This document shows, one piece after another, positions 1-33,023 of a stretch of 33,023 nucleotides of DNA (position 1 is the stretch's first letter; every line of letters begins with the position of its first letter). Origin of the DNA: a virus (lineage: Duplodnaviria > Caudoviricetes). The DNA is taken from IMG/VR virus record IMGVR_UViG_3300025508_000085, positions 1 to 33,023 of that record. One strand, written 5' to 3'. Made by a program: the position numbers and the translations under genes. The notes under the pieces are model-generated. The model was given only the letters and a program-made list of their open reading frames with translations, searched no databases and was not told the origin of the DNA.

Positions 1-1
1 T

Positions 2-2053
2 GCTGCACTATTCAATAACGAATACAATCAAATTTTAAATGCTTTTAGCAACACATCAGGTCACGCACATGATGGTACTGCTGCTGAAGGTCCAGTGATT
101 GGTCTTATTGGTGATGCAGGAGAAACTTCTCCAAACAATAAAGTATTAATAGATACAACAAATAACTACATTGAGTTTTATGTACAAGTATCTAGTAGTC
201 CTGTACAACAGTTATACATAGCCGATGGTGCTATCATACCTGTTACAGATAACGATATAGATTTAGGTACTAGCTCTTTAGAGTTTAAAGACGGATACTT
301 TGATGGTACTCTTTATGCAGATGCTATTAACTTTAATGGTACAGCCATTACATCGACTGCAGCAGAACTAAACATATTAGATGGTGTTACAGCTAGTGCA
401 ACCGATATAAACCTTATAGATGGTATAACTAACGGAACTGTCATAGCTAGTAAAGCTATTATCACAGATTCAAATAAAGATATTACTGGTGGACGAAACA
501 TCACAATCTCCGGAGAACTTGATGCTGCTACCTTAGATATTAGTGGTGATGCAGATATTGACGGAACTTTAGAAGCCGATGCAATTACAATAGCAGGTGT
601 AACGTTAGCAGAAACAATTAGTGATACTGTAGGAGCTATGGTTGGTTCTAATACTGAAACAGGTATATCTGTAACTTACGATGATTCAGATAATACATTA
701 GACTTTGTAATTGGTGCTGACTCTATTGTTAGTTCAATGCTTGATACTAACATAGATATTGCAGGTACGTTAGATGTTACTGGTGTTTTAACAGCAGATA
801 CTAACGCTACTGTTGCAGGAACATTAGGTGTTGCTGGTGGCTCTACAAATGGAGTAGCAATATCTCAGGGTGCTATAGCAATTAAAAACGGTGGTACACA
901 GTCTTATGTAGATTTTTATTGTGAATCATCTAATGCTCATTATACTAGACTACAAGCTGCAGCCCACAGTGCATACTCAGGAAACGTTACAGCTACTTTA
1001 CCTGTTACAACAGGAACGTTAGCAATAACCTCTGAAATACCAACCACTGAACAAATACAAGATATTGTTGGAGCTATGGTTAGTTCTAACACAGAAACAA
1101 ACGTAACAGTAACTTATCAAGATTCTGATGGTACTCTTGATTTTGTTGTTGATGCAGCCCAGCCTAACGTAACAAGTCTTGGTACTCTTACATCTTTAAC
1201 AGTTGATGATGTAATTATTAATGGTGCAACTATTGGACATACAAGTGACACTGATTTAATAACTGTAGCTAGTGGTGTTGTAACTGTAGCAGGAGAAGTA
1301 GATGCTACTAGTTTAGATATTTCAGGTGATGCAGACATTGATGGTACACTAGAAGCTGATGCTATAACTATTGGTGGTGTTACACTAGCCGAAACTATAT
1401 CTGATACAGTGGGTGCTATGGTAACAAGTAATACTGAATCAGGAATTACAGTTGCTTATCAAGATGCTGACAACACACTAGACTTTACAATTGGTACACT
1501 TAACCAAGATACTACAGGTACTGCTGCTGTTGCAACTACAGTTACGATAACAGACAACGAAAGTACAAACGAAGAAAATGCTGTTGTATTTACAGCAGGT
1601 GGTGATGTAGACGGTGGTAATTTAGGTTTAGAGTCAGATGGTAATTTAACTTATAATCCAAGTTCAGGAACACTAACTGCAACAGCTTTTGCAGGAGCAC
1701 TTACAGGTAACGTAACAGGAAACGCTTCAGGAACTGCAGCAACAGTTACAGGTGCAGCACAATCAAATATTACAAGTCTTGGTACGCTTACAACTCTTAC
1801 TGTTGATAATGTAATAGTTAATGGTACAACAATAGGGCATACAGACGATACAGATTTAATGACTCTTGCTGATGGAGTATTAACAGTAGCAGGTGAAGTT
1901 TCAATGACTACACTTGATATAGGTGGTACAAATGTAACATCCACAGCAGCAGAATTAAACTTTAGTGATGGAGTAACTTCCAACATACAAACCCAGCTTG
2001 ATACAAAAGCTACAACAGGTAAAGCTATTGCTATGGCTTTAGTCTTTGGATAA
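2..2053 (+). CDS. Tail fibre / tail spike-like protein (5' end lies outside the window)
   Basis: The frame is open from base 2 (AALFNNEYNQILNAFSNTSGHAHDGTAAEGPVIG...), so the track start at 95 is internal. The protein is T/G/D/A-rich with beta-type repeats, TSTAAELN(I/F)xDGVT motifs, internal duplications and the C-terminus GKAIAMALVFG typical of marine phage fibres. Confidence 0.75.
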   Translation, partial: AALFNNEYNQILNAFSNTSGHAHDGTAAEGPVIGLIGDAGETSPNNKVLIDTTNNYIEFYVQVSSSPVQQLYIADGAIIPVTDNDIDLGTSSLEFKDGYFDGTLYADAINFNGTAITSTAAELNILDGVTASATDINLIDGITNGTVIASKAIITDSNKDITGGRNITISGELDAATLDISGDADIDGTLEADAITIAGVTLAETISDTVGAMVGSNTETGISVTYDDSDNTLDFVIGADSIVSSMLDTNIDIAGTLDVTGVLTADTNATVAGTLGVAGGSTNGVAISQGAIAIKNGGTQSYVDFYCESSNAHYTRLQAAAHSAYSGNVTATLPVTTGTLAITSEIPTTEQIQDIVGAMVSSNTETNVTVTYQDSDGTLDFVVDAAQPNVTSLGTLTSLTVDDVIINGATIGHTSDTDLITVASGVVTVAGEVDATSLDISGDADIDGTLEADAITIGGVTLAETISDTVGAMVTSNTESGITVAYQDADNTLDFTIGTLNQDTTGTAAVATTVTITDNESTNEENAVVFTAGGDVDGGNLGLESDGNLTYNPSSGTLTATAFAGALTGNVTGNASGTAATVTGAAQSNITSLGTLTTLTVDNVIVNGTTIGHTDDTDLMTLADGVLTVAGEVSMTTLDIGGTNVTSTAAELNFSDGVTSNIQTQLDTKATTGKAIAMALVFG
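512..1495 (+). repeat. Internal duplication in the fibre gene (~512-715 and ~1292-1495, offset 780 bp)
   Basis: The block GE(L/V)DA(A/T)(T/S)LDISGDADIDGTLEADAITI(A/G)GVTLAETISDTVGAMV..NTE.GI.V.Y.D.DNTLDF occurs twice. A second block, AQ.N.TSLGTLT.LTVD.VI.NG.TIGHT.DTDL, also occurs twice. Confidence 0.85.
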
Positions 2054-2067
2054 TATAGGAGAAGAAA

Positions 2068-2433
2068 ATGGCAAACCCTAACTTAGTAGCAGTAACTTCC
2101 ATATACGGGAATAGTATAAACGGAGCTTTAACTACTACTACAACAACTGATTTATTAACTTGTGCAAGTAATAAATTATTAAAAGTAAACAGCATTATTG
2201 TAGCTAATATTGATGGTACAAACTCTGCTACTGTAACAATGGGCATCATTAAAAGTGGTGGCTCAGTAGTTTTGTTTGCATCAACAATTGCTGTTCCAGC
2301 AGATGCTACTCTTGTTTTAATAGATAAAAACTCAAGTATTTATCTTGAAGAAGGAGACATCTTAGAAGGTGGTGCAAGTGCAAACTCAGACTTAACTTAC
2401 ACTATTAGCTACGAAGAACTAGACGACGCTTAA
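2068..2433 (+). CDS. Small tail-associated beta protein (121 aa)
   Basis: GGAGA RBS; lies directly after the fibre gene; beta-rich composition. Function is inferred from context only. Confidence 0.55.
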   Translation: MANPNLVAVTSIYGNSINGALTTTTTTDLLTCASNKLLKVNSIIVANIDGTNSATVTMGIIKSGGSVVLFASTIAVPADATLVLIDKNSSIYLEEGDILEGGASANSDLTYTISYEELDDA

Positions 2434-2452
2434 TTTTAGGAGATATTTAACA

Positions 2453-2911
2453 ATGGCTCATTTTGCAGAACTTAACTCAAGTAATGAAGTATTACGAGTA
2501 ATCGTAATATCTAATGAAGATGTAGATTCCAACGGTGGAGATTTACACGCAGATGCAGAAACATTTGTAGCATCTGTTGTTCCACATTCAACAAGCGGAG
2601 CAAGTTGGAAACAAACTTCATACAATAACAATTTTAGAAAACAATACGCAGGTGTTGGTTATACTTATAACGCATCTAAAAATAAATTTATTTCTATAAA
2701 GCCTTTTGTTTCTTGGTCTTTAGATAGCAATGATGATTGGCAAGCACCAGTTACTTATCCAAGTGTTACAGAAATAAGTTCTAATCTTGTTTTAATATCT
2801 TGGGATGAAGATAATCAAAAATGGTTGGGTAAAACCTATACAGGTGATGATGGAGAAACTATAACTAACTACGAATGGGATGCTACTAATACTCAATGGA
2901 ATGAGGTTTAA
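2453..2911 (+). CDS. Conserved phage protein (MAHFAEL... family), possible fibre/adhesin assembly factor
   Basis: AGGAG RBS; motifs WKQTSYNNNFRKQYAGVGYTY and PFVSW...WQAPV.YP...WDE. This is a type commonly seen beside glycine-rich phage proteins. Confidence 0.55.
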   Translation: MAHFAELNSSNEVLRVIVISNEDVDSNGGDLHADAETFVASVVPHSTSGASWKQTSYNNNFRKQYAGVGYTYNASKNKFISIKPFVSWSLDSNDDWQAPVTYPSVTEISSNLVLISWDEDNQKWLGKTYTGDDGETITNYEWDATNTQWNEV

Positions 2912-2913
2912 TC

Positions 2914-3834
2914 GTGGCTGACCTTAATGGTGGAATTATAGGCGTAGATAACCCAACTGCAACTCAAGCTGCAAGAACCTCTACATTTAATTCAAGCGGT
3001 ACTTTTACAGCACAAGCAGCATCTAGCAAAGCAGATATTCTTATTATTGCTGGCGGTGGTGGTGGTGCAGGACAGCTTGGCGGAGGTGGTGGTGCAGGTG
3101 GTTATCGAGAAATATCAGACCATCCAATACCAACAAGTGATGTGCCTGTAACTATAGGAGCAGGTGGCACAGGAGCAACCTCTGTTACAAGAGGAGCAGA
3201 TGGTAATAACACAGTTTTTGGTGCAAGTTCTCCACTAACATCTACAGCAGGTGGTGGCGGAGGTAGAGGAAATAACCCTGACCCCGCAGGAACATCAAAA
3301 TCTGGTAGGTCAGGTGGTTCAGGTGGTGGTGGCTATTTTAATGCTGGAGGTGGTGCAGGTAATACTCCTCCCACAAGTCCTCCACAGGGTAATGCTGGTG
3401 GAGCAGGTGCTACTGCTGCTGGAGTACCGGGCGAAGAAGATTCAGGTGGTGGTGGTGGTGCTAGTGCTGCTGGAGCAGATGGTTCTGCTGATGGTGGTGG
3501 TAATGGCGGAGCAGGTTCACCTTCAACAATTTCAGGCTCAGATGTCACAAGAGGAGGTGGTGGCGGTGGTGGAGGATTTTTTCCTGCAACACAATCATCA
3601 GGCGGTGCTGGTGGCGGAGGAGCAGGTGGTGCTGGTCCTACTGGAACTGGTGTAGCTGGAACAGCTAATACAGGTGGTGGTGGCGGTGGTTCAAGTTATA
3701 ATTTTCCTGAACGACATGGAGGAGATGGTGGTTCAGGCGTTGTAATTGTAAGAGAAAACGCAGTAACTACTGCATCAGGTATGTGGAGTATAGGTGCAGT
3801 TTATGAAAATGTAAAAGCAGGAACATGGGTGTAA
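2914..3834 (+). CDS. Glycine-rich domain protein 1 (polyglycine-II bundle, adhesin-like)
   Basis: GTG start with GAGG RBS; F(N)SSGTF, IIAGGGGG, GGGGAGG, ANTGGGGGG and GGSGVVIV hallmark motifs; Pro-rich loop NTPPTSPPQG. Confidence 0.75.
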   Translation: MADLNGGIIGVDNPTATQAARTSTFNSSGTFTAQAASSKADILIIAGGGGGAGQLGGGGGAGGYREISDHPIPTSDVPVTIGAGGTGATSVTRGADGNNTVFGASSPLTSTAGGGGGRGNNPDPAGTSKSGRSGGSGGGGYFNAGGGAGNTPPTSPPQGNAGGAGATAAGVPGEEDSGGGGGASAAGADGSADGGGNGGAGSPSTISGSDVTRGGGGGGGGFFPATQSSGGAGGGGAGGAGPTGTGVAGTANTGGGGGGSSYNFPERHGGDGGSGVVIVRENAVTTASGMWSIGAVYENVKAGTWV

Positions 3835-3835
3835 T

Positions 3836-4768
3836 ATGCCAAGATTAATAGGATCAGCACAAACAGTAACAAATCAAGCAGAACAAATAACCACTTTTAA
3901 CTCTAGTGGAACTTTAACTACAGGAGCAATAACAACTGAACTTGAATACTTAGTTGTAGCAGGTGGTGCAGGTGGTGGCTCTCGTTTCGGTGGTGGCGGA
4001 GGAGCAGGTGGATTAAAAACTAATTTTGGCGGAACTCCAACACCAGTAAGTGGCAGCACTGGTTATGCAGTAACAATAGGAGCAGGTGGTGCAGGCGGTG
4101 TTGCTACTGGCGGTAGTTTTACTGGTGGAGCAGGCAATGGAACAAACGGAAGTAACTCAGTTTTAGCTGCGGGTTCTATTACTTCTACAGGTGGTGGAGG
4201 TGGTGGAGCAGGTGACAGTGAAGATGGTCTTAGCGGAGGTTCAGGTGGTGGCGGTGCAGGTAGATTTTCAACTTCAGGTGGTTCAGCATCTCCAGCAGGA
4301 CAAGGTAATGCAGGAGGAGCAGGTAGTGGTACTCCTTTAGGTGGCGATGTTTTCAGAGGAGCAGGTGGCGGTGGTGCAGGAGGAGCAGGTAGTGCTTCTA
4401 CAGGCACAGACAATACTGCAAATGGAGCAGGTGGCGTAGGCTCACCAAATTCAATAACTGGTTCTGCTGTTTTTTACGCAGGTGGTGGTGGCGGAGCAGG
4501 TGGAGCTACTGCTCAAAGCACTAACTCAGCAGGTGGTAATGGCGGTGGCGGAGATGGTTCATGCACAGGTGCAACTACAGGCTCTAATGGAACAGCCAAT
4601 AAAGGCGGTGGTGGTGGTGGAGGTGCATACATAGCACCTAGTAACCAAGTTGCAAAATCAGGTGGTTCAGGTGTTGTTATAATTAAAGAACCAGCGACTA
4701 AAGCAGCATCAAGTTGTTGGGATTTAAGACAAGTCTATAGACAAGTTAAAACCGATGATTGGGTATAA
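3836..4768 (+). CDS. Glycine-rich domain protein 2 (paralogue of 2914-3834)
   Basis: Same motif series (FNSSGTL, LVVAGGAGGG, YAGGGGG, ANKGGGGGG, GGSGVVII) and the same C-terminal W-x4-VY-x2-VK-x3-WV pattern. Confidence 0.75.
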   Translation: MPRLIGSAQTVTNQAEQITTFNSSGTLTTGAITTELEYLVVAGGAGGGSRFGGGGGAGGLKTNFGGTPTPVSGSTGYAVTIGAGGAGGVATGGSFTGGAGNGTNGSNSVLAAGSITSTGGGGGGAGDSEDGLSGGSGGGGAGRFSTSGGSASPAGQGNAGGAGSGTPLGGDVFRGAGGGGAGGAGSASTGTDNTANGAGGVGSPNSITGSAVFYAGGGGGAGGATAQSTNSAGGNGGGGDGSCTGATTGSNGTANKGGGGGGGAYIAPSNQVAKSGGSGVVIIKEPATKAASSCWDLRQVYRQVKTDDWV

Positions 4769-4788
4769 TTAAAATATATTTTTAATTT

Positions 4789-5409
4789 ATGAATCTAAAA
4801 TATTATTACTGGTACTTCCAGTCAGTTATACCCGAAAGAATATGTGATGATATTGTTCGTTATGGTAAAGAGCAAGACAAAGAAACGGCTCTTACAGGTG
4901 CTGCTAATAAAGATAATTTAACCAATTCAGAACTTAAAAATATTCAAAAGAAAAGAAAGTCTGATGTGGTATGGATGTCTGATAAGTGGATATACAAAGA
5001 AATACAACCTTACATATATCAAGCAAATGCAAATGCTGAATGGAATTTTGAATGGGATTGGTCAGAAGCTTGTCAGTTTACTGAATACAAAAAAGGTCAA
5101 TACTATGACTGGCATTGTGATTCATATACTGAACCTTTTAACGAACCAGAAGCACCAGAAAAACACAGTAAGATAAGAAAACTTAGTATGACTGTATCAC
5201 TAACCGACCCTGAAGAATACGAAGGTGGTGATTTAGAGTTTGATTTTAGAAACGAAGATGAAGCATCACAACCAAGAGTATGTGAAGAAATTAGAAAAAA
5301 AGGTAGTGTTATAGTTTTTCCTTCTTTTGTTTGGCATAGAGTCAAACCAGTAACCAAAGGAATACGACACTCTTTAGTATGTTGGAATTTAGGATACCCA
5401 TTTAGATGA
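4789..5409 (+). CDS. 2OG-Fe(II) oxygenase, prolyl-4-hydroxylase/PKHD-like
   Basis: HxD (WHCD), RKLSMTV, YEGGDLEF, distal His (FPSFVWHRV) and 2OG-binding RxS (RHSLVCW). Confidence 0.9.
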   Translation: MNLKYYYWYFQSVIPERICDDIVRYGKEQDKETALTGAANKDNLTNSELKNIQKKRKSDVVWMSDKWIYKEIQPYIYQANANAEWNFEWDWSEACQFTEYKKGQYYDWHCDSYTEPFNEPEAPEKHSKIRKLSMTVSLTDPEEYEGGDLEFDFRNEDEASQPRVCEEIRKKGSVIVFPSFVWHRVKPVTKGIRHSLVCWNLGYPFR

Positions 5410-6026
5410 GTTTTAAAAAAGATAAATACCAAGTAATTAAAGGTGTTGTATCAAAAGAACTAGCAGATTTTTGTTATCAATACTTTTTAAATAAAAGAAA
5501 AGTAGCAAGATATTTATTTGATGAAAAATATCTTTCACAGTTTACTGAATACTTTGGAGTTTGGAATGATACACAAATACCTGAAACGTATTCACATTAT
5601 AGTGATATCGTAATGGAAACTTTATTACAAAAAGTAAAACCTGTAATGGAAGAACAAGCAGAAATTAAACTGACTGAAACATATTCATACGCTAGAATTT
5701 ATAAAAAAGGTGATGAGTTAAAAAGACACAAAGATAGATACTCTTGTGAAATATCTACTACTTTAAATTTAGGTGGTGATGATTGGTCAATCTTTTTAGA
5801 ACCATCAGGTGAAAAAGGTAAAGACGGAATAGAGGTTAAACTTGAAGCCGGTGATATGTTAATGTATCGTGGTTGTGATTTAGAACATTGGAGAACACCT
5901 TTTGAAGGTGAAGATTGTGGACAGGTATTTTTACACTACAACGATGCAAGTGGTAAAGATGCTAAACAAAATAAATTTGACGGTAGACCCATGATAGGAT
6001 TACCAGCATACTTTAAAGGACTTTAA
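5406..6026 (+). CDS. 2OG-Fe(II) oxygenase superfamily protein (second type)
   Basis: ATGA overlap with the upstream gene; YSYARIY..GDEL.RHKDRYSCEISTTLNL (HxD), L.AGDMLMYRG and distal His EHWR. Confidence 0.8.
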   Translation: MSFKKDKYQVIKGVVSKELADFCYQYFLNKRKVARYLFDEKYLSQFTEYFGVWNDTQIPETYSHYSDIVMETLLQKVKPVMEEQAEIKLTETYSYARIYKKGDELKRHKDRYSCEISTTLNLGGDDWSIFLEPSGEKGKDGIEVKLEAGDMLMYRGCDLEHWRTPFEGEDCGQVFLHYNDASGKDAKQNKFDGRPMIGLPAYFKGL

Positions 6027-6027
6027 A

Positions 6028-6273
6028 ATGGAAATGGTATCACCTTACATTGTTTGGAATGTTTTAATAACTTTAGTGTTAGCTCCTATCTGGTTTCAGA
6101 TTAGACAAAACTCTTCAGAGCTTAAAAGACAAGACATACTCATTAATAAAACACGTGAAGAGATTGCAAAAGAGTATGTCACAAAACTAGAACTAAAAGA
6201 TGATTTTAATCTATTAATGGAAAGAATGGAAAAGTTACATGAAAAGGTTGACAAACTCTTTGAAGTTAAGTAA
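6028..6273 (+). CDS. Small membrane protein with coiled coil (81 aa)
   Basis: One hydrophobic N-terminal segment (YIVWNVLITLVLAPIWF) followed by a charged heptad region; AAGGA RBS. Confidence 0.6.
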   Translation: MEMVSPYIVWNVLITLVLAPIWFQIRQNSSELKRQDILINKTREEIAKEYVTKLELKDDFNLLMERMEKLHEKVDKLFEVK

Positions 6274-6276
6274 AAT
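6248..6276 (+). promoter_or_regulatory. sigma70-type promoter upstream of the internal virion gene cluster
   Basis: TTGACA (6248-6253), 17 bp spacer, TAAAAT (6271-6276); lies ~20 bp before the ATG at 6296. Confidence 0.7.
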
Positions 6277-6295
6277 AGGTATATAGGATTTAATA

Positions 6296-8749
6296 ATGGC
6301 AAAAAGAAGAAATAGAAAAAGAAGCGGTGGAATAGCTAGACAAGACTATACTCAAGGTGGTAGAGTTGGGTATCAGCGTGGAAAGGTTGTAGTAGATAGA
6401 GAAACTGGTGAAATTATAGAACCAAGAGAACCAGAACCAACGCCTGCACCTACACCAGCTCCAACAAATGCCGGTACAGGTGGAAATGCCGGTACAGGTG
6501 GAAATGCCGGTACAGGTGGAAATGCCGGTACAGGTGGAAATGCCGGTACAGGTGGAAATGCCGGTACAGGTGGAAATGCCGGTACAAGTGGAAATGCCGG
6601 TACAGGTGGAGGGGGAGATTCTGCTGAAACAGAAGAACAAAGAATAGCAAGAGAAGCTCAAGAAGCTCAAGACGAAAAAGATAGATTGGCAAAAGAAGAA
6701 GCTAGATTGGCTGAAGAAGCTAGATTGGCTGAAGAAGCTAGATTGGCTGAAGAAGCTAGATTGGCTGAAGAAGCTAGATTGGCAGCAGAAGAAGCTAGAT
6801 TGGCTTCTGCCCGTGCTCAAATGAAGAGAGATACTACTGCAGATAGAGAAAGGACTGCTCGTATTCAAGAGACTGCTGATACTATTACACAATCTGCACA
6901 AGGTGTTGTACCTGAGTCTGCGGTTATTCCCGATGCTGTTAAAGTTGGTGGAATGCAAAGAGATTCGGCTGGTAATCTTATATTAGACGAAGAAGGAAAT
7001 CCAATTCCAGTTGTTGCGGATAGTGTTGTAACGCAAATGGCTGCTATTCCAACAGCAGAAAAAGCAGGAGCAGATACTGTAAAGATTATAGGAGAGGACA
7101 GCGTTTTACAGCCAGAAGTTGTAGATACTGTTTCAGAGACCGAAATGGGAACAGCTTCTGGTCCAGCAGAGCCTATAACAGCCGGATCATTTACAGGAGA
7201 TCAGGTAGGTGTTAATGCTCAAGTAGATGCTGCACAGGGACAAATATCACAAAATGCTATTGCACAAGCTGCAGGGGTTGAACGTATAGACCCAACTCAA
7301 TCTGCAACCATTGAAATTAAAGAAGGTGCATTAACTGAAAGAGTTATAGGTACGTTAAGTGAAGGAGCCAAATCAACTGCTGCTATGAACGTAGGTAGTT
7401 CTTTATCACGTATTACAAGGGCTAAGAAACAACTAGCAAATGCTGGACTAAGTGATGCAGATATTACAGAGCTTGGTAATGACCCAGAAGCTTTAGAAGA
7501 TAGACTAGCAGACTTTAGTGAAGAACAACGAGGTATTATTGAAGGCTTACCACAAGAAGCATTAGTATCTAATCAGCTAGATAGTTTATTAAGTGGTATT
7601 GAAGAAGGTGAAATTCCTGCATGGGCAAGACCTGCTGTTGCATCAGTAGAATCTATGTTAGCTCAACGTGGTATGGAAGCTTCAACTGTAGGTAGAGATG
7701 CCTTGTTCAATGCTATTATAACATCAGCTATGCCGATGGCTCAGTCTAATGCACAAGCGATACAAGCTAGTGTTGGACAACAAAGAACTATCGAAGCTCA
7801 AGAATCTGAAGCTAACGCTGCAAGAGTACAACAGACAGCACTAACAAATGCCAGTAACGTTTTTCAAATGGATATGGCTCAGTTTAGTTCTGACCAGCAG
7901 ATAGCACTTTCTAATAGTAAGTTTTTACAAACTGTAAGTATTACAGATGCTACAATGAATCAACAAACTATTATACAAGATGCAGCATTGATGTCTCAGG
8001 CTAATTTAACTGAAGCAGACTTTAATCAAAAAGCTCAAATACAAAATTCTCAAGCATTCTTACAAATGGATTTAACTAATCTAAGTAATGAACAACAATC
8101 AAATGTATTAAAAGCTCAACAAAATCAACAACGTTTGTTAAGTAATCAAGCTTCTACTAACGCATCGTTGCAGTTTAACGCTGCAAGTAAAAATCAAACT
8201 AATCAGTTTATGGCTAATCTTAATGCACAAATAAGTCAGTACAATGCTTCTCAAAAAAATGCAATGGCACAGTTTAATTCTACACAAGAAAACGCTGCTA
8301 CAGCCAGAGAAGCCCAAAGAGTTGCTGATGTTGCAAAATTTAATGCTCAACTAACTACACAAGTAGATCAGTTTAATGCTCAACAAGATTTTGCAAGGAA
8401 TCAATGGAATGCACAGAACGCTGCTGCTGTTGAAGCTTCTAATGTTCAATGGAGAAGACAGGCTAACACAGTTAATACTGCTTCACAAAATCAAATTAAT
8501 ATGCAGAACGCACAAAACGCTTTTGGTTTGTCATCACAGTCTCAGTCGTTTTTATGGCAAGAACTAAGAGATCAAGCAGACTTTGATTTTAGAGCTTATG
8601 AAAATACACAAAACAGAAATGCACAAATCGTAGCTACTGCGTTAGCAAACGAAGGTAAAGCCGGTGAAAAGTACGATGACTATCTTACAAACTTAGTAAA
8701 TAGTTTAGGCACATCATATCAAGCTGGACTTTATGGATATGGAGGATAA
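6296..8749 (+). CDS. Putative internal virion / ejection protein (817 aa) with tandem repeats and Q/N/A-rich helical C-half
   Basis: Long ORF in the structural arm; basic N-terminus, PEPTPAPTPAP linker, NAGTGG and EEARLA repeats, and a long NQ(F)N/AQ-rich coiled coil. Confidence 0.6.
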   Translation: MAKRRNRKRSGGIARQDYTQGGRVGYQRGKVVVDRETGEIIEPREPEPTPAPTPAPTNAGTGGNAGTGGNAGTGGNAGTGGNAGTGGNAGTGGNAGTSGNAGTGGGGDSAETEEQRIAREAQEAQDEKDRLAKEEARLAEEARLAEEARLAEEARLAEEARLAAEEARLASARAQMKRDTTADRERTARIQETADTITQSAQGVVPESAVIPDAVKVGGMQRDSAGNLILDEEGNPIPVVADSVVTQMAAIPTAEKAGADTVKIIGEDSVLQPEVVDTVSETEMGTASGPAEPITAGSFTGDQVGVNAQVDAAQGQISQNAIAQAAGVERIDPTQSATIEIKEGALTERVIGTLSEGAKSTAAMNVGSSLSRITRAKKQLANAGLSDADITELGNDPEALEDRLADFSEEQRGIIEGLPQEALVSNQLDSLLSGIEEGEIPAWARPAVASVESMLAQRGMEASTVGRDALFNAIITSAMPMAQSNAQAIQASVGQQRTIEAQESEANAARVQQTALTNASNVFQMDMAQFSSDQQIALSNSKFLQTVSITDATMNQQTIIQDAALMSQANLTEADFNQKAQIQNSQAFLQMDLTNLSNEQQSNVLKAQQNQQRLLSNQASTNASLQFNAASKNQTNQFMANLNAQISQYNASQKNAMAQFNSTQENAATAREAQRVADVAKFNAQLTTQVDQFNAQQDFARNQWNAQNAAAVEASNVQWRRQANTVNTASQNQINMQNAQNAFGLSSQSQSFLWQELRDQADFDFRAYENTQNRNAQIVATALANEGKAGEKYDDYLTNLVNSLGTSYQAGLYGYGG
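6467..6610 (+). repeat. 8 x 18-bp tandem repeat AATGCCGGTACAGGTGGA (NAGTGG)
   Basis: Read directly; the copies are identical apart from one substitution in copy 7 (NAGTSG). Confidence 0.95.
6695..6805 (+). repeat. 6 x 18-bp tandem repeat GAAGAAGCTAGATTGGCT (EEARLA)
   Basis: Read directly: five contiguous copies, one extra Ala codon, then a sixth copy. Confidence 0.95.
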
Positions 8750-8754
8750 AGAGA

Positions 8755-9462
8755 ATGGGATTTTTAAGAAAAAAAGCTAGGCAATTAAAAAAAGGAATTA
8801 AAAAACTTTTTAGTTCTTCTTTAGGTAGGATAGTGGGAGGTATTGCTCTCAGTATGATGTTTGGTCCTGTGGTTGATCGTATATTTCAAGGAGGTGCAAC
8901 TGCGGTTCCCGGCAAAGTAGCGGAAGAAGCCGGGAAAAAAGTTGTAGAAGAAGGTGCAAAAAAAGTAGCAGAAGAAGGTGCAAAAAAAGTAGCAGAAGAA
9001 GGTGCAAAGAAAGTAGTAGAAGAAGGTGCAAAGAACGTAGCAACTGACGCAATTGCATCAGATACTGTTACTGGAGCAGTAGAAAAAAACTTTATGCAAA
9101 AACTTGGTACTAATTTAAAAGAAGGTGCAATAGATATTGGAACAGGTATTAAAAATTTTGCAGTAGACCCTATTGGAAAAACTGGAGAATATTTAGGAGG
9201 TGGTAACTTTATTCCTGATGTTGCACAAGGTGTTTTAGGTTCAGTAGCAACTTCAGCAATTATCGGAGACCCTGAAGAACAATTTGTTAGTCGAGGTATT
9301 ATGCCACAACCAGTACAAGAACAAGCTCAAAATGCTTATGTACAAGCTGTACAAGCTCAAGTTCCTTCAATGCAAGGAATGAATTTTCAACAGATGAATC
9401 AAAGTTTATTATATGGAACATTATCTCCACAATATTTAATGTCACAACAACAATACGGTTAA
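8755..9462 (+). CDS. Putative virion protein (235 aa) with amphipathic/Gly-rich segments
   Basis: GGAGG upstream; basic N-terminus, hydrophobic segment LGRIVGGIALSMMFG, KKVAEEGA repeats. Confidence 0.55.
   Translation: MGFLRKKARQLKKGIKKLFSSSLGRIVGGIALSMMFGPVVDRIFQGGATAVPGKVAEEAGKKVVEEGAKKVAEEGAKKVAEEGAKKVVEEGAKNVATDAIASDTVTGAVEKNFMQKLGTNLKEGAIDIGTGIKNFAVDPIGKTGEYLGGGNFIPDVAQGVLGSVATSAIIGDPEEQFVSRGIMPQPVQEQAQNAYVQAVQAQVPSMQGMNFQQMNQSLLYGTLSPQYLMSQQQYG
8911..9042 (+). repeat. ~5.5 x 24-bp repeat encoding KKV(A/V)EEGA
   Basis: AAAAAAGTAGCAGAAGAAGGTGCA and its variants in tandem. Confidence 0.9.
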
Positions 9463-9471
9463 GGATACATT

Positions 9472-10068
9472 ATGGCAATATCAGAAAAAGCAATTAAATT
9501 TTTAGGAGATAGTTTAGATAAAGGTAGACCTGTACCGGGACAGTCTTTAACAAACTCTCCTCAAGAACCTTATAATTGGGAAAGACCACCTGAATTTACA
9601 AGTCCACGAGAAGCAATGTATAAAATATTTGATTCTTTGTTAGAAGAAGAAGCATTACTTAATACTCTATCAGCTTTAGACAACGGAGCAGGAGTTATAG
9701 ATATTGCATCGGTAGTATTGTATGCAGGTTTTATAGAGGGTAAGTGGAGTCCTGATTTAATGTTATTGTTGATGGAGCCAACCATGTATATGATTATTGC
9801 TCTGGCTCAAAAAGCAGACATTGATTTTAATTTAGATGCAGGAGACGATGAACAACCGGAAGAAATGAGTCCTGATACACAGCTATCAGAAATTAACAAA
9901 GGTGTTAAATCGTTACGAGAGCTACAACAAAAAGCAGCAGGACAGGTTAGTCCTATGTCTGTACCAAAAGAAGTAAAAGAAAGAATAGAAGAAACTGAAA
10001 TACCTCAAAGTTTATTAAGTAAAGTTTCAAAAAATCCACCTAAAAATTTATTAGGTAAAGAGGAATAA
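9472..10068 (+). CDS. Conserved hypothetical structural-region protein (198 aa)
   Basis: AAGGA RBS; motif RPVPGQSLT...PYNWERPPEF; co-linear in the operon. Confidence 0.55.
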   Translation: MAISEKAIKFLGDSLDKGRPVPGQSLTNSPQEPYNWERPPEFTSPREAMYKIFDSLLEEEALLNTLSALDNGAGVIDIASVVLYAGFIEGKWSPDLMLLLMEPTMYMIIALAQKADIDFNLDAGDDEQPEEMSPDTQLSEINKGVKSLRELQQKAAGQVSPMSVPKEVKERIEETEIPQSLLSKVSKNPPKNLLGKEE

Positions 10069-10070
10069 TT

Positions 10071-11771
10071 ATGGCAGATGATATATTTAAAGGTTTACTA
10101 GAAAGATCAAGCAGTCCCGGAACAAATTTTGGCGAGTTAGCTGGTGCTTATTTTTCTAGTCGTGGTAAAAAAAGTAATAGAGCTAGAAATGTATTGGTTG
10201 CTTCTTTGTTTTTTAACGCAGCAGAGCAAAGACGACAAGCAAATGTTATGCAAAAGTTACAAGATGTAGAAGATAGAAAACTTACAGAAATTGCAAATGC
10301 TCAATCTACTTATAAACAATACATGGATTTGTTAGCTAAAGATAAAGACATAAAAGAAAAAACAGCTACTCAATATTTTGATACTGTGGCAGAGGATTGG
10401 TTTAATAATCCTAATAATCACGATGCAGGATTTGATTCACGAGAATATGAAGATACTACAAGCCCCCTTTATAGATTAAAACAAAAAGAAAAAAACGAAT
10501 ATATAAACAAAATTTTATTACCTGAACATCAAGCAAGAATGTCTTCCATAGAAGGGTTAGATATAAAAAGTGAAGCGGATTTTCTAGCTCCAATTAAACA
10601 AGCATTTAAAGCAGAAAAAAGAAAAGTGGCTTCTCCACAAAATGTTAGTTTAGTTCATAAAGCTTTTAATAAATTAGGTATCGGTGATGATGAAAAATAT
10701 CAAACTGAATATAACGAAGCTAAAGCTGAGATGGATATCTTTAATCAAAAATTAGAGGGTTTAAATCCCGGAACTATTTATAGATTGAAAGATGAAAAGA
10801 CGGGTAAAGAACAGGTTTCTCCTGATATGATTGACACAGGCTATTCTATAAAGCTTGTAAATCCTTACGGTAATAAAGAGGTTAAGCTTACAGAAATTGA
10901 TAGACTTGGATTAAGTACAGAAGACCTCCAAGAAATTCCAACCTATAATGAGTTTGAGTTTAAAAATACACAAGAGTTTAAATCTTTACAAAGTCCTGTT
11001 GCTCGACAACTTGCGATACAATCGTTTAATGCTTTAGATGATAACCAAAAAACTGAAGATAATTTATTATCAGTTGTTGTAGCTGCTGCTGCAACAGACG
11101 TGTATCAACAACAACTAGCAACGTTTGAAGCAATTAAAAATCAAAATAAACCTACGATGCCACAAGGAATGAATGAAGATACTTTTAAAAAGTCTCAAGT
11201 TTATCAAGATTGGGAAAAGTCATATCAGCCCGGTGGAACACAGTACTATAAAGCTCGTCAACAAGCTGGACTACCTACTACTACACTTGACAAAGTAAGA
11301 GATGAAGTTCAAGATTTAATTTTATTTGATAAACAAGTTTTAGCAAAAGAAAAAACATTGAGTGAGAATACTAAACTATCTGACAAAGATAGAGAAACCC
11401 AACTACAATCATTTATAGATGAGAGAATTAATACTCACGTAGAAACTCACGCACAAAAGATTTTACAAGGTGGAGGAATAGATCAGTTCTTACAAGGCTA
11501 TATGCAATCATCTTTACAAAACTTAGATAGTTATTTACTTAGTAATCTAGGACAAGAACAAATTACTCAACTGGCTGCTACAAAAAATATTGCTCCTGCT
11601 GTCGCAGAACAACAAATTAGAAATATGAGAGTTTTTAATATTCTTCAAGGTCAACAAGCTTATAAATTAATCTTTGAAAAGTATGCACAAAGTGGTGGTG
11701 TTACAGACATTGATTTAGATGCTTTTAAAGAAGATTTAGGTGATATTGAAGTAATTATGGACATAGACTAA
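10071..11771 (+). CDS. Putative internal virion protein (566 aa, helical)
   Basis: GAGGA RBS; long K/E/Q-rich ORF immediately upstream of the giant gene, as in podovirus core-protein clusters. Confidence 0.5.
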   Translation: MADDIFKGLLERSSSPGTNFGELAGAYFSSRGKKSNRARNVLVASLFFNAAEQRRQANVMQKLQDVEDRKLTEIANAQSTYKQYMDLLAKDKDIKEKTATQYFDTVAEDWFNNPNNHDAGFDSREYEDTTSPLYRLKQKEKNEYINKILLPEHQARMSSIEGLDIKSEADFLAPIKQAFKAEKRKVASPQNVSLVHKAFNKLGIGDDEKYQTEYNEAKAEMDIFNQKLEGLNPGTIYRLKDEKTGKEQVSPDMIDTGYSIKLVNPYGNKEVKLTEIDRLGLSTEDLQEIPTYNEFEFKNTQEFKSLQSPVARQLAIQSFNALDDNQKTEDNLLSVVVAAAATDVYQQQLATFEAIKNQNKPTMPQGMNEDTFKKSQVYQDWEKSYQPGGTQYYKARQQAGLPTTTLDKVRDEVQDLILFDKQVLAKEKTLSENTKLSDKDRETQLQSFIDERINTHVETHAQKILQGGGIDQFLQGYMQSSLQNLDSYLLSNLGQEQITQLAATKNIAPAVAEQQIRNMRVFNILQGQQAYKLIFEKYAQSGGVTDIDLDAFKEDLGDIEVIMDID

Positions 11772-11785
11772 TATAGGAGTCTTAT

Positions 11786-14700
11786 ATGGCATCTCGCCTA
11801 GAATTAATCAGAAACCAAATAAAAGAAAATAATCCTAATTCAGGACTACTTGCTATGTCCGACCAACAGCTTGTAGGGTATCTTCACACAAATAAATATT
11901 CTGATAAAACATATAATGAGTTACAGCAACATTTATTAGGTAATATTAAACAAGATAAAGATGAAGAAATAGAAAACCCATATCAACAAGGGTGGGGTCA
12001 AAAAGTTTATCAATCTTTATTAGGTCCTGTTGGAACTTTATTACCAATAGCTCCAAAAGAAGTCAGACGTTCTCTTGGTGGGATACCTCAAAATTTAGCT
12101 GAAGGAACATCTGATTTATTTGATTTTTTAAAACTAAAAGACAAGACACCTGATGTTATAAAGAAAGGTGCACAGGAATTTGTAAACTTTACAAGCACTG
12201 CACTTGTTGGTCCAGAGTTAATGTCTGAAGGAAAGGTTGAAGAGCCTACAACTATAACAGGCTCGTTGGTTAAAGAGTTAGGAACTTTTGCTATTCCATA
12301 TGCTGGTAGTATGAAGCTACTAGGAGCAGGTCAAAAAGTATTAGAAGCTAGAAAAATTAATAAGTTGCAAAAAGCTTATAAAGATTCTAGAATTGTACGT
12401 CTTAAACCTAGATTCCCTAAAACATTAGCAGCTACAAAACTGTTAGCAAGTGGAGAGATAGCTTCACAATGGGTTATAAAACCGGAAGATGCTATTATGG
12501 GTCAGTTCTTAGGACAAATTGTTGGTGATGATAACGAACAACTTTCAGAACTACTTGATTTTGTTACTGCTGATAAAGATAAAACAGAGGGCGAAAATAG
12601 AATAGCTTTATTGTTTGATGGTTTATTTATGACTGGGGTTATTGGTGGTGTATTAAAGCTAGGTGGTTTAACATTTAGGTCTGGTAGAGAAATGTTTAAC
12701 TATTTTAAAAATGTTAAAAACTCTGCTACTCCCGAACAAAAAGAAACAATTGTAGAAACTATTAAAGAAGCTTCGGCAACTCCAAAGGCAAACAAAACCC
12801 CAAAACAACTTAAAAAACCGGGTGGTGATGAAACTCCTGTTAAGCTCTGGTCAGAAAGTTCTAATTCTTTTTTACGTGGTTTATCTCAAGCAGGAACTGT
12901 TACCAAAGATTTATTTTTTTCAGCTAGAGGATTTTTTAATCCTGAAGCATTTGCGTTATTTAATAAAAGTAAAGATGCTAAACTGGCGTGGGCAAGTAAA
13001 GGTGAGCAGTTAATGACCACAATGGAAAGACAAATTAGAACATTGGCAAAAGAAGGTAGGTGGTTTAGAGTAAATAAACAAGCCGAGAAAGAAGCAAACG
13101 CTGTGCTTGATGGATATTTACAAGGCTCGGTAAAATTAAAAGATTTACCTGAGTCAATGCAGTCTACTGCAAAAGAAATGAGAGATACGGTAGATGAATT
13201 GTCTAGGTTTTTATCTCAAAGTAAAGTGGTAGACCCTGAACTTAGAAAAGAAATTGTAGAAAATATAGGTTCTTATCTTAGAAAAACTTATAAAAAATTT
13301 GAAAATCCAGACTGGAGACCATCACAAGAAGTTATTGATAGGGCTGAAAATTTTATCTATGGTAAATTAAAAAGTACTAAATTAAGCAGAAGCAAAGGTA
13401 AAACGGATAAAGCATTACGTGAAGAAGCAAAAGCTGAAGTTAAAAATTTATTAAGCAACGCAAAATATAGTAAAAACTTTTTTGATTTTACGGATATTAT
13501 ATATGGTGCTAAAGACGGTAAAAAATTATTTAGAGAACGTCAAAAAATTGCACAGCCTATTCGAGATTTATTAGGAGAAGAAAATAATCCAAGTACAAGG
13601 GTATTTAGTACGATAAGAACTTTGTCAGAATATTTATATGACAGAAATTTAATGGAAAAATATTATAGACTTGGAAACAATAAATTCTTTTTTGAGAATC
13701 CAACCGGAAACTACAGAAGAATAATTGAGGGAAAACAATTTGGTCCTTTAGATGGTATGCATACAGATACTAAGACATACGCAACTTTAGTAAAACCACT
13801 TCAAACAAATATTAATAAATCTTTTTTTGATAATGTAGTAGGAGAATCGGTTTTAGGAGTGGCTAAATTAGCATTTGCTGCAAAAGGGTTTGCTCAGTCT
13901 GCAGCAACAGTTATTAATAATATTACCCACGAAAGAAACTTATTTGGTAGTGCTAAAATACTTTTAAATAATGGTATCAATCCATTAAGTAAAGAAACAT
14001 GGGAATCTGTAAGAACAGTAACTACTAAAATTAGAGGGTCTGGACAAAAAGAATATCAAGAGTTATATAATAAATATTTAAGGCTTGGGATTGTAAATCA
14101 AAATGCTCGTCTTGGAGATTTAAGATTGTTAATGCAGTCTGCTTCTAAAACAAACGCAGGTAGTTGGTTAAATCAATATAATCCATTTAAAAAGATTTAT
14201 AAAAAGCTAGAAGATATTTATGTGGCAGAAGACGATATCTGGAAAATTGTAGCGTTTGAAAAAGAATTAAAAACCTTACAACGAGCTTATCCTAATAAAG
14301 GAATTGCAGAGCTAGAAGACATGGCAGCAAAAATTGTTAGAAATACAATGCCAACGTATGATATGATTCCTACTGGAATTAAAGCACTAAGATATTCTCC
14401 ATATGGTAACTTCTTTTCGTTTCATGTTGAAAGATTTAGAAATATATTTCACACTTATAGACAAGGATTTGCAGAATTAAACAGTGGTAATAAAGTTTTA
14501 CAACAAAGAGGAGCTTTAAGACTTGGTTCTCAAACTACGTTAGGTACAGGTGTAGGAGCTTCTGCTGCAGATTATGTAACTGGAAATATGTCTGGACTAA
14601 GTGAAGAAGAAAGATATCATATTAAAGAAGTCAGTAAGCAAGAATACAACGGTGATCGTTGGATTTGGGACATGAACAAAAATGGTAAAATAGTTTGGGC

Positions 14701-17485
14701 AGATTTAAAATTTAATGACCCAGATGCTCCTGTAAGTGAAACCATTGTGTATCCTATTTATGATGCTATATTTGGCAAAGGCGAATTAGACCAAAGAGAG
14801 TTTGATGAGAGACTAGGACAGGCTTTTGCATCTTCTTTAAAAGAATTTTTTGAACCATTAACTACTGAAACATTATTATCAGAAGCTCTTATTGATAAAT
14901 TTTTAAGAAATGGTACAACAGAAGATGGACAATACATAGATGATTACATTGTGTCTGAGTCTCCTGATTTTGAAATCTATGCAAATAATCAAATTGCATC
15001 TTGGAAACACATTGCTGAAAAACTTTACAAAGTTGGAGCATACAAAAACTTAGAACGCTACGCAAAAGCTAAATCTGGCGATAAGGATATTTATGGTGTT
15101 GGTTATGATTTAAGTTCTGAAAAACTAGCAAACTTTACAGGGTTTAGATTTAATGTTATTGATGATAAACGACTTCTTAAAAGTTTACACATGGCATTGT
15201 TTAAATTTAATAGAGAAAGAAGTAATGCTACTACCGTAATGTATACGGATATAAAGAAAAAAGAAACAACCGTACAAGACTTTGTAAATAATTATACATT
15301 AGCAAACAAAATGTATTACAAACAATATGTAAAAACTAAAAATAAATTACATAGTTTACAAGAGCTAATGGAGTTTGATAACCTGAGAGAAAAAGAAGGT
15401 AAAGAAAAAATTTATAATCTTAACCAATCTAAAATTGATTTAGTTGTTAACGAAAGAATACAATCTTCTATAGTGGAAGATGATTTTAAAATCTTTACTC
15501 CTCAAATAGATTACTTTAAACCTATTGAACCGTCAACAGAAAAGATTGATGAGTTTATGCAGATGCATCCTGATGTAAATAGATCAGAGCTAAAAAATAT
15601 ATTAAAACAAATTTCAAATGATTTTAGAAAACTGCCCTTATTAGAGTTAAAAGAAGATTATAACGATGATCAATTAGAAGTAATTGAAAGACTTGGTTTG
15701 GCTAAAGGTGGTTTTGTTAAAGGACCAGATGTTGTTCCGTTTACTAAAGAAGACCCGGCTGATAGGATTAATCCACTAACAGGATTAAGTTATGACGAAG
15801 AAGCAGAAAGAAAACAGTTTGCTGAAGGTGGGGCTATTGAGTTTAGAAATAATCAAGAGTCTGCTAGAATGATGAAAAATATTGCAAAGGCTTTTCCATC
15901 AATAGAAAATCAACAATCCTTTATACAAAATATTTCTAAAACATTAGGTAAAAATGTAAAGAGTTTAGATAATAAAAGTTTGGCTTTAGTTACTGCAAGA
16001 ATACTAGATACATTCTATCCTGCACAAGATAACAGAAATAATAATATGTTAAAGTCTTTTAGCTTTGGTGATTATTCAAATCAACGAGAAAAAGTTTTAA
16101 AATATAATGAAACGGTTGCTATTAAAAGAATAAATAATTACTTTGAAAAACAAAAGAATCTTCAAGCACCGGGTTGGAATCCTACTAAAACTGCAGAATT
16201 ACTATCAGGTAGAGATACATATAGTGTAGGCGGTATTGTTTTAAGAAAAGTTATGCAGTTAAAAGCAGCAGGTAAAGATGTAGAATATGACCCATCGGCA
16301 GCACAGAAAACACAGATAGCTACAACAGGTGGTACCTATGAAAAAGCTTCTAAAATAATGGATGATTATAATGCATATGATTCATTAGATTATGGTTCAG
16401 GCATACAAATTAATCAAGCTAGACAAGTTTTAAAAGCTGATACATACGAACCATATCCACAATTAGATAAGGCTAACAAGTATGGTACTCCAGACTTTGT
16501 AGAACCGGAAGAAATTACACGTAAGTATAATTTTATTACTAACTTCTCAGTGTTAAATGTATTACCAAAACTAGATAGAGATAAAGCTGTTAAACATATT
16601 GGCTCGTTGTTACAAGATAATGGTGTTGCTGTTATAACTGTACGGTCAAAAGATGATGTATTAAAAGCTTTACCCAATGCAAAGAAACAATTATCTGATT
16701 CAGAATTAATTACAGCAAGAGGTACATATCAAAAAGGTTTTACTCGTGATGAGCTTAAAAAATATTTAAGTGAAACTCTTGGTAAAGGTTATGAAGTAAT
16801 GGACTTGCCTAACAAATATAAAATGTCAGGTGTAGGTGTCCTTATAAAAAAATCTCCAAGAAGTAAATTTTCTGAAGGTGGCAAGGTTTCTACCAACGAA
16901 CAAATGGAGAGGTTAGGTTTTAAACATGGTGGTCCACATAGTGCTGCTGAAACTATATTACAAACAGTAGCAAAAAAACGAGGATGGACACCTGAACAAA
17001 CAAATTTATTTAGACAATTTGCAGACGATGTAGGATGGGTCGAAGCTGATAGTATACCAACTCGTACACAAAACGATGATCCTAAAGGAATAGGTCGTGG
17101 TAAATATCAAGTTGAAATGGATAGTTTAAGAAAAGAAGCTGCTAAAAATAATCCAGAGGAATATAAAAGATATAAAGACTTAACTGGTTCTAGTTCAGTA
17201 TATGTAAATAGGTATAAAAATTATAAAGCAAAAAATAATCTACCATTAACAAAAGACGAAATAGAACTATTTAAAAATAAAGATTTAGATTTTTCTCAAA
17301 TACCAGAAGATTTACAGGATGCAATGTTTTATACAGATAAATTACAAAAACCAAATTTTGCTGTAGATGATTTAGTCACAGGAAAAATAAGTTCGAATGA
17401 TGCGTGGTATAACTATCATTATGCTGGAAAAGATGAATCAAAAAGAAATTTATTTAATGAACGACTAGCTATGAGACCACAATAA
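11786..17485 (+). CDS. Giant internal virion / ejection protein (1899 aa) with C-terminal SAM-methyltransferase and lysozyme-like modules
   Basis: AGGAG RBS; helical body with EDDIWKIVAFEKE...AAKIVRNTMPTY...PYGNFFSF; LDYGSG...SVLNV...GTYQKGF methyltransferase segment; VEAD...GRGKYQ...DFS...QD muramidase-like segment. Confidence 0.7.
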   Translation: MASRLELIRNQIKENNPNSGLLAMSDQQLVGYLHTNKYSDKTYNELQQHLLGNIKQDKDEEIENPYQQGWGQKVYQSLLGPVGTLLPIAPKEVRRSLGGIPQNLAEGTSDLFDFLKLKDKTPDVIKKGAQEFVNFTSTALVGPELMSEGKVEEPTTITGSLVKELGTFAIPYAGSMKLLGAGQKVLEARKINKLQKAYKDSRIVRLKPRFPKTLAATKLLASGEIASQWVIKPEDAIMGQFLGQIVGDDNEQLSELLDFVTADKDKTEGENRIALLFDGLFMTGVIGGVLKLGGLTFRSGREMFNYFKNVKNSATPEQKETIVETIKEASATPKANKTPKQLKKPGGDETPVKLWSESSNSFLRGLSQAGTVTKDLFFSARGFFNPEAFALFNKSKDAKLAWASKGEQLMTTMERQIRTLAKEGRWFRVNKQAEKEANAVLDGYLQGSVKLKDLPESMQSTAKEMRDTVDELSRFLSQSKVVDPELRKEIVENIGSYLRKTYKKFENPDWRPSQEVIDRAENFIYGKLKSTKLSRSKGKTDKALREEAKAEVKNLLSNAKYSKNFFDFTDIIYGAKDGKKLFRERQKIAQPIRDLLGEENNPSTRVFSTIRTLSEYLYDRNLMEKYYRLGNNKFFFENPTGNYRRIIEGKQFGPLDGMHTDTKTYATLVKPLQTNINKSFFDNVVGESVLGVAKLAFAAKGFAQSAATVINNITHERNLFGSAKILLNNGINPLSKETWESVRTVTTKIRGSGQKEYQELYNKYLRLGIVNQNARLGDLRLLMQSASKTNAGSWLNQYNPFKKIYKKLEDIYVAEDDIWKIVAFEKELKTLQRAYPNKGIAELEDMAAKIVRNTMPTYDMIPTGIKALRYSPYGNFFSFHVERFRNIFHTYRQGFAELNSGNKVLQQRGALRLGSQTTLGTGVGASAADYVTGNMSGLSEEERYHIKEVSKQEYNGDRWIWDMNKNGKIVWADLKFNDPDAPVSETIVYPIYDAIFGKGELDQREFDERLGQAFASSLKEFFEPLTTETLLSEALIDKFLRNGTTEDGQYIDDYIVSESPDFEIYANNQIASWKHIAEKLYKVGAYKNLERYAKAKSGDKDIYGVGYDLSSEKLANFTGFRFNVIDDKRLLKSLHMALFKFNRERSNATTVMYTDIKKKETTVQDFVNNYTLANKMYYKQYVKTKNKLHSLQELMEFDNLREKEGKEKIYNLNQSKIDLVVNERIQSSIVEDDFKIFTPQIDYFKPIEPSTEKIDEFMQMHPDVNRSELKNILKQISNDFRKLPLLELKEDYNDDQLEVIERLGLAKGGFVKGPDVVPFTKEDPADRINPLTGLSYDEEAERKQFAEGGAIEFRNNQESARMMKNIAKAFPSIENQQSFIQNISKTLGKNVKSLDNKSLALVTARILDTFYPAQDNRNNNMLKSFSFGDYSNQREKVLKYNETVAIKRINNYFEKQKNLQAPGWNPTKTAELLSGRDTYSVGGIVLRKVMQLKAAGKDVEYDPSAAQKTQIATTGGTYEKASKIMDDYNAYDSLDYGSGIQINQARQVLKADTYEPYPQLDKANKYGTPDFVEPEEITRKYNFITNFSVLNVLPKLDRDKAVKHIGSLLQDNGVAVITVRSKDDVLKALPNAKKQLSDSELITARGTYQKGFTRDELKKYLSETLGKGYEVMDLPNKYKMSGVGVLIKKSPRSKFSEGGKVSTNEQMERLGFKHGGPHSAAETILQTVAKKRGWTPEQTNLFRQFADDVGWVEADSIPTRTQNDDPKGIGRGKYQVEMDSLRKEAAKNNPEEYKRYKDLTGSSSVYVNRYKNYKAKNNLPLTKDEIELFKNKDLDFSQIPEDLQDAMFYTDKLQKPNFAVDDLVTGKISSNDAWYNYHYAGKDESKRNLFNERLAMRPQ

Positions 17486-17634
17486 TGCTACTTTACACAG
17501 AGAAACAATTAGGCATAGCCTATAACATTTATAGAATGCACCAGATTGGACAAGGGCTAAGTTTTATGGAGTTAGAAAACTTTAGAAGACTTTACGAAGA
17601 ACTATTAGAAGAGGTATATGATGTTCCCATTTGA
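17485..17634 (+). CDS. Small hypothetical protein (49 aa, MLLYTEKQLGIAYNIYRMHQ...), not in the ORF track
   Basis: TAATG coupling to the giant gene; fills the gap exactly and overlaps the start of the next gene. Confidence 0.65.
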   Translation: MLLYTEKQLGIAYNIYRMHQIGQGLSFMELENFRRLYEELLEEVYDVPI

Positions 17635-18052
17635 AATTATAACTATGTTAGGTTCTACTCTATTGAGTAGTGTATTAAGCTTATGGTCTCAGCGTATGAA
17701 GGCTAAACAAGATGAGCAGAAGATGTTAATTACTCGTGGCGAGTTTCAACTCAAAGCTGTAGAGTCTGCACGTAACGTACAAGACAAAGGATTCCAGTGG
17801 ACAAGACGTATTATTGCTCTATCATCTGTCTTTGCAATCGTTATACTACCTAAACTGGTAGCAGTATATTATCCAGATGTTGATGTAACAGTAGGATATA
17901 CACTATTTCATCCGGGCTTTTTATTCTTTACAGACGGTAGAGAAGTATTTGAATGGATAACTTTTCAAGGCTTGGTAATAACACAACTAGATACAAACCT
18001 TGTATCAGCAATCATAGGTATGTACTTTGGTGGCAGCCTAGTTAAAAAATAA
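17618..18052 (+). CDS. Holin-like membrane protein (resembles 3-TM GTA-type holins)
   Basis: GAGG RBS; hydrophobic N-terminus, WTRRIIAL + TM segment, C-terminal SAIIGMYFGGS. Confidence 0.55.
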   Translation: MMFPFEIITMLGSTLLSSVLSLWSQRMKAKQDEQKMLITRGEFQLKAVESARNVQDKGFQWTRRIIALSSVFAIVILPKLVAVYYPDVDVTVGYTLFHPGFLFFTDGREVFEWITFQGLVITQLDTNLVSAIIGMYFGGSLVKK

Positions 18053-18061
18053 GAGGGCATT

Positions 18062-18427
18062 ATGCAACAGAATAATATGGGTGGCTTTAGTGGCGACATG
18101 GATAGGAACGAGGTCGAGATAGACCTTAATAAGTTTATGGAGTTGCTGCAAGAGAAGTCAGCACTAAAAGATAGGATAAGAGAGTTAGAGGATATCAAGA
18201 ACGATAACCCTTATCAAAAACTTATATTTGTAGCACAAGCTGTGGATAGTTGGAGAATAATACCTAGAGCTTTTTTAAGTGTGTATATGTTTTTATTATA
18301 CTATACAACTTTTTGGTTCATGGATATTGTTGACCCAACAATGGAACAATCAGGATTCATATCAGTAGTAGTTGGAGCAGGTGCTGCATGGTTTGGATTA
18401 TACACATCAACATCAAAAACTAAATAG
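18062..18427 (+). CDS. Two-TM membrane protein with N-terminal coiled coil (holin-like)
   Basis: AVDSWRIIPRAFLSVYMFLLYY and FISVVVGAGAAWFGLY hydrophobic helices. Confidence 0.55.
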   Translation: MQQNNMGGFSGDMDRNEVEIDLNKFMELLQEKSALKDRIRELEDIKNDNPYQKLIFVAQAVDSWRIIPRAFLSVYMFLLYYTTFWFMDIVDPTMEQSGFISVVVGAGAAWFGLYTSTSKTK

Positions 18428-18435
18428 GAGATAAC

Positions 18436-19539
18436 GTGTCAAGAGGTGATTTAAATAGAGGATTTTTTGGACCATTATTTATATTAGGTTTATTAACAGT
18501 ATCGTTTGTTGCAAGTGCAGACCAAACAGGAGACTGTACTTCGGGTACACAGTATTGTGAAGACAATGGTTTAACTACTATTAATACTACGGTGACTACA
18601 AATACTAACACCAATAACAATACTAATAATAATACCAACACCAATACTAATACAAATAGTAATACGAATAATAATACTAATATAAATACTAATACTAACA
18701 CTTCGACTAACAATAATAACAATGTTAATACCTCAACTAACACAAATAACAACGTTAATACTTCCACATCTACAAGCAATAATACCAATACTAATAACAA
18801 CGTCAACACATCTACGTCTACATCTAACTCTACTGTAAACTCTACAGTAAATCAGAATGTAAATAACAACAGTAATTCTACTAGTAACAATACAAATACT
18901 AATAACAATACAAACGTTAATCAATCTACGTCAGACTCTAATGTTACAACAGATAATACTAATACTAATAATAACAATACAAAGTCGGATAACACTAACC
19001 GGAATATAAACGAGTCTAACTCTACTCAAACAATCAACCAGAATGTACGTAGTAAAGCACCTCCTGCTTCTGCTATAGCACCTAGTATCATGTCTTACTC
19101 ACAAGACCTATGTACTGTAGGACGTTCTGGTGCGTTTCAAGGGCAAGTATTTGGGTTCTCTACAGGAGCTACTGTGACTGACGAGAACTGTGAACGCTTA
19201 AAACTTTCCAAGTATCTCTATGATACCGGTATGAAAGTTGCTTCAGTATCTATACTTTGTCAAGACCCAAGAGTATTTAAGGCTATGGAAATGGCTGGTA
19301 CTCCTTGCCCTTATCAAGGTCAGATAGGTAAAGAAGCTACCAAAGCTTGGGCAGAAAACAAATCTAAAAGACCTGATGCTAAAGAACAAGAAAAACTTTT
19401 TATACAGCAATGCACACACGATAGAAATCCTAACAGAGACAAGATAAATAAAGATGTTGTTGGGGCAGTCAAAGTTATTTATACAACTAAAACTAAAACT
19501 AAAAGGCAATGCAGAAAAGAATTTTATGCTACGCAGTAG
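18436..19539 (+). CDS. Secreted protein with Asn/Thr-rich tract and Cys-containing C-terminal domain
   Basis: GTG with AGGAG RBS; signal peptide ending ASA; ~150 aa N/T tract; SAIAPS...DLC...NCERLK...CQD...TPCP domain. Confidence 0.7.
   Translation: MSRGDLNRGFFGPLFILGLLTVSFVASADQTGDCTSGTQYCEDNGLTTINTTVTTNTNTNNNTNNNTNTNTNTNSNTNNNTNINTNTNTSTNNNNNVNTSTNTNNNVNTSTSTSNNTNTNNNVNTSTSTSNSTVNSTVNQNVNNNSNSTSNNTNTNNNTNVNQSTSDSNVTTDNTNTNNNNTKSDNTNRNINESNSTQTINQNVRSKAPPASAIAPSIMSYSQDLCTVGRSGAFQGQVFGFSTGATVTDENCERLKLSKYLYDTGMKVASVSILCQDPRVFKAMEMAGTPCPYQGQIGKEATKAWAENKSKRPDAKEQEKLFIQQCTHDRNPNRDKINKDVVGAVKVIYTTKTKTKRQCRKEFYATQ
18580..19045 (+). repeat. Low-complexity (N/T/S)-rich coding tract
   Basis: AAT/AAC/ACT codon runs; recurring TNNNVNTSTST units. 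Confidence 0.85.
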
Positions 19540-21659
19540 CGTGTCTCTTAAGTCTTAATGTCTTTAGTCAGTATATCTACGAAGGCAATCAGTCTTTAGT
19601 AGACCTCACTAATCAATCAGGTACAACCAACTTAAACTCAGGAGACGATAGAGTATCTAATGCTTTTAGTCTAGGGTTTAACTTTGATTTTTATAATCAG
19701 ACATTTAATTCTGCTAGAATGGCTACCAATGGTTGTCTTCACTTTAAAACCTCTGGAGCTTACTGCTCAGATTATACACCCGACCCTTTAGCAAATCAGT
19801 ATACTTATACTATGCTACCTTTTTGGACTGACCTCATACGAGATAACGGTTCTAAGATGTTAGCTAAAAGCTTTAGCGATAAGACAGTCTTTGGTTGGTA
19901 TGATATGCGTGAATACAACCGTGCATCTGATAACAGTTTTGAAGTTATATTATGGACTAACGATACCTTTGAGTATAGATATGGTGCATTAGATATAATT
20001 AATCACGATGTTTTAATTGGTGAAGTGGGTAGTGGTAGCTCTGAAGTCTATCAATATTTGTATCACGATGAATGTAGCACAGGTACAACTAACTCTAGTA
20101 GCTGTGTAAGTACTAATTGGAACGACACCTCTGCTAATACTTTGCTAGAAAATGGTGGTTCGTTATATGGTTCTGGTAGTGGTAATGATATTGATTGTAG
20201 TAATCCTCTAAACAATTCAAGCTGTTCAGGTTATGCAGCAGCTTATCAAACTCAACAGTGCGACATAGACCAGTTATACTCTGAGTCATGTCCTTACTAT
20301 TGGGATGCCTATGACGATCTTCAGTGTAATCTAGACCCACAGTATGGACCATTCTGTCAAGGCTATAGACAAGAAGATTCAGTGGCTTACTTTGAAGAAG
20401 AGATTGACTATGGTTATCAAGAAGAGTATGACATGTATGACACTTTTGAAGAGCCAGAAATCTTTGAAGAGTATGTCTTTGAACTTGAGTATGACTTTTT
20501 TGAAGAGCCTGAGTATGTATACGAAGAAGAGATAATCTTTGAACAGATGTTTCCTCGTGAAGAATACTACGAACCTTTTGAAATCATGCATGACTTACCT
20601 ATGCACGAAGAAGAAATCTTTATGCCGGTGGAAGAGTTGTTGATTGAGGAGTTTATCTTTCAAGAAACATTCCTTGTAGAAGATTATAGAGAACCTGAAA
20701 CGTTTATTGAATTGGAAACTATTGAAGAACTGGAGGAATGGTTTGAGGAAGAGACAAGAATGGAAGAAGAACTTGCGTATGCAGAAGAGCCGGAAGAAGA
20801 ATTTATTGAAGAAGTCTTTGAAGAAGAAGCTGTAGAAGAAGTTTTTGAAGAGATAGAAGAAATGCGTGAGGAGATGGAAGAAGAACGTATAGCTGAAGTA
20901 GAAGAAGAAAGAGTAGAAGAACTGCAAGAAGAAGAGATAGTTGTTGGTGCTATACTACCAGAAGGTAAGAGTTCAATAAGTAGAGAAATGGCACTGAACG
21001 TTATCTCCTCTACTCTAAGTACAGCTCAAGCTAGTGTTAGTGGAACTACATCAGGTAGTTCTATACACGCTACAGGTGGCACGACAGGAGCTTCTAGCGT
21101 ATCATCATCTAATTCTAGCGGTGGTATGAGTACAAGTAACTCACCTAGTATGTCAGCACAGTTTGCATCGTCTACTGCACAAAACAATCAAGTATTAGAC
21201 ATGAGTACAAGCTTTAGTGTAAGTAATTCTACAAGCTCTGTAAGCGTTGAAGCTGAGACAGTTGAGACAACGAGTGTCGTAGCTGCTGTAACACCTACTC
21301 AAACTTTACAAAGTCAAATAGATGTGTCAGTCTCTACAGATGCATCAGCTACAGAGACAGAACAAACTGTAGCCAATGTCATAGCCCAGAATTTACAAGC
21401 TGCTCAAGATGATGTTGAAGCTAAACAAGAAGAGACCGGTGAGTATGGCTCAGAGAATACTATCATAGCTTACATGGGATTTGTACCTAACTTTAATAAC
21501 TATAGATTAGTTACAATACCGGACCAAGATATGTGGTACGAGTCTACAGATATTTATGCCAACAATATGTTGTCAGATAACATCGAAGGCTTTTATCAAA
21601 TGGCAGGACAAAGTTTAGAAACATTAATTGAAATGAGACAATTACAACCACCACTATAA
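19509..21659 (+). CDS. Secreted protein with NIDO-like domain, Cys repeats, Glu-rich and Ser-rich tracts (716 aa)
   Basis: Signal peptide; LGFNFDFY...TNGCLHF...LPFWTDL...NSFEVIL...YRYG resembles nidogen-like domains; three C-x9-C-x2-Y repeats; ~190 aa acidic tract. Confidence 0.65.
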   Translation: MQKRILCYAVACLLSLNVFSQYIYEGNQSLVDLTNQSGTTNLNSGDDRVSNAFSLGFNFDFYNQTFNSARMATNGCLHFKTSGAYCSDYTPDPLANQYTYTMLPFWTDLIRDNGSKMLAKSFSDKTVFGWYDMREYNRASDNSFEVILWTNDTFEYRYGALDIINHDVLIGEVGSGSSEVYQYLYHDECSTGTTNSSSCVSTNWNDTSANTLLENGGSLYGSGSGNDIDCSNPLNNSSCSGYAAAYQTQQCDIDQLYSESCPYYWDAYDDLQCNLDPQYGPFCQGYRQEDSVAYFEEEIDYGYQEEYDMYDTFEEPEIFEEYVFELEYDFFEEPEYVYEEEIIFEQMFPREEYYEPFEIMHDLPMHEEEIFMPVEELLIEEFIFQETFLVEDYREPETFIELETIEELEEWFEEETRMEEELAYAEEPEEEFIEEVFEEEAVEEVFEEIEEMREEMEEERIAEVEEERVEELQEEEIVVGAILPEGKSSISREMALNVISSTLSTAQASVSGTTSGSSIHATGGTTGASSVSSSNSSGGMSTSNSPSMSAQFASSTAQNNQVLDMSTSFSVSNSTSSVSVEAETVETTSVVAAVTPTQTLQSQIDVSVSTDASATETEQTVANVIAQNLQAAQDDVEAKQEETGEYGSENTIIAYMGFVPNFNNYRLVTIPDQDMWYESTDIYANNMLSDNIEGFYQMAGQSLETLIEMRQLQPPL

Positions 21660-21660
21660 T

Positions 21661-22074
21661 ATGGCATACTCAAATAAAGTTGTAGATAGGTTTGAAGGAG
21701 TTTTAAATAACCCAGAAAAATATTCAGTCGGTAGATTTGACCCTAAAGATTTAGATGTGGGTACAGGTATGGTTGGTGCACCAGCCTGTGGTGATGTAAT
21801 GAAGTTACAAATTAAATGTAAACTACATGGTAACAGACATGTCATTGATGATGTTAAGTTTAAAACTTATGGATGTGGGTCAGCAATAGCATCAAGCACT
21901 ATGTTTGTTGACATGTTAAAAGGAAAGACAATAGAAGAAGCTTGTCAAATAAAAGATAAAGACATAGCTAAAGCTTTGGAGTTACCACCTATCAAGTTAC
22001 ATTGTAGTGTGTTAGCAGAGGATAGTATAAAACAAGCCATAAATGATTGGCAACAAAAACAAAACGGAGAATAA
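21661..22074 (+). CDS. iscU: Fe-S cluster assembly scaffold IscU (auxiliary metabolic gene)
   Basis: GTGMVGAPACGDVMKLQI, FKTYGCGSAIASS and LELPPIKLHCSVLAED; all three Cys, the Asp and the His are conserved. Confidence 0.95.
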   Translation: MAYSNKVVDRFEGVLNNPEKYSVGRFDPKDLDVGTGMVGAPACGDVMKLQIKCKLHGNRHVIDDVKFKTYGCGSAIASSTMFVDMLKGKTIEEACQIKDKDIAKALELPPIKLHCSVLAEDSIKQAINDWQQKQNGE

Positions 22075-22075
22075 T

Positions 22076-22432
22076 ATGGATTGGTTACAAAATAAAACAA
22101 CACAGTTTATTGCATTGATGGGTATCATTGGAACTCTTGCAGGGTTTGGATACACAGGTGCGACCTATGTGAATAGAATAGAAAACTTAGAATCAAAAGC
22201 TCAACAAGCTAAAGAAACTGAGCAAGGAGTGGATGAGGTTATCAATAGGATTGAAGCGTTAGAAACATCAGTAGAATATATTAATAAAACTATTGATGAA
22301 ACTATTTTACTTAAGATTAATAACCTCGAATCTATTCGATCTGATATGTCAGGTATGAAAGCTGATATAGAAAGTGTTAAGACTGATATAAAAATATTTA
22401 AAGAAGAGAATAAGAATCCTTTAGCAGGATAG
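22076..22432 (+). CDS. Membrane-anchored coiled-coil protein (118 aa; spanin-like topology)
   Basis: A better start is at 22076 (GGAGA RBS, TAA-T-ATG junction); TM FIALMGIIGTLAGFGY, then heptads ending in NPLAG. Confidence 0.55.
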   Translation: MDWLQNKTTQFIALMGIIGTLAGFGYTGATYVNRIENLESKAQQAKETEQGVDEVINRIEALETSVEYINKTIDETILLKINNLESIRSDMSGMKADIESVKTDIKIFKEENKNPLAG

Positions 22433-22651
22433 TTACTTAAGTACGTTTAACTCTCTTTGAAAATAATTATGTAAGTCTCCCATCTTTGACTTACCGTTAC
22501 GGAGGATTGTTTTGATTAAGTCTCTCTCATCAAGAGGGAATATCTCATCGACCATATCCTCCGGTAACATACTAAACTCTGTAACTATTTCATTCTTGCG
22601 TGTAAGAAGCACTTTAAAACTTACTAAGTTTGCTTCGTTCTTATTAACCAT
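22433..22651 (-). CDS. Hypothetical protein (72 aa)
   Basis: ATG at 22651 with GGAGAG RBS, overlapping the nrdB stop. Confidence 0.6.
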   Translation of the reverse strand: MVNKNEANLVSFKVLLTRKNEIVTEFSMLPEDMVDEIFPLDERDLIKTILRNGKSKMGDLHNYFQRELNVLK

Positions 22652-23627
22652 TATCACTCTCCAAGTTTGCAAAGGTTATCTTATCTTGTCTACCACGTAG
22701 TCCTGCTTTCATATAAGAAGTAGCACGACCTTCAAAGAAGTTCTGATGTTCAACACCCATCACTTCATCCAACCAACCTAGAGGATTCTCACGCTGGTCA
22801 TAGTTTGTTTTTAATCCTAGCTGGAGTAATCTTCTATCAGCTATATATCTATTATAAGCATACATATCTTTCTTGGTAAGACCTTCAAGGTCTCCCATAT
22901 CAAACACTAAGTCTAAGAATTTATCTTCTAGCACTACCATTGTTCTACATATATCATAGAGTTCTGCTTTAAAATCATCTGTCCATATATCTAAGTTTTC
23001 TTGGATAAACTCTCGAAACAATTTAGTCATAGCTTCAACGTGCATAGACTCATCACGTATAGAGTACGTAACTATCTGTCCCATACCTTTCATACGTCCA
23101 AAGCGTGGGAAGTTTAACAAGATTGCAAAGCTACTAAACAACTGTAGTCCTTCTGTAAAAGCTGAATAGACTGCTAAAGTTTTGGCAATGCTTTTTTTAT
23201 CCGACTTAGTTGTCTTAAGCTTACGAACATACTCATGTTTATCTGCCATCTCTTCGTACTCTGCAAAAGCTTTGTACTCTATCTCAGGCATACCAACTGT
23301 ATCAAGCAGTAAACTGTATGCATGTTGATGAATAGATTCCATGTTCGCAAAAGAACCCATCATCATTCTAGCTTCAGGCTTTCTAAAGATACGCATGTAT
23401 CTATCAACATATCCGGCACCAACATCTACATCTGATTGAGTAAACAATCTAAAGATTTGAGTAAGTAAATTCTTTTCTTTTGAATCTAACTCCTGCCAAT
23501 CTTTTACATCAGTGTGTAAAGGTACTGACTCCGGCATCCAATGCATTTGGTTTTGTAAGACATAGTAGTCAAACATCCATGCATGGTCAAAAGGTTTGTA
23601 GTAATCTCTTGTATCTAATAAACTCAT
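22644..23627 (-). CDS. nrdB: Ribonucleotide reductase class Ia beta subunit
   Basis: HWMPE, FTQSD, ESIHQHAY (ExxH plus radical Tyr), TEG, RDESMH, NFFE.RAT.Y. Confidence 0.95.
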   Translation of the reverse strand: MSLLDTRDYYKPFDHAWMFDYYVLQNQMHWMPESVPLHTDVKDWQELDSKEKNLLTQIFRLFTQSDVDVGAGYVDRYMRIFRKPEARMMMGSFANMESIHQHAYSLLLDTVGMPEIEYKAFAEYEEMADKHEYVRKLKTTKSDKKSIAKTLAVYSAFTEGLQLFSSFAILLNFPRFGRMKGMGQIVTYSIRDESMHVEAMTKLFREFIQENLDIWTDDFKAELYDICRTMVVLEDKFLDLVFDMGDLEGLTKKDMYAYNRYIADRRLLQLGLKTNYDQRENPLGWLDEVMGVEHQNFFEGRATSYMKAGLRGRQDKITFANLESDNG

Positions 23628-23803
23628 CTGTTCTCCTTGTTAAATCTCTTAACTAAATATTTAAAATTTTCAATTACATATCCTGCGTAATCTTTTGTTT
23701 TTGAGAATGGGTCTTTATGTTCATCACAATAATCTAACCACATCCTACTAGTAAAGCCAGAAAACTTCTGACTAAACACAGTATCAAATTCTGATTGTTT
23801 CAT
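23624..23803 (-). CDS. Small hypothetical protein (59 aa, MKQSEF...RMWLDYCDE), not in the ORF track
   Basis: AAGGA RBS; TAA-T-ATG junction upstream and ATGA overlap with nrdB. Confidence 0.7.
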   Translation of the reverse strand: MKQSEFDTVFSQKFSGFTSRMWLDYCDEHKDPFSKTKDYAGYVIENFKYLVKRFNKENR

Positions 23804-23804
23804 A

Positions 23805-23948
23805 TTAATCCTTTGGTAAATAAACTATAACAGCCGAGTTACATTTAGGGCAACTTAAATTAGTTTCCATAATATACTCATCGTTCTCATCTTCTATGTC
23901 GTGGTCTCCACCCCATATTAATTGTGTTCCACAGTGCCAACAATCCAT
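23805..23948 (-). CDS. Small CxxC...CxxC metal-ribbon protein (47 aa), not in the ORF track
   Basis: MDCWHCGTQLIWGGDHD...LSCPKCNSAVIVYLPKD; GAGGG RBS; starts 1 bp after the nrdA stop. Confidence 0.75.
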   Translation of the reverse strand: MDCWHCGTQLIWGGDHDIEDENDEYIMETNLSCPKCNSAVIVYLPKD

Positions 23949-23949
23949 A

Positions 23950-25845
23950 TTATCCCTCACATGCGATACATTCAGCATCGTCTAATTTAATACGTTGTAC
24001 TTTAGTGTTTACGTTCTCTGCATTACGAGCAGCATTAGTTCTAAAGTAATATAAAGATTTAAGTTTGTTCATACCATACCAGTGCACATCATTGACATAC
24101 TGCATATACTCATCATGTACTTCCTGTGGTTCGGTAGCTGTAGGTATAGTAAAGAAAAGATTAACTGACTGTGCTTGACAAATAAACTCTTGTCGTTTAG
24201 CAGCGTGTTCAATAATCCATATTTGATCTATCTCATTAGCAGTCTTGAATATTTCTTTTTCATCATCTGTAAAAATATCAAGGTGCTGTACGGAACCCTC
24301 GTTACCTGCAATGTCTTTCCAGACTGAAATCAACTCATCTTTCTTTAATCCTTTATCTTTAAGTATCTCTTCTAAGTATTTGTTTTTAACTTGGAACGAG
24401 CCTGAGAGAGTCTTGTGCGTATAGACATTAGCCCTGTATGGCTCAATCGAAGGAGATGTCCCACCACATATGATACTAGAAGAAGCATTAGGAGCAACAG
24501 CGAGTAGATGAGCATTACGCCTACCACTACCACTGACATCAGGTGACTCACCACGTTCATCAGCAAGTCTTTCAGTTGCTCTAATTGAATGTCTCTTAAT
24601 GTGTTTAAATGCTTTGTAATTAAAGCCCGTAGCGAAGATACCCTCAAAAGGAATGCTGCGTGATTGGAGATACGAATGGAATCCCATCGCACCAAGACCC
24701 AACGACCTTTCTCTGTAAGCAGAGTAGGCAGATTTAAGAAACCCTTCTTTGCCCGGCTTAATATGTTTTTGAAACCTTTTAAAATTTGCATTATATTCTC
24801 CTAAGTTATTGGTGTCGACAGCATTATCAATGTAATGTTGTAATACATTGTCAAGCATGGTAATTAAATCATCAATGAACAAAGGGTTCTCACTCCACTC
24901 ATCAAAGTATTCTAGGTTTACGGAAGACAAACAACACACTGCTGTTCGTTCTTCGTTAGTAGGTAAAGTAATCTCAGAACATAGATTGCTCTGTTTGATT
25001 TCTAATCCTAAATCTTTTTGTTCTTTAGGTAATGCTTCGTTACATGTATCTATATTAATCATGTAAGGCTCACCTGTCTCTGCTCTTGCGTTGATGATCT
25101 GCCACCATAAGTCTCTAGCATTTACAATCTTTGTAGGTTCGTGAGTCTTCGGGTCAATCAATCTAAAGTCTGCATCTTCTTGTACAGTTTTGAGAAACTC
25201 ATTGGTAATGTTGATACCATTGTGAAGATTAAGATTCTTACGGTTGATATCACCACCAGATTCTTTACGCATGTTAATAAACTCTTCAATCTCCGGATGA
25301 GATATGTCCATGTATGCAGCATAAGAACCACGTCTTGTTGTGCCTTGATTAAAGGCTAACATCTGAGAATCTACGACATGCATGAAAGGGATTGAACCAG
25401 TAGACTTACTACCGTGAGTAGTAGAAATACCATTACTCCTAATATCTCCCCAAAATCCACCAATACCTCCACCCGAACTTGCCAACCAAATATTCTCGTC
25501 ATAGTGAGCAGATAAACCATCCCTGCTATCAGGTACATAATTGAGGAAACAGCTAATAGGAAGCCCACGACTTGTTCCCCCGTTACTAAGTATAGGAGTG
25601 CTAAACATGAACCAACAAGAGGAACTGTAGTGATAAAGTCTTTGAGCCAACTCAAAATCTGTGTGACCTTTGTAGGTTGCTCCGAAGACTGATGCTCTGG
25701 CAAACGCTTCTTGTGCATGTGTTTCATTCTCCCATAAGTATCTATCCTTGAGAGTATCAAGGCTAAACTTATCTAATAGTTTTTCATTACTGTAATTAAT
25801 TTTTATACCAAGATATTCCTTGATACCTACTTTATCATCTACCAT
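23950..25845 (-). CDS. nrdA: Ribonucleotide reductase class Ia alpha subunit (no ATP cone)
   Basis: STPILSN, ISCF, QSNLCSEI (NxCxE), VCCLSS, APNASSS, LYY and C-terminal CIACEG. Confidence 0.95.
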   Translation of the reverse strand: MVDDKVGIKEYLGIKINYSNEKLLDKFSLDTLKDRYLWENETHAQEAFARASVFGATYKGHTDFELAQRLYHYSSSCWFMFSTPILSNGGTSRGLPISCFLNYVPDSRDGLSAHYDENIWLASSGGGIGGFWGDIRSNGISTTHGSKSTGSIPFMHVVDSQMLAFNQGTTRRGSYAAYMDISHPEIEEFINMRKESGGDINRKNLNLHNGINITNEFLKTVQEDADFRLIDPKTHEPTKIVNARDLWWQIINARAETGEPYMINIDTCNEALPKEQKDLGLEIKQSNLCSEITLPTNEERTAVCCLSSVNLEYFDEWSENPLFIDDLITMLDNVLQHYIDNAVDTNNLGEYNANFKRFQKHIKPGKEGFLKSAYSAYRERSLGLGAMGFHSYLQSRSIPFEGIFATGFNYKAFKHIKRHSIRATERLADERGESPDVSGSGRRNAHLLAVAPNASSSIICGGTSPSIEPYRANVYTHKTLSGSFQVKNKYLEEILKDKGLKKDELISVWKDIAGNEGSVQHLDIFTDDEKEIFKTANEIDQIWIIEHAAKRQEFICQAQSVNLFFTIPTATEPQEVHDEYMQYVNDVHWYGMNKLKSLYYFRTNAARNAENVNTKVQRIKLDDAECIACEG

Positions 25846-26111
25846 TATGAGTTCTCTGTGTCGTGTACGTTAAGCATTATTATACCATAATGTAGTATCT
25901 TTAGCAAGTCTTTTCTGTTCTTTCCGTCTTTGTTTCCATAACGTTTAGCGTACTTCATAATGTTACCAAGAGTAAACCCTTCACCATGTCCTGAATCAAT
26001 GATGATGTCTGTTGCTTGATACTTATCGGAAGCATAATGCTCACCATATGTACCATCAATATAAGCCTGTAGTTCTTGTATTAGTTGTCCTTCATTAAAT
26101 TTATAGTTCAT
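25845..26111 (-). CDS. DUF3310-like phage protein
   Basis: EHY...GFTLGNIMKYAKRYGNKDG...DLLKILHY pattern. Confidence 0.65.
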   Translation of the reverse strand: MNYKFNEGQLIQELQAYIDGTYGEHYASDKYQATDIIIDSGHGEGFTLGNIMKYAKRYGNKDGKNRKDLLKILHYGIIMLNVHDTENS

Positions 26112-26547
26112 CTGTTATCCACTCCTTCGGTAAAGTTTCTTCACTATACCATGTAAAATTATTTGTTTCTGCCCACTCAGCATGGGTTCTTTTTGTTCCA
26201 TTCTTTCTTATCTTAGCTCCCGGCATAGGTGCAAAAGGTTTTTGAAATAAGAATATTAGTTCATAGTCTTCTACTCTCTCACTCAAGGCTTCTCTTATCC
26301 AGATATACTTACTGTATTCAGCATAATCCCAGAACCTTCCCTTTGCTTCTAACAATATTATTTTACCATCAACAGTCTTTACAAAGTCTGGCTCATAAGT
26401 ATGCTCTACTATATAATCAATTTTATCCCAATGATGTTTCCAATCTTGTAAAATTGTTTGATGTATATTATATTCCCATGTACTATCATAGCCTTTAGGT
26501 ACGTTAGTTTTTTTAGGTCTAGGTTTTCTGGGAACTCGTCTAGGCAT
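26101..26547 (-). CDS. Endonuclease I-like (T7 gp3-type) junction-resolving nuclease
   Basis: GYDSTWE...YEPDF...LEAKGRF...THAEWAE..NFTW. Confidence 0.8.
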   Translation of the reverse strand: MPRRVPRKPRPKKTNVPKGYDSTWEYNIHQTILQDWKHHWDKIDYIVEHTYEPDFVKTVDGKIILLEAKGRFWDYAEYSKYIWIREALSERVEDYELIFLFQKPFAPMPGAKIRKNGTKRTHAEWAETNNFTWYSEETLPKEWITDEL

Positions 26548-26788
26548 TCAAGTCTCCAAGAGTAATGTTAGGATTACGTTTTACTTGTTTGTAAAACCAC
26601 CTCAAACTATATGCACTCAATAAAAATTTATTGTTAGCAAAGATATGAGTTTGTTCTGGTAAGAACTCATTAAGATTTTTTCTATTAATCTTAGATGTAT
26701 CTTCTCCATCGGGAACCATTGTTCTTAACCACTCAATGAGTAAGTCTTCTGCTCTCCGTCTTAACTGTTTAGATTTTTTTTGATTCAT
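26540..26788 (-). CDS. Hypothetical protein (82 aa)
   Basis: Overlaps both neighbours in operon fashion; basic N-terminus. Confidence 0.6.
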   Translation of the reverse strand: MNQKKSKQLRRRAEDLLIEWLRTMVPDGEDTSKINRKNLNEFLPEQTHIFANNKFLLSAYSLRWFYKQVKRNPNITLGDLNA

Positions 26789-27611
26789 AGTTCTTTACTA
26801 ATTTCCAATAGTTTAAAATGCTGTTAAACATTTCTGTATGTTTTGTTTGAGAGTCTCTATCCCATATATGACAGGCTATAAGTTCTTTGTCTTGACGATC
26901 AACAAATATAGATACTCGTTCTACATCATCAAAACCACAGCCTTGAGCATAGGCTGACAACTGCATACCATGTTCATCATATACTAAACGAGCAGGGTCT
27001 TTACCAAATAGATTATCTTTAGTTTTAAAGTCTACAAAGATACCAGACTTAGAATATAAATCTATCTTACCACCATAACCTAAGTCAGAACAGAAAGAAT
27101 CTTCTGCTATCCAGTCTTCATCCGGAAAGTTTTCATCTAACCAAGACCGTATTATCTCATAGGTTGGATTTGTTTCTTCGCCTAAGAAACCTCGTTCAAT
27201 CATTGCATGAATCTTAGTTCCTTCTTCTGCAGCTTCTTGTCCTATCCTTTTAGAATCTTGTTTACACCTGTAAGCAAACTCCTCAAGAGATTCATCTTCT
27301 TCTTTCTCTAACATAAGTGCAGAGTTTAATGCTTGATTAATCTTCCAGTTTTCTAATCCGGGTTTGGCTACCAGACTTAGTACAGTAGTAACCGATGGTA
27401 CTAAGTTATCTTTCTTGGCATCACGTAATGTAGTGTTACGTTCTTTACCATTAGCACCTACAATAGTATACATTGGTTCGCCTTCTTGCGTATACCAATG
27501 CCCTGATTCGGCTGATTTTTTCTTAGCCGACAACTTATTATATACTTCTTGACTGGTTGTGTCAAGAGGTTTTGTTTTATTTTTAGAAATTAAATTCGCC
27601 TTGTTTGGCAT
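26769..27611 (-). CDS. PD-(D/E)XK family exonuclease
   Basis: GGAGG RBS; PSVTTVL, GTKIH, YGGKIDL, VDFKT and QLSAY motifs. Confidence 0.8.
   Translation of the reverse strand: MPNKANLISKNKTKPLDTTSQEVYNKLSAKKKSAESGHWYTQEGEPMYTIVGANGKERNTTLRDAKKDNLVPSVTTVLSLVAKPGLENWKINQALNSALMLEKEEDESLEEFAYRCKQDSKRIGQEAAEEGTKIHAMIERGFLGEETNPTYEIIRSWLDENFPDEDWIAEDSFCSDLGYGGKIDLYSKSGIFVDFKTKDNLFGKDPARLVYDEHGMQLSAYAQGCGFDDVERVSIFVDRQDKELIACHIWDRDSQTKHTEMFNSILNYWKLVKNYESKKI
27537..27565 (-). promoter_or_regulatory. Perfect-consensus sigma70 promoter inside the exonuclease 5' region
   Basis: The minus strand reads TTGACA-caaccagtcaagaagta (17)-TATAAT. Confidence 0.8.
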
Positions 27612-27990
27612 TAGCTACCTCCTGTATAATAGTTTTATTTTTTCTAACGTGTGGCATGTAATCTCTTTCTTCCCATGTTTTAATGCTATGGCAGTTTTGA
27701 CAACGTACTTCACACTTTCTTATTTCATTAAACAAATCTTTAATGTACTGTCTGTTTTTTACTTTATCAGTCGGAGTAATCCGGCATACTAAAGTACTCA
27801 TATTAGCTCCGCTTTTAGAAGCATCTAATAATATTGTTTTTTCTTCTCTTACTTTGTGGTCAAAGCAAAGTGCTTTTGGATGTTTATTGTAGCCACAATC
27901 TATACATCCTTTACTAAGTTTATATTTATTAATCCGTCTGTATCTGTTATCACGGAGATATTTTCTGTATTCATCACTAGTGAGTGTCAC
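27583..27990 (-). CDS. HNH-like (His-Me finger) zinc endonuclease
   Basis: GTG with GGAGG RBS; CIDCG...FDH...EIRKCEVRCQNCH. Confidence 0.7.
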   Translation of the reverse strand: MTLTSDEYRKYLRDNRYRRINKYKLSKGCIDCGYNKHPKALCFDHKVREEKTILLDASKSGANMSTLVCRITPTDKVKNRQYIKDLFNEIRKCEVRCQNCHSIKTWEERDYMPHVRKNKTIIQEVANAKQGEFNF

Positions 27991-29707
27991 TCCAGTTACC
28001 TCCTACTTTATATTCGCCATCCATTGGACAGCGTAGATTAAAATGTTCACCTGCTTCTATAATACTTTTGACTGCAGTCTCTCCAACAAAATCTGCTTGA
28101 GATTCTTTGACTTCAATCTGCCACTCATCATGTATGTTAGCAACAAATCTATAATCAATAGCGTTTAGTTTTAACACACTGTCTAAGTCTACTAATGCTT
28201 TCTTCATTAAGATAGCACCTGCTCCTTGCAATAAGGTATTAAGTGCAGCATGTTTGTTTCTTATATACAGCTTCCTACCATCTAATCCTTTGAGGTAATT
28301 TTTTGAAGCTGCTCTGTCAACTCGTTCCTTAAGAGTTCGGTATGTTGGGAGACTACTAAGAAAGCGTTCTCGCAACCTCTTACCTTCTGCTCTGCTTCCT
28401 TTAATGATGCTTCCAATCTTCTCATCTCCTGCTCCGTAAACGAGTGCGTAGATGAAAGTTTTAGCCTGATCTCTTGATTTAAGTCCAGCAAAGTTTTGGT
28501 TAGTCGTGTGAATGTCTCCATTAATAATTTCATTTATATACTCCTTGTCGTCCATGTAATGTGCTAACATGCGTAGCTCTAATCCACTTGCATCTACACC
28601 TACAAGCTTATGTCCTTCTGGTACAGTCCAACATGCTCTACATTCCTTACCGTATGGGCTATGAACTGAGGGAACTTGAGCAACGTTAGGGTTTCTATGT
28701 GACATCCTGCCGGTAATAGTACCGTTGGGAATAACAAAACCATGTATCCTACCATCATCCCTGACAGCTTCTACCCAAGAGTCAATCTGAGCTATACGCT
28801 TTTGTAATAGTAAAAAGTCTGCAATTAATTTAGCTTCATGGATATGTGTAATCTTGGATAATGTTTTCTCATCTACAATAGGTTGACCAGTGGGTGTAAA
28901 TCTATCTGGATTCCAACCAAAGTCAATAAGATATTCTCCAATCTGTTTACGAGAACCAAGATTAAACTCTTGTAAAGTTTGTCGCATGAAAGGATTGAAG
29001 TTGTTTGTATCTAAACAACGTTGATATTCTTCATCAGTCATACCACGCTTAGATAGATTACCATCTTTCTTGATGTAGGGTGTGACTTGTTTTGTGTCTA
29101 CCCACTTAGGTTTAAATGTGGAATGAACCTCGTCTTCAATCTGTTGTTTCTTTTCTCTTAGTTCTGCTAGTAACGTAAGTGCTGATTGCATATCAAAAGC
29201 AAAACCATCTTGCTCCTGTTGTTTCATAATCTTAGCAACACCTTGTTCAAGATCAATACAATCTTTCTTAAACCCTCGTGACTCCTTACGAAGTTCTTGT
29301 AAAACTTTAGTATTAAGTTCTACATCTCTTACACAATAGGTCAACATATCCTCAGAGTAGTTTAAGTAATCTTCAAACTCAATCTTAGGATAGCCTAACT
29401 TGTATCCCCAAGTCTCAAGACTGTGCCCACCATCACGTGTTGGATTAAATAGTCTGGATAAAACTAAAGTATCAATAACTATCTTATCACTTAGGTCTAC
29501 ATTACCAAACTTTTCTACCAGAGGTATGTCAAATCCAATAATGTTGTGACCGATAAGTGTATCTGCTGTTGTCAAAAACTGATATCCTTCTTCTAGTTTG
29601 TCAGGTGGGAACTTAAATACCTCACCGGATACTGGATTCTGTGCAACAATACACCATACCTTTGTTGCGTTCAGATCATCAGTCTCTATATCAAATACTA
29701 ATTCCAT
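27977..29707 (-). CDS. Family A DNA polymerase, T7-like, with 3'-5' exonuclease
   Basis: FDIET (ExoI), GHNIIGFD (ExoII), YCVRD (ExoIII), GVDASGLELR (motif A), RDQAKTFIYALVYG (motif B), NIHDE (motif C). Confidence 0.95.
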   Translation of the reverse strand: MELVFDIETDDLNATKVWCIVAQNPVSGEVFKFPPDKLEEGYQFLTTADTLIGHNIIGFDIPLVEKFGNVDLSDKIVIDTLVLSRLFNPTRDGGHSLETWGYKLGYPKIEFEDYLNYSEDMLTYCVRDVELNTKVLQELRKESRGFKKDCIDLEQGVAKIMKQQEQDGFAFDMQSALTLLAELREKKQQIEDEVHSTFKPKWVDTKQVTPYIKKDGNLSKRGMTDEEYQRCLDTNNFNPFMRQTLQEFNLGSRKQIGEYLIDFGWNPDRFTPTGQPIVDEKTLSKITHIHEAKLIADFLLLQKRIAQIDSWVEAVRDDGRIHGFVIPNGTITGRMSHRNPNVAQVPSVHSPYGKECRACWTVPEGHKLVGVDASGLELRMLAHYMDDKEYINEIINGDIHTTNQNFAGLKSRDQAKTFIYALVYGAGDEKIGSIIKGSRAEGKRLRERFLSSLPTYRTLKERVDRAASKNYLKGLDGRKLYIRNKHAALNTLLQGAGAILMKKALVDLDSVLKLNAIDYRFVANIHDEWQIEVKESQADFVGETAVKSIIEAGEHFNLRCPMDGEYKVGGNWSDTH

Positions 29708-31377
29708 TAGAATCCTTCGTCTCCAGAGTTATCAAACTCTATATCATCGTTAGTTAATTCAGATAGTCTACCGGTCTCGGCATCATAGATAACTCTAGCT
29801 GCCATACCTACATCACCTGTGTATCTTGATTTAAGAACACGTAGCCTTGTAGTCCTAGCTTCGTCTGGGTCGTCTGATTGTTGATTACGTTCTAATGCAA
29901 TAACACAATCGGATAGTTGACCAATACTATTAGAGCCACGTAGATGAGATAGACTTACTTCAATTCCATTCTCGTGTCCTTTGTTACCATCGACACGTCT
30001 AAGATGAGACACAAGTATAATACCTGCACCTGTCTCTTCAACTAAACTTCTTAGCCTAGTCATAATTGCATCAATGGCTCGTCTCTCATCACCTTCATGC
30101 ACTGCACTGACTAGCATATGTAAGTGATCGACCACTATCCATTTGCAATCACAGCCAATAATCATAAAGCGAAGCTTAGTAAAGATATCATCAATGTCGT
30201 TGGTGCCAAAGTGTGAGTGAACCCATACTCTGTTTTTGTTCTCACCATCGTACAAGATGTCAAACATCTTATCAAGTTCTTCTTTAGAAAACTTCTCACG
30301 TTCTTGGTCAATGTATAATCTAGCGTTAGCTTCAATAGAAAGTATACCATCAATGGTACGTCTCCAATCTTCTTCTAATGCTATGATACCTACGTTGTCC
30401 TGTGTTTGTTTGACAAGCCAATGCTCTATCTCTCTGGTCACACTAGACTTACCAAGTCCTGTTCCACCTGTAAGAGTTACAAGTTCACCCTGTCGTAAGC
30501 CATACAGCTTCTTGTTTAATCCTTCATAAGGATAGGGAACACTTTGTTTCTTCTCACGATTATGAAACTTCTCACGTTGCTCAGTAACATTTATAACACC
30601 AGATGGTGTGTAAACTTTACTCGCCCACCACGCTTCAACAAAATCTTTATGTCTGTTGTCACGAAGCATATCGTTAGGGTCTTTGAAGCCATTAGGAAGT
30701 GTGAGTATCCTAGCCTTGCCGGGCTTGAAAAGTCTAGCAACTTTAACTGCTGCATCCTTTCCTGCCTTGTCATTATCAAATGCGACAATAACATTTTCAA
30801 AATCATCAAAGAACTCTAAGCTTTCCTTGATGTCTCTGACTGCACCCTGTGCACCACGCTTGATGGATACGACTGCCCACTTACTACCAAGTAGTTCGTA
30901 AGCTGCCATCGCATCACACTCCCCTTCGGTTATCGTGACATACTTGCCACTCTTAAACAACTGTTGACCAAACAATCCGGTCTCGTTATAACTACCAGAT
31001 ACAAAGAAGTCTTTACTTAAAGAGTTTCTACATTTGGTAGCTGACAATTCGTGTCCGTTGTAATACGGATAGAAATGTTTAATGACCTGACCTTTAAGGT
31101 CTTGGACAGCTTTGACCCCAAACTTCTGTGCAGTTGCTTGAGATATTTTTCTATCAGTTAATGCAATGAAGTTACCTTCGGCTACATTATCTGGTTGTTT
31201 GGTTTGTGTTGGTTGTGATTGTGTCATAGTTTTTCCGTTACATGCTTGTTCATAGTTAGGCATAAATTCTCCACAACTGAAACACTTTGCCGAGCCATCT
31301 TGATTGACTCCTACAGCATCACTGCTGTTGCAAAGTGGACAGGGTTGTTTCAACTTATCCCACGTTGTATCGTTCAT
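29707..31377 (-). CDS. T7 gp4-like primase-helicase
   Basis: Start at 31377 (GAGGAGG RBS); CPLC...CFSC zinc domain, TEGECDA and FDND TOPRIM, GGTGLGKS Walker A, VVDHL, LRGSNSIGQLSD, acidic tail ending in Phe. Confidence 0.95.
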   Translation of the reverse strand: MNDTTWDKLKQPCPLCNSSDAVGVNQDGSAKCFSCGEFMPNYEQACNGKTMTQSQPTQTKQPDNVAEGNFIALTDRKISQATAQKFGVKAVQDLKGQVIKHFYPYYNGHELSATKCRNSLSKDFFVSGSYNETGLFGQQLFKSGKYVTITEGECDAMAAYELLGSKWAVVSIKRGAQGAVRDIKESLEFFDDFENVIVAFDNDKAGKDAAVKVARLFKPGKARILTLPNGFKDPNDMLRDNRHKDFVEAWWASKVYTPSGVINVTEQREKFHNREKKQSVPYPYEGLNKKLYGLRQGELVTLTGGTGLGKSSVTREIEHWLVKQTQDNVGIIALEEDWRRTIDGILSIEANARLYIDQEREKFSKEELDKMFDILYDGENKNRVWVHSHFGTNDIDDIFTKLRFMIIGCDCKWIVVDHLHMLVSAVHEGDERRAIDAIMTRLRSLVEETGAGIILVSHLRRVDGNKGHENGIEVSLSHLRGSNSIGQLSDCVIALERNQQSDDPDEARTTRLRVLKSRYTGDVGMAARVIYDAETGRLSELTNDDIEFDNSGDEGF

Positions 31378-31395
31378 GTTAGCCCTCCTCACAGA

Positions 31396-31695
31396 CTATG
31401 TGGTTTCTTTTGCTACTTTAGATTCGTCCTCTATAGTTTCTGGGTCGTCTCCTACGAACTGACCTTTCTCGTTACGAGCAGATTCAGTTTCAACGATTGC
31501 TTCGTCTCTATCTTTAAGAAGTCCTTCTAAGTTAGCACGATGTGTACGACTTGCAAAGTCTAAAGCTTCTATGATAACTTGTAAGTTACCTACTTTCTGT
31601 ACTATAACAGTAGCTTCTTGCTTTACTTTGTCGTCACTAATGTTGTTGACATCATAAGAGTTGTTACTGTCGTCATTATTAATAGTAATAATCAT
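31396..31695 (-). CDS. Hypothetical acidic protein (99 aa)
   Basis: GAGGAG RBS; abuts the SSB stop; contains ARNEKGQFVGDDPET. Confidence 0.6.
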   Translation of the reverse strand: MIITINNDDSNNSYDVNNISDDKVKQEATVIVQKVGNLQVIIEALDFASRTHRANLEGLLKDRDEAIVETESARNEKGQFVGDDPETIEDESKVAKETT

Positions 31696-32109
31696 TTAGA
31701 ACTCCTCGTTATCAGTGTCACCTTCAACATATTCTATTAAGTTCTCAACCTTTACAGCCATGAGTTCAGCGAATTGTCCGAAGTCATTCTTGTAAGGTTT
31801 AATCTTAACAGTTACTTCTGAACCATTACCCACACTAACATCAATAGGTTCACCATCAACGTTAATTAACTTAGGTGCAGTATTAGCTACCCCATCGTTA
31901 TTGGCTGCTCTTTTACTAAAAGTAAATGCCGGTTCATCATACTTAGGCTGTCCTGCTCTGTCCTTAACTTGATTAAGACCAATGCCTTCAAGTTTTGCTG
32001 CAGTATCTGCATCTGTTAAAACAGTCAAGCCATACTTGTGAGGTTGAAACCTCGTGTTTGGCGATGTGATGTTTGCCCACATTGCCTTTCCTTTTACATA
32101 CTCATACAT
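31696..32109 (-). CDS. ssDNA-binding protein, T7 gp2.5-like
   Basis: Start at 32109 (GGAGG RBS); GKAMWA...P, VGNGSEV, L.AVKV.NLIEY, acidic tail ending EEF; sits upstream of the helicase. Confidence 0.75.
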   Translation of the reverse strand: MYEYVKGKAMWANITSPNTRFQPHKYGLTVLTDADTAAKLEGIGLNQVKDRAGQPKYDEPAFTFSKRAANNDGVANTAPKLINVDGEPIDVSVGNGSEVTVKIKPYKNDFGQFAELMAVKVENLIEYVEGDTDNEEF

Positions 32110-32144
32110 AATTATTCCTCCATCGGTTTGTATTAAGTGCACAC

Positions 32145-32173
32145 ATTATATCATACTTTGATGATAAAGTAAA
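32145..32173 (-). promoter_or_regulatory. sigma70 promoter for the replication operon
   Basis: TTTACT-17 bp-TATAAT with extended -10 TGn; intergenic, ~35 bp upstream of the SSB start. Confidence 0.75.
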
Positions 32174-32183
32174 GTGTTTGGTT

Positions 32184-32227
32184 AAAAAAGTTAAGCCGGT
32201 TTTAGCTTGGCACAAGACCGGAAACTT
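32184..32227 (-). terminator. Putative intrinsic terminator
   Basis: Minus strand AAGTT.CCGGTCTTG-tgc-CAAG(ctaaa)ACCGG...AACTT running into a T6 tract. Confidence 0.5.
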
Positions 32228-32231
32228 GTAG

Positions 32232-32274
32232 ATATTATAAGTTAAATAAAGGAGGGCAAAACTTCTTATAATAT
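32232..32274 (-). ncRNA. Putative structured RNA element with anti-SD loop
   Basis: A perfect 10-bp inverted repeat ATATTATAAG/CTTATAATAT encloses a loop reading GCCCUCCUUU on the transcribed minus strand. Confidence 0.4.
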
Positions 32275-32281
32275 ACCTCAA

Positions 32282-32479
32282 TTAATTTCTGATAGCAGTT
32301 AGTATTTCTTCCCAAAATGTAAGTGGAGTATCATCCAGATGTACTATAAAAGTATCGTCTAGTTTGTCCACCACATGCCCTACATTTGGATAGTTTTCAG
32401 TCATATACAATCCAAACTTCCTGTACTCATCACGAGTAAGTAGTTCTGTATTGTATTGTTTTTTTTCTAATGAATACAT
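32282..32479 (-). CDS. Hypothetical protein (65 aa), probably leaderless
   Basis: The ATG at 32479 lies 7 nt after a TATAAT and has no SD; the longer track start falls inside the promoter. Confidence 0.6.
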   Translation of the reverse strand: MYSLEKKQYNTELLTRDEYRKFGLYMTENYPNVGHVVDKLDDTFIVHLDDTPLTFWEEILTAIRN

Positions 32480-32486
32480 AAGTTGT

Positions 32487-32515
32487 ATTATACCACAGAT
32501 TAATTGTAAATGCAA
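32487..32515 (-). promoter_or_regulatory. sigma70 promoter
   Basis: TTGCAT-17 bp-TATAAT with extended -10 TGn. Confidence 0.75.
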
Positions 32516-32518
32516 CCT

Positions 32519-33022
32519 TTAAATGTTAATTGTGAAAGGTAATGTACACCCTGTCATAGTGACTGGATTATCAAACTCTAAATCCATTACATAATTAAAG
32601 GTAGCTTGTTTAACTTTGTTAGGTATCTTACCCTCATATCTAACATCAGTTACATTACCTTCAAAGAGATCATAGATAACTGTAAACTTTAAAGTTCTTT
32701 TAATTGTAATGTTATCTATGTAATATCCATAAGGTCTAGGTGAACTAACTTTAGGACATACAATAGGCTCTGGTGTTACCTCTGGTTGTCCTGTTACTTG
32801 TGTTCCTGTAAGCACACCGAATCCAGCATTAACACCTAAGTCTGGCTCTGGCTCTGTCTCTATATACTTTTCAATAACTACAGTTGCAACCGGTGGTTTG
32901 TTTAAGCGTTCATCTAAATCATTTAAGATTCTATAAATCTCTGAGTTAGTTTCTTCCATTACATCTAGTCTGTCTGATAAATCAACTAAAGAATTACGAT
33001 AGCTTTCTCTGGTAGATTCTAT
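32519..33022 (-). CDS. TonB C-terminal-like domain protein (5' end outside the window)
   Basis: The frame is open to the window edge. Coiled coil, then a Pro/Glu linker (TEPEPD, QPEVTPEP), then V.YDL..GNVTDVRY...VKQAT..YV..LEF...LPF.I, which resembles the TonB_C pattern. Confidence 0.45.
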   Translation of the reverse strand: MESTRESYRNSLVDLSDRLDVMEETNSEIYRILNDLDERLNKPPVATVVIEKYIETEPEPDLGVNAGFGVLTGTQVTGQPEVTPEPIVCPKVSSPRPYGYYIDNITIKRTLKFTVIYDLFEGNVTDVRYEGKIPNKVKQATFNYVMDLEFDNPVTMTGCTLPFTINI

Positions 33023-33023
33023 T

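Follow-up and report, generated by a model that had tools for sequence, protein, structure and literature searches.

The predicted giant ejection protein encoded by the window considered here, a 33,023-nucleotide stretch of a Caudoviricetes virus (IMG/VR record IMGVR_UViG_3300025508_000085), carries a recurrent peptide, R-x-x-[FYL]-x-x-G-G, that on balance is probably a site of maturation cleavage in a polyvalent ejection protein, and at which enzyme modules are swapped between related phages. Cleavage is predicted likely to fall between the aromatic or hydrophobic residue and x-x-Gly-Gly. The 1899-aa gene is the last of five in a predicted ejection block, which is organized in window coordinates, all on the + strand, as follows.

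6296..8749 (+): predicted ejection protein of 817 aa; basic leader, motif copies near the N-terminus (orthologue scan)
6338..6361 (+): sixth motif copy, RQDYTQGG, in the 817-aa ORF (pattern scan)
8755..11771 (+): three intervening genes (235, 198 and 566 aa), motif-free (orthologue scan)
11786..17485 (+): giant 1899-aa predicted ejection (internal virion) protein (ORF call; core matches; 119 homologues)
11786..15688 (+): conserved core of ~1300 aa, motif-free (motif scan, homologue alignment)
15689..15712 (+): motif copy 1, RLGLAKGG, border of core and C0 (pattern scan; family conservation)
15713..15808 (+): C0, a conserved element of ~40 aa (with flanks), candidate packaging or anchoring tag (profile search)
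15809..15832 (+): motif copy 2, RKQFAEGG (pattern scan)
15833..16210 (+): cargo module of 126 aa, predicted helical with low confidence (tail model)
16211..16234 (+): motif copy 3, RDTYSVGG (pattern scan)
16235..16858 (+): class I SAM-dependent methyltransferase module (Pfam; fold matches)
16859..16882 (+): motif copy 4, RSKFSEGG (pattern scan; methyltransferase fold matches end at ~aa 1691-1693)
16883..16909 (+): spacer resembling the end of C0 (sequence comparison)
16910..16933 (+): motif copy 5, RLGFKHGG, DNA exchange point of the terminal module (homology ends in sister loci)
16934..17482 (+): terminal module, predicted lysozyme-like, a lead only (ESM Atlas; relatives' modules in the same slot)

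A pattern scan found exactly five copies of R..[FYL]..GG in the 1899-aa ORF, at aa 1302, 1342, 1476, 1692 and 1709 (nt 15689, 15809, 16211, 16859 and 16910), and none before aa 1302, confirming the positions and sequences quoted in the preliminary description; the in-frame copy at nt 6338, at the N-terminus of the 817-aa ORF, was absent from it. Shuffling this ORF 20,000 times gave a mean of 0.07 strict motifs and a maximum of 3, a statistic that overstates the rarity of the motif because the pattern was itself derived from these five copies; Gly-Gly alone was not enriched there (10 observed vs 8.2 expected, P=0.30). Conservation provided an out-of-sample check on the pattern, apart from the shuffles: among the query and the best 86 of its 119 matches, R..[FYLMK]..GG was present in 81 of 87 proteins, the first copy lying directly behind the ~1300-aa core at aa 903-1399. 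The 33 distant homologues were found by pattern and profile search to have neither the strict motif nor C0. Within the motif, the Arg and hydrophobic positions are fixed and those between them are free; the residue following the predicted cut varies (S 20%, F 15%, A 14%, Q 13% and V 12% of 105 contexts), and even with cargo behind it the second Gly can be replaced by E, K, Q, T or V. All four kinds of Gly codon and four kinds of Arg codon are used at the motif, as would be expected from the earlier claim that selection acts on the peptide. A literature search that covered few subscription papers found no published description of the motif.

The core of the giant protein has matches with a virion or structural annotation in Cellulophaga phage phi13:2 (E 3e-16) and in HTVC027P (gp85, E 2e-22). 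Given these matches and the position of the gene, the protein is predicted to be an ejection (internal virion) protein, which probably enters the host of this marine phage by injection. Maricaulis was considered as the host and rejected, there being only two contigs in a Maricaulis bin, with 29% identity.

A profile of C0 seeded by 37 of the 87 close homologues matched all 87, C-terminally in 24 of them, and none of the 33 distant ones. Following the QM.RLG[FL]xx of C0, GG was found in 36 and G-x in 5 of the 41 cases with cargo behind, and neither in all five cases near the C-terminus, which suggests that a joint is needed only where something follows C0. A packaging tag had been proposed as an alternative function of the motif; that role fits the motif less well, and would better suit the 40-aa C0 between copies 1 and 2. 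Stand-alone C0-tagged proteins were represented by one match, probably a fragment, among 102 candidates, and annotated phage genomes yielded no C0 at all.

Labelling the module behind copy 3 a methyltransferase, as was done at the outset, was supported by a match to PF13489 (E 7e-6, just under the curated cut-off) and by class I SAM-methyltransferase fold matches over approximately aa 1512-1693 (Z up to 6.9). These fold matches are small-molecule and RNA methyltransferases, and the NPP(Y/F) motif is absent from the sequence of the module. In HTVC104P, a cultured relative with motif-bearing gp54, gp77 and gp81, this module is found in gp54, again flanked by motif-like borders. For the terminal module, on the other hand, the lysozyme-like label stands as a lead only (ESM Atlas 0.88 to a cluster with SLT in 15% of members); in relatives, this slot is occupied by transglycosylase (SLT), glucosaminidase, phage tail lysozyme or ADP-ribosyltransferase-like domains (Pfam). 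ART-PolyVal (PF18760) was detected in relatives below its curated cut-off (best E 5e-6), and Pfam found neither ART-PolyVal nor LPD domains in the window's own giant protein. The 126-aa cargo module has no match in Pfam, PHROG or NCBIfam and is absent in P0004 and P0005; Pfam and other domain searches returned no peptidase domain in the giant protein or in the modules of its relatives. The tails of the relatives form 24 segment clusters, and only 1 of 55 pairs among 11 module families had a profile probability above 50%, indicating families that are mutually unrelated. Several unrelated enzymatic domains, varying between relatives, are present in one chain, and the protein is in this sense polyvalent.

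Strains that are 95-98% identical in DNA exchange the terminal module at the Gly-Gly codons. Homology ends at 16933 with L061, L063 and L065, at 16936 with L064, and at 16938 with L066; thus five of the six near-identical (non-identical) loci show DNA exchange at these codons, and the sixth has a deletion between copies 4 and 5, the 17 aa between them being missing in P0001 and L062. Of the 365 internal ends of BLAST matches across the family, 180, from 61 of the 84 tails, lay within 12 aa of a motif (defined for this test by a looser pattern), compared to 38.7 at random (maximum 58 in 1000). The sequences are related, such that the motif and border counts are not independent events. These alignments showed the putative joint to mark module borders and the modules to be exchanged at its codons. 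The swapping of domains between conserved motifs, the check suggested in the preliminary description, was thereby found both among homologues and among near-identical loci. Its placement of the motif at module borders holds in the family, but not for every border: in P0002, P0004, P0005, L064, L066 and L067-L069 the methyltransferase runs directly into another domain.

Within 37 loci, 49 copies of the motif were located in 32 of the 37 giant ORFs and 33 copies in 20 of 25 orthologous 817-type ORFs, which include fragments; none was found in the 350 other ORFs (72,643 aa). All of the 817-type copies begin by residue 34, many of them spaced at 8 aa, and no copy was found in the 20, 27 and 28 orthologous ORFs of the three intervening genes. 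With six longer records, the motif was also seen in a post-portal gene and in small ORFs of the head region, and it appears to be restricted to predicted head-internal proteins. The post-portal gene adjoins the portal and bears, in addition to the motif, a tape-measure-type module that matches tape-measure PHROGs (best E 3e-12), PDB entries 8zdo (E 1e-10) and 8rk3 (E 2e-4), lambda gpH (hhalign 93.5%) and 6,040 representative proteins. As a candidate for a known protease fold, the module was modelled only weakly (AlphaFold pLDDT 61), with no Foldseek match and a best VIA Z of 3.0. In this family, Arg occurs in 78% of motif contexts under a pattern that does not demand it, and x-x-G-G is followed by a conserved GE-containing module, as in the cleaved C-terminal elements of tape measures; the motif of the giant protein leads into C0 instead.

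The proteases of adenovirus and ASFV and the ubiquitin-like proteases are of the cysteine type and cut directly after Gly-Gly. A cut of this kind was assumed in the preliminary description, but the only experimental comparators point to a break before A-x-G-G. The cut in T5 pb2, which was assigned by mass spectrometry after R1127 but is disputed, V1148 having been reported earlier (PMC11937520), falls directly before AEGG (SFVPR/AEGG), although R1127 is also a trypsin site. With crAss001 gp45 (cargo protein 1), which has 8 A-x-G-G copies compared to 1.4 expected, the domain that sits on the portal wing was resolved from A425 onwards (Bayfield et al. 2023, PMC10172136), and A425 is the Ala of one of these copies. 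Because both the T5 cut and the start of the gp45 domain precede A-x-G-G, a cut at the present motif would likely precede x-x-G-G and not follow GG. In lambda gpH, A-x-G-G is found at 707, 711, 718, 734 and 779, in the region where gpH* is estimated to end (~710). A Pfam search (E<=0.001) of 61 ORFs from G004, a complete relative, did not find the maturation protease that had been anticipated elsewhere in the genome, the sole peptidase match being the tail-fibre chaperone S74, and a host enzyme or a divergent one may still do the cutting; this search covered 61 of 66 called ORFs (five small opposite-strand ORFs omitted, contig-end genes uncalled) and used a full copy of the giant from L026 in place of the cut-off one. 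An apparent likeness to the beginning of intein/Hint domains was not retained, since neither Cys nor Ser precedes the aromatic residue.

If the motif is a joint, the minimal protein would consist of the core, the joint and the 40-aa C0, whose task would be to bring the chain into the prohead. The core would then be released by cleavage, much as lambda gpH* and T5 pb2* lose their C-terminal portions. Any further module, placed before or after C0 and accompanied by a joint, would come off as a fragment, giving pieces of about 149, 4, 15, 24, 2 and 22 kDa in the present protein; a wall hydrolase would act in the periplasm, and a methyltransferase or ADP-ribosyltransferase in the cytoplasm. The candidate cutting enzymes are a peptidase of the host and the tape-measure-type module whose gene adjoins that of the portal. 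The conserved codons of the joint would double as a recombination point for the in-frame trade of modules.

The same peptide could instead be an uncut binding tag, a short strand docking on the portal, scaffold or post-portal module to pack or order internal head proteins, the modules entering as one chain. This is considered unlikely, despite several observations in its favour: the motif is confined to predicted head-internal proteins, its fixed Arg and hydrophobic residues, separated by variable ones, suit a docking peptide, cutting at the tandem copies 8 aa apart in the 817-aa protein would yield nothing but tiny peptides, Pfam detected no protease gene among the 61 ORFs of G004, and the A-x-G-G-led domain of crAss001 sits on the portal wing (PMC10172136). 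Yet the motif is lost in chains that finish with C0 and restored in those with cargo behind it, and therefore a separator fits better than a tag; moreover, one copy per border exceeds the packaging need of a single chain, and the T5 comparator is a cut site, albeit of disputed position. Equally doubtful is an uncut hinge or unfolding break, by which each module would thread the portal and tail and refold alone, the motif being kept since its codons serve as a crossover point. In accord with a hinge, crossovers map to the GG codons, and in a tail model with a mean pLDDT of only 48, which is too weak for placing copies 1-3, all five GG pairs fall in coil and the stretch of copies 4-5 forms one low-confidence segment between two better-modelled domains; also, no clear processing of virion proteins was reported for phiRIO-1, a marine podovirus taken regardless of its motif content. 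A plain hinge, however, has no need of an Arg at a fixed distance, seen in 78% of post-portal contexts, and it leaves unexplained the N-terminal copies with no domain in front.

That the motif is a mere translated scar of a DNA recombination site, with no role as a peptide, is already weakened and seems very improbable. The exchanges do stop at GGTGGT in five strains, and AGG is over-used at the Arg of the motif (24 of 82 vs 190 of 2,663 Arg codons across the giant ORFs), an excess that common ancestry of the joint DNA would predict. Arguing against a scar, the codons are as diverse as noted above, copies are always in frame and confined to certain proteins, some at N-termini where there is nothing to exchange, and the same peptide recurs in unrelated phages. 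The preferred reading as a cleavage joint admits a bolder extension, which is offered as a long shot: that one peptide code is common to the tape measures of long-tailed phages, crAss cargo and podovirus ejection proteins, and is read by the GE-containing module as a novel peptidase, acting in cis in tape measures and here in trans, as the product of a separate gene that lies between portal and scaffold, the usual place of a prohead protease. This module would then be the missing enzyme of lambda gpH and T5 pb2 maturation.

As a cut signal, the motif would define precisely which sites to examine in lambda, T5 and crAss001. Marine phages of a very common group would in that case inject separate wall hydrolases, methyltransferases and ADP-ribosyltransferases, and would trade these enzymes between near-identical strains at a defined joint; with the GE-containing module as the peptidase, this would amount to a plug-in polyprotein system for enzyme injection. 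In genomes of uncultured phages, the motif may also offer a simple means of recognizing head-internal proteins.

Phage P1 injects the methyltransferase-domain protein DarB from its virion, and the comparison made earlier with DarB proved loose, the methyltransferase here being without the NPP(Y/F) of polyvalent DNA adenine methylases. As with the polyvalent proteins, the giant protein is a large, predicted virion-associated chain with variable enzyme domains (in relatives, ART-PolyVal and wall hydrolases). For the former, processing and release of domains has already been proposed, by zincin-like MPTase domains, and NPP(Y/F) is given for their DNA adenine methylases (Iyer et al. 2017, PMC5512222); both features are common in the class but not universal. 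The giant protein differs in having no detected peptidase domain and no NPP(Y/F) in its methyltransferase, and in that a single recurring peptide and a 40-aa element separate its domains, unlike polyvalent proteins as described. Maturation of tape measures yields pb2* and pb2C from T5 pb2, and gpH* and gpHC from lambda gpH (10.1101/2022.09.20.507954, PMC11937520, PMC12617516), the cleavage site and catalysis for gpH being stated as unknown in a 2025 paper (PMC12617516). The element of gpH between 734 and 779 is homologous to the post-portal module of the window's phage, which, unlike T5 and lambda, is short-tailed, has no tape measure, and has many joints per chain in several proteins. In its motif family, compared to T5, lambda and crAss001, there is a conserved Arg at the fourth position ahead of the predicted cut, whereas the Ala after the cut is not conserved.

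crAss001 gp45 likewise has a basic N-terminus followed by repeated x-x-G-G motifs, and both of its resolved pieces (214-245 and 425-552) lie between motif copies. The main text of its structural report treats it as one continuous chain and does not use the terms "cleavage" or "proteolysis" (PMC10172136). Homology between the post-portal module and gp45 425-552 was not detected, the only lead being an ESM score of 0.84 to PF25725. No sequence match was found between the window's proteins and the ejection proteins of T7 or P22, but the arrangement resembles that of T7 gp14-gp16 and P22 gp7/gp20/gp16 as a block of internal-protein genes after the tail genes, with the largest last and a wall hydrolase (PMC8954989). 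In T7, the hydrolase is a fixed N-terminal domain (PMC8954989), whereas in the window's phage it would be a swappable C-terminal module.

The giant protein and the motif R-x-x-[FYL]-x-x-G-G map to the window as follows.

11786-17485, plus strand: 1899-aa ORF of the giant protein, comprising a core (first ~1300 aa) and the modules of the tail
15689, 15809, 16211, 16859 and 16910, plus strand: motif copies 1 to 5, with the element C0 between copies 1 and 2

The five copies noticed in the preliminary description are real and sit where it had placed them; 20,000 shufflings of the giant protein gave a mean of 0.07 copies and a maximum of three. Because these same copies had shaped the pattern, the proper test is conservation, and the form R..[FYLMK]..GG was found in 81 of 87 proteins (the query and the best 86 of 119 homologues, four of which, P0082-P0085, align through the tail only), the first copy in these 81 always lying at the end of the core. 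The 33 weaker homologues hold no strict copy, and ten of them a looser form. Separately, a conserved Gly-Gly outside the motif (ATTGG, 16328-16333, aa 1515-1516) stands where the methyltransferase fold begins and is not a swap point.

The motif is a conserved joint that marks module borders, with in-frame exchange at its codons. Splitting of the 87 proteins at Gly-Gly yielded 24 segment clusters in many orders, bearing out the suggestion that domains are swapped between conserved motifs; some clusters carry the Pfam names SLT transglycosylase, glucosaminidase, phage tail lysozyme or methyltransferase, and some an ART-PolyVal match below its cut-off. Internal match ends lie ≤12 aa from a motif in 180 of 365 cases versus 38.7 at random, the sequences being related and the events not independent. 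At the DNA level, 7 of 16 metagenome loci share 94-100% identity with the window: one matches it exactly, one is without the 17 aa that separate copies 4 and 5, and in the remaining five homology ends at 16933 (three loci), 16936 or 16938 and restarts at the stop codon, each locus having its own distinct set of terminal modules. Position 16933 is the last base of the Gly-Gly codons of copy 5. Exceptions exist, as the methyltransferase is joined directly, without an intervening motif, to another domain in loci L064, L066 and L067-L069 and in homologues P0002, P0004 and P0005.

The giant ORFs of two further loci, L073 (~2400-2500) and L074, combine the same methyltransferase with a similar large module and have no strict motif; their borders carry an acidic joint, E-E-x-[ED]-A-[AG]-I, which may represent a second joint code. 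In HTVC104P gp54 (L056:9564-14480), motif-like borders flank the methyltransferase, and the N-terminal sequence of the protein is repeated directly ahead of the last module.

C0 (40 aa) is a conserved element rather than a spacer. A profile for which 37 of the 87 served as seeds recovered it from all 87 close homologues and from no distant homologue (33 in number), and C0 forms the end of the protein in 24 of the 87. Roughly two dozen proteins carry a large module that separates the first motif from C0, and cargo is therefore placed on either side of C0. Among C0 ends that retain the Arg, the only ones counted, the last helix-like stretch is followed by Gly-Gly (36) or Gly-x (5) in 41/41 with cargo behind and in 0/5 without. 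On these grounds the minimal protein would be core, motif and C0, the motif appearing where a module needs setting apart. At L023:7905-15258, two overlapping ORFs encode the core alone and then cargo, motif and C0 with their own start, which could reflect a genuine split or else a frameshift.

Only a small group of proteins, predicted to be internal, carries the motif. In the window, a sixth copy stands at the head of the 817-aa gene. Over 37 loci, 32 of the 37 giant ORFs hold 49 strict copies between them, and 20 of 25 orthologues of the 817-aa gene hold 33 (always near the N-terminus, after a basic leader); neither the 350 other ORFs nor the three genes between these two contain any. Six longer records add the post-portal gene and small head-region ORFs, and no further ORF. 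In G001, a looser form links two PHROG families within a single 176-aa protein. Small, often basic, motif-bearing ORFs near terminase or capsid genes (L005:13563-14305, L050:15247-16592, L052:6471-6878, L054:14560-14892) are candidates for internal head peptides.

In the post-portal protein, motif copies surround a short module with matches to tape-measure families, two solved-phage tape measures and lambda gpH. Its family has 6,040 representatives, 102 to 643 aa long apart from five tape-measure-sized matches, and a loose motif occurs in 143 of 149 listed members, often between variable segments; the G001 gene (L005:18974-19714) likewise has motif-delimited variable N-terminal segments. The predicted structure of the module is poor and matched no known fold, and hence calling it an enzyme finds no support.

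The giant ORF of G001 is 100% identical to that of the window, and the record also supplies terminase, portal and the next gene. The complete relative G004 (52.7 kb) runs terminase, portal, 58-aa gene, post-portal gene, 295-aa gene (from its position, presumably the scaffold), capsid and tail, a gene order that fits a short-tailed phage; judged by the post-portal gene, the closest isolates are the pelagiphages HTVC115P, HTVC104P and HTVC103P. The window spans an entire viral contig of 33 kb. Named by likeness to G004 genes, those of the window include tail-fibre-like genes, a block of five late genes (817, 235, 198, 566 and 1899 aa) and, on the opposite strand, primase-helicase, polymerase A and ribonucleotide reductase. 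As the core matches proteins annotated virion or structural in Cellulophaga phi13:2 and HTVC027P, the giant protein is probably an ejection protein. Behind the lysis-type genes lies a variable slot, filled as follows.

18436-21659, window: 367-aa Asn/Thr-rich ORF (sole match, one unnamed PHROG) and 716-aa acidic ORF, both secreted-looking with hydrophobic N-termini
21661-22074, window: NifU/IscU-like Fe-S scaffold gene (PF01592, E 2e-38), amid late genes
10473-15261, L044 (G004): CsgF, CsgG, FecR-domain and CHASE2-guanylate-cyclase genes

The proposal judged a little better than even is that C0 would mediate packaging of the giant protein, that the chain would be cut ahead of x-x-G-G during head maturation or upon injection, and that hydrolase and modifying enzymes would thereby be freed as separate pieces. 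A co-occurring maturation protease, anticipated earlier, did not emerge from the 61 ORFs of G004. The motif might instead stay uncut, as a binding tag or, with equal probability, as a hinge, either being rather unlikely. Within this family the position just behind the predicted cut varies, and the second Gly is sometimes degenerate even with cargo behind. In a weak model of the tail (mean pLDDT 48), all five Gly-Gly pairs are predicted in coil, copies 1-3 in generally low-confidence regions, and methyltransferase fold matches end at copy 4. That the motif is simply a scar in the DNA is very improbable: exchange does fall on its codons, and all four Gly codons are used at both Gly positions, so that, as had been supposed, the peptide is kept and not the DNA alone.

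Zweig and Cummings (1973), to judge by the title, reportedly found host involvement in T5 tail cleavage. The cut had been expected after Gly-Gly; by analogy, T5 pb2, lambda gpH and crAss001 gp45 all point instead to a break before x-x-G-G. In the T5 tape measure pb2, R1127 divides SFVPR from AEGG, directly ahead of A-x-G-G; excerpts of PMC11937520 give it as a site assigned by mass spectrometry, and as disputed, being also a trypsin site with V1148 reported earlier. In the lambda tape measure gpH, A-x-G-G starts at 707, 711, 718, 734 and 779, and the trimmed gpH* is estimated at ~residues 1-710, cut site unknown (PMC12617516, in part). The crAss001 cargo protein gp45 has eight A-x-G-G versus 1.4 expected, one with its Ala at residue 425, from which the portal-bound domain is resolved; its authors assume an uncut chain (PMC10172136, excerpt). 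For JBD30, a cut at 1066 was proposed from a prediction tool (PMC11445458, excerpt). Titles and abstract openings searched yielded no paper describing the motif as a shared joint. The ejection proteins of T7 and P22 are reviewed in PMC8954989, and processing of virion proteins is not clearly seen in the marine podovirus phiRIO-1 (PMC4819975). Already in print are polyvalent virion proteins, with the processing proposed for them (PMC5512222, in part), and tape-measure cleavage (for T5 also in the preprint 10.1101/2022.09.20.507954); what the window contributes is exchange, exact to the base, among near-identical strains, together with C0 and a motif whose presence depends on cargo.
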